Shown: piece after piece, positions 1 to 64,000 of the stretch
How positions within the stretch are numbered: position 1 is the stretch's first letter
Layout of the letters: the number at the start of each line of letters is the position of its first letter
NCBI GenBank assembly: GCA_000708835.1
Contig: DF237205.1
Location: forward strand, 1-64,000
Reading direction: 5' to 3'
DNA length: 64,000 nt
From: Klebsormidium nitens
Lineage: Eukaryota; Plantae; Klebsormidiophyceae
The notes under the pieces: generated by a model
What the model was told of the DNA's origin: nothing
Database searches by the model: none
What the model saw: only the letters and a program-made list of their open reading frames with translations
Position numbers and translations under genes: made by a program

Positions 1-3000
1 ATACACCAATCCACTCAGCCACAAGTTCCACGCTGGTTTTTGTTGTCGCCCACTAATTTGCTGCCTCACGGAAAGTGGCGGAGCAAATGGTGAGAAAACG
101 GAAGCAATGAAAATCGAGTGGCATCACTGGAAACGGACTCGAAGCGATCTGGGTTGGACTCATAGCCAGACGCAGCTTTGACGATCATAGCCAGCAGGAA
201 GACTCGTCCAAACACAGCGGAGTATCTATGTGACGACTTCCGACTGTAGCAGCCGGATAAGACTTGTGGCGATAAGCCGGCGGTCCGAGAGGACTTTTCT
301 ATCACTCAACGCTTTGTCAGTTTGATCATGCCACTTGAAATTCAACGGTTGGAAATTCCAGATTCTGCCAAGTTGATGCAGAATGAGTTTGGCTCTAGGG
401 CCGCAGCAATCTCTGAGATCTACCATCTCAAACGTTCGAATCAAAGCGCGAGGTGGACGGCGCCCTCACATCGTCAAGTTTCATTACCACGTGTTTGCCG
501 AAACAAGAAGACTTCGAGTCGACGAAGGTTGAAGATGTCAACCCCTTCGCTTTTAAGTAGTCTGCCTTTTCTAAAGGCTTGCAACCACATGTCCGGCGCT
601 GTAAAACAGGCTGTACTTTTGTACATAATGCGCATGGGCTTTCAATTAGATAAACAGGCAAACGGGTCACGAAGCGCGGAATTTGAAGGGCGTAGTGGTT
701 CACGAATATCGAGCTATAGAAAGGTAAGCAGCACGCTGTAAACTTTGAATGCCGCAAACACGGTCGGATACGAAGAAACAAGTGACGTTCATCATGCGGT
801 TAAAAACACCAGATTGGCCATGTCTCCTCATTCGGTTTTTTGAAGTCGCTCAATTACAAAGACGAACGTACAGCATGGTTGCAGATCAAGCGGGGAGTAG
901 TACTGCTGGCATCTTCCTTGAGTGACATAGCCGCTTTTGGAACAGAATCTGTCTCAGATGAGCCAAGGGCAGCTTTCGCAATTACAGCCAGCATGAAGAC
1001 GAGGTATGTGGATACGGAGCCCCGATACCCTGAAAATTTTTCATTACAGCGGCGGAAGCCAATTATATATATACAATCAGGACGGCGCTTTGGCTCAGGA
1101 AGTCGACATACTGCCAATGAGACCTACCATCTCAAGTCGTATAAAATCATAGCCTTAACCGAGGCAAAGCTTGCAAACAGCTAGCACAGGTTAAGCTTCG
1201 ATCTGTAGGACGATGCGTACCGCTAGCCTGTTTTTATCGAGGGCTTGCAACGATATAGCCGCTACGAACACCACACGCTATAAGTGTCAGCGCGGCGCGT
1301 TACAAAGGTGCATAGCTGTACAAATGGCATTACGCGTAAGGGTAAGGCTGGTCTTGGAAGGGAGAGCATCACTTCAAAGCTTGCAAAACATGGCAAGAAA
1401 GCTTGCTGCAAACGTGTTAACAAGAACAAAGAAACAAAATATCGATAACCCATCCGAATCATAAAAAGGAACGCCAAAAATGAGCTAATCAAACGCTTAG
1501 GATGGGTGGCGTTCAGGTTCGTGGGCGAGGTTCCTAGTTGATCAACGTTAGGAAACCGCTCTGAGGTCATTGGTGGTTCCAAGGAATACATGGGAATCTG
1601 CTTTGATTAACATCAATCAACTAAGCAAGACTACAACTGGCTTTGAAAGAGGGCGCGCGCATCAGAGGCTGTATGAGCACCATATTATCAGCCGAAAGTG
1701 CGATCGACTTCATATATAGCCTTGACATGAAGTAGAAGTCTATCGAGTAACTCTGGGCGAATCAAAGAGCTAGAAAGCAGAAAACTTCGAAAACCAGAGG
1801 CCGTACTCGGAAACAGTGGCTGCATATTTCCAGCCTGCCAAGAAGTGTACGCTAAGTTCCGCTTGGCGCCAAGCAACAGCTTGGCGAAAAGTATATTATG
1901 CGCAATATATGTACTCCGGCGGCTACTATCTTCGATTTCTTCATGCTGCCTGGAATATTGTCAGTGAAATGACCACGTGTTGAAAGAAGCGAAGCTGGCC
2001 GGCGGCCATGTTTGGCTGCCGTGCCAGAGCTTCCCAACCAATCGGCTTTGAAACATTCACTTAATGCGCAAAACTCGGGGACTTGCATCACTCTGGACGG
2101 CAATCTGGCTCAATAAACCAAAAAGCAACTTCTTTTGAGAACGACACCTCAGATTGTTGATGATCACAGCCTGAACTTTGTCCGGCAAGAAACAAAACAG
2201 ACGTTTGGAATGACGAGAACTTCTCTTAAGAGACAAAATACGTGATGCTCAACCTTTCCGCCTCCCTATTCCTGCCTTCTTTGAACGCTTGCAAAGCAGC
2301 ACAACCCACCAACCCATAATGTGAGTCGGAAGCAAGGAGGTGCGAAGTCTGGACAAGGCGTCACGCGAATCACAAGCTGTACAATGGTGAAGTGCAATCG
2401 GAAAGCAATCCTGCAACAATAACTAATTAGCAATGAAGGGAACCAACAAAGGATCCGAATCCTTGCGAATGTTCCTCAAGGGCAGGTGTTGCAGCTTGCA
2501 CAGATCGCGGTTGGCAGCGCATCAACTACCGTAGCTGGTTGACAGAGCTCGCAGTCTCCGTTCATGTCACAGAGTCAGAAATAAGTAGTGACGCTTTTCA
2601 TAAATTCCAAGCATGACTGTGGGCTTCGCACCAATGACGCGCTGGGTTATAATGCTGCCCCAGCTGTTGCCATCATCCTAGCTTTTCCCAAAAAAGTGAG
2701 AAGTTTTCAAATCACAAGAAGAGCAGGAAAGCAGAGGAGGCGAGCACGGGTCGATGGAAGGGTTCAATTCCACAAAATCCTAGAAGAGTATGATTTGACG
2801 GCTGGTCGTTCCAGCGCGCTGGTCTGATAGACGCGTCTCGCGTCTCAGCGACTCTATCTAACGACTTGAAATAAAATCGAAGGCAAAGCGCCTGAGAGCG
2901 CCAAGTAGTTGTAGAAACGCTCTTCTGGGCTTGCTTTCTTGGATCGGCGGACGCGTCGCTGACACAGCGAACAGAAATTCACTTCCACGAAACAGCTTCT

Positions 3001-6000
3001 GCCCATTCAAAGTTCCCGCATGCATGCGTATGAAATGCCTTCCTTGTCTAGATCGATATGATTGACGTAAGCACTAGCCAAGAACGTCATCAATGAGACA
3101 GGATTTTGAGGCTTACTTCACTTCGCTGTCAAAGAGCAGACCAGTTTGCGCAACATGGTTCACAGACTGAGGTTGAATCCTACTGACGACAACCACTGAC
3201 AGCCAGTCGCGTTTGGATCGGGGCACGTTCAGAATCACGTTCGACCGTATCTACGTTTAGTCTCTTGGACTGCACCAGATTTACAAAGGGGACGATATCC
3301 CAGGATGGCCTTCTCCTCAGCTTCACTTCGTTGCCCACCAGAAAGGTTTTGGAGCGAATAGGCTGAGTACGCACGCAAAGCTTAAAACTCGAGCCTTGGC
3401 GTCATTGTCCGTCAAAATGCATTTAGGCACAGATTCTGCCCACGCAGCTTCCGCAATCATAGCCAGCAGAGAAATGCAGTGCATAGTGCTCCATCCAATA
3501 CGAGCCATTCCTGCGAATGCATCCAGTCGGCGGCAAAAAACCTCAAACAGTATAGCAAGCGGGCGCACTGAAGCGAAACTGTTTGATTAGTGTGCAGTTT
3601 CTGGTCGTGGCGACAAAATATTAGAGCTTCAGTTTGTAAAGCTCAGACAGGATGGTGACAAAGCTTCGGCTCAAACAGTTGAAGCGGGCGCTGAGATCTA
3701 TCATCTCAACGGCCGGCATAAGATCACGCCCTTGAATTTCAAAAGAATCCAACGTGTTGCAAATGGACTCAGGAACCGACAATGGTCCAAGCTGGCACTA
3801 ATTCGTACTGATACTGCTCGCGTTTGCCTGCCTTCTGTAGGTGCCTGCAGCCATAGCGATCGAACTTTGCATTTTGGTGCATGTTTATTTGAATTTGATT
3901 GAAGAGATGCATAGCTGCACCGTAACGGAACTGTTGAGCGGACACCTGAGGCTGGTGTTGCACGACGACGAAAACAGACGGAAACTAAGAACTACTAGAA
4001 CTACTGCAAAGGCTCTCGGGCGAATATTAGGAATAAGGGACTCGAATCAGTCATTATGGATCCCGCAAACAGAGGTATCTCTGAATCCTAGGAACTGTCG
4101 CCCGTGGGCATACATAAACAGAGTCCTGTGCGTTGCCTGAGCTCCTCCAATGGATCTTGGGTCTAAAGCAGCACATAATCTGAACAAAATGAGTGAAGCA
4201 CAAGTACTACGAGTAGCTTCAGACAGCGTACACGATTTCAGAATGGACGCAATTGACGCCCAGACCCTTCTGGATCTATCCAGCGGGCCATCGCCTCATA
4301 GCCTCGACGTTCGAAGATTCTACAGAGGATTTGTTGGGCGAAAGGAAAAGTGGGTTCAGCCACGACCCACAATCAGGTTTGACAGTGCGTTTCGGAGTTG
4401 CTTTAAAGCGTTCGCTTCCTCAGCGGCCTTCGCCTTCCGGCCCGCGCTTAGACTTGAGACTGGCTTGTCGACGTATACGGGGGGCGGTTACTGACTGCTG
4501 CTAGAGCGCGACTATTGTTTCCGCAGGGTAACCTTGCTTGCAACCCTAGGCTCTAAGAACACGACATCAATCAAAGTTGACGGAAGACCACGCATGAAAG
4601 CACATTCAGGACCGGCAGAAGGGGGCGTGCGCAACACGGCACTGGGTCTCATTCAGACATGGACGGAAACTAGCATGGGTTATCAAGGTGCCCAAACTCG
4701 TCATTCTAGCCTTGTAAAGAAGTTAAAAACCATTTGCAAGTGATATATGAAAAGAGCAGGAAAGCGGAGTAAGTGGGCGCTTGTCACTCCAAGCGTTTGA
4801 CTCCATGAAGACGCTTTTGAACACTTCAAGAAAGTCTTCATTTCCAGATCTGACGACTGGTCGCTTCAGCAATGGGTCGACAGGCGCGTATCAACTCGTA
4901 AAGGTCTGAGCGGCAAATGTGACCAGTACGAAGACTACACGCGAGAGACTTGATTCGTGAAGGACGCTGTTTTGGGTTCCTTCGTCGACATGGCGGGCGC
5001 ATCGTCGAAAATGCAAACGGGAGTCCATTTCTTTAGTGCGGCTTCTGAGATTCCATTGTCTTTTTGCCGCTGAAAGAAAGCGCCTCTGCTTTGTGTACTT
5101 ATTATGATTGACGTCAGCTCAAAACTAGGAAAATCGAGGCGTCAGGATCATCAAGTCCTTACAGCTTTGGTTGGCTGCGATGTTTTCAGCCAAATGCAAC
5201 AAGCTTCACAGCCTACGTCTAAGGTTCAAAGACTCAGCTATCGACGACTACCATGATCAGCAATGACAGCCGATCGCTTTTGATCAGGCACGGTATTCAG
5301 GTTCGACTACAGACTCCAGACTGCACTTAACCTACTCAAAACTTTCTCACAATGGTTCTGGTAAACAACTTGAACCCAGTCTGCTGACCCACGCAAGAAA
5401 CGGAGCAAACGTTGCAAGAAAGAGAGCAATATAGAATCGAGAGGCCTCAACTGCCCCTTGTTCAGGGAGCGATCTGGGTTGGACGCCCATAACCAGAGAC
5501 AGCTTTAGCGGTCACAGCCAACAGAGATATGCAGAATTTTTGAATCCAGATTCAGCAAACTTGGTATAAAACTTTCGGAACCGTAGAAGCCGGCGGTCAG
5601 GAGGACTCATCTGTCGGCGAACTCTTTCTTCGTATGATGCCATTTAATTTCAACGGTTGGAAAGCCCAGAAGGAGTCAAAACGACGCAAAATCGCATTGG
5701 CTCAGGGGCGCAAATATTGCTGAGATCTACCATCTCAAACGTTCATATCACAGCCCTCTAACTTCAACAAGTATTTATTGCCAGGTGTTTGCCGAAACAA
5801 TAGCACTCAGAAGAAGGTTCGATTTGTCAACCACTTCGTACCGCTAGCAGCTAGCCTGCCTTCTCTTGCGAGCATAGTATAGCCGGCGCTAGTTGCAAAG
5901 TAGCCTGTACTATTTCACGATAAGGCTTGGGCTTTCAACTGGAGTGAGCGCAGGTTGAGGCAGTGGTTCCAAAAAGGCGAGCAGCACGGTGTCCTTTCTA

Positions 6001-9000
6001 GCTGCCTAAACATGGTCGGATACAAAAAAAATATGTGACTTCTAGAATCAGTCCCAGATCAGAAGGTGGCACAGAGGGATCGAAAGTACGTCTTGTTGGC
6101 TTGATTATGGAGATCTGGGCATAGGCACTGACACCAGCCACCAATCTTAGCCTCTGCTTTGCTGAGCTTTGACGTCGGGGTTTGATATCGATTCTTTCGG
6201 AGGGGCACAAGGCTGGTCTTGGTGAATGGATGACTTCACGAGAATGGGCTTCAGTCAACGCACAGTTCGCCGCGTGGGCGATGGATACTCTGACATGCCC
6301 AACGTGCTGTTGCCGTCATAGCCTTTGACGCCGGCAGAGACTCTCCGATCTGTCTGCAGGAAAACGACAATATAGGCCTAACTTTGGGCTATTTCGTGGG
6401 CCGACTGACACGCGACGTTTGCAAAGAAAAAACGTTCGACAGTCCGAGTAAATACGTGAGGTCGACCTTCTTGATGCCTTGCCTGCCCTTAAAACTTAAA
6501 CGCTTGCAAACAGTACCCACGGTTGATGCTTGACCATTCAAATTACAATTGACGTGATCGGATGCAGAACGTAGACAAGGCCGGCCGGGCCAAGCCTGGC
6601 AAAAAGCATTGACTGAGACGAGGGAACGGCAAGTCAAAAGCGATACAAGTCTGGGCTATAACCGCGCAGCTTTTTTGATGAAGCCCAAATAAGGACGAGT
6701 GTTGTCGAAACCATAAACGAGTGTCCTCAAGAGCTCGTCATTAAGAACAAACTGACTACTAATAGCGATTCTTGTCAGCTGCGGCATCACGATGGACAAT
6801 ATTGGTACTCAAATGTACCGGACCTCGAAACCTCCTTGCGGGGGAAAAGGCTGAGCCTGAAGTTGAAGTAGTAAACCTTCTCAAGAGCTGTACAAAAGGA
6901 CAATGGCCTCAGCTCAGAGATGATGAACTCGCTTGGGTTTCTCACGCTACCCCAGCTGCCGCCGCACATCCTAGCCTTGAGCAACCTGATAATCATCACG
7001 AGTTGCAAGTGGCAAGAAGAGCACGAAGCAGAAAGAGCAAGCGCTCGTCAACCAGAGAGTTCGAGTCCATCAAGAGACTTCCGCGTGCTTTCAAACTCTA
7101 TTTCAGAGCACTATAATTTGACGGCTGTTCGTCTCTGCACTGCTCGAAAAGCGCGCACTGTCAACCGGAGCATTCTGCTCGGGCTAGCTATCCGTGGTCA
7201 ATACGGAAACCATGAGAAAGCGCCAGTCGTAAGAGCGTCTTCTGAGCCACTTTCCTGGATTGGGGGATGCCGATGTCGATCCAAAAGGGAATCAGCTTAT
7301 TCAATCAGGTTTTTGCGCTTTCGCAGTTCCCCGCATGTAGACCATGCCTTCTTCACTGCTTACATGGATATATTGACGTAAGATCAGACTACGAAGGCCA
7401 AGCTGCCAAAGAGTATTCAGCCTCTTTCGTCTGTTTCACCAATTATTTGATCACGGTCAGCCCCAGACTGCACCATAGTCACGCTGTCGAAAGTTCCAGA
7501 TGGCACTGTCGTCATATGCTCCACGTGCCCAAACCTCGAAACAGTAACGGATCGAAAGGTGCGATTACGAACACAGTTCTAGATCTAGTGGCATCACTAC
7601 CCAACAATCTTGAAGATATCTAGATCTGGGATAGACTCCATGCAAGACTCATGGGCTTCAGTGATCACAGCCAGCACGGAGATGCAAGATCCTTGAATCC
7701 AGAGACAGCAAAATTGATTGAAAGTTTCCGACCGCAGCAACCGGAAAAGACTCAGGGCGTTAAGTCAGCGGTGGGAAGCAAATCTTCTGTTAGCAAAGTC
7801 TACATGGTGGCAGTCAGTGCTCAAAGATTGAAAGCCCTGAAAGACGTAAGACGACGCTTTGGCTCCGTGACACCGTGACATGATCCGATGAGATATACCG
7901 TCTCAACCGTGTGAATCACAGCCTTTACCTCGTCATAGTTGGTATCATGTATTTGCAGTCAGAAGAGCACTCGACAGGTTCCAGCTGTCGACACTTTGAC
8001 TCCGAACCGCCAGCCTGCCTTCTCTAGTGGCTTCCAAGGCAAGCCGCTTGTCACGTTAGAAAAGAAGAGGTCTTGACTTTGATTGGCCGTTGATGCGGGA
8101 GTTTCAAAGAGAAGCGTAATCAGCTGCACAATTGACGTCAGGCGGGGAGTCAACCTTGGTTCCGCCAGGCGAGCTGCACCGGATTCGGCTTTCGTTGCCA
8201 CCATGGCCGAGTACGAAGGCACTGAGGACAAGGACGAATAACAGTGACTCGGAGAAGTCGAGACTACACTGCGGGTGTTTTTTGAGCAACTTGAACGGGC
8301 TTTAAAAACTGGCTGGGTCAGCTCCTTTGTAATCAGAGATTCATACTGGTCAAGAAAAACATTCCCTCTAGGCAACGTCGGCGAACCAACATCAGAAGTG
8401 GCTTCAGAAACGCTAGTTGCTCCCTTAGTCTGGGCATCTCTTTAACCCAACGTGCTATCGCCGTCACAGCCTTGACGTTCGAGGACTCTACAGACTGTTT
8501 ATGGGCGGAAGAAAAAGCGCAACCAACCAACCACCCACATTACGATCTGTGTGTCTCACCTTGCACCAGAAGCTTTTGCTCCTTTCGTTCTTCTCGCAGA
8601 CCGGCTATATCAGCGTCCAAGAAGATCACTGACTGGAACTCGGCCGTTGACAACGGTGTTTTCAAGGTAGTTCGATGCAAGCACAAAAACAGGGATACGC
8701 ACGGAAAACGAAAGACGAGCCTTTCGCTCCTCGCCGGGCAGCGAAAGGCGCACCTAGAGTGAACCACCTGTCGCATGCAGGTGCGAAAAGACGTGGGCTC
8801 CCACTCCGTATGCAATATTGACGGCTTAAATACTCCTCGAGCGCTTCAGCTAGCACCACCAAATGAATCAGCTTGGCAACTCCCCTGGATAAGAAAGTCG
8901 TGCCCGAGTCTATGCATGTTCTTTCTGCAAAAATCGAGAAGCGGCCCACTTGACAACACCAAGAGACGTTCTATGGGTTCATTTTAGCCACCACCTATTG

Positions 9001-9500
9001 GAGAGTGTCAATATTCCTGGCGTCATTCCGCGAGAGGCCTTAGTGGGTGATCCGATCCTAAGTACAATCGGCTCCACTCGTCGCCTAAGTCATTGCCTTT
9101 ACCTTTTGAAACGTACAGACATTTAAACTCGAAACGAGATATGCCCACCAGCCCCGGAAGAGTGTGGCAGGAAAAAGTCACAACCAAGACTCTATCCAGC
9201 ATCCAGCACGGCCGTATCCTGCCTTTTTAGAGGGTACATCTTGACAAACAGAAAACTGGTCTCACACTTAAAACGATGAAGTTAACGTGACCGGCCTTCG
9301 AACCGGCCAACGATTGACCGCTCGTCAGAAATCTTGTCTTCCCTGTCTTGTCAAGAACAGCTTGAGCAAAACCCAAATTAGAAAATCGAGCAGTTGCGTT
9401 GCAATAGAGGTCTTACATACCTGTTGCAGTATCCAGCACTGGGCCAATTCATCAATAATGCGGTTGCCCCTCGCTCGTTGACTCGTTTATTAATACCCTG
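1..9500 (-). pseudogene. Decayed tandem array (~2.1-kb units, at least 4-5 copies) of probable LRR / F-box-LRR-like genes
   Basis: The motif GAGA(T/C)(C/A)TA(C/T)C(A/G)TCTCAA recurs at ~412, 1118, 3693, 5721 and 7889. ATTGACGT in a shared context recurs at ~3061, 5106 and 7371. CA(T/C)AGCC-centred motifs recur at ~1714, 4295, 6316 and 8461. Minus-strand readings give FEMVDLRDCC / VEMIDLS / FEMVDLSNIC / VETVYLIGSC, LTSI(V/I)I, LAV(I/S), VFSGC and a weak F-box-like LPSTLIDVVF (~4590). All frames are broken by stops and frameshifts. The repeat structure is seen directly; family and strand are inferred. Confidence 0.45.
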
Positions 9501-11931
9501 CCAAAGCACCCTCACTTCGTGACTGCAACTCACGAATCATGCGGTACTTATGGCTGAAAAAAGACACCGACTGCTTTAGAACGTGGTTTCTGAGGCAATT
9601 GGTTCACAAACAACCCCTCCAAGGCCCAAGACAGTCGACAGTGACATTCACTCTTCGGCTCAAGCTGGAGAAGGAACTACCGCTGAGAAGCACCATCCCA
9701 GTTCGTTAGGCATCATCGCCTCGAATTCCCAGTTTTCGAGACAAGATCAAAACGAAGTGTTCGCAAAGACAAGAAAAAGGACAGTCGAATGATTGATGAT
9801 ACTCAACGTGTTCACTTGCCTGCCTTCGATTCTGCAAGCGATTACGAAGCAGCCTTCGAACCCAATCCAACCCCCAGACTGAACGACAGCGAAACTTACA
9901 TGCAAATTAGACATGCAAGGTGCCACGCAAACAGCAGCACCCGTTCTCTAAATTTAACTCATACAACATTGTAAACTGCAACTCATGAAACAATCTGTAT
10001 TCTTAGCATATTGGGAGAGAAGAGCAAAGCTTGGACAATCACGACTAGAGGGCCTCCGGCTCGAGGGCCTCACCATTGCAGCGCGCAAGCATTTTTAGCA
10101 GCGCTGCTTAATTCAGCACTTGGCGGAAGAATTGAATGGTCTTCTGATTAGCCGCAAATCAGTCGGAGGGGAGGAATGACCATTCTCATAGAGTTCGCAC
10201 GACGACATCAATCACGACGCTGCAAGTAACTCGTTGAGGTGTTGGTTATCCCCAGCCTGCCAAGCTATTATACCTTGTTCAAAGCTGACTGGTCTTGACC
10301 TTGTCGTCGGGAAAGCAGGTAGCGTTTGATTTCAAGGAGCGGCCTCAAGGCTCTTGACAACTAGCCTCTTATCGCCCAACGACTGGCACGACCGTCCTGG
10401 TCAGCGTGCGTGTCTACTGGCACATCTTGCACATGGGTGATGAGAAGTATTACAGCAGCAGACGGAAAGTACGTCCTTGCAAGGTGAGATTGACAGAGCA
10501 GCTACACCTGTTGCTCCATATCTGCGCAGCCAAATCGTGCGGATCGCATCCGCAAAACAAAGTCGATGCAAAACAAAGTCGACGGACTGTGGAGCACGGA
10601 AATGTTGCTCCTTTCCGCTTGATTAACCTCCCAAATCAGTCAAACCGGTTTCCGGAGTATCCAGTCAATTTGAACTTTGACCCAATCTGAGAGTGGTGCG
10701 CTTGGACTGGACCGTCAGTCAGCAAGTTGGATCCTACTTAGAAACACCCCGGAAAAATGTCATCCGGAATCCTCCACGTGTCTGAATTATGCAAAAGGGC
10801 ATCTCTTATTAAGCCTGGCATCCCATAGCTTCATGAATTGCAACCTTAGGCCGTACTGCGGAACGTCCGATCCAATCAGAACGAAAGCTCCTTGGCCAGT
10901 GAATACCCTCGACATACAAGCAAGAAGCACAACACCACCTACAGCTCAACCGTTGTGAATAATGGAGTGGCAACCCTCGGAAAACGTTTGAGTCATCGGG
11001 AATGAAGACTACTCGGACCATACCGTCGATTTGGATCTTAGGCAACCGACCTCAGCTCGGGAGATTGGTAAACTCAAAACGGCTCTCAAATTGCCATATC
11101 AGAGAAGTCTTGGGGCCAATCAACCCCAGTCCTTGCCGAGAATCATAGCCTGGTAAATGGTGGTCAATACATGAGGTGCCTTATCCAAAAGGCACCCCGG
11201 ACGTTGTATGCACATTGCATCTCTTTATCGCTCGACTGACCGTCCATGCAGGATTGGTCAGGAAAAGTAAAGTCTGAAAACTGGTATGTCTAGAATCCGC
11301 GTATAAGTAGCTGGAACAAAGCTGTGCAACAAACAATCAGCGCTCGTAACCTGGTTGCTCTACTGTACCAGACTTGATTCCTAGGTTTAGAAGGAAACCT
11401 GCCGCCTGTATGAGTTGCGTCCGGTCTGTAAAGAGATCGAGACTAAAAGTGGCCTCAGAAAGAATAGCGCCAGATCTCGATTCGGCATCTTCCATCCCGA
11501 CATGCTATCAACGTCATGGCCTGACGTCGGACGGAGACTTTCTTGACTGTCTGTTGGCAAAATACAACGCGGAGCCAGCCCAAACCGGCCGCCCGGAACC
11601 CGAAAAGGACTCGAGCTGGTGCATGTTGCATGGCAGACCCTCACACATCCGCTTGGCTCCGAGCACCAGGTCAGCACAAGGTGAGCGGTAGCCTGCTCAT
11701 GCGTTAACTTCTAATATACCTCGCTACCGTCCAGTCCGGTCATGCTCCAATCTGTACAGGCAAGTGACCACGAGTTGACCACTAAGAAATTAAGGGATCG
11801 AGCCTGCCTGGCGGCATGGCATCACGCTGATCGGCTGCCGTTCTGCTTACTGACCGACTGAAAATCAGGCAAGTCCAACACTGTCAGAACGGAAGGAGGG
11901 AGAACGTGGACTCCCGAGCCTATGTTGAGAA

Positions 11932-12036
11932 CCCCTCCTAGCTATAACCCTCCACGATCGACCTCCGATCCACGGTCCAAGTTGATCTGATCTAGTAATT
12001 TTGACCGTCGATCGAAGAGCTTATAGTCGAAGGGGG
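11932..12036. repeat. Small imperfect inverted repeat (hairpin, possible MITE remnant)
   Basis: CCCCTCCTAGCTATAACCCTCCACGATCGAC (11932-11962) pairs imperfectly with GTCGATCGAAGAGCTTATAGTCGAAGGGGG (12007-12036). Confidence 0.45.
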
Positions 12037-14202
12037 TCCCCAGGGAGTCCCCCGGGAGTCCCTGTTCTCCTCCCGTCCGTTTTGTCAGGACGACACTTCG
12101 GCTCACAAACCGGAAACACATCTTTCTGAGAAGTACCTTCTCAGTTTGTTGACAATCGTAGCCCGAGACTCATCCGGAACGAATCAAAACGCGATGCTCA
12201 AGCCAAAAAGGAGAAATAGGCAGAGGACGTACTAGCTGACAAGCAGCAGCTCGTGATCTCTCCTGTCCTCGACGCTGTCCTTCACTCTGCGCTTGCAAAG
12301 CAGCAACCACAACTGAACCAAGACCAAGTCATTGAAAAGTTGCTGTCCTGATGCAATGTACCGTACCTGTACACAAAGTATCATGCGGCGATGCGATGAT
12401 GCTTGACCTTCAACGACCATAGCAGAATCCTGCAACCACGACTGAGTAGCATACTAAAAGGGAGACAAAACAAGGAAAAGTGGAGTGCCCGCAAGAGCCC
12501 CTCGGTTCCAGGCCGTTGCACTTTGCAAAGACCGCGTTGACACCGCGTCAACAAGCACTTGAGTCGGCCGACGCAGATTCCGGACCTTCAGTGATTTTCT
12601 CGCAGGAGCAGAAACAACCAGTGAGCGTTCTCATAGCAGATGGCGGCCGCCGCCGCAACATGACGTTTGGCCTCAGTCAAAACGGAGCTTGATTTGGGTT
12701 AAGACTGTACCCAAGCTGCGGCGCCATCATCCTGGCCTTTTGAGAAAGTCCTTAAGACCGTGCAAATGAACCAATGTACAGAGAAGGAAAACAGCAAAGC
12801 AGGAAGCAGGGACAGCAAACAACAGTAGCCCAAGGGGTTGACTCCTTAACATGTGGCCCCGGGTCTCTTGAGTTGCGCTCAGGATGATAGACCCAGATCC
12901 CACGGCTGGCCGGTCCAGTGATTGAGGCGCCGTGGAGATTCCAGTAGAAAGTGAGGCGCTGGAAGAGACGAGTCCAAATATCGAATATATCCACGTACCA
13001 TGTTTTGCAAAGAAACTCGCGACGCGGCATCAAACTTCATACTCCACGTCAGTACAGCAAAACGTAGAACGGGAATGAAGCTCTGTCCAGATCGTGCAAT
13101 TTCACCTCGTGAACATTCCTGAGTGCAGATTCCTGACTGAAAATTTCAGCAACAGTAAGCTTGACGTACTATTGCCGACTTCAACGGACAGTAACGATCC
13201 AATCTCGCACACTTCACGATCCAAAAGCAAGATAGTGCGCTTCGATGGTTGTCAGACAGTCAGTCCGACGAAGTCCGATCGGCAAATTCACCGTGATTGG
13301 AATCAAAGGGATCCTTCACACAATCAAAGGACCTATCATGCAACGCCGACGGGCACCTTTAAACAAGCTCAGCACATGAGGAATGTTAACGTACAAAGGC
13401 GCTCCTTTCTAAGTAGCTTTGACACACGAGGTTTAGCAGAAAGAAGTGACGCCCCGCTGTTGCCGCAAACGCGTTATATCGTTGCGGAGAAGTGACGGGG
13501 AGACTTGCATACTAGCTTGGTAAGACATTTGCCGCGAGATGTTGAAAGGATTGACCTCGCCGATAACATCCAAGGTCACGAAGCCATAGCCTGAAATTAG
13601 TACTGGGCTCTTAAAAATAAGAGACAGGACAACTGGGCGATGTCAGACCCCCAGTCCTTCTGAATAATCACAGCCTCTCGGTAGACTCGGATGCTGGCCC
13701 TAGATAGCGCCCGAAAAAGATAGGAGACCGTTAGGACCAGGACAATCTCTGCGCTGGCAACTAATGCTCAAAGTGCAAACTGGACATGCACAAGTGACTG
13801 AACTGTGAGGTCGCGGTGCGACGTCGATTTGCTGGTTACCAGGACTAACAAGCATCATCACTCCGCTTGCAATATGATTGGGACAAGAACACAGCGAACG
13901 ACGCAAAGCAGAAGCTTACGAAGCTTGGACAACTCCTTGCACGCCATGCTTGAAGGACAATATGCGATTTACCAGTCATACCGAATCTTGCCACAATGCA
14001 ATGGAGGAGGCACACGAACGGAATAATGTGATTACTCTCCAGCCTCGTACAGGTCAATGACCGTCTTTTCAAGTCCTCTTCTCAAGTACCTTCTAAACCT
14101 GTCCAGGGCAACGCAGCAACACGCAACACGTCAACTCGCTTACTGGCTACCCAAGAACACGTCCCCAGCTGACACGTGGCAGGCATCAACACAACAACTC
14201 GC

Positions 14203-17200
14203 TTACAGGGGCATCCAGGAACACATCCCCAGCTGACACGTGGCAGCCACCCCAACCGCAAAGCTCGCGCACGAGAGCGCCCCGCACAGCACGACGCGCT
14301 GCAGCGCGTGCGCCTCGCCCTTCCGGTTTTCCTTCTGCGCCAGCGCCAAAAGTTCCCAGTCGTCGATTTCCGCCCCCGCCCTGGTTTTCTTGTCCTTCCC
14401 CTGCTGGCTCCGCTTACGGAGCTTGGGACTGCCCTTGGAGGGGTTTGCGGATTTGAGGGATTGGACGGTCGAAGCGGACGAGGTTTCGGACATGTTTCCT
14501 GGTTTCTCGGAGTGGTCGCCGGATGCAGCCTCGGTGGCGGCGCGGAGCTTCTCCGTGACTTCCTCCAGCTGAGAGGCCTGCAAACAAAGAGAGGGAAATT
14601 TGTTTGACCTATCTATCCAACCCTCATTTCGTTGACCACTCAAAGGTATGCGGAGTATACGAGGCGTTAGATTTTAATATACAAAAGCTGCGAAAGAGGA
14701 ACCCATGCGTCCTACCCGGATCTGCGAAAGTTTGGAAGAATATTCATAAACCTACCTTGCGAAAGGGGTCGCGGATCAGCAATTCAATCAGTTCAATCGC
14801 GAGCACCACCCTCCCTCACAAAGCCCCAGGTAAGACGACGAGGGAAGAAGTAACTAGAGGAGCGACTCACCACCCGAGCGTGCTCGTCAATTGCCTTCTT
14901 GAGCGCCCTCGACGCCTCCTTGTGGGACGCCTCCTTGGTCGTCAGCTGCGTCTCCTTGGCAGCAAGCTGCGCGTCCAAAGCTTGGAGAGCGTCCTGCGGA
15001 GAAGGAGACCGGTTTCAGAGAAGATTCCAAGAAAGGAACAGCAAGCATGCCAATCTTGGCGGCAAGGTGCGTATCCGGAGCTTGAAGAGCGTCCTGCAAA
15101 GAAGGAGACCGGTTTCAAAACTTTGATCCAAGCAACGAACAGCAAGCACTTGACCGCTTCCTTTTTGGTGCACGAATACGACCTGAAAAGAACGAAAGGC
15201 TTCTGAGATTGACGATCATCCTTACCAATATCACTCAAGTCTTTTCACAATTGCACTTGACGAGCTTTACCAGCGCGACTGTCAGTGGGTCTCCGATAAC
15301 CAAGGTCAATTCTTGTCAGGGCTGCGAAAGGGACCCAATGCCTTGACATTTCTTAGATCCCCTGTCCATGCGACAATCTTTCATTCCGTAACCACCAAAA
15401 AACTTGAAGGCACCAACGCGAGGCTAATGCAGCTTCATGAAGCACACGTCCTCCGTAATCATCTATTTCCCAACCAAAGACAGAAACTAACCTGGAGCTC
15501 TTCAGCTCTCTTAGCAGCCTCCGCCGCCTGCTCCTCTGCAGCTTGGACACGCTCCGTGACGTCGATGATGGTCGCCTCTAACTCCCCTTCGCCCTGCAGA
15601 GAAACGGGCGACCTCGTGAATCTTAGCAAAGGAATCCTTTGCAATCCTAGCGCTGGTTATCAGACTTGTCATAGAACGGCTGAAAAAACAGAGGGAAGGT
15701 GCCTTGAGGACTTTCCGGACCATTCCAAAAGGTCATCCTCGACCAAAAGACGAAAATTCTGCCCTCTTACGACAGACAAGATGGGTGTGACGAACAGCAA
15801 ATGCAGACGCAATAAAGGGCAATCCACCCGCAGGCAGCTGGTGCTTGATTGCATCCAGGGCCCTTCTGGCAGCTCTTTGATCACAGGTACGAGTATCACT
15901 TCAGGCACGCTTCGACGTTTCATTTGAAGAGGAAACTATTACGTAGCCAAATCCGATTTGGCAGGGAATCACCAGACCACTTTTAGCCGCGAGAGCAGAC
16001 TTCACCTTTTCGGAAGCCTCGCGCTGCTGCTCAAGCGCCTGGATCGTCGCCTGTGCCCGTGCAACCTTCTCCTCCTCAGCAGCGAGTGCAGACAGCTGCA
16101 ACAAAAACGGGTAAAGGACACGTGTTGACCTTTTTTTTTTTTGAAATGGTCTCTTGGGTGGAGAAAGCAGAAGAACGAACAGCTGGAACTGGGCACAAGA
16201 AGCCTCTGAAAAGACTCGCTCTTTTGTCCACCAGCTATACCTTGATGGTACTCAACTTCCGACAAGAGAGTTTAAAAAATCCGATTTTCAATCAACATCA
16301 CCATTTAGCAGGATGCCCATGGAGAAGGCATGCATCGAAATGCAGAAGCAAACGGCTGGAATGTGGTAACTCATGGGGACAAGTGAAAGTCGCCACTCTA
16401 GCCGTCAGTGAAGCTGAAGAGGGAAGCTGAAGAACTTCCGTACTTAATCCCTGACGTGAAATGACGGACGCCCAGGAAAGATGCACATGGTATTTCATTT
16501 CAACGGCCAAAGGGAAAAGAGGGACGCCGAGCGTGAAAACAACAATGGCACAACTTCTTTTTGATTCGTGTACCTCAACAACGAAACAACAGAGTTCCGA
16601 CGATTTGTCCAAGACAAGGCATCTCAGGAGTTTGAAGTCGTCCAAGCAACAGGACCGCTGCAGACCAACTCACGTGCTTCTATTCCCTGTAGTCCGCATC
16701 CTGTAAGCGCCGATTGATTCAGCCAAGCTCGACTGCCCCATTGTGACAACATTTCATCTGGCTTGATGTACTCAACTACAAATAAACAGCATGGCAACCA
16801 TACAAAGACGAGGGATTTCCGGAGGTGAAGGTTGACTAACCAACAAAAGCGTGAGGAACTTACATGCTTCTGTTCCCTGTATTCCGCATCCTGTAAGCGC
16901 CGCTCGGCCTCGGCCAGGCGCGACCGCCACACCGCTGCGTCCTCCGCGCGCCCCTTGAGCTGCGCAATCTCCCCCTCGAGTGTCACTTCCCGGAACGACT
17001 TTTTGGCGCTCATCAGGCTGGCAACCTGCTGCTTCAGATCGTCCACCTGCAGGGTCAGAAAGTGGGTTAACCTGGGTCTGTAAATGTGAGGCTAACCTGG
17101 CTGGGTCAGGCCGGATTCAAGATCAGAAGGTTTGAGGATGATTGGAGCGTGATAGGGCCGGCAATCTGCTGCTTCAGATCGTCCACCTGCAGTAGTGGGC

Positions 17201-20200
17201 AGTGATACTTCCTTAAGACAGAAGGCTAATTTGACTGGGTTAGGCAAATCTCAGAGTCAGGGGGTTTAATTTGGTCGAGTCTTCAGCGTTGAACAGGCTG
17301 GCAAGCTGCTGCTTCAGATCGTCCCTCTGCGGGAGCGTACGCACCATTTGGATTGGAAACTTTGGAAATCGAAGCAAGTAAGGGGGCAAGATAGAAGAGC
17401 AGGTAGATATAAGGGGAATGGAATTTTCAAACCTCAAATGACAGGGAAGTCCTCGAACCTGGTACGTCAGAGAGACTCGAGACCGGGCCAACCAGCCCAG
17501 CTAAATGCTCCTCACAGGGAGAGAAACAACTAGACACAGAAAGCAATAAACCATCACGATTTACACTGCTCAGGAGGTTTCATGATATTCAATTGACAAT
17601 CTGCACACAGAAAGCTTGCTGCTGATTTGGATCTGTTAGAAACATATTGGACAGCGGATGAAAAGCGGGAAAGCAACAAAGCACTATCTCAGGAAAGACA
17701 TGGAAGCCGCTTTTGAGATAGTCGCAACCCCTACCTCCCGTCTGGCATGCTCCTCCCGCTGTTCATGCTCCTCTGCTGACCTCAGCGCCTGGTTCCTGAC
17801 GTCCTCGGCGTGTTGCAGCTGCTGCTGCAGGCCCGCCACCTGGCGCACCAGGATTGCCACGTCAAATTCGGTCAGTCTACTTGCTGCAATCACTTATGTG
17901 AGTTCCACTTGTGTAGAGGCACAGCGACTTTCGCGAACAGACTGTCCTAGGTAACGAATTCAGTCAGTCACCCTGTTTGGAAAAGCAAGCAACTAATACC
18001 CATGGCAAAAGGCTCTTTCGGAACCAGGATCTGAGACAACCGAAGCCAGCTTGGGTTGTCAACATGTAAGGGCCTTCATTTCTATGCTCCAATCCACTTT
18101 CTCTCTGCAGCAAACAGGACCTACAGAGATATTTAGTGTAACGGTTTGCAAGAACAACCCACCTGCCGAACTAGTATTGCCACGTCAGACTCCCGCTGGC
18201 TCCTCTGCGCCGCCAGCGCCGAGCGCTCCCCCGTCAGGGCCACCCGCAGGCGCTCCGAGTCGCGCAGCGCCTCGGACAGTTGGGTTTCTTGCTCCATCTT
18301 CTCCCGCTGAAGGGCCTCCAGGCTCGCCTCAATGTTCTCTGACCATTGCCTGGAGAAACAGATCCAACGAAGAATTCAGATCTTGGCTTCGTTTGTGATG
18401 TTGATATCGGTCTGGCAGGTATGAATGTGCGACAACCACAGGTGCTCGCATTCGTCTGCCGCTACTTGTCTTTCCTGCACAATGTTTTGGGATACGGCCA
18501 GCAGACACGTAAGCTGTCCCCCCCGCAGAAGGCGTCAACGGGGTCGGGAACAAAAACTGTCCCCTGCTATTCTTCTCTAGCCTTGAAAGAGCTCTGAGAC
18601 GTGTTGTGGCAATACCAGACCGGTTTGAGAAGCAGAGACGGCTCAATGAAAGGGGCGCAAAGCTCTGGGTGTCGCAAAGTATCAGTTCAAAATCTTATGA
18701 TTCTTGAAGGAACGGATGTAATCAGCTTGACCATTGAGCAATGTCGTGCAAAGCTCACTCGCTGAGATTTGCAAGCCCTTCGTGCTGGTTACCCTTTAAT
18801 CTCTAATTGTCCGGTCAATTGCGACAGTGATGACTACTCTATTGAATGGAGCCCAATTTAGCTACTTAGCATGCGTTTTGTATGGAGGATGTCGATTAAC
18901 CGCAGGTGGTTCTATAATGACGACTCGATTGTGGTAAACGGATAGAGCCCTGCTCACCTCAGCTTCGTAACTTCCTCAGTGGTCTTCACGGCCCGCTCCT
19001 TACTTTCTGCCAGCTGCCTCTCCGCTTCTTTCAACCTCAACCCCGCCCCCTCTCCATCCTTAACCCTGGTTTCCATGACCTTAACCCGCTCCCTTTCAGC
19101 CCCCAACTCTTTCTTCAGCGCTTCTACGCTCCCGTGCGCATCGTCAAGACTCTTCTGCAGAGCTGTGTTCCGCTCTTTCGCAGCGTCCACCTGCTGTTGA
19201 ACAGTCTCAAGCTCGGACGGCGCGGACCCGTTGGCCGTGCCCTTTTCGGAAGCGGCCAACTGTGTCCGAAGCTCGGCCGACTCCTTTTCAGCCGCCGACA
19301 GCTTGCCCTCCAGAACCCGCACCTTCTCAACTGCCGCTTTCAGTTCGCTTTTCAGCGACTCCGCATCAGTTCCGTTCTTGCTTTGCAATGTCTGGTGAGC
19401 CTCCTTCAGCTCAGTCTTTGTCTGCGCAGCCTCTGACTCTGCCTTCTTCACTACCTCCTTGGCTTCCCTCGCCTCCCCCTCGAGCGACTTTACCCTCCCC
19501 TCTAGTTTCTTCTCCTTCTCCTCGGCAGCGGTAATCTTTCCCTTTCCGCTCGCAAGCTCCCCCTCAAGGGCCTTCACCCTTCCTTCTAGTTTCTTCTCCT
19601 TCTCCTCCGCAACTTTCGCCTTCTCCTTTGCCCCCGCAAGCTCCTTTTCCAACGCCAGTGCCTTTCCTTCCAGTGCTTTCAGACCCTCCAACTGTTTACC
19701 CTTCCCCTCGGCGTCCTTAAGCTTCGCTTTGACTGCAGCCAAGTCCTTCTCGAGCGCCGCTACCTTCTGATCTTTCGCCTTCAGGCTCTCTTCCTGCGAC
19801 TTCTTCTCTTTCTCCAGACTGCCCACCTTCTCATCCGCAGTCTTCGCTTTCTTTTCGGCCGCCTCTGCCCTCTTTGCATCCCCCTCTGCTTTCTTTAGCT
19901 TCGCCTCGAGGTCTTTGACCTTCCCTTCACTCACCCCAAGCTTCTTGTCCACTTCCACAAGTTTACTCTGCGCCCCTTTCGCCGCTGTTGCCTCCTTCTC
20001 CAAAGTTTTGGCTTTCTCCTCCGAGGCCTGCAACTTCTCTCCAGCCAGATGCAGCTCCTTATGCAAACCCTCAACCCTCTCTTCCGCCACTTTCGCCTTC
20101 CGTTCCCCCTCATCCGCCTTGCCTCTCAGCACACCCGCAAGGCTCTCTGCATCCGCAAGTTTCGCGGCCAGTTCCAAAGTCCTCGACTCTGCCGAATTGA

Positions 20201-21156
20201 GCCGCTCTCGGACATCTGAAAACGGCACGTGCTCCGGAACTTGCGCCTCTAGTTTCACCCCCCCCTCATCCTCCTTTTTCGCACCACCCCCCTCGGAAGC
20301 ATCCACCGCACCCCCCTCAGGCGGACTCTCGGACGTCCGACGAAACAACGGATTCCCCCGCGCATGGGGGTCCGAGTTCCTGGGTGTCTCCGGCCCCCCG
20401 GCCAGCATCTCTTGCAGAGACTTGATCTCTGCAGCCATCGACGCTTCTTTTGCTCTTGCGCGAGCCTGAGCCTGACTTACCACTTCCTCTGCGCGTTTCA
20501 CGACCTGCTCAAAGGCCGCGCTCTGCTCCTGCGCGCGGCGCTCCGCTTGGGCGCGCCACTGCTCGTCCAACTTTTTGAGCGCCTGGCAGGAGGGAAAGAA
20601 AATTGAAAATGTGTGAGTTTCATCCTCTTGCATTTGCTTTCATTTGGAAAGGGCTTTGAGACAGCCGCACGTTTCAGAGCAACTCTCTGAGCTTGGGACC
20701 CTATTGTCCGAGCGCTTGCCAAGAAAAGAAAGAACTTCCAAAGCTACCCAGAGCTTCAAAAAAGACATCACATGGACGTGACAAAACTCGGGTTGATTCT
20801 TCAACAGATTGATAGGTTCTATTTCAAAGATCTAGCAGAAGTCATTTAACGAGATCCATTACTAAGAATTCGCAGGTTCCCTAACATGCAGCATCCATTG
20901 ATTACTGTGATCCCTTTTGATCAGACTGCGACAATCTCACGAATCTTGCTTTAATTGCACTTGAAGCAGAGTAAGGTCTCACCTCAAGATGCTTCCGCTC
21001 TTGCCGCTTCATTCTCGACTTCAATTCTGTTACTGCAGAATCAGGGGAGGCCTCCCCCATCCCCTTAACAGACGGCGAAGGCTCACTGGACAGTTCACCT
21101 GACGCAGTTGGACTAGGCGGTACAATGTCGGCAGGCTTCGCATGACCAACCTCCAT
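14203..21156 (-). CDS. Long coiled-coil protein (~987 aa) with C-terminal hydrophobic tail (golgin-like / tail-anchored)
   Basis: Exons 21156-20983, 20582-18958, 18349-18163, 17839-17735, 17046-16864, 16095-16006, 15593-15492, 14993-14871 and 14577-14203 have GT-AG boundaries and consistent phases (2964 nt total). The product is E/K/A/L-rich heptad sequence and ends VVLCGALSCASFAVGVAATCQLGMCSWMPL*. A further upstream exon (22013-21920) can splice in frame, so the start codon is uncertain. Confidence 0.8.
17010..17330 (-). repeat. Three 140-bp tandem units, each = intron 3' end + acceptor + exon start (DDLKQQ)
   Basis: CAG|(G/A)(T/G)GGACGATCTGAAGCAGCAG starts at 17046 (functional exon), 17186 and 17326. 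The intronic parts are also homologous (GGCTAAxxTGxCTGGGTxAGGC). Confidence 0.85.
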
Positions 21157-22667
21157 GACTGCAGGTTGAATGAACTGGGATTTCGACACAAGCACTAAGA
21201 TCAAGGCCTGCAGAAAGGACGCTGTCAGATTATACCAGCCAGAGCAAGTTCGCAGCACAATTGGAGCATGTCATCTGCTGATTGATTTCTTGATGCAATA
21301 AAAACAAGTCAGGTGCTGAACGGTGGGTCTAGGGTTCTCAAACAGCCGTGCTTCAAACCTGGTTTTTGTGGAAACATTTAACACACCTCCTCGAGTTCAT
21401 GAGACATTCAAAATAACAGCAGTGAATTGATATCTACCATATACTGCTGAACCTACGATGTCATCATCTTAGGGTTGTCTATGCGGATCATACTGTGAAC
21501 TTTATCCGACTTTAGAAGGAAAGCAACAGCAGGCGAGAACCGCAACAGATCTTGATGGATAGGTTGACTGAGAATGAATTCATCAGCTAAGCAGAGACTC
21601 ACATGATGCACATTTGCAATGAGGGATCATCCATGGGGGATCATCCACAGGGGAACCACGAATAAAGGGGCATTACGAAAAGCTTTATAAGTATCAAACA
21701 CGAAGGCTTTGCAACCACGCTGGGTATACCGCTGGATTTTCACAAACGTAGTTCTCAGATCCAAAAGACATGCAATTCCAGATCTCAGAACTACCTAATT
21801 CAAATGGATCTGTACATACCGTCTGCTTGTTAGTGGAACACCTCAATGCAAGCAGATCAGCAGGCAGATGATCCAATCAAAGCAAGGAGCTGAATTTTGA
21901 CCCAACCAAGCGCTCTCACCTCCTTCTTTTGAGCTTCCTGCTTCTCCAAGTCGTCCTCTTCTTCGCCAATTCCCGTACTCCGACTCCTCTTCCTCTGACC
22001 ACTTCACTTCCACCTAAAATCCTAAACCCGGTTTGTGGTTAGGACTGCCTTGGGAGGACCAAACAACTTTCCTCTTGCAGGGAGGGACACCTGGTGTCGG
22101 GGAGCTCACAAAGCTGCGGGATCGAGGCGCCTTCCTCGAGCACTTGAAGAAGCCCTGGTCGTTCAAGTTGTGCTGAATAGAAAGTTCCCCGACAGCATGC
22201 TGAAGACAGATGCCAAATCGAGGGCGGTTTTGCCTTCGACGAGTGAAGCTCTGAACTGCCGTCCGGGACGATCTCCGAAGAACCGGCTTTGAAATTTGGG
22301 CTATCAGGGCGGCACTGAACTGACGGTTTGCAAACGCCCCAATAGCCGGTATTCTTCGTTCTTGCTGCGTCGAGAATTCTATGAGCTTCCCTCTGTGACA
22401 AGCCTGGGTCCATTTTCCTGCAAATTGCAATTCAATTTCGAGGAGGAAGGTCAAATCGAGACAAGGATGTCCTCCGTCCAGCGCAACAAAACGCCACCAC
22501 AACTAGAACCAGAAAGAATAGCCTGCGGTGTCCTTGGTATTACTCTTAGTTACCTGTAGCCCACATTGTCTAGACTCTAGGAGCATTGAGTTTCTGTCTG
22601 AATCTGCGCGGTCAGCTTTTTCAAGGGCCACTTTCAGATTCTTCATCAGATCAGCTAGGCGTCAGGT

Positions 22668-25600
22668 ATGGACGACGAAGTTGTGACCAAGCTGTACAGG
22701 GTGCGCAAAACAGTCCTCCAGATGCTCAATGACAGGGGCTATCTGGTGCTCGATGAAGAGCTCAGTCAGACGAAGGACGATTTTAGAGAGAAGTTTGGGG
22801 ACGACCCCAAGAAAGATGATCTCACCATGTCGAAGAAGAAGTCGGACAGTGGCGAGCAGGTGAGAATCATCAAGCAATGCTGGTTTTAATTGCTCTGCGA
22901 TTTTGATTCAGAGGGGATCTGAGAAGGCGGGTAATGGTCATCATCAGAGTTTGTTGGTGCAAGAATGAGAGCGGAGATCGGAGCCTTCAGAATGAATGAG
23001 ACGTTTTCCGGCTGATTCTGCTTGCCGAATTCCGGACTTTTCCATCTGTCTTTATTTCCTTTGTTATGCAGAAAGGTAGTAAATATAACATCAGCAAAAC
23101 TGTCTAAGTTTTACCTCACAGAAAGGAGTATCAACCTTCACTTACAGTTATCATTGAGCGGGGTTGATGGTGTGCGGTGGGTATTGTGAGCTTGCAAGAG
23201 GCAGTACATGGCCATTTCTTGATGCACCACTTTCTAAATAATTGTACGGAGGGAAAAGACAGAGGACAGAACAGATGTTTCTCTGCACCACCCAGGCAAC
23301 GGACATCACTTGGAAAGCATTAGCCGCCTCAGGATTTATCCAGACTCGTAGCAACCTGTGGGGGACGTTGATTTCTAAGTGATCGTCTGGCAAAGCCATT
23401 TCTAAAGTGCACAAGTCCTTTCCCTTGTCATACCTCTTTTAAAACGCCAGTCTTGCATAAGAATGCTGGAGTGCCTTTATAAGCCCATGTGCTTTGGAGA
23501 AGTATGTGCGTCATACTCTTTGGCTGCTCGAGTGTTCTGTGCACCACCAATTGCCTCCCTTGTTTGTGGTTCTGTGATTTGCTTGACATTTGTATTTGGC
23601 CTATAGGCACAACTGATGCAGGTTTACGTTTTGAGGTCTCCTTAAGGTTGAGGACTTTTCACAATGCAAGCTCACCGATGCGCCTTACTGATTGTGACCT
23701 TCTATTCATTTTTATGAACCAGTACGCAGAGTTAGTCGCTGTCTCTCAGACTCGCTTATGTGTGCTCGTTGCAATCGACCCGGTCAGCTTATGAGTAGAA
23801 ACAAATGCCCGTTGGTCTCTAGGCAGTACATCAAAGTTGGTGCACAAGTCTGGGTGCACTTTCCACATGACATTCTAAATGCAGAATACGACTCCACACG
23901 TGACAGCAACAGCTAACCTAGACTGATTTCAAATTCCCGGAGCAAATCTCGCTTTCAATAAACTCGAAACTGGACTTGGTTAGCGGAGAAGAACTTGGGG
24001 TCGAGCGAGTCACAAGAAAAAGGTCACCAAACAAAGCTTTTGCTCGCTTCCCGCAGATCCTCGTCTTCTTCCCAGACGCAAAGTCAGACGGGAGTTCTAG
24101 CGGGAAAGTCGGTGTCAAGCAGATCAAGGAGTACGTGGAGGTGATGAAGCGGGGCGACATCCGGCGGGCTATCATGGTGGTCACGGACAACTTGACACCG
24201 TTCGCAAAGTCGTGCTTAGGGGAGATTGCATCAAAAGGGTACACGATTGAGGTCTTCCAGGTGAGTGTCAAAGGGAGCGCTCGACAGTCAGTACGCACGG
24301 GTTGGGCCTTTTGACCGATAGCTGGGCGAGTGTGTCAAAGCAAGAGTTCGTAAACGTGGCGACGCCCTCGCTCAATTCTCATGCAGACGTCGCCGGCGAA
24401 GTTTAGGGGCCGAATTTGCGGTTGGCAGAGAGCAATAAATGCGCACCCCATCGGATGGTCTGGAGGGTCGAAGTTGGGGGCAGCCCCCATCGATCGACGG
24501 TTCCGAACTTTTGTTGCCGGGACCATGAGCGTGCGTACTAACTGTCGAGGGGACTCCGTTTTGCTTCAACTTCCTTTGGTATCCTTACTTCTCTGCTTGC
24601 ATCTCTGGTGTTATCCGGAGAGATTGTCATGATGGCTGGAAGCCTGCCGACTCCATGATCCAACTGAGCAGCAGCGGTCTTTCAAAGCGAACCCAGAGGG
24701 GAGAAGTGCACGCCTCAGATTACCTTTTGGTCAACGCCGTTGTTTGGGGATTGTCTTAGAGCTGCGAAGCCACCAGAAGTGAGCTTCGTTTTTCTGTGGG
24801 GTAATCATGCAAAGAAAGCGCAGCCGGGAGCTTCATGAAGATGGATTGCTGTAAAGTCGGCTTTTGAGTTCAAAGGAACCGATTTCTTAACCCCGTCGAT
24901 TGCAACTCTCTGCATTAAACGATTGGAAGAACTGGTTCGCTTTACCACCTTTAGCAAATTGCTGGATTCATATCGACCGTCAGCTATCTTTCTTGTTCAT
25001 GAAGTCACGCACTGTTTAGAGCGGCAGTTTAGCTGAACCCCAATTTCACCAAGTCCTGTGCAAGTCTTTACCAATTAGCCTTGAGATGACCCAAGGTTTT
25101 ACTTCTGCTTACGAGTCTGCTCTGGAGAGCCCTGATGAACGTCAGCCGTCAGCCATAGCTGTAATGCGCACAAGAATGGTGATTGACTTCTCAAAAACCC
25201 AAATCCAAACGGAAACTTTCGCAACCTCTGTCCTTTCGGGTTGGGAAAAACCCGTGTTCTTTCAACCCTGTGCAGGAGTCCGAGCTGCTGGTAAATATCA
25301 GCCACCACGTGCTCGTCCCGAAGCACTACGTCCTTAGCAACGAAGATAAAAAGGCGCTCCTAGAACGGTACACTGTCAAAGAAACACAGGTAAGGCGCAC
25401 ATTCCTTTGCATTCAGCAGACGGCCTTCGATAGCGAACGCGTGCAAGAAGCTTCGAAACCTTTGCACCTGTAGAAGCTGCAAAATCAGATGCTCTTAAGC
25501 ATTGATTTATGGGCATGAGAAGTTTTGCTTGAATCTGCGCTGAAATAATGGGCAAGGTTTTTGGATGTCACTTTCCCGATCTTAGCACGGGTCTTCGTCA

Positions 25601-26608
25601 AAGGAAGGCAGTCAAACTGCGCGGTGCACTGGCGCCTTTTCCATTCGTACTGCTTTCACCTGGTCGGGGCACGGTGGTTTTCTCTTTACAACTCGGTTGA
25701 GAATCCGTACGCGGAAACTTCTCGTGTAACAATAGTGCGGCAGGAATTCTCCTGCGCTCGCGCTAAACTCTACCCACAGCCTTCGGAACGTTACTTGTCG
25801 AGCTAGGCAAACACCCGATCCCATACCGAACTCGAAATTTGTGAAACGACTTTTTGCTTTGTGTACTGATTCTAATCTTTTCCGAGACGAGGTCAACCTT
25901 TGTTTGATGAGCGGTCAAGGTCCTCGGCCACGAAACAACTTGCTCGTGGCCATTTCCTGTGAAACGGCCGGCTTTTTTGCCTCTTTGCCTCTGAAGCTGG
26001 CAAGCGTTTACGAACCAACGTGAAGTATCCTCTGTGGCACGTCTTCAAGACAGACTGAAAAAAGCTGACAGAAGCTGTAATCATACCCCTAAACTCATCG
26101 ACACTCAATCTCGTCACATTGGCCAGAGCCCACACTTCTCTTTCTGATGCACCCGCCGCCTCACCACCTTTTTCGTCCACTCCCGTTGGTAGCCGTGTCA
26201 GGTCCTGGGAATTCTAGATTCAACCACGGCCACACAAGTCTTCAGCAAAGTAACGTTGGGGCCGCCATTTTGGAGTGTCGCGCTTTGATAGCAGAGTCGT
26301 TAATCCTAGAGTCGGTCAGTAATCAACCCACGTCTTTTGGGGACATGAAGGAAAATATTGTCGTCGCCGAATTGTTTATGCCATAGGGCGACCAAAAAAA
26401 ACTGGCGTACTGGCTTTAAGGGCGCCGCACAGTGGACACGTTGTTTTTCGATTGACTAATCTCTGACCGTGTCTTGATGCAGCTGCCCCGGATGCAAGTA
26501 AGCGATCCAATCGCCCGGTACTTCGGCTTGACGCGGGGGCAAGTGGTCAGGATCGTGCGACCAAGCGAAACGGCGGGGCGGTACGTCACATACAGATACG
26601 TAGTTTAG
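22668..26608 (+). CDS. RPB5: DNA-directed RNA polymerase I/II/III common subunit RPB5 (canonical copy, 211 aa)
   Basis: Exons 22668-22859, 24057-24260, 25276-25389 and 26483-26608, all phase 0 and GT-AG. Diagnostic motifs: [64 protein letters not shown]. Confidence 0.96.
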
Positions 26609-27990
26609 AATTCTGCCGCAGAACGCAGTCTGTGGAATTTGTACAGTATCTAGTCGTAGGACGGAGAAACAAACAGCCCGGCCGGGTCACTTCCCCCGAG
26701 CGAGGGCTCAATGTTATCAACTTGAGTCAAGCACATGCGAGGGAAACCTTTACTCGAATGTCTTTGCGTTTTATAGCGTTTGAATGCATTCAAACCAAAT
26801 ATGCCCGACTTTAAAGTAGCTGGCATTGTCAGCTGGCATTAAGAATGGAAGAGCATGTTGCCTTGTCATGAACTTTTCCGGCCGTTCAATTAAAATCCTG
26901 TATCGACGGTCACTTCGATTTGGCGTCCCGGCACTCCGTGGCGCCGCGATAATTGAACGCCGGGACGTCCATAAGGCACATACGCAGAATTAACCGTTGA
27001 GTGCTACTAGTACATGCCCTCGTCATATGGCATTATACAAGTCCGGATTCTAATTGCCGTAATGCTGACTAGGCGCTGCCAACATATACGTACGTACTCT
27101 CTGAACAGCAAATTGCCAGGTTGCAGCCCAGCGCACCGTCAATGAACGGAGTAACGGACGTGTCACCCTACAGTACGGTGTTGTCGGGCCGCACACGCTA
27201 GCGCAAGGCGGCTCAGCTGATCAGCACGTGTGTTCACTTTCCGACCTCTAAGTTTGCTTGAGAGTGAGCCACTAAAGAGGTCGCGCAGACACAGACTTTG
27301 GCAGCATAGCGGCAACCTCACTGAGCAATCTTGTACAGTCGCAATGATCGTTCACGGTATCCCGTTGCTGCGACCGAGTCTCAGATTGCCGAATCCCAGT
27401 ACTCATCGACATCCGACCAATCCGACGATCCCGGTCCGAATGATCGGATCCGAGCCAAAGATAGCATTCAAGTGGGGTGCAAAATAGCACGTCTAGATCC
27501 GAACCCGGTCCACAACCAGCAAATACAGACGTGGTCGATAATTGGTTCGAATCAGAAGAGGGGTCCAACATGCTCCAATCAATCAGCCTAGTCACGGTCC
27601 GATCATGATGAATGCAACTGCCAGAATGTTGTTTTCAATATGGGCGCTCTGATCGCCGGCTTTTGGGACGACGTGCCCGTTTGCAGGAATAGGTAAAGAC
27701 AAGTCGGTTCCTATTGCCCGGCAAGCTGCCGGTATCAAAAGAGGAAGTGTCCCTGGCAGCAGCTCGGTTCAAGAACCCTCACACTCGCGGATCCGGCCAG
27801 AGTTACGTATCTGCATCTACTGTTTTCAAGCGTCCGTTCTAAGACCCAAATGAAGACCGTACGAGTTCCGGGCTCACGTATTACAGGTGCCCGTTGAAAC
27901 TTCCTTCCAGACATCCATTAATGCTATGCATAGCGCTCTCTTGTCCGTTACTCCCTATCTTCGATTCCTTTCGTTTATCTTCTCACAGAC

Positions 27991-28194
27991 TCACTTGTAA
28001 CCCTTAGTCCTTCCAGAGGAGTGGGCAGAATGAGAGCCCCCCTTGCTTTCCCCCCCAGTGCGCGCGGCCGCGGACTGCGCGCGCGCAGCAAAGCCGCCCG
28101 CTTTCACTCCGCCGTTTCCGGCCTTGGCTTCCGCCGCTTGGATCCGCGATGCGGCGGATTGAGTCATCGGCGTGCCGGACTGCTTCCCGGACAT
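27991..28194 (-). CDS. Small SMP-domain (seed maturation / LEA-like) protein, 67 aa
   Basis: MSGKQSGTPMTQSAASRIQAAEAKAGNGGVKAGGFAARAQSAAAR matches the SMP motif (AxRIQSAE...GGxAAxAQSAA). The ATG directly follows a polypyrimidine-CAG acceptor, implying a 5'UTR intron. Confidence 0.8.
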   Translation of the reverse strand: MSGKQSGTPMTQSAASRIQAAEAKAGNGGVKAGGFAARAQSAAARTGGESKGGSHSAHSSGRTKGYK

Positions 28195-29925
28195 CTGGAA
28201 CAAAGAAAACAGAGCGAACACTTGGAATCCTCATTTCGTCTGGTTTAATATCGTTTTGATTCGTGTTTGTGCATTAGAAAGAAGACGCAAAAGGTCATAA
28301 AGAACCTCAGAACCGGATGTAATTTAGGAGTGCAATCTACAGCACGGATATAGATCTACCAAAACTTTGTTCTGTGTGCTTGTGTGCTTGTGTGCTTTTT
28401 TATAGAACATCCGTTGAGAGGACTTTGACCGAGGGACTCCGGGGGAAATTATGCATGTTGAGCCCTGAAGCCACGGACTCGAAGATTTGCATCGTGATGG
28501 TCTCCCTTCGCAATAGCAATCACGACTTTGGTGCTTTCTAAGTGGAATCTTTTGCACTATCTAAGTCTTGGGCCGAAAGCAGCTGCAGCAACAAGCTGTA
28601 TAGGATCACAGGACTTGAAGAAGAACGTGAACAAAAGTCTGGATGACGAGGAAGAATTTCTCAAGAGGAGTAACATGGTCGCCCATCGGAGCTTTTCAGG
28701 AAAGCTTTTGCTTTCCAGATATCTAAAAAAGAATGCGACAAGACGACAAGAAAACTGGAAAGAACTGGAGAGGGTACTTCCTGCAGCCCTTCGGATTTCA
28801 AGCAACAAATTCGGGGGGCAACGCGTACACAGCTACACATTCCTTGGAAGTTGGGAGCGCACCTTGCGCTTCACAAAGGGCTAATATAGAGAAGCAGAAG
28901 CAGTCGCTCCCAATCAGCACTGAGAGTTGGAGTCTTCGACTTAGGCGCTCCGATCCGATATGTGATCCGAAGTGTCTGGGAGAGCTTCGCCTGAAGCTGC
29001 GGGAGTGGATGCTTTTTGAGGGATCGCCCACATCTGTGAATTGAAGAAGCAGTTCTTCGTGCCAGCGCTAGCCTGCGATCAAGCGACAGCTGCGTCTCGA
29101 TCGAAAGAACACTGGGGAGCTATGGTTAACTGCTCCTGAGAATTTATCTTCAAACTGCCGGTGTTAGACTCGGTCCATGATCGTCCAACTCTCAGCTCAT
29201 CCGCGTGCTGGTCAAGCTATTGACAGGGGGTGGGCAGAAGAACCGGGCCTAATTGTACCTCGCTTAAATTGAAGCATAAGATATCATTGTCGAACGTCGA
29301 GACGAGATTTCGATGCACGGTCCCATGCAGCCCCAACTTAGACGATGACATTCGGAATGAGCGGGAAGTGAAGTAAGCTTCTGTCAGCTTGTTCGAGTCA
29401 TAAGAATTTCAACCGGGGAGGTCTTCAGAGAAGCCGTTCTCAAAGCCGGCCGCCTCAACAATTCGAGTACGACTCAAGCACCTGGCATCGGCAACAATCG
29501 TGACGGCAAACACTGACCAGCGCAAATTGAAGTGCCTCGTAACGGCGCGCATGCAACTGGTAATGTCATCGAGAAAGCGATTCACACTTGGGGTGCTCGA
29601 AAAAACCCCAGAGAGAGCGCTTGTTGCTGACATAAGATTCGCTTCGACGTTGTCCCTTGACGTGCTTTTCATTCCCGTTTTGATTCCATCCAGAACTCGG
29701 TCGGTGTGGCTCACAACTTCTCCTCAGCGTCAAGAGAACATATTTTGACCTGCGAGCATCAGCGTTCTGTGTATGCGCCTGTGCAAAACCCTTTGACTTT
29801 CACAGGAAGGTTTTCTGCTAGCGCTAAGCACGATAAGTATCGAGCCTTCAGTCTGGTTCCAGATTATCGGGCTTTGAGCTTGCTGCCTCTTTACAAACAG
29901 AATTATTCCTTGATTCATTGTCAAT

Positions 29926-30040
29926 CAGCTTATAACCAGCCCGTAACTGACCATTAGTTAACCGCCCACAATATACTTCTGCTTAACTGTCCATCAGATT
30001 ATAACCAGTCCGTAACCGACCGTCAGTTAACCGCCCAAAT
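29926..30040 (+). repeat. 69-bp tandem duplicate just upstream of the RPB5 paralog; member of a small dispersed repeat family
   Basis: ATAACCAG(C/T)CCGTAAC(T/C)GACC...AGTTAACCGCCCA occurs twice. Related copies lie at ~33811-33860 and, inverted, at ~53088-53136. Confidence 0.7.
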
Positions 30041-30074
30041 CCTGTGTTTGGGACCAGTCAGTTGTGTGCGGGTC

Positions 30075-33000
30075 ATGGACGACGAGAATGCGACTAAGCT
30101 CTACAGGGTCCGCAGGACAATACTAGAAATGCTAAACGACAGGGGTTATAATGTGCTCGATGAAGAGCTTAGTCAGACGAAGGAAGACTTTATTGAAAAA
30201 GTGGGAGACGAGCCCAAGAAAGAAGACCTCATGATGTCGAAAAGAAAGCTAGACAGTAGCGAGCAGGTACGTATTAAATCAAGGAATAGTGGGCTTGGGT
30301 GTCCATCGTTTTGCAGTTGCATGTGATTCGACACGAGTATTTCTGCGGTTGTGGATTGAAGATGGCGCTGTGAACACGGAGGTAGGATGGTACCCGCCAC
30401 TAAATGCCAGCAAAAGAAAAAGAGCGGAGACGGAACGTGGGCTTAGAACAAAGCACTTCTGGGAGCTACTCTTTGGCGTCTTCCTCTTGCGTGTCTTCGT
30501 ATCTCGCATACAATCACTAAACGCGTGGAATATGAACTTATAAGGATTCTTTCATTTGTTACTTCTTGCTTTGCGCCGCCCATCAAGCAAAGCTCTTCCC
30601 CCGCAATGGGTCTGGCAGATCAGCTTTTCCGATTGAATATATGCTCAAATGAAGCGCTACCACCTTGAAATGGATGCAGCATTCCTTCCGATTTTGCTGC
30701 TTGATTACAGACACAACTAAGGCGCGTCCCTTCTAAGGTTTCCTCACGGATCAGAGATGTCAAGGATCAGCTCAGCAAAGCGTCTGACCGACCAGTTTTT
30801 TGCGGTTCCGTCCATCAGTCATATTCTGGGGCACTGAATACTTCCACGAAATATAAAGACTGCTACTGTTTTAAGGTGCCTTGACTCTTGTTAGATACAC
30901 CGATCGTGGGTTCATTTGGAAAGTACGATTGATCGAAGGACTGCTACAGGTCTTTCGCTTTTTGCTTGTTTTGCGTTGAATTTCAATTTGCAGAACCATA
31001 TGAGAGGACCCGGATTACGTGCAGGTGAAAGGCTAACTTGAAACCTCTTTGATCCGGGGCCCAGCTCCCCTTTGACTTTTCAGACACTGATTGTCAAATT
31101 AAATTTTGGATGCGAGATTGCAACGAAAAAGAATCCAATCAAGTTCGAGCAAGTTCCTTAATGGAAAACAAAAAATAGAGCAGGCCTGAAACAAGCCTTT
31201 TGCATTCCCTCTACAGATTCGCGTCTTCTTCCCAGACGCGAAGTCGGACGGGCGCTCTAGCGGAAACTTCAACGTCGGTATCAAGGATATGAAAGAGTAC
31301 GTAGAAAAGATGAAGCGGGACAACATTCAGCGGGCCATCATGGTGGTCGCCGAGAATTTGACACCCTTCGCCAAGGCGTGCCTAGGGGAGATTGCGACCA
31401 AAGGGTACTTCATCGAAGTGTTCCAGGTGAGTGTCAAAGGAGCGCGCGGGGGCCTCTTTAATTTCTTCTCCAACTTACTTTGTGATAAAAACTCCCTTGA
31501 ACGGAGTTGCGTAGACCTACTTGGGTCCAAAACGGATCTGCTTCGGACCCAATTCGGACCGTTTTCGGACATCCGACATGTCTGAACGGGGTCTGAAGCT
31601 TTCGGACCGGGGTTAGTTCAGTTCAAACCCAATTCAAATCGGGTTCGCGGACGAAACGCTCTCTCACAGTGGCCTGCCACTAAATGTTTTGTATTTTGGC
31701 CAGCCGTTCCTGGATTGATGCTTGAAAGTCGAGCCGATCCCATTCACGGGGGAAAGGTACCGTCAACGTCCAAGCCGGCTTTGTACTCCGGTTAGATGTC
31801 CTTCTACTAGACGAAGCTGGTTAAAAGCTGGCTATCTGACTGTTGACTACATTCGGTTGAGAGCGAAACTTTCCTGCGTTCACTTGGAACGAAGCGGCAA
31901 GACGTCGGGTTCCTCAAAGCTAACCCACGGGAAAACGGAAGAGCACTAGCCACTTTATCTCTGGTCAAAAATCTTCACCAGTGGTCGTTCCTGAGTCATC
32001 GGAAAACCCGGGCCGAAAGCAAAAGCGGGTACCAGTGTGGCCTATAGCAATTCGGAAAAAGCGCGCAGTCCGAAGCTTTGGTGGATAATAGCTGCTGTCA
32101 ATCAGCCGTCTTGCCTTCTGTTGACGAACTCGCCTTCTTTCAAGTATCTTAAATTGCATCTAACTCACCTCTCGCACTCTCAGTTCCTGACAACCGATCA
32201 GCTAAACTGTTTCTTAAAACCGAATTGGAGCTGCTGATGACTAACGACCGCCAGGTGCCCCTCCAAAGCACGACGTTTACAGAAATGAAGAAAAGAAACG
32301 GTTCAATCCAAACCCCGTTTTAGCCGTAGATTTAGCATTTTGGCTGGCCGTTGGAGCTCGGTTGAGTTAAAACCCGTTTTGGAAAACTTCGTGCAGGAAT
32401 CAGGGCTGCTAATGAATATCAACCGCCAGGTGCCCCTCCAAACCACGACGTAAGATAATAAAGAAAAGAACGGTTCAATCGAAACCCTTCTTAAAACCGT
32501 AACTTTACAATTTGGCTGGCGAGTCGGAGTTGGGTTGAGATGACCCGTTTTTCAATTCTCGTGCAGGAATCAGAGCTGCTGGTAAACATCAGCCATCTCG
32601 TGCTCGTTCCGACGCACTACGTCCTCAGAAACGAGGAAAAGGACGGTTCAATCGAAAGCCTTTTTAAACCGTAACTTTACAGTTTGGCTGCGTCGTTGGA
32701 GTTCGGTTGAGATAACCCAATTTTCTAAACCTCGTGCAGGAATCAGAGCTGCTGGTTAACATCAGGCACCAAGAGCTCGTTCCGAAGCACTACGTCCTTA
32801 GAAACGAGGAAAAGGACGGTTCAATCGAAAGCCTTTTTGAAACCGTAACTTTACAGTTTGGCTGGCCCGTTGGAGTTCGGTTGAGATAACCCGATTTTGC
32901 AAACCTCGTGCAGGAATCAGAGCTGCTGGTTAACATCAGCCACCACGTGATCGTACCGAAGCACTACGTCCTCAGCAGCGAGGAGAAGATGGCGCTTTTA

Positions 33001-34033
33001 AAACGGTACTGTGTCAAAGAAACGCAGGTAAGCAGGGATCCAGGAACTTTTCTTGCTTTCGGCTTTGCCAAATCAAATAGCCTTGAAAGCATGGCAAGTA
33101 AGAGGGCGCAACAAGCTGCAAAATAAATCCGCAAAGAGAGTTCTCGGTACGGAAGTTCGTGATGATAAGGTCAGTTGGGCCAAGGACAAGTAAAACTTAC
33201 GCCGGAACAAAAAGAGGGTTTGTGTCGAACGCTTCTTTCGAGAGTTCACACCGTCGAAGAAAGGCAGGTCAACTGGTGTGTCCACCAAAGGCCTTTCCGC
33301 GGACTCGTGAAAGCTGGTCGGGGCAGCGGATCGACCGGCCATTGACACTCAGGCAATAATCCATACGTGGGAGCTTTTGAGAATTGGATGGCATAGCTAA
33401 GAGTCACCTTGCACCCGCGCTACTTTTCTTGTTACCTCTCTCAGCCGCCACGGTTCCCGACCAATTGAAAAGATGTTTGTGGTGATATTCTCCTCGCAGC
33501 CCGCTTACTATGCATGGAAAGCCGACGTTGTCGAGCTAAGCAGGAGATCTTCTGGCGCACTTCGTTGAAACACTTTGATAAAAGCTGACAGGATCTGTGC
33601 ACAGACCTCTAACTTCTTCGAAGGAATCAATCTTCAAATCACGTCACCCGTTTGTCAAAGCCCAGGTTGCTGTCACACTTGGGACCATCTTACACAGAAA
33701 GGTTTGGCTGCTAACTATGTTCTCTAACTAATCCTCAGTCCGATTCTTTGACCATAACCGCATTACAGCCATGTTAGAAACCACTGCTTGAGTCTGGTCA
33801 TCAGACAGCTGACCTGCTTCGAACCAGCCCGTAACCCAATATGTTTAACCGCTAAATAACCTGTTTTAACTACTCTACGTACAGACCAATAGTTTTCATT
33901 GCAGCTACCCCGGATGCAAGTAACCGACCCCATGGCCCGTTACCTCGGCGTGACGCGGGGGCAAGTCGTCAGAATCGAGCGACCAAGCGAAAAGGGCGCC
34001 GGGCTTTACGTCACATACAGATGCGTAGTTTAG
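30075..34033 (+). CDS. RPB5: Divergent RPB5 paralog (214 aa, frame intact)
   Basis: Exons 30075-30266, 31217-31426, 32914-33027 and 33905-34033 use the same intron positions as copy 1. The C-terminus reads [42 protein letters not shown]. Confidence 0.9.
32215..32995 (+). repeat. Tandem array of ~172-bp units copying the exon-3 acceptor and exon 5' part of the RPB5 paralog
   Basis: GTGCAG|GAATCAG at 32397, 32567, 32740 and 32914 (spacing 170/173/174), plus a decayed copy at ~32222. Only the last copy continues into the full exon. Confidence 0.92.
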
Positions 34034-35675
34034 AATCATGCTGCAGAATGCATTCTTTGGAACATGTACAGTGTCTGAGTATTCGTAGGACGGAGAAACA
34101 AACAGCCCGGTCGGTTGGTATCGCCGAGTGATGGGCTCTAAGAGGATGACATAAAGTCGCGTACGTACGTGTGAGGAGACCGTCAAACCGGGATTGCTGT
34201 GCGTTCTTAAGCGGCCGCATCTGCATTAGACGTGTGCCCATGGGAGCACGGTTGCCGTCGTCAGCATTCGGTAACGGTCCAAGACGAGCATCGTGCAACT
34301 CGTTCTCAATCACTTCCCCCTTGTCTCGGCTCGACGGCTGTCACTACACCCGGACAATGAAGGGTTTGGATGGAACCGAAAGGCGCAGCATGTGTGATCG
34401 ACCGAATCCGGAGGCAGGTCACCGTATGTGGCAAGTTGTCACAGTTACATCGCACTGCCCCTATGCTGCGCGCTGAAATTAAGTTGCATTCGGAAAAAAA
34501 GTTAGCAAGTATTGTATAGCGTGTGTATCAAGGGCGGCGCCCGGCGGCCTGGCGCAGGATGTGGGCTGTTCGAGCCCGGCAGCGCTTGATTGGGTATATC
34601 GAATAGGCTCTCGGTTTTTTCAAGCGCTGATTACCATCCCAGTCCGCAATTTCGAGAATGACATGCACGGTAGTACGCACCAGAGCGCTTAGTTTGAGAC
34701 AGCATATCAGAAATCTACTGCCAGTGTCGTGTCAACCACCGACATGAAAACCTTGTCTGAACCCGTTGCGGCCGGACCGATATCGTTCAACGTACTACCG
34801 TTCAATGTTCACCGCACCTTGCTAGCACTTTCTGCCGGGTAAGTTTGCACGCAATGATGATTTATGTGTCTTCCAACATCAGTAACATGATATGCTGTAG
34901 CTAGATCGTGATTCTGAGTCGCCCGGGCTCAAGGAGCGCGCTAGTGCGCGCACGACGGTTTTTTGATGCACTGCGAGTGGCTGACGCCGCACATAAGCTG
35001 CCTGCGCAATTGGGCGCGGCCTCGCGAGCTGGGCGGCGCCAGCGGGGCGTGGATTTATTCATGCACTATAGTTGCCGAAGAAAGACATTCAGCAGCTGCT
35101 TAAATATCAGGCTGCCCGTGACCCACTCAAACATGTGGACTTGCATCCGATTGGACAGATGATTCATCCGTCGGAATGCGATCGGATCCGTCACGACACG
35201 GGTCGGACGGCTCCGAGCTCTTGCACACACAGATTCACCAGAAAGTCCAACGAGTACGTGCGCAACATGTTATCTAAGTTGACGTACTTAATGCATTCTT
35301 TAAATGCTGCTTTTGCCATTCTCGATCATGCGGCGCTCTCATCCTTTGCGAAGAAGCTGATTGAAACTTCAAACAGTGCGCGTCCATTCACAGAGAAAGA
35401 AACGAGCGTCATCTTCAATTGCCTGCTCATATCGAGAAAGCTCAAGACGTCCTGATACCTGCGTCCTCACACTTCTCCTTGGGGTTAGGTACCGATCTCT
35501 CTGAACTCTCGAGCTTCGCCTCTAAACCGTATCGGAACAAGTCTTACCCTTAAATGCACCTCACGGTGACTTTACACCGAACCCTTCTCAGACTGCCACG
35601 TGTACCCTGTACTCCTAAACCTTCTGCCCTAAACTTTTATAACTATCCAAGTGTCTTAGCGTCTTTCTCCAAGAC

Positions 35676-35912
35676 TCACTCGCTCCAATAGTCTTCCTCG
35701 CCCCCGGATTGGTCCCCCTTGTACCCGAAAGAAGGATTTTCAGACTGAGAACCCCCCTTGTCTCTGCCTCTCTCGTTCCGCGCGGCCGCGGATTGCGCGC
35801 GCGCCGCGAAGCTTCCGGCTTTCACGCCGCCATCCCCGGCCTTCGCTTCTGCAGACTGGATCCGCGACGCAGCCTCTTGAGTCATGGGCGTCTTGGCCTG
35901 CTTGTCAGACAT
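35676..35912 (-). CDS. SMP-domain protein paralog, 78 aa
   Basis: MSDKQAKTPMTQEAASRIQSAEAKAGDGGVKAGSFAARAQSAAARN. It has the same acceptor-before-ATG layout as the 28194 copy and a different C-terminal tail. Confidence 0.82.
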   Translation of the reverse strand: MSDKQAKTPMTQEAASRIQSAEAKAGDGGVKAGSFAARAQSAAARNERGRDKGGSQSENPSFGYKGDQSGGEEDYWSE

Positions 35913-38397
35913 CTGAACGAAAAGAGAAGAAGCGATCTAGAACTGAGTTCTCAATTACTCCCGTCTTGAAAAACATCTCAATGAAAGGGGAAATTGGGCA
36001 AGCATTTGTCCTACAAAATCAGAATTGGCATCTCCGTTGAACTTTAATTGCTTTTCCCGTGCTCCTGAAAACATCGTACCAATTGAATGGAAACTAAGGT
36101 GTGTATAGGATCTTGGGGCGAATCGAATTGCAGGCAACAGTGTCCAAACAATCCGCGACCCCACTGAAGGTTGCTTCCTGCCAGTAAAGATCAAGCTCTC
36201 CGGCTTTCTTTGCTTCCTTTCGAAAGGAAGTGCCAGTAGCGTGCGAAAGCCCGAAGAGAAGACCAGTGTCATTACGAGAGTTGTTCTTGATGCCCCTTCA
36301 ATTCAGTTCTGATAAGCAAAAGATCGGAAGCAACGAGCACATGACGAGGTAATCAGACATGACAAGTGAGTACAAGCGCATGACAAGGTAAGCACAAGCA
36401 CATAACAAGGTGATCAAGCACAAGCAGCACATGTGCTTACCCAGTAGTTGGAGCTCGAGTGTCCCTTGCTTTTCGCAATGGGCTTCACCACAGACGTCGC
36501 AGCTCGAGGTTTGGGGGCGCCGGTCTGACGGCTGATCCGCTTAGTCGGAGTCGTGTGCGTGATACCAAGAGCGGGGGAGATTGCCACGCTGATAGCTGCC
36601 GCCATCTTGTAAGAATTTGACATCGGTCTAGGGGAAATTTAATGCTTTTTGAGAAAGTTAGAATGAGTGCGTTAGCCAACCTCGATTGTGTGCAGTTCAA
36701 TTGCGATCAGGCAAGCTGCGCTACTAGTGCGCCTAGAGCCTGTGTGCTGACTGCATTAACGGCGCTGCTCTTGAGAACCAGGTATGCCAAATTACATCGA
36801 GGCAGTCAACGACATCCACCTAGCGCATGAGCGTGCCGGCCAAGCTTGTGATGACGTCAGCCGTTCTAAAAATTCCCGACGACCGAAGCCGATCGAGACT
36901 TAGAAGCCCCGCATGCACACAAGAAGCGGATGGCGACAAGAAATGGCCCCGACCAGGATCGACATCTGATCATTGCTTGACTCTGCCCCGCAATCGATGA
37001 TCTTGTTGCAGTTGTACGAGTAATGACGTACACGGAGTAACCTTCTCCCGCCGTCCTTGCTTGAGTGTGTAGCTACAGCGTGACTCGGTATTAAAACTGT
37101 ACTCCGGTGATTCTTAAGACAACTCTCCTTTGAGTTGTGAATTCGATCATGGGCGGCCTCAGACATGCTCATTCAATCCGAAATTTCGAAACGCAATTTC
37201 AGATGACAAGCGCATTGCGATGAAGACGTACTATCGGCTGGCTTACGCTCTGCAGCCGCCAGAAAACGAACTTGCCAATATGGGCTATTGCGAAACGTGG
37301 CATGTGTGGACGTGCAGTTGACCATGCGCGCCACTGCCTTGGAAATGTTATCGCGAATGCTTGGCTTGTCTGCAGTATGTCTTGCACTGTGGTCATCAGT
37401 CAGGGCGCGCCAGGCTTGACAATCATTACAGAGCTTCGCAAGCGGCCTGTATAACTTAGTAAGCATGCACGTGTATATTATTTTGACTGTCGATCAGAAC
37501 CACGGGGATGGTGCATGAGAAAGTAAGCGCCCAAGGCTGCGCCGACTTGGTTGGCAGCACGCATGCCAATGCAAATAAAACCGCTGTCTCTTTCCTAACG
37601 CCTAAGCTACGCAGCGAAGGCACCATCGGAAGCATGAGGCGCACTTGAGCTACTCAAGGCGGTATTTGTTCGATTCTGCAGTCCCTCTTAAAAGCAGAAG
37701 ATATCTTCTATTTTCAAAGAGAAATAACTGAACTTCGGAGAAATATCTTCCCGATCACAGAGCGCCCTTAAATACTTACAATATTGTGCATCGTAACCGG
37801 ATCGTGATACAAAGAAAGGTTCCATTCGTGTCGAAGACTCCGGTCAAGGACGTCTTGGCTCCTCTCCGGATCTACGGAACTAGCATGACTAACGTCCGCA
37901 ACAGCCAAGTATGGGTACGCTACTCTCACAATGGTCACACTGGCTGCAAAAGGAGAGGAAGAATCTTTCAGGTTCAGTGAAAGTTTGTCAGAAATAATCT
38001 TCAACGTTTTGCAGTATCACAAATGTAAGAGTAGATCTCCGGATGCTTTTGGCTTCACTGCTTCCCTGAGTCAGTCCCAAAGGCGCAGACTATTCATGTT
38101 CAATAGCACTCCACAGACCTCCCGACCACTCAAATGAGGAGATTGTCGAAGAGCCTGGCGCAAATGTTGCACCCGTCTGCAAAGGTGACCAAGGCAGCGC
38201 GAGAGTTTTATTGTGTTGCAACTGCTTATCTAATTAGATGCGTGCTTGCCTAAGATACAGATTGGGCTTGACAAGAATGAGGCGTCACAATCTAGGAAGT
38301 AATTCACATACTTTTCAGAGGCCCTTTGCAGAAAGCACCTTCTCGACCAGTGCAACCCGTTCTATCCTGTCCCTACCCTCGGACTCTTCACGGGGAA

Positions 38398-41300
38398 TCA
38401 ATCAGAGTCGCACTCACCCGCAAGGTATTGATAAACGTGATCGTACGGTTCCACCCTGATTGGAAGTTGAATATTAATCCACCTCAGTATACTCTCGTAG
38501 GTATCCTGGTGATAGATTGTGGCAAATGCGCCATACGTGAGCAGGTTTGCATTGTAGCAGCGAGCCCCCGTTGCGTCATAGACCCTCGTGCTGACGTCGT
38601 CTTGGATCCAGTTCCACGCGTCGAGAGACCACTCTGTTGCGCCCAGCAACAATACGCCGCCACTGCAAAAGCGAATCCTTGGGAGTGAGCCAAAACAAAA
38701 GACTCGGTCCCCATCTCCAAAAATTTAATTCAGGAGGCGTCAGTAGGAGATGTGCATACAGCTAGTACGAGGCTCAAAGAAATGCTCCCTAAATGTCAGC
38801 GAAAAAGATCAGATCAGTAAATTATCTGCAAGGTTGTTAACTTTGAATCTCATACGTGTGCGTTATAATAACTCGAAGAAAACTCGCCCTGCGGAAGCAG
38901 ATGAGCAACACGGTCAAATCATTGCGCACTCGGCCCGATCGCGAGATCGTTCTGGGACCTTATGTGCGCTAGATCTGATGTCAGGTCGGCTTCTTCTCGC
39001 AGAACATACTCTCAGTCAAGAGCTCAGACGAAGGTCTGACGCGACTTCAAAACAAAAACCTACCTGCCCCCTCTTCTAAGAAAATTGGAGCAACGCGCGC
39101 TCGTCGATAAGAGCTCCTTCAACCGCTCGCCAAACTGCTTATGAAGTAGGGCATCGTCCTCTAGTACGAGGATTGCGGGCAACCGCAACTCTTGCGCGTG
39201 TAAGAACAACTCTCGCATGGATGCTAGGACGCCCAGTTCACCGGGCTTTAGCTTTTTGGCACCTGCATTAGCGAATTAGGTCCTGGTTTGTAGCTCGCTA
39301 TGTTGTGACTGATTGAACGACACACAAATTCGATCGATAACAATTTCGGCCTAGCCGAAACAAAGCGAGATCCAACGCTCTACATCCTTCTCATAGATAT
39401 GACTGTTGAATCCTTCGCACTAAAGACTGCGCTTGCACTCTAGCTGCAACAGCTGATTGATGCAATATGTTTTTCTTGACATTGCCAATAACAGCTGTGC
39501 TGGACATCAAGTCCTTTTACAGGCTGACGTCCTACATCGCATCATCCGCGACTTCAGAAGATCTCGTCTGACAGAAAGCAACCCGCTTACTGGAGAAGCA
39601 CAGGGTTCAGTTGACAGAGATTGGAGCCTGGAAAAGTGATGCTTGATGCTCAGAGAATCCAATGTCGAGCTGCTGACTGGCCTAAGATCTTCCAAGTAGT
39701 CGTTTGAAATTGCTCATACGTAACTCCAAGAGCTCAACGAATGCTCACCGAGGTCCGTCTTGTTCGCGTCTTGGAAAACTTCGGACCCGTTTACAGCGGT
39801 CCATGCCACAGCATTGAAACCGTGAAGCCGGCAGTTCTGAGCGAGACCTTCCCAGCGCCCCTGCAGAACGAAAATAAATAGCCGTTAGTATTCGATCGTT
39901 GAAACAGATTGTCTCAAGATGATAGTGGAGTAGCTTCTGGATTTGCAATAAATAAGCAGTTAAGACACAGCAGACTCCGACAAGCTTTTAGGGTATCTGA
40001 AGTGATGCTTCAAGACCTGTACCGTAACAGTCTTCCCCATCGAGATGATTGCCGCAGCTTTCAGATCTTAATGCTGGATCAAAATGGTCTCGGATCGGAA
40101 GGGAGAAACTTCAAGAAGCACTCAAAACAGACTTGTTCCACAACCGGGTTTTGCGACCTTAAGTCAATGTCCTTGAATGACCAGCACAAACCATTTTGAG
40201 CATTCCATTGCTCAGATTGCAATCAAGAAGAAACAAATTAAGCAGACTGCAAGAGAAGCACATTGAAGAGGTGCTGTGGTTGGAGCACATTGTCTCTACC
40301 TGTCCTGTTAGAGTCAGGATGAAAACGCTCAGCCTTTTCAGAAACTGCTCCGGTGACACGACGGCGTCTTCGGGAAGGCACTCCCGAAGTTCTTTTGGAA
40401 GTTCCTTCCGGAAATAAGGCCCGTACCCGTGTTCCATCATCCATCGTTCCGTGGTCAGAGTTGGGTTGTTGTAGCAATGAGCTGAACTTGGAATAGAGAC
40501 TGCTGAGGTTTGAGAAGCAAGCGGTGGATCCAGCATTACTGGCTTGTCGACGGCAAGAGTATGGGCTTCTATGTGGATTCGCAAACGCGTGAATCCTTTC
40601 CTGTATATCACGTCTTCCAGCTGCTCTGCGACTAAGGAGCTAGGTTGGAAAGAGGCGGTCACGTCTTCAAGGGTGTGAATTTTGTTCCAGTCTTGCAGCG
40701 CTCCGATCACTTCAACTTGTAGGCCTCCTTTCTGAGCTGCCAAGAACACTGTTCGACCTTCCGTAATCTGACGCTTGGCAGCGGTAAGAACTGTCTGCAC
40801 CAAGGATGCCGAACCTCCATCTGACGCGGAACTTGGAATCGATCTGACAACGACTTTGACTGCGTCGTAGTAACCAACTTTCTTCCTGACCGACTCGTAA
40901 AACTGGATCAACTTGTGTGACGTCGTCAGCGCGACAGCTTCTTTCTCATTTCTGAACCCGTAAGGAACGCCTTATAGGAGGTCGATCCCCTCATTGCCGA
41001 AGCCTTGACAGAACGCTTCGACCGCTTCTCCGAGCATCGGACGGTCTGAGTCATTCGAAGCAAAGCGCCGAATAAGAACGCGTGCTTCCCCTAACTCTGC
41101 CTTCGACAAATAGCCAGTGTCCATGAAAGCCCCCTCATCGCCTACTCCGACATACTCGGCGGGCCACTGCACGACTCTCGTCCACTCGGCAGAGTCGCTC
41201 TCGATCGCGCCAAGACGCGCGCTCGCTCTTTGCACATCGAAAAGCTGATGAATGGACACGTGTCCTCCGTCTCCATCTGGAACCAGGGCCGGCATCACAA

Positions 41301-44300
41301 AGATACGTCGGAGCACACGTGCCTCACGTAAAGCACACGTGAGGGCCAGCCTTAGCGCCTTATACCCGCCACGCAAAGCAATAGTTTCAACGCCGTCCCA
41401 ATGTAAGTACCTGCCAAGGAGAAGGATAGGGCTTGAGCATGGGGATATTGGTCTTGTCAGCAGGAAGTGGTTTTCATGTTGAAAATCCCGACTCGGTTTT
41501 CAAGGGATGCAAGGTTGGCCCCTGAAAATCGCCCTAGCTTGTATCAAAAGCTGTTTGCTGGAGCGTAAGAGAATCGATGCTCGTTGATCAAACACTCAGC
41601 TTCTGCTTTCCCTCGGCTGCAGAAAGGAGCTGCTAGGAGGTGATATGCAATGAGGCCTCAGATTATCTCGTCTTCCTCGAACCTGTAGAGCAGCTTGTCA
41701 GCGGGAATGCATGCGGGGGTGTGAAATTGGAGGATCAGAGCGCAGCTGCCAGCTCCAAATATCACCACCTCAGAACCGGTTGCACACTTCACCGACTTGT
41801 TGTTCGCTCTCGGAACTTGCAGGGTTTCAGAGTCCTTCGCAACGACCTCGGGGCAACTTTTCACATCCATGACTTAGACCAGATGTTCTGATAGGGTTTT
41901 TGCAAGTTATGTAGCAATCAAGACGACCCGAGTCGTGATGGGTCGACGCGAAAGGGATTGCTCACCTCCGTTGAGCTTTCGCAGCTTCGACCTGCGTGCG
42001 AACAGGCTCCATGTGGTTTGGCAGAGACCGAAGTCCGCGCAGCTTCACCGGGTGCAAAGCGATGGCGTTCAGATGCACCGGCTCCAAGACCATCGGTAAC
42101 AGGATCTGCCGGTCGACGCTCCAAGCGCTCTTGAAGCGGGCCTTCATCTGATCCTCCGAAAATGGTCTGGAACCGCAAGCCACGCCCGCGTGCTTGGTAA
42201 CGCAGCGCCCCACTTCGACGTTAGAGTGCCAGCTAGACCACTCGACGGCGCACTGACTGATGTGCGGTCCCATTTTCTGAAGCGCAACTCTGTTGAGGAC
42301 GTAGGCAGGTCCGCCGACGCAGTACGGAAGGAGCTCCCCATGCCTGGCAAGGAAAGAAGAATGGTGCTCAGTGTCATCGATCTCGCCTTGACTTCCTCCG
42401 AAAGTGGGTACGGGTCATAACGTTCGACGTCTGAACATGTTTGCTGCCACGAGATTCTCGGTGCGACATTCCGGGGTTATACGAAAGACCGTTGTCAGGC
42501 AACCCGCACGTATCACAGACTGTGGTGATTGTCAAACAAAGATTGGTATCAGCTCAAGTCTTCGAATGTTCCGATGCGTCTAGTCGCAGACCAGGCCTGA
42601 CAAAATCCGCCCATCTCAGTATCAGCGAAGCATCTTTGAAGTCGCGAATTTAACACGCCGACATCCGTCGATCAGGCATATGGTGCCCGTGGTCATACCA
42701 GAGAAGCTTATTTGCTTTCTTTAGCTTCATCAGCCGCTAGGAAGAATTCAGTATGTTACGAGACTCAGAGAAAAAAACGAAAGGCAAAGGCAAAGGCCTG
42801 CACGAGCATCTAGCAAAAGATGTTAAAAGTTGGCATCAGGTCAGATATCGATCCCAGTGATTGGGTGATATAATCATACCACATGCGGATGCAAATCCGG
42901 GGTTGAAAATGGTTGCGCTCTTTCCTGCTGTCTCGGTCCAATCGCTGCTTTTGGTAAGCTAGACAAAAGCGCGATAGCGGATCCTACGACCCTCTTGACT
43001 TCGAAAAAGCAACTCACTTTCCCTTCTCAACATTGAGAGGTCGGCCTTGCGGGTCGAATTTCGCCCCGGTTGTTGGCCCGCCAAGGTACAAAGGTCCCGC
43101 GTTTCTTTCCGACAGTTCGAAGCCTCGTAAGAAGTCCCTCAAGCGCTCGAAGTCGACATAGGCGTCATCGTCAAGGTGCATGAACCTGCACGCAACAGGC
43201 AGAGGGGTACCATGCCGGTTCCAAGCAATAATTTCAAGTAGAAGTCTTAAGCTACGAGACGAAATCAAACTGCTCGGAGAGTCGCGAGAGGATCGAGCTA
43301 TGATATCAACGTGGAAAAAAGATGCTCTTTCTTGATGTGTTACCTGATCTGTGTTTTGTGCAAGGGCTCTCATGCCTGGCTAAGCAACCTAGTTAAATCA
43401 ATGACGTTGCCTCCGAGCAACGACAGGCCAAGGCTTCTATCTGCAGCAGATCCTTTGCCAATCGGTTTAAGAATCGACTCCTCGAACCCCGTTACGGTAT
43501 GCAGATTAGAAGCAGAGTTCTCACCAGTCATACTCGGTGGCATGATGCTCGTACATATACTGCCACATTGCGAGATCTTTCAGACGGGGCGGATACCCGT
43601 CCCTGCAGAGAAAACGAATCTGTCTGATAGAGAGATTGCCAAAAGCCTACAACCAGACAGTGATAAAGTCGGATCTCCGAAATGCTGTTGGCAACCACCT
43701 CACATTCACAGAATGTCTGTGCTCTGAATCCGCTCACTGACCAGATTTGGTGGCCGGGAGAGCGGTGAAAGTAGCAACCTGTAACCCCTAACAAATTTCT
43801 CTCAATCTGGAAGAGAGACTTGCTTTGACACGCAATGATCAGACGACCAGGAATCGTAGGACAAGGCACGTTTCTCAACAGTGAAGAATGGCCTAAACCT
43901 TTGTACCTCTGTTCATCTTGCCGTGCTACAGGTTGTTACAAGGTCTGGCCCAACCACTTTGATACCTTTGCCTTTGCTGATCCAACTTTAGAATACTTGG
44001 GAGGGTCACCAGCACGCACAGGTTAAAAGTAGAATAAGCTGGGACGGTTTTATCGTTTGCACACTGTTTCGTTCTTCTACGAAAGTGCTTAAACCAGAAA
44101 GCCCTGGCACGAAGTCAGCTTTGAGCTGCGGCTTCCTGGTCCTTAGTCAGACATCTCTGTGTTGTCACCTTTTTCTCCAGAGCAAACTTCCATCCCCAAA
44201 GCAACCTTAAGTCTCTCGTAAGATAAGAACACACTTACTCCACATCAAGCCACACAAGCGGAAGGCCTCCGTACTCAGCCGCACGTGCTTCTGCAACGTC

Positions 44301-45935
44301 CTTGCTGGTGCTGTTCCCAACGAAGAGGATCATTTTGGCCTTGTCACCCAGGCTCGCAAACAGAGGCACAACTCTGGAGCGGAGCTGGTGATGACTAGCC
44401 TTTGAGAGGACGCCGACCAGTAAAGATGGGCCTGCTGAAAAGGCAGACTCCTTCTGCTGCATCGCCTTGAATCTTGAGCACCTGTGGCAAGGAAAGATAC
44501 TGAGCAACAGCCGGAATCGTCATGGAAATGCATCTACTGCTATGATCTAGTGTGATACTCCTCGTGCTGAGGTTCTCCTCTTTGCCTGTACAGGATACCT
44601 CATACCTGATCCAATCTTTACAGCTGCCAATGCTCTCTATCCTTTCTGAAAGGAAATGAAAAGCAATCACTGGCAAGCCCTTTCAAAATTCCTGGTAGCT
44701 CTTGTCGCCAAGCAAAGGCTAGAAATAGCTCGCATGGTCTGATTGTCCATCCGCCCGGCCCAGTATGTGACAGGTTACTTACCATTACTATGTAAAGAGC
44801 TAGTAATAGTGGCAGATTAAATGCCCCTGGCGAGAAGCATTTCATTGGGTAGCCTAGGAGGAGGGAAGGTCTTGAGCATTGCATCTTGTCCAAAGCGGGT
44901 GATGCCAGTCAAGAAGCGGATAAGAGTACCTGACCAGGCGCCAGATGGACAATGAAAGGACCACCTTCAATGGAGGCAGTACAAATAATAAGAAGAGACT
45001 TTGAAGTGCAGCAGTATCACCAGCCGCAATATCCAACTGCAGAGATGCACCGGACCTCAGGAATTGTCTGCCTTAAAACCAGCTTTTACACTAACAGCTA
45101 CGACCTGGTGAAGTTGACGCAGCGGCAAGTGGAAGCTTCCAGTAAGCAAAGATTTCCCGCAGGAAATGAGCGGTGAGTGGTACACTTGAAGATATGCACA
45201 GGCCCAGCGACACCATGACCAAAAGGGGGTATAAGATATAACCTGCTGATTGAGAAGGTCGGCTGGGGAGTGCACTTGCAGGTACAGTGTATCAAAACCA
45301 AATGACAGTCTTTCATGTCCTGCATTCCTGAACTCCAGACCAGACCAGAATTGACTCCCAAGAGTCCCAAGGGGCACCGTGTACAGTGCGCCTATGCTGT
45401 GCAGCTCTTCTAGCTGACGGGTCTGTTTCCTATCAATTGAGACAAGGTGAAGCTGCAGCGAGCTGGAAAAGCCTTCACCCGTGAATTGCAGGTGGATGGC
45501 AATGGAGTCTCCCAGGAGGTCGCCAGTGTTAAAAATGAGCCTGCATTGCGCTGGAATATTAAAACTGGAGTTGATGTTCCAGTCTGACGAGAGTGTCTCT
45601 ATTGCCGGTGCCAAGCTGGAGGTCCCATTTGCTAGGAACCAGCTCCAATCAGCAGGCAAGGGGCACCCGCTTTTGAATATCCAGTGCTCACTGGGATTCC
45701 GCTCTGAGAAAAGAGATTCACAATCTGGTTGCTGGCTGCTGATTGCTTGGGAGAGGTTGGGCGCTTCGTTGGTGAGCTGGGGCGTCTGCGCGGGTCTCAG
45801 CTGCAAATGTACCAGCGAGAGGCCAACACATGAAGCCAACAAGAGCAGGATCTTTATCAGCAGCCTAGAGGAGCAGCCGTCAAATGCGGACGCCCCGTTT
45901 CTACGCCCCATGCTTGCTACTCTGACAGCATCCAC
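38398..45935 (-). CDS. Multi-domain type II membrane glycosyltransferase: GT31 (chondroitin synthase/Fringe-like) + SUB1/O-fucosyltransferase-like + GT25; one in-frame TAA at 40974-40972
   Basis: Exons 45935-45243, 44964-44930, 44481-44239, 43602-43525, 43185-43018, 42343-41966, 41410-40300, 39860-39749, 39262-39064 and 38662-38398 sum to 3282 nt with matching phases. GT31 motifs: DGYPPRLK, WFMHLDDD, YCVGGPAYVL, NVEVGRC. SUB1-like motifs: LTCALREARVLRRIFVM, YYDAVK, EGRTVFLA. GT25 motifs: VFILTL..GRW, AVNG, LKPGELGVLAS, ILVLEDD, TYGAFA, PYDH. The 35-nt micro-exon and the 41966-41410 junction are the least certain parts. Confidence 0.78.
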
Positions 45936-46819
45936 GACGTGCTGCTAGCTGGAGCTGCATGCTGCTAAACAGCATTCGGCAACAGTGGTGAAGCTAATAT
46001 ACCACGCCACGGCAACAGAGCTCCTGAATAACAGAGCGCATTGGCCCCCTCTGATGATCTGTGCATGCAGAATCCAGGACTCTCCTTGCCCCGCTAGCTG
46101 ACACCGACAGCTCAGTGTGATGTCGAGTTGTCGAAAGTTGGTTGATGCAACCGCCCCATGCCTTTGATTCGCACGGGCTATAAGAGAAGTATCCATGTTG
46201 ATTCAAGATTGTTGATTCGATTGTGCTCTTGAGCCTCTTGTCAATCTAGCTGACGCATCACTAGAGGTACCTAGATGCAGCCTAGATGTGAAATGATTAA
46301 ATTCCCTTCAAGTAAAGAGCCCCATGAGCCTTGGGAATACCGAGCAAGCGGACCGGTAGGTGCTCAGGGCGTCGGACTTCGCTCCGTGGTCCGAGCAATG
46401 TACCATACCGGACCTATGTACCTAATACCTAGCTCCGTACCCTCGCCGGCGGACGTTTCTTTGTCGGGAGGTTTCAGTTGCTGTGACTGGTCACGGGAGA
46501 CACTGGACGTCAGATCAACATTTCAGAAGTCGGTGCCCCGTACGATCAACGGCCGCTAGCTACTGTGGCAGGTTCCAGCGGCATCCGGCCAGGCTACCGT
46601 TTACCATGGTATCGTACGATCAGGGCATGCCGTACATACTGTCACGCTGACCTACTGCAACCTGTAGGTACTAGGGTAGCTGCAATTCTTTGGAGTTACC
46701 AACCGGTAGTAGAGTACGTACTGTTCGGCGTACTCGGCCTAATATACGGTTCTTTCCTCGGGGTGCGGTCACTGTGTTTGGTACCACTACAGCCGGTACT
46801 ACCGTAGTAGGTATCCGTT

Positions 46820-47450
46820 GATAGTATCAATCCAGGCCGGCCTGGATCCAGGCCCGAAATCTCCGGATGGTTCCAGCCGTCGATAACACGATACTGCCGC
46901 GCCGGACCCTCCGAGTCCCAACACCTTTCAGGCTAAAGTTTTCAGCCGAATTTGCCCCGGTTCCCGGGACCGGCCAGCCCACTGCCAGAGGCCGTACGAC
47001 CGGGTACTGAGGTCTCAGTTTAAATGTGTTCAATATGGTCCGACGAGCAGTTTAATAGCCACGTTTTACACGGTTAACGTTTTTGGAGACACAGTTACGG
47101 TACAGGTTCAGCTTATCGATCGTACAGTTACGGCTACAGTTACAGTCAAAAGCAGAGTTACCAGTAAAGTTACAGTTACAGTTACAGCTACAGCTACGTT
47201 ACCATACAGGTTAACAGTCACAGTTACAGTTACCAGAACAGTTATAAGTACCGGTAGTACGGGAGTGGCTGCCGGCGTAGACATAGCCAGTCCCGGGTAC
47301 CGGGGCACGGTTGATCGACCATCGGCCTGTAGTAAGAGGCTGAAAGTTTTAGCCTGAGGCTGTCGGAACTCGGCAGGACCGTGTTATCGACGGCCTGGAC
47401 CATCCGGAGATTTCGGGCCTGGATCCAGGCCGGCCTGGATTGATACTATC
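46820..47450. mobile_element. Non-autonomous foldback / MITE-like element with long terminal inverted repeats
   Basis: GATAGTATCAATCCAGGCCGGCCTGGATCCAGGCCCGAAATCTCCGGATGG...CCGTCGATAACACG at 46820 is a near-perfect reverse complement of 47380-47450. Weaker pairing extends inward to the CAGGCTAAA / TTTAGCCTG motifs. No coding capacity and no clear TSD. Confidence 0.75.
47090..47245 (+). repeat. Degenerate (GTTACA)n hexamer microsatellite inside the foldback element
   Basis: Runs of CAGTTA/GTTACA/GCTACA. Confidence 0.85.
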
Positions 47451-48788
47451 CCCATCCAACGCTATGTAGCACATACCGGTACTTAGTGTGCAGTAATGAT
47501 TGAGAAGCTCGACGTGGTTGGTCCGGAACGACCCGGTGGTCATGACGTCATGTCAGTCGGTCTCGACTCTCGAGTCTCGAGTCTCTGGCCTCGGCTCTCC
47601 CCCGGGAGCGCCAGATCCCCGACCGCGGCCCGCGAGCAACCCGGAAACGGATTAGCGATCAGTGATGGCATTGGGCCGTACTACCCATGATTCTCCCATA
47701 GATTTGGGGGGCGGCTCGGGCCAAAAGCCTTGTAGAGGTCACAGACTCACAGCACCGTTGCTGCACGCCACCTGTTCTGAGCGGTTATACATACGACGTC
47801 AGAGACGCCACGTCCCGGGTCCGGCACGTCAAATCGCCTACCTGCAAGCAAGGCGCCTACCGGGACAAACATACAAACGAATCACATACTGCCTCCAGAA
47901 CCGGCTGCATGTCGCTCAGTCGCTGTCACCGGTTGCAGGGCCGCTGAGGACGCCGCTGCCACCTCGATCACTGCTCGACCTCAATCAGACTCCCTCCGAC
48001 TCGGAATCCGAAGGCGAACCCCTCATCGATCCCCGACACGTCAGGAAGCGGAGAAAATCGTAACGTCCCCGCTTCGACTCTTAGTCTCTGAATCATCTTA
48101 CACATCGCTCCGCTTTTGCGGTATGCCAGTCCGCAGACTCCTTCTGATGAGCTGCGTACGGCCAGATTGTACATCACAAAGAAAAGAAAAAAAAGGTTGC
48201 AGGGCCGGTTGTCTTTACAAGCTGGGCGGCCGCGGGCCCGTATATCTGATTGATTGACTGGATTACCGGTGGATTGAGTGACTCAATCGAGTGAACACCA
48301 AGAGAAGGTATTTACTGTCAGCTTCAGTGTAGTACCGGTCGGTAGCATTGAAACACGCCTTGAACGCCTTGCGGCCTTCCGATTCGTGCTAATGCCAAAT
48401 GGACCGACGCCGCCTGCGACGGCGACGATAATACCCAACTACTTAATTCTAAACGTGCAAGACGATGAAAAAGTCAAAATGCATCCAGATGCCAAGACCT
48501 GAAACTTAAGTCTTCATCATCACGGCCGGTAATGAAAAACATCGACAAGGTCGACAAATTTTATCAGACATGATCACCCTGTCTTTGCATCCGCATGCAG
48601 CAACTTCCTAAGCGCATGTTGGAACTTGATAAATCTTGGTCACAGCTTCCACGTCGTGGCGGCTCATAGGTGTCATAGAAAACTTGTTTCTGAGGATCTA
48701 AGAAGACTAGAACCGCCTTCTTGCCCACTGCTAATCTCTCAATATACACCTGAGAGAGAAACATGCTGACAGCACCGCTCGGGCGCCA

Positions 48789-51700
48789 ATGGGGAGGGTA
48801 CTGCATCCCACGGGACTGCAGCTTGCGCTTCTCCTGCCGCTGATATTCTCCATACTAGTTCTGTTCCACACAACCAGCTCTCGCACCCCGTTCTGCCTGC
48901 TGCGTAAATGCACGATTGAGACAGCAAAAGATAGCCTCCGGAGTTCGCCGCGGAAAGTAGTAACTGACGGCAACAGCATTAGGGTTTTCAGCGACGGGCG
49001 CCTTTCGGATGGGTGGTTTGCGGACCTGCAAGACCTGCGGGGGACTGCGCGGAAGCCTGCGGAACTGGGGGGCTGGACAGAGGGAAAAGGGTTTGGAACG
49101 GGGTTTGGAACAGGGTTTGGAAACGAGAGCGCGGACTCTAGTGAGCTGTCAGGATTCCAGCTGTCAGGAGGTGCCCGGCTGTGGCTCAAAAGCAATGTCG
49201 CGTTTGCGACTCCACGCACGATCAGAATTGAGGCATTGGGAACCGAGGCGGGAAGTCTGGAGCTGACACTGCTTACGCTCGACGGGGGGCACGAGCACTC
49301 TCAAAATTTCAATGTATCAAGTGTTGCTGGGGAATCTGGGAGTATGCTTCTTGTGGCGGATCTTCAAGGGGCCCAGTTTTTGCTGTGGCAGTCAGTTGAG
49401 GTGGGGAACACTGGGACAGGCACGCTCTTTCTGAGGAGTGTCCAGATTGCCTACCCCAGCTCGAGTGAGCTGCTAAAAGAGCAGGTGGGTCAAACACTTT
49501 CAATTTCTCAGATGCTGGAAGAACTTATGGGACAGAGGTCGCCACGTTGAGAAGGGTTCAAATGAATGCTGCCCTCAGCTGTGTCAGTCAATCAGCCTGG
49601 GAGGGACGAAGCTCCCTTGCGTCAAGGAAAGGGTTCGCAATTGATGATGGGAGTCCTCTGAGTGGTTCGTGAGTGTGAAAGGGCCAAAACAGATTGTTCT
49701 GAGACGGTGGATGGTCCATCCTCATGTATGAGGAGCCAATCAGACCCCAAAGGATTTATTATTTGGTAAACTGGCTTAGAGTAGGGGAAGATTGCAAGGA
49801 GGAGTGGGCACAAGTAAGGCTGACTTTTGCTGGGACAAGCAACTCATATCTATGCAAGGAAACCTGAGCTGATTTGATGCTTATGAGAATGTAAAGACTT
49901 GAGGTGGACATTTGACACCCCCTTGGAGCTGGATTATAAGCTCAGTGCCCGCCTGTCTGTCAATCAATCAGCACCAAAGTCGAGGAGGGAATGTAATCTT
50001 GCAAAGACGTGCGGATTCAAATGGCAGCAGGAGGTCAGCTCCTTTTACGAACTCGCTGAAGGCTTGTAACAACGTACCACTTCCGCGATCCTCCTGAGGA
50101 AGGTGACTCCTCAAGAACACTTTGATTAGTTTGGAATTCACTTCGGATACCATCTTTCCCCTAAACCGGACGGCAATCGATGGAATAAGCTGACTCACTG
50201 GACTCGTCTCCAATCACAGCTGGATCGAATCCAAGCCACGTCCCCTGCTCTCCTCTCACACTGGACAGCAAGCACAGGAAAGGCGCACTCACTCGACTCG
50301 TTTCCCATTCGCAGGTGGGTAGAATTAGAGCTGCGTCACCCGCTTTTCTCTCAAACCGGACGGTAAGAGTCGGAGGCCCCTCAATTCTCGTCTCCCTCTT
50401 GTCACTCGCCGAAGAGAGTCACTTTCAAAGACGACTGGTGCCGTTGATTTCGGTGCTCGCCCCAGAAGTGGATCTTCTCGTGTTCGTGGGAAACAACACC
50501 GGAGAAGCGCAGGCGGCGGCGCTCGCTGAAAAGTATGGGGGTCTTCCGTTGAGATGGAGGAATGTGAGGTGGGCGGGAGTATATTAAATGTTGTGACAAA
50601 GAATTGGAATAAGAGGAGGTGTCTGATGAAATGAATTCGTCGGAGTGTGTCGAAGAGCCAGGATTGCAGAACTGTGGTCTAAAAAGGAAGTATCTGCTGG
50701 ACTAGAGGCCTGGTTGTCTTTGACATGAGGGGTGAATTTGAGTCAAAAGGGGTCCCTTACGAACAGAAGTGCCCGAGTCGGATCCTTTTTCTAAGGTGCC
50801 GTTGTGAAACAAGCCATGATTAAACTCCTCGGCAATGGATTATCGCGAACCGCGCCGCAAGCGACAAGCTACACCATCTCTTTTGGGAAAAGGTCGCCAT
50901 CGAAAGCATCACAGCGCCGTCTTATCGCCTCTTGAACTGCAAATGCTTTGATGGGTTCAAGCCCGGCTGTTTGTGGAAATCTCCAGCCGACCTTTGCGTT
51001 CGTGTCCCAAGGTCGTCTACTTCGTTGGAGGATAGCGCCGTCAAAGATTGCAATCCTCTGCCGGAGACGGGTTATCTTACCCGCGGATGTGGTGGGCGCG
51101 ATTGGGGCCCAGCACGCAAACTTCAGGACTCGGTTTGGTGTTACCCTTCATGGTGCTAGCAGTCGGTTAGTCTCGTTTCCGGAGTGATAACCAGCCGGAA
51201 CAAATTGGGGCGCTCGTTTAGAGGGTTTCTCAGAGACGGCCTGTGTTGACGCTCTGTGTTGCTTGCAGTGACGCGTACCCTCCTCGCTTAAAGGAATTTG
51301 ACAGCTGGCAGTACGTTTACGAGAACCACGTGGACGATTACGAGTGGTGAGCAGAGCGTCTCGTGGTCACCTCCCGGCTCTTGCCGCTATTTTCTCGCCA
51401 CTGCTAGTTAGTCGGAAGTAGACAAGTAACATTAGACTCGTCAAAAATGAAATACCAGAATTCTTTTTGGGAAGCAGGTCTGAGCAGGACGGGCTGGACT
51501 CGAGCCCTAAGGCCCTGACACCGCTGACATCATTATCCCTCTCTTTGAGATTGAACCGGGTACGGCTGTCCGCAGGTACAAGACTGGTAACATTGGAGAC
51601 TCAGTTTTAAAAGTCCCACGTCCGTTGCTTACTCCGAAGTCTAGGTGTTCGCAAACTTGCCTGGTCGCGTTGTTCGTCCGAGCGAGCTGCAACAAAGAGG

Positions 51701-53827
51701 CTGCAAAGAGGGTCGCTCAAACTCCGCTTCTCGGTAGCGCCCCAAATACCGAACGTGTGCTTCCAAGGTAAAAGCTTCTGGTTCCTTCCCTCAGACAGCG
51801 TATCGGTGGAAAGCTCGGTACGGTAAGCAATCCCCTAGTTTTTCACCGTGAAAGAGCTCGTCGTCTTGCAAAAGGCCGCTTCCCTTTTTGCACTCGACCA
51901 CTACGTATGCGAACGTTAAGAGTCTAGTGGCAACTGAGGCTGCATATATTGCTTAACGAGGTCAAACGTCGGTGCGCCACTTTCTGTATCTACCTACAGC
52001 GCGCACAGTCGGAATCACTTCCGGCGCCTTTTTGAATGCACCCGTATTCGGGTTCTTTTGAGTCCTTTCCTGTTTGTTCTTCCTTCCTGTAGCGTAAGGG
52101 CTGCTACACCGTCGAAATCCTCTCAATCTAATCGTCTCATTTGAAACGACTTCCTGTTTCTAAACCTGCCACGTGGCGCTCTCAGGTTCCTCCACATGGA
52201 CGACGACACCTTCCTGAACGTGGCCAATCTGAGGGCGTTTCTCCAGAGCGTCCCCACTCTAGTTCGAAACACGTTCGAGCCCCTCTACATCGGCTCGCCG
52301 GGTTTTGGGGCGACGACCCACTTCCACGGCCGCCCGCTCGACCTTCCCGTTGGGAGGTGGGCTGTTCCGTTTCCGGTCTTTCCGTTCCCGGTCATTTCGT
52401 TTTTGCGTCTAGCAGCAATGGCTCAGCTCACCAACGTAGGCGACTGAAGCCTTTCAGGTAATTGCGACAGCCGGACGTCTCTGTCAGCCGAAAACTGCGC
52501 TTGTTCTCAAGACGAAATAGAGACGACTCTGCTCAACAGTCGCTCGCTCGATTCAAGTATTGGAAGGTGGGCCGTTCCGTTTCCACTCATTCCGTTCCAG
52601 CAATGCTCGACCGCCGGACTTTGCAACAGAGAAACGGATCGAAGGTTTTGCGCCCTGATCCGCCGGGTCGGTTCAAAAACTCAAGACAAAGACGCAAAAC
52701 CAGAACAGGGAAAATAATGCTCTGGTATCGCTTGGAAAACTTAAAGCAAGCACAGCTTGCTTCTACTCAGAAACGCATAATTTAGTAGGTACTTCGTTTC
52801 GTCGACTGACTGGTACCGCGACACATTCGTAAAGCGAAACAAGGAGATGGGTCCGGAAACAATGCACGTCTATTCAGACACGCAGCTCCGGCAGCCTTTT
52901 CTTCCGGTTTCACACTTTAAGGCCAACGGAGCGATCACCGAGTACGTCCCAGTAGTTAGTTTCTTTTTATCTGAACAAATGCACCACGAAGAACTTGGAC
53001 TCCTGGCAGACCTCCAGAACAGTTCTTCCGCTAACCTGGCCTTTGCGCATGGTTTATGCTGTCCATGAAGGCCGCCTTTCACAGGGTTTTTTGGCGGTTA
53101 CTTATAGTCGGTTTCGGGCTGGTTCGAAGCTGGTTCATTGTCCAATGACCAGACTCGAGCAGTAACCAGGTTTTCAACATGGCTATGACGCGGTTATCGG
53201 TCAAAGAACCAGACTGAAGTTCGTGTTATCGAACCTGGTTAGCAGCCAAACCATCCTGTGTTTGTATGTGACGGGGGTTTGTAGCCAAGGGGGATACCCA
53301 AACATCGGCTGCGAGTCCGCGTTCTCCCTAGGTCACTTCCTGATGTTTATCACAGCCTTCTCCAGCTTGTTTTAGAAGCCGTGCCGTCGGCCAGCAGGTA
53401 TGCGCCGTCGATTCTGCTCACTCTTCCTTGCAGCGACGGTCGGATTTTGCCGTTCTGTATGGGCGGCCCGGGGTACCTTCTAAACCGTCCGGCGCTGACG
53501 CGGCTAGGTCCGCACTTCGACACGTGTCTCCGGGAGTGGTCAAGCGAGCTTTCGGACACCGAATTCGGACGCTGCGTATATAAGCACGTGGGCATATCCT
53601 GCGCGCTTGGAAATAGCACGACGCAGCAATTACGAGGGGGGTTCAGGCACCTGTACGACAAACCGTTTGCGCGCGCGACGAATCTGCAGCACTTTGCGCT
53701 GTTGTCGAAAGCCGTTACGTTGCACTCGATAAAGTTGGAAGACGACGCGACGATGGCGAATCACATGGAGGTCGTAAAGCGACTTGCAGAAAACGTCCAA
53801 ATCAGGGGCCCCGCTAACTTGAAGTAA
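48789..53827 (+). CDS. Type II membrane GT31 glycosyltransferase (chondroitin synthase/Fringe-like, ~530 aa), paralog of the N-terminal half of the 38398-45935 gene
   Basis: Exons 48789-49484, 50315-50568, 51269-51346, 52186-52356 and 53434-53827 total 1593 nt in frame. Features: N-terminal TM (LALLLPLIFSILVLF), DAYPPRLK, YEWFLHMDDD, PLYIG, FCMGGPGYLL, DTEFGRC, VTLHSIK. Confidence 0.85.
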
Positions 53828-56221
53828 CTTCGCTTGAGATACTTGCGATCAGGAAGTCGACAGTCCTAGGGAGATTCAATATAAAGTATGCGCGCATAAA
53901 GAAACGCAGCACCAGTTCTAACATGACGTGCATGCCATGAGGCGGCTTAAATCACCAAGTAGCTCAAAACGCGTTACCAACAAAGCGCCATTTTGTCATA
54001 TTGAACCTCCAGCCCTGGCCGTAATTGAGGTGAATAGCTAACGTCGATGCGAAGCCAGCTTCGCATCGCATAGTACTCAATCCGCGCTTGCCGTGCAGTG
54101 GATTGAGACCATGAAAGGTAGAACCGGCCGGCCGATCGAGCTCGACAAGAACAGTCCAAGAGTCGATATGGTCACTTCGGTCTGTACAAGCGTTACCGTG
54201 ACTACAAGGCGCCACAGCTAGGCCTAGGGCGTGCAGAGCATACAAAGCACTTGAGGTCGAAACTCCTTGAGGCTGGATATATCGCGACGCTTTAGAGATA
54301 GTAAACTTTAAGGATAGTAAGCTCAAACCAAACACTGAAATTTGAACCTATAAGTAAAACTATTTGCTCCGCACCCGTACCCACCCCAAACCCCCAAACT
54401 AACCCTACCCGTCCCAGGCTGGTGGGCTTACTATTCCTAACTTGCTTCCTATGCCTAAAGTGTCATTGGTCGAGCTGGCTAGCGTACCGTACAACTGCGG
54501 CTACTGCAGTGCCATGATGATGGGCCGGCAATTATTAACAGGGCTCTCCGACTACAAACAGGCTTGACACAGTGCGATGTGCAGCGCCCGGGCCAGCTGC
54601 GCATGTGGAAAGAAGGCGCATGATCGACGTGGTACGTGCGTTTGACTGTATTGATGGTGAGGATGGATTCATGTACACCCTATAAATACGGCCGGCCGGA
54701 TCACTACTAAAATCGAATGCATGAATGATTCACCGTGGCACGCAAGTGACTATGACTGCCATTCCTGCACCTGGAAGTACTCAACATGTGCTAATGGCCG
54801 CATATAAGCATCACATGCTACCTTGGGCGGCATAGTACGTACTGAGATATACATGGCAAACAATATCAGTGCCATGATGGGGCAGGAATGTGAGCAAGCC
54901 TACTAGGGGGGCGTTCAATGCAGGGTGCGAGAAGGGGGAAACTTGGATGCTGGCCGGCAGAAGACGGGGCTTCCAAGCTTGACATCATCACATGACTGGC
55001 TGGCAGCGCAGTGGACCATTGAGCATCATTCATACGGATGCCATTGCTAGCTGTGCATATACATACTTTTGTGTGGATCCGGCTCAAAATATCGTTGCAC
55101 TTTGGACAATGAAACATGTCGTTTCTATAGCATGAAAGTACAAAAGAGAGTGAAGTACGTACAGTAAACAAGAACGTCTGGATGGTTGATCCAATCAATT
55201 CGCCGCATGGTGCCGTGCGCCAGATTACTTTGCCAGGACTAAGTTTTAGTACTGTATGATTGTTAACGTGTTTGCTGTCATCAGTGCCATGCGACCTTAA
55301 CTTACCGCGTCCGGCAATATTGAACGCGATCACAATATCAGTCAAGCTACAAGGGACGTACACGCAGGGCGGCAGGACCGTCCGGACAGAGGATCACGGC
55401 CGCCCGATTATGCCGCCGCTGGGTGCGACGTTGGGCCCCAAAGGCTACTAGTAGTCCACGTCTGACTATAGCCCGGTGTGTCGATTGATCGCACTCAGCG
55501 CGGCATACATGGAGGTTAGTGCGTTCTGACAGATCATGGCATGCAAGTTAATGTCAATTGCAACTTGATATACATACCTAGCGAGTCGGACTCATGCAGT
55601 AGATCATACCGATTAAAGCAACCAACGTGACCGCGAGCCTCAGTGCTGATCACTAAACGCATGTCACTTAGAATTGCAACTACAACAATTTCATTGTGAT
55701 CAGGCTCTCTGCTGCATTAGTATGTATGGTCACAACCGGATCAAACCGTTGAACCGTCTTATAAGATTGAGGAAGATTTCATGCGAACTTAATGTCGTGA
55801 ACTACAATTGCCATTTCACCCCCTAGACGGTGTCCGCGATTCAAAGCTCCAAACCTGTTGCTAGAAAGCATTTTCCTAAGCGTGCCGGTGCAAAGCGTGC
55901 TAAAACTCTTCTCTCTTGACAACGACTTCTGAAAACCTATCCCTGCCCTCACTGCCGGCGAGCGCCCAAGCCGTAACTTATCGTTCAAACGTTTCTCCAA
56001 ACTTTGACCAAAATTGCAACTTTTGACTCACTTTTCTCCTGTCCCCCATCGCACGACACCTTTCGGTGGATTAAATACAAGCACCTAGGACTGAAGCGTC
56101 ACGCTCCCAAGCTCTTCTATTGCACCGAGCTGTGCGTATAGCTTAGGGCCAGACTCCGCTTTGCTCTGTATGTGCGTCGCAACTTCGCAATACGTAGTAT
56201 CCTGCGCCCGCGGTCTGATGA

Positions 56222-59200
56222 CTACCTCGGCAAGCGCTCAACCCTGCCAACGCCTATCACCTTCTTTATAGTCGACACGAGAAGTTTCGTATTAATAGGC
56301 TTTGTGAGGTAGCTGTCCATCCCTGCAGCTAAGCATTTCTGCTCGTCCTCGACCATTGCATGCGCAGTGAGGGCCAGGATGGGAAGATGGCGCCCCGTCC
56401 CCGTCTCCAGCCGTCGGATCGCCTTCGTAGCATCGTATCCGTCCATTTGCGGCATCTGCAAAGCGAATCCAGCTACTTATGGGAGCGACTCGAGAAACAA
56501 AAGGGAGCCACGATGAACCAAAAAAGCCATGGGTAACTTCAGCACGAACTGTGAAAAACCCTTGCCGACCAGTCAGATGCAGTTGAAAGGGATCTTTCTG
56601 CCCTTAGTACCAGACACCCCGTTGCAAGAAGAGCACAAACGACCAGGTCTTGAGTTTGGGAGTCAGCTCAGGCAGGAAAAATGCGAGCAAACGGAGCTCA
56701 TAGCAAGGACGAATTCCATACGGAGGTAGCATTCCGGCTCATGGACTAAGACCTCAAAGGGGGGACTTTGCCAAATGGCACGTGGCACTGCATAAGCAGC
56801 ACCACTACCCAACAGAACAGGAGAGAACAAAGGCAGTACCGATCAGAACCGTCGCTTACCTGGCAGTCCATAAGTAAGCAATCAAACGCCCGGGCCTTTC
56901 CCCCCGTCTCCTCAATCTCGGTCCCCGACGCCTCAGGGAGACTCCGTTCGCTTTCCCCCGACCAGTCGCTCCCGACCCCAACAATTCTCGGGGGGATTTC
57001 CGACCCCGGATTCTCGTCTTGCCTCCCCAAAGCGACAAGGCCCAACGTTTTCAACCGTTCGCTTCCACGTGGCATGCTTCTCGCGACGGCCTCGACGGCG
57101 AGCCTGCCGTTGTCGACCGCAACCACCTCCGCGCCTAGTTTCGTCAGCAGCGTCACCTGCAGTGACGACAACTCACGTCACTCTTCATAAACGTCCTCTC
57201 CGAAAGCTGTCCCAACCGCTGAAGACCGGAGAGGTCACAAGATCCTGGGAGAAGGGTCATGAGAAGAAAGGTTCCCGTCTCATTCCAGGCTTATAAAGCC
57301 GGGGTACAATTGGTCGTAAAGAAGACCTGAGTCCCGGAGAATGCTCGATGACAACACCAATTGCTGCACAGCATTTGCACAGAGTTGCTTTTCCCCTCGA
57401 CGGCCAATCCCACTGTAGCAGCTTCCATACTTTCTCAGATCCTAGAGAAGTTCGCCCTTGAAAGGTCTTGGATCAGTCAGATCCTGAGGCCTGACTTCGG
57501 CTATCAATGCAAGCGGAATGAAAGAAGGTGCGCATAAGGAGCAAGGGAGATTGGAAACCGGACTTGCAAGCCTTTGCAAGACTGACAACCTGCTGAAATT
57601 CTCACAACGTAAGGCTTGACAGAAACAGGTGGCGTGAATGAAACGACCACCTCCTTACCTGGCAAAACAAGGATGCTTGAGTGAGACCTCACTTCTAACC
57701 GCTATAGGACGGGCGTGTCTTACAGCAACTAAGGCTGCTTGAGTGAGACCTCACTTCTAACCGCTATAGGACGGGCGTGTCTTACAGCATTTAAGATGTC
57801 AAAAACGGATGCGAATCGATGAATCCGAGAATCACCTCTTTGCAGACCAGAAAAGGGGCGTTTTAAGTGAAATCCTCACCGCTAACCGCTGTAGGACGGG
57901 CGTGTCTTCAGCAACTAGAATGTGGAGACCCTGGAGCGCCTTCGCCGAGAGCGGCAGGATCGGCGGGCTCTTGCGGGCCGTCGCTTTTGGCGTCGCCTGC
58001 TCGGGGCTGGACTTGGCGCCCGGGTCGGGGTTCTGCGCGCTGGCAGAACGCCTGCAAGAGTGGGCAGAATGTCAGAAAGGCCAATGCTATAGTGAGAACG
58101 TCGTGGTACCAGGGGTGTCGATTGAGGGTTTCGTGTCATGAACTTCTACGGATTGAAGCTTTCGGCGTTGGCTGCGCGGGGCTGGACTTGGCGCCCGGAT
58201 CCGAATTCTGGGCGCTGGCAGAAAGCCTGCAGAAGTTTTGGCGTGGATGATTAAGGTTCGGAACAGGCTATCATTTGTCAAGAAAAAGACATCGTTTTCA
58301 GCTTAGCGGGGGTGGTGAGAAGTATGATGATCCTGCGGGTTTCAATTCAATGTGAACACTGCTGCTAAAAGAGCGCCCAGGGTCGGGGTTCTGCGCGCAG
58401 GCAGAACGCCTGCGAGAGAGGGCAGGATGTGGGATAAGGCAATTCTATTTCGCAGAATCAAGAGCGCGTGGTATTAGGAGCTTCTAAGATCGGGACTACG
58501 TATGAGAGCACCTGGGCGCTGATCGAACGCCAGCAAGGTTTTTGAGGTTGCAAATCATTCGCAGGCTGTCCTCATACGCTGAAGTACGTCTTTTTCCAAC
58601 ATAGCCGAGGGCGGTGAGCAGTGGTTACATACAAAGACCAACTATTGCACTCAAAGGGACCCTCACCCTGGCAGAAATGAATCACGCCTTCCTCTCGTCC
58701 AGTACGGAGATCACAAACTGCCTATAAAGGTTCTGTGAATTGAAAAGAAGCGGACTCTTGTAACAAAGACAAAGTTTCTCCGCACATTTGCAATCAGAAC
58801 AGACCGTACAGGCTACTTACCTATGCACTGGGTTCGCCTTCTGCTCAACCGCACCCCCTAGCGGCCCGCTCGAAGTCCGCATCTCTAACAACTTCGGCGC
58901 ACCCCCCGTCTCCCCGAGCTGCGGAGACCCCCCCGAACCGTCGAAACTCTTGGCGCTCTCGCCCCCGGGGCTCTCCTTTGCAGGAGCCAGCGACGACGAA
59001 GAGCCGCTCTGCCGTAAGGCAGTCACCAGGGACGGGGACGAGAACGCTGACGTCACGATGGGCGTCACCGGGCTGATCTCGGGCGAGGGGGAACTAGAGC
59101 GGGCGAACTTCGGGTCCTCCAGCTCGCTGATCGACTCCCGGACGGTCGGGCCCGGGAGCCTGTCGGTAGGGGATAGCTTATCGGACATAGCCCCCCGGGT

Positions 59201-62200
59201 GAGGCCCCGGAAGCCGCGGGGGTACTCGTCAGCACTGCTCTGGCTGCTGACGCCGGAGGATTGCGAGCGCAGGAGAGTGTCGTACGAGGACGAAGACGCG
59301 AAGCTGGACGACTTATTGAGGCTCCCGAGCACCGAGAACTGGTTCAGAGGCCCGCTTCCCACCGCAGAGGACGGGTTTGAGTCGTCCGACGGGGCAGCCG
59401 GGAATGCCTCGGTCGCACTGAGGGGCGACGGTTCACCCTCCAGGTAAAACGCAAAGTTCGAGTCCGGGCTCGTTTCGCTCTCTTTCCTGTGCGGCGTGAA
59501 CGGCGGCGAAAACTCGGGGATGTCGATGCTGAGGCTTATGGTCCTCTCGGGGGGAGCGAACCCCCCCGGTTCCAGCCCCCCGGAAGGAGACTCTGCTACC
59601 GAGGAGCTCGCGTCCTTGGCCCCGGAGCTGGTCATGGTTCCCGAGGGAGAGGTGCTCCAACTCTGCGGCTCGGACTCGGGGTTTGAGGGTTTGGCGGGGA
59701 TGGGCGCGCGCGCGCCGCGGTTGTCAAAAAAGCTCCACGAAAGGGCCCCGTCAATCTGGTGCTTCGCCAGGTCCGCCTGCACCTCCAGGGGGAGGGTTCG
59801 CCCCTGGATTGACCCCCCCATGCGGAAGAAGTCCGTCGAGGGAGTGCGCCCGTCGCCCACAGGTGGGGAGCGCACGTCCAGGGGGGGGAACGCCGCCGGG
59901 TATTCGCCTGGTGACGTTACATTCAGAGTTGGCGGCTCGGCGAGGGCGTCGTTAAGCATCTTCACCAGCTTCTGAAGGCGGGTGGGGTAGAGCGGTTTGC
60001 CGACTTTGATCGGGAACCCTGTTCTGGACAGAAAGTGCCGCATCGCGCTTGGGGTGGTCGTCTCGATGAGCCAGCCCACCGCGATCTTAACCGGCTCGCT
60101 TTTCCGCCGCTCCTCGTTCGCCTCCGCCTGATTTGCCGCCCAGTCGACCCTCGCCCTTTGATTGAAATACAAGAGTTCCTTCAGGCCAGTCAGCTTAGCG
60201 CTGGGGGACTGCCCCGGAGGACTGTTCTCTGCGTTCTTCAGCAGGTCGATGTCTAGAATCACGAGCAGCTCGTCCGGACGCTCTGGGCCCTCTAAAGGAT
60301 TCGACATCCCCTGCTGCAGAGCCCCTGCGGAGGGGACTTCTAACGGTTCTGAAAAGACCGTCCGCTTGAGGAACGCAAACGCGGCGCTCCAGTCCTCGCA
60401 CTCCACGGTAGCATACCCGTTCTTTTCCAACCACGCTTTCGCCAATCCCCGCCCCAAAGCGCCCGGAATCCCCAACACGACTGAGCGCCGCACGATGGAA
60501 ACGGCCTCCGCAACCGCAGCGCCGCCGGAAATGCCCTCTAGCCCCGAGACAATGGGCGCCAGCTGTCGCTCGTCTGTTCTGACATCTGGCACCTTCAACG
60601 CGCCGCCAGCTGTTGGCCGCAAAGGCTCAATCGCGGATAGCGTCCGAACCAGCGGATGGGGGGGCATGACCCCCCCGCTTTTCTGCGCCCCCCCTGCGCT
60701 CCTCGACAGAAGCCCTAGCTGCGCGTCAAAGCTCCTCAGCCTAGACCGCCCGCGCTCACTATCCCCAGGACTCGACGGGTTAAATGCTAACCCCGCTTCT
60801 ACAGCCCGCGGGCTGGTCGGGTCGGAGCCAAACCCCCTCTCTAACCAGGCCTCGTCCCCCGGGCTCTGAAGCCGTTGCTTGCGCTTCCCCCGTCCACCGA
60901 AAAAGCCGTCCCCGCCCTTCCCGTCGTCGCACGCCGTTTCTCCGGCGCTGCCAGCTGTCGGCAAGTCAATCGTCAGCAGCGCGTGCTCGGGGCTCAGGCG
61001 GAAGCTGGTGCATGAGCTGTTGGACTTGCGGGGGGCCTCGAAAACTAGATCGAAGCGGATCAGAGTGCCGGGGCCGTTCTTATCTAAGATGGCGATCTTT
61101 CCCCCCATCATTTGCACGAGCGAGCGCGTGATACCGAGCCCCAAACCCGAGCCGCCGTACAGCCGGGTGGAACTGGGGTCGGCTTGGACGAAGGACTCAA
61201 AGACGGACTCGCGCTTGTCGAAAGGAATCCCTGCAAGTCAACATCGGTTTGACGGCTTCAATGACGGGTTTGAGCGGCTTTTGCACGGTTTCGGAGGCGA
61301 ATCTGAGGCGGACTCGGGAAGGTTCTAGATGTATGTTATAGCCCGGTCCGGCAGAGATGCGAGCACAGCAGTGACAGGCTCAGTCCAATAACCCTAAAGT
61401 CCTACCGCAACTGGGAACATTGCCTGCGTCCGTCTCCGACGTCGACTTTGAACGCTCCAGGGCAAAAGGTGCTTGACTCGGCACTCCCAGTCAATCCAGT
61501 GTAGATAAGCTCTCGCCCAGCATCGACTGAAAGCGTGTACCCTCCCTACCCTACTCGGATAAATAAAGAAAACAGCAGGATAAAGTGGTCGAATCTGAAG
61601 CGTTTCAAGCGGTTCGTTGAAACAGCTTCAGTCTGAGATTGACCCCTTGACGTTTCCAATGATAGAGTACAAACGACCCTTACCAGTGCCCGTGTCTTCC
61701 ACTTCAAAGAAGAGGCGCACACGACGGGGCTCGCCAGCAGAGTCCCTCCGGAACGAACCGCTGTGTTGAGGAGTGGTAGTTGCGCTCCCTTTGGATTGCA
61801 CCGGCTCCTCGACAGGGGCGTCAACCGGCTCCTCCCAACACCGGACGACCAGATGCCCGGTCTGCATTTATCCAAAAGTTGGTCAGAATGATGATTCAGA
61901 AGCGACTCTTGCGCCAGTGTGGCCCGAGTGGCAGTCCGCAAATACTTCTACTGCGCCGCTCGCGGATTTCATAGTTCTTCGGCCGTGTTTAGTCTGCACA
62001 TTTTGCATACTGGTGCTTGATGCACGCTGCCCTCAGGGGAGTCACCCGCCTAAAACAATCCGATAACGGAACTAAAGAGGCGTACTAATAGTGGAACTGG
62101 TCTTCCAGAGACAAGACAAGTCGACCAAGCACTCTGTCTACACGCAAATGCAAAAGGTGGCACGACAGACCAGAATGAGGGACGTCAAGCTTTTGCAAGT

Positions 62201-63546
62201 CGAGCTGACTGAACGGCACAAACGGCAATCGGATTGCTTGCTTCCGACGGTAACGAACACAACGAAGCGTGCACTGGAGACAATCGCCAAAATAGCCTGA
62301 TGAAGCTGTCTGATCGCTTTTACAGACAATAGAGCTCTTTGTGTTGGATGCACACGGGTGGCGGATGCTGACAGGCATGGAGGAGAGAAGCACAAAAACC
62401 GTTCGCTGACAGGCACGGAGGAGAGAAGCACAAAAAGCGTTCGCTTGCCTTCGTGAACTTGATCGAGTTGCTGATGAGGTTGGAGAAGATCTGCCGCACA
62501 CGTGCCGAGTCACCCCGCACCGTGCACTCCACCGAGTCTGAACAAGGGAGCGCGACATAAGGCAGAAGATCCGTGATAATGCTGAACTGAAAATGTGCAT
62601 ATGAGAGATCGGAGACTTCACCACAAGTACACAGAAGGGCTACTAACTAGCTGCGCATGAAAAGCTTCGAATTTCCGCTCTCAGAAGAGTTAACGAGAAA
62701 CAGATTTCAGATTAAATGTGACGTTAGGAACGTTGACAATGATATAAGACAACAAAACCATCCCTGCCGAGACGAGGCAGACAGATTGTCAATCTTAGTG
62801 AACAAGAGAACGGTCTGCCCCCGTAGTCTCCAGTCTCCATCAAGAATAATCGCCCAAACCACAATTGGAGGTCCAACCTCGACAACTATTGAGGCTGGCA
62901 CATACCTGGAAGGTCCAGACCGATTTCAATCCCTTTCCCCAAGCACTGTACGGCAAACAAATCCACTAGGGACTCGAGTTCCGCCCCCAGGTCAAACTCC
63001 TCCGAAGCCAGCGTCATTTTACCCGCCTCAATCTGCAAGCGACATGTGTCACGAAATGATTTGGAAGCATTCATTAGTTACAGACCTACTTTCATGAACT
63101 GGACAAAGAAACTCTTACTAACACAACACAGGCAAATCCGCGGATCACGATGGAAACAACAAGCAAAGACAGAGAGCTCACATCCAGAGCATTTTGTCTA
63201 ATCCTAACCCTCAGTCATGAAGACACCAGGCTCCTTCCGCAGGTTCGATAACTTGATACCTAAAAGAAGAGAAGTGACAAAACGACTGCAGATGTGTTAA
63301 CGTTTTACCTGAAAATAGAAAAAGGGCAAAGGGATTAAGACGACACACAAAGAAGTTAAGGCACACAAGCCACCGCTCAGGTCACTTACCTTTTCCAGAT
63401 CAAGTACGTCGTTCAGAAGCCCCAGAAGGGACGTCGCGCACTGCTTGATCTGGATCAGGTTCAGCTCTTGCTCCACCGTCAACTCGTCCGCCAGCAGAAT
63501 GTCCAGCAGCCCAATGATGCCCGCCATTGGCGTGCGCAGCTCGTGA
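56222..63546 (-). CDS. AHK1: Hybrid sensor histidine kinase, AHK1-like (3' part; 5' exons lie beyond the window)
   Basis: Exons 63546-63390, 63032-62906, 62537-62449, 61861-61684, 61230-58821, 58051-57880, 57156-56860 and 56455-56222 are in frame. HisKA: SHELRTPMAGIIGLLDILL. HATPase: RGDSARVRQIFSNLISNSIKFT, FEVEDTGTGI, GGSGLGLGIT. Receiver: ILVAEDTPVLQRLA, LMDCQMPQMDGY, ALTAHAM, YLTKPI. These motifs closely resemble Arabidopsis AHK1. Confidence 0.88.
57672..57915 (-). repeat. 62-bp tandem copies of the receiver-exon 3' end + donor site in the HK intron
   Basis: CTCACTTCTAACCGCTATAGGACGGGCGTGTCTTACAGCA occurs twice (donor copies at ~57693 and 57755). The functional version is CTCACCGCTAACCGCTGTAGGACGGGCGTGTCTTCAGCA at 57875. 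Confidence 0.85.
58000..58540 (-). repeat. Stacked copies of an acceptor + exon start in the HK intron
   Basis: GCAG|GC(G/T)TTCTGCC(A/T)GCGC(G/C)CAGAA at 58051 (functional), 58226 and 58409, plus a decayed copy at ~58530 that has lost its AG. Confidence 0.85.
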
Positions 63547-64000
63547 CTGCATATGAGCAGTACATTTCACATTTCTTGTAAGTGAAAACGGCGTTCCCCT
63601 TGCGAGTTGAATACAGGATATTTCTGCACTCTAGTCTTGTCTGACAGGTAAGAATTGGGTACCATAAAGAGGCGCCCACAATTGCACAACGAATTACTAT
63701 CTTTTGCTGGCGTCCCAGCAGAAAAATACTCCGATTTGTTACATGTGTACTGATCCATGATGTCATTTGGCAGAATTTACCTTCAAACAATTGTTTCAAA
63801 GTCAAAGTGCCACATGCAAAGCTTTGGAGGGGCCTTGCAGTCCTGAGGCGGGTGTCAAGAAGCTGATCAATGTGACACACACAGTAGAACGTGCACCATG
63901 CTCATAAGCTTTCCAAAGGGAGAGACACTGAGCGACCACATCTCAAAGGGACCAGGACGAGAACAAGTAACTTCAAAACAAGCCAAGATAAGCAACGACG

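Follow-up and report, generated by a model that had tools for sequence, protein, structure and literature searches.

Does a single algal locus encode three glycosyltransferase modules in one membrane-anchored chain, and is that chain still made? The window analyzed here is a stretch of 64,000 nucleotides of Klebsormidium nitens contig DF237205.1, and an earlier note had read one of its genes as ten exons spliced with matching phases into one protein bearing a GT31 domain, a SUB1/O-fucosyltransferase-like domain and a GT25 domain. We favor a model in which this transcribed locus belongs to a small family of three-module membrane proteins with type II (Golgi-type) topology, known so far only from K. 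nitens and a few related contigs, with the window copy probably being a recently disabled or truncated paralog.

A spliced ten-exon message

RNA-derived contigs demonstrate that the window holds a real multi-exon gene on the (-) strand, the strand of all its exons given below, and that this gene is transcribed and spliced. In four runs from three studies, possibly all from one cultured strain, spliced contigs with canonical GT..AG introns tile the locus from 44389 to 38418 and further. The splices seen are 44238-43603, 43524-43186, 43017-42344, 41965-41411, 40299-39861, 39748-39263 and 39063-38663, which together link the middle exon both to the GT31 exons before it and to the GT25 exons after it. 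Both inter-module junctions singled out for checking by the earlier note are spliced in these contigs: 41966/41410, between exons 5 and 6, in two runs (X1 and X2, whose contigs reach 180 nt to one side of the junction and 322-1066 nt to the other) and 40300/39860 in three.

The contigs are interrupted at 42142/42143 and at ~40342/40343 and never hold all modules at once, as might be expected of two or three separate genes with their own downstream promoter or promoters and a fusion that is an artefact of read-through transcription. The bridging of both junctions makes this very improbable, as does the conservation of intron places and phases at both in the related loci L001, L003 and L005. Moreover, the exon for the middle module ends with the coding sequence of the first GT25 strand, and no in-frame ATG occurs for about 180 codons past the premature stop described below. 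Transcripts ending near 41830 after a short 41965-41889 intron, a scenario raised in the earlier note, find no support, RNA depth in 41590-41789 being zero.

The two ends of the coding region differ from those first proposed. The start had been placed at 45935, which reads GTG; the first ATG is at 45911. The end had been placed at the TGA at 38398, which is intronic. In all four runs the contigs have a loose end at 38418 and run on into other sequence, and the 30-letter consensus of these ends maps uniquely to 37914-37943. Exon 9 (38418..38662), part of the GT25 module, accordingly ends at the donor 38418|38417 (GTGAGT), and the transcript continues in exon 10 (37768..37943), which encodes the GT25 C-terminus, is 85% identical to L001 exon 10 and closes with the true stop, TAA, at 37770-37768.

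The junction between exons 1 and 2 is less straightforward. The donor conserved in relatives, 45243|45242, has the sequence GTTATA and phase 0, and the sites 45220|45219 and 45214|45213 could serve as in-frame alternatives. By DNA and frame comparison and phase count, the conserved acceptor at 44482|44481 sets exon 2 (44239..44481), which starts the GT31 module and whose donor at 44238 is seen in RNA, in frame +1 relative to L001, L003 and L005. An extra T at about 44471-44470 would account for the shift, and joining donor 45243 to acceptor 44481 would lead to a stop at codon 252. Exon 2 may thus be frameshifted. An acceptor at 44466|44465 would bring it back in frame, and the three in-frame splice alternatives that exist overall argue against counting this junction toward a disabled copy. 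A search with exon 5, aimed at the alga's own transcript open reading frames across this junction, returned only three relatives, none of them from the window. The proposal of ten exons with matching phases is supported as regards a single spliced mRNA and fails for the frame, which is broken by a TAA in exon 6 and, with the conserved sites, is off by +1 between exons 1 and 2.

Anchor, stem and GT31 module

Exon 1 (45243..45911) is an open frame that, read from sequence, encodes a short basic cytosolic tail, a signal-anchor and a luminal stem. The predicted transmembrane anchor is found at about 45863-45804, where a ~20-residue hydrophobic run (residues 17-36) follows the basic tail. A short cytosolic tail, one N-terminal anchor and a luminal catalytic part give the predicted protein the topology of a type II Golgi glycosyltransferase, and the proteins of this family presumably reside in the Golgi. 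The DWSW noticed earlier in the stem is present at 45650-45639, and its first W is invariant in four homologs. Aligned with L001, L003 and L005, the stem shows 28 invariant columns and, like the other three, ends at Q|GT.

The GT31 module continues through exon 3 (43525..43602), which has RNA joints on both sides and is 81% identical to L001, and exon 4 (43018..43185), likewise joined in RNA, to exon 5 (41966..42343), its C-terminal part. Scored exon by exon as separate pieces, exon 5 matches Pfam CHGN (PF05679) above the cut-off (29.7 bits against 23) and exon 4 matches Fringe (PF02434) below it (E 0.0016, 18.3 bits against 21). The nearest solved chain to exon 5 is the N-domain of chondroitin sulfate synthase 3 (CHSY3; 9q8z_B, E 5.1e-10), which exon 4 also matches weakly. 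The DxD motif reads HLDDDAY, with DDD at 43172-43164 in the exon that carries the Fringe-like match. These results bear out the assignment of a GT31 domain with a DDD motif and make it a relative of CHSY3.

A predicted fucosyltransferase-like fold in the middle module

Exon 6 (40300..41410) is one unspliced exon that encodes the middle module; its 3' end supplies the first GT25 strand, with the FILTLTGQ motif. Profiles say little about this module. Window pieces, L001, P0002 and P0004 have no Pfam match at E up to 10, the O-fucosyltransferase clan profiles (PF10250, PF05830, PF19745, PF03254) do not match, and a sequence-profile search of the PDB gave one spurious match only. The DUF7075 profile (PF23272) picks up the paralog P0003 alone, and faintly (E 0.075; 12.7 bits, far short of the required 23).

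The evidence for a fold comes from an AlphaFold2 model of P0003, which is ~27% identical to the window module, with a mean pLDDT of 54 and a pTM of 0.52. A model of exon 6 from L001, the closest intact relative, built with 8 sequences, had a pLDDT of 41 and was unusable. Compared with 48,161 chains, the P0003 model matched POFUT2 (Z 11.2), CePOFUT2 (10.6), POFUT1 (8.9), AtFUT1 (8.5), NodZ (8.1) and FUT8 (7.1); these top six chains all belong to the fucosyltransferase superfamily and align over 205-232 residues, and the first unrelated chain has a Z of 6.0. Foldseek on the same model also returned POFUT1 (E 1.5e-3). Among Atlas clusters its shape matched DUF7075/DUF7074 of streptophytes (TM 0.47-0.49), and the Atlas feature matches for the middle module were O-fucosyltransferase clusters. 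This moderate-quality model of a paralog is consistent with the GT-B fold of the fucosyltransferase superfamily, and the modeled resemblance to SUB1/DUF7075 is at the level of fold only. We also take the middle module and SUB1/SUL to have in common an N-terminal motif of the GG...LNRT-V-P type.

The usual catalytic signature appears to be missing. In this superfamily an HxR motif, whose Arg is catalytic and binds GDP, closes the first strand of the C-terminal lobe. With the register set by eye, the first strand of the C-lobe reads YDSVRIDF in P0003 (residues 205-212) and YDAVKVVV in the window. On this alignment the place of HxR is S-V-R, A-V-K or V-V-K across the family, A-V-K in the window; the His is absent in all members and the Arg is kept only in P0003, P0004 and P0006, with Lys in the window, L001 and P0002. 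The earlier description of a SUB1/O-fucosyltransferase-like domain therefore survives as a modeled fold, with matches to POFUT, FUT8, NodZ and the DUF7075 clusters, and not in Pfam profile or, in the register set by eye, HxR signature.

The GT25 module

After the strand in exon 6, the GT25 module runs on in phase 0 through exon 7 (39749..39860), which has RNA joints, and exon 8 (39064..39262), its core. Exon 8 alone matches Pfam PF01755 (E 1.2e-7, 32.2 bits against a cut-off of 24), and the orthologous exon of L001/L002 has a precomputed match to the same family; taken singly, exons 7, 9 and 10 have no Pfam match and exons 9 and 10 no PDB match. The matching exon is the one that carries GELGVLAS and LEDD (39164-39153), so that the GT25 domain first recognized from GELG..S and LEDD is confirmed. 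The acidic motif is LEDD in the window and FDDD in L005; across four homologs EDD is invariant or near-invariant, with D35 and D36 invariant. Weak PDB matches (E 0.4-0.6) to bacterial GT25 proteins and COLGALT1 fall on this motif. Checked module by module, the three assignments are supported by Pfam and a solved relative for GT31, by Pfam for GT25 and by the fold of the P0003 model for the middle module.

Related loci and a neighboring gene

The earlier note had suggested looking for the same architecture elsewhere, and it is found in three divergent metagenomic loci (L001/L002, L003/L004 and L005), where all ten exons follow in the same order, with introns at matching places and in matching phases; L006 is partial. 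Homologs of the middle module are P0001 to P0006. At 50% identity the module accounts for only four clusters in a set of 1.84 billion representatives, a profile search of a 5.8-billion-protein set found only six family members, and the N-terminal region of P0003 as query returned family members only.

A gene on the (+) strand at 48789-53827, head-to-head with the one described here, has the same exon structure and encodes an anchor, a stem and a GT31 module only, with HMDDDTF as its DDD motif; no fucosyltransferase-like or GT25 exons were found downstream of it. The architecture of anchor, stem and GT31 therefore exists alone. The stem of this neighbor has a faint CUB match (E 0.17), to which we attach no evidential value.

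An in-frame stop codon in exon 6

The region 41410-40300 is unspliced in contigs of X1, X2 and X3, which are contiguous over 40343-41408 with zero differences. They include an in-frame TAA at 40974-40972, (-) strand, in the linker that joins the middle module's two lobes, with no other letters there. The closest relatives carry a Glu codon at this place: L001 has GAA, and the encoded peptide is LLEGVPYG in L001 and P0005 against LL*GVPYG in the window. As written, the window copy cannot yield the full three-module protein. A G-to-T change would have turned the Glu codon into TAA, and translation would end after about 652-667 residues, so that the product would comprise the anchor, the stem, GT31 and one half of the middle module.

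The earlier note's model of an intact single chain could be kept if a short intron removed the TAA, and one can be drawn, as 26 in-frame GT..AG pairs span it. We find this hardly credible. The homologs are colinear in coding on both sides of the codon, and the intron would have to be 39-210 nt long, whereas the nine modeled introns are 339-761 nt. The RNA contigs running unspliced through the TAA and the homologs coding straight through its place lead us to reject a small intron there.

Past the TAA, about 468 codons show no further lesion, and splicing persists at all four introns of that part. Against L001 (dS about 0.87), dN/dS is 0.19 for the part before the stop and 0.20 for the part after it; since the two are alike, the downstream modules appear to have been under selection until recently. 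This lesion-free, correctly spliced part would also fit a gene that is in use through readthrough or recoding of the TAA, one message then giving two forms, a short one with GT31 only and a long one with all three modules. Equal constraint on both sides and the position of the stop in a variable linker, outside the conserved core, speak for such a gene. However, the TAAG context is the same as that of the gene's real terminator, the relatives simply have a Glu codon, and no such readthrough signal is known to us. On balance we regard continued production of the full protein as improbable.

It is also conceivable, if unlikely, that the truncated product of anchor, stem, GT31 and stub is itself functional, the gene having reverted to the two-part architecture of its neighbor and the rest serving as a long 3' UTR. 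The head-to-head gene, with its same exon structure and no downstream modules, provides a precedent, and the GT31 exons are under the strongest constraint (dN/dS 0.05 to 0.18). Set against this, the message should be subject to decay, as four exon junctions lie more than 50 nt beyond the stop; a 145-residue half-domain stub would probably misfold; and use of the conserved exon 2 acceptor would break the frame ahead of GT31.

We favor a recently disabled or truncated paralog, with several observations pulling the other way besides the intact downstream part and the splice alternatives in exon 2. The runs may all derive from one cultured strain, in which case the TAA could be strain-specific rather than species-wide; the message is present despite the nonsense-mediated decay that would be expected; and the middle fold is taken from the pLDDT 54 model of a paralog only ~27% identical.

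Discussion

The architecture conserved in this family is, in order, a signal-anchor and stem, a GT31 module (GT-A, DDD), a putative POFUT-like GT-B module of the DUF7075/SUB1 kind and a GT25 module (GT-A, EDD). We envision that in the intact relatives each of the two GT-A modules would use a UDP-sugar as donor and add one sugar to a glycan or glycoprotein in the lumen, while the middle module could either perform a third sugar transfer or be a lobe without catalytic activity that serves in binding or spacing. A bolder picture would make the family a lineage-restricted, single-chain assembly line of three enzymes, in which the middle module is active with Lys or Arg in place of HxR, a defined trisaccharide or repeat is built on a cell-wall or mucilage glycoprotein, and the window copy gives short and long isoforms through readthrough of the TAA. 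We consider this a long shot.

In the literature searched we found no description of a chain combining GT31, a fucosyltransferase fold and GT25. Since the middle module falls into only four 50%-identity clusters, the family looks like an invention of one algal lineage, one close to the ancestors of land plants, where the chemistry of cell-wall glycans matters. Because the window copy is interrupted, functional work would be better done on an intact paralog or relative.

Multi-module glycosyltransferases are informative in that they reveal sugar-adding steps that are physically coupled. CHSY1 and CHSY3 combine a GT31-like N-domain with a GT7 C-domain (PDB 9q8z, 9o4g; PMC12748766, PMC13389171). 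Like them, the family described here has a type II Golgi-type layout with multiple glycosyltransferase modules per chain, and the window GT31 is closest to the CHSY3 N-domain. Unlike them, it has three modules rather than two, and the partners of GT31 are a POFUT-like GT-B lobe and GT25 in place of GT7.

The A111/114R protein of chlorovirus PBCV-1 has three putative glycosyltransferase domains (GalT, XylT and FucT) in one protein and has been proposed to add successive sugars to one glycan (PMC7826918). Both systems place three glycosyltransferase-type modules of ~300 residues in one chain, one of them fucosyltransferase-like. However, A111/114R is viral, cytoplasmic and anchorless, its domains belong to other families, a sequence relation to the window family is undetectable, and the window's middle module appears to do without the usual catalytic signature.

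The third module resembles COLGALT1 and bacterial GT25 enzymes in its PF01755 match and acidic EDD motif. COLGALT1 pairs its GT25 domain with a second GT-A-like domain, whereas the window GT25, of which only one exon scores alone, is paired with GT31 and a GT-B lobe.

Finally, the plant SUB1/SUL proteins (At4g08810 type; Pfam DUF7074/DUF7075) are predicted to adopt a GT-B fold of the fucosyltransferase superfamily and are reported to keep the HxR signature (PMC3522684). The middle module differs from them in its apparent lack of HxR and in its sub-threshold Pfam score, and SUB1 is a standalone protein, unfused to GT31 or GT25. The family is also a natural setting in which to ask whether folds of the SUB1 type act as enzymes or as scaffolds.

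Modules of the gene

Stop-free frames of the window outline a eukaryotic, intron-rich gene on the minus strand, whose N-terminal piece combines a basic tail with a hydrophobic anchor of about 20 residues. An earlier note, made from the sequence alone, had read this gene as a fusion of GT31, SUB1/O-fucosyltransferase-like and GT25 modules, and the features on which it drew were all found in minus-strand frames: the membrane anchor, DWSW (45650-45639), DDD (43172-43164), GELG..S in the GT25 piece and LEDD (39164-39153). The GT31 module is borne out by a CHGN Pfam match on one piece (29.7 bits, cut-off 23), a Fringe-like match on another that lies below cut-off (E 0.0016) and, among solved structures, a closest match of exon 5 to the chondroitin sulfate synthase 3 N-terminal domain (E 5.1e-10). 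The GT25 module rests on a PF01755 match on exon 8 (32.2 bits, cut-off 24), on acidic residues that are invariant in the homologue alignment and on weak matches to GT25 proteins and COLGALT1 that agree in position.

Pfam and PDB sequence searches with the middle module returned no match, except for a faint DUF7075 hit in the paralogue P0003 (E 0.075). Language-model look-alikes of two paralogues (all in the O-FucT, FUT8, NodZ and XG_FTase clan; 0.83 and 0.92) served as leads only, and a structure model of the closest relative's module was unusable (pLDDT 41). The P0003 model (pLDDT 54, pTM 0.52, 137 residues at 70-90) was compared with 48,161 PDB chains independently of Foldseek. The six best are all members of the GT-B fucosyltransferase superfamily: POFUT2 (Z 11.2), C. 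elegans POFUT2 (10.6), POFUT1 (8.9), Arabidopsis FUT1 (8.5), NodZ (8.1) and FUT8 (7.1), followed by generic GT-B enzymes at Z 6.0 and below. Foldseek concurs (POFUT1, E 1.5e-3), and the closest ESM Atlas clusters by shape are streptophyte DUF7075/DUF7074 and O-FucT (TM 0.47-0.49). This paralogue's model thus supports the proposed SUB1/O-FucT-like identity at the level of fold. SUB1 (At4g08810) and its SUL relatives have been predicted to belong to the GT-B fucosyltransferase superfamily with HxR kept (2012 analysis, PMC3522684). In contrast, with the register set by eye, the expected place in the first strand of the C-lobe reads S-V-R, A-V-K or V-V-K, and the histidine is absent from all family members, with lysine in the window. 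If this register is right, the middle module may not be a canonical fucosyltransferase.

Transcripts and the interrupted reading frame

A run search returned seven sequencing runs containing part of the window, the best two with 0.43 of its sampled words, about the exon fraction. Contigs of four runs (X1-X4) were placed on 38390-44389; they derive from RNA, since the introns are removed from them, with boundaries that read CT..AC on the plus strand. They show seven minus-strand introns (44238-43603, 43524-43186, 43017-42344, 41965-41411, 40299-39861, 39748-39263 and 39063-38663), all GT..AG with strong acceptors. Both module junctions singled out for checking in the earlier note are bridged. 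The GT31-to-middle junction (41966/41410) is crossed in X1 and X2 with flanks of 180 nt and 322-1066 nt, and X3 has a 13-letter loose end there matching the last letters of exon 5. Between the middle and GT25 modules, the junction 40300/39860 is crossed in X1, X2 and X4 with a short side of 30-43 nt. No contig among the four runs spans all modules, and contigs abut at 42142/42143 and about 40342/40343. An alternative transcript that used a short intron and ended early was not seen, depth being zero across 41590-41789 in the four runs. Intron 5 also holds a 71-codon open frame (41661-41873, minus strand), which has no RNA depth in these runs and is probably not an exon.

At the 3' end, the gene extends beyond the proposed limit of 38398. 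All four runs break off into a loose end at 38418, and the 30-letter consensus of these ends has a single placement, at 37914-37943. The donor 38418|38417 (GTGAGT) thus closes exon 9, and the transcript continues into a tenth exon (37943-37768, minus strand) encoding the GT25 C-terminus and the genuine stop codon, TAA at 37770-37768. By tblastn it shares 85% identity with its counterpart in L001, a metagenomic locus of a relative.

The earlier note had joined its exons into one chain, but an in-frame TAA (40974-40972) lies within exon 6. Contigs of X1 (40343-41408), X2 and X3 cross this exon (41410-40300) with no gaps and no differing letters. A small intron removing the TAA, as an open chain would imply, was rejected: 26 GT..AG pairs can be drawn in frame around it and none is used in the contigs, which are unspliced here, and homologues are colinear through the site. 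Since the two closest relatives code through with LLEGVPYG where the window has LL*GVPYG, and the L001 codon is GAA, the TAA is a single G-to-T nonsense substitution. As written, translation of the window copy would end in the middle module's linker.

The junction of exons 1 and 2 may also be altered. The donor after ...LLNQQ (45243|45242, phase 0) and the acceptor ...CACAG| (44482|44481) are conserved in L001, L003 and L005, but in the window, by a count of DNA and phase outside the RNA-covered 38390-44389, their use gives a +1 shift and a stop at codon 252, owing to one additional T (AAGATTC, where L001 has AAGGTC). The frame would be restored by the acceptor 44466|44465 or by either of the donors 45220|45219 and 45214|45213; any of these leaves the TAA as sole internal stop, at codon 653, 666 or 668 of 1,120-1,135 (length, phase and stops counted on exons concatenated by script). 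A protein search for the alga's own transcript ORFs returned relatives only. The exon 1 donor GTTATA (45242-45237) is the gene's only one with a pyrimidine at +3, a position that is purine in 8/8 RNA-verified donors; it could point to further decay, or to a splice site that has moved.

Relatives and selection

Relatives are rare: the second half of exon 6 drew only four clusters among 1.84 billion representatives (exhaustive HMMER), and a profile search six proteins among 5.8 billion. All are ORFs the size of single exons, and their contigs, eukaryote-like and originating from two JGI metagenomes and two Logan runs, were compared exon by exon with tblastn. L001/L002 has the full set of ten exons in colinear order (59-85% identity) and L003/L004 nine of the ten (37-77%), exon 7 being picked up in a corrected-frame rerun. 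In L005, exons 2-6 and 8-10 are colinear (26-62%), and alignment also yielded a counterpart of exon 1; in L006 and L007 the contigs end too early to show the whole gene. The introns share their positions and phases across the compared loci, apart from the exon 3/4 intron, absent from L005. Because exons are colinear with the same intron places and phases, the three-module architecture is a conserved feature, present in at least three diverged subfamilies. Chance juxtaposition of modules is ruled out by the same colinearity and shared introns in diverged loci.

In L005, the most divergent paralogous locus, exons 3 and 4 run contiguously in frame (L005:8411-8653), the other intron places being as in the window. 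L001, L003 and L005 are diverged paralogues that occur in the same two samples (JGI 3300060284 and 3300060285), which suggests that all three subfamilies are present in a single related alga there.

Against L001 (dS about 0.87), dN/dS is 0.19 upstream of the TAA and 0.20 downstream. By region, the smallest values fall in the GT31 core (0.05) and GT25 (0.08-0.16), and the stem (0.28) and the middle module's second lobe (0.32) show the largest. Purifying selection thus acted on the modules downstream of the TAA through almost the whole divergence from L001, so that the nonsense change is recent. Readthrough of the TAA is possible in the window copy, but is not favoured by the stop context, TAAG, the same as at the gene's true terminator. 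The window copy is most likely a paralogue in decay, or one whose product is a truncated, GT31-only protein.

A head-to-head neighbour (48789-53827, plus strand), the two start codons lying about 2.9 kb apart, repeats the fusion gene's exon structure for signal-anchor, stem and GT31. Its counterparts of exons 2-5 share 39-56% identity with them, and it gives the same Fringe and CHGN Pfam matches. Its frame stops directly where the GT31 module is complete, and the window contains no FucT-like or GT25 exons downstream of it. By its sequence, it looks like a stand-alone form of the fusion's first two parts.

Proposed function and known systems

We envision the family as type II Golgi proteins in which the GT31 and GT25 modules would each be an inverting sugar transferase with a UDP-sugar donor, acting via DDD and EDD, respectively, with the middle GT-B lobe either adding a third sugar or holding the acceptor. 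We found no literature on the combination of GT31, fucosyltransferase-fold and GT25 modules, or on GT25 in this alga. Both three-domain chains of glycosyltransferase type and two-module Golgi enzymes are already known. Chlorovirus A111/114R carries three glycosyltransferase-type domains in a single chain (PMC7826918), and chondroitin sulfate synthase 3 is a Golgi enzyme with two transferase modules (PMC12748766, PMC13389171).
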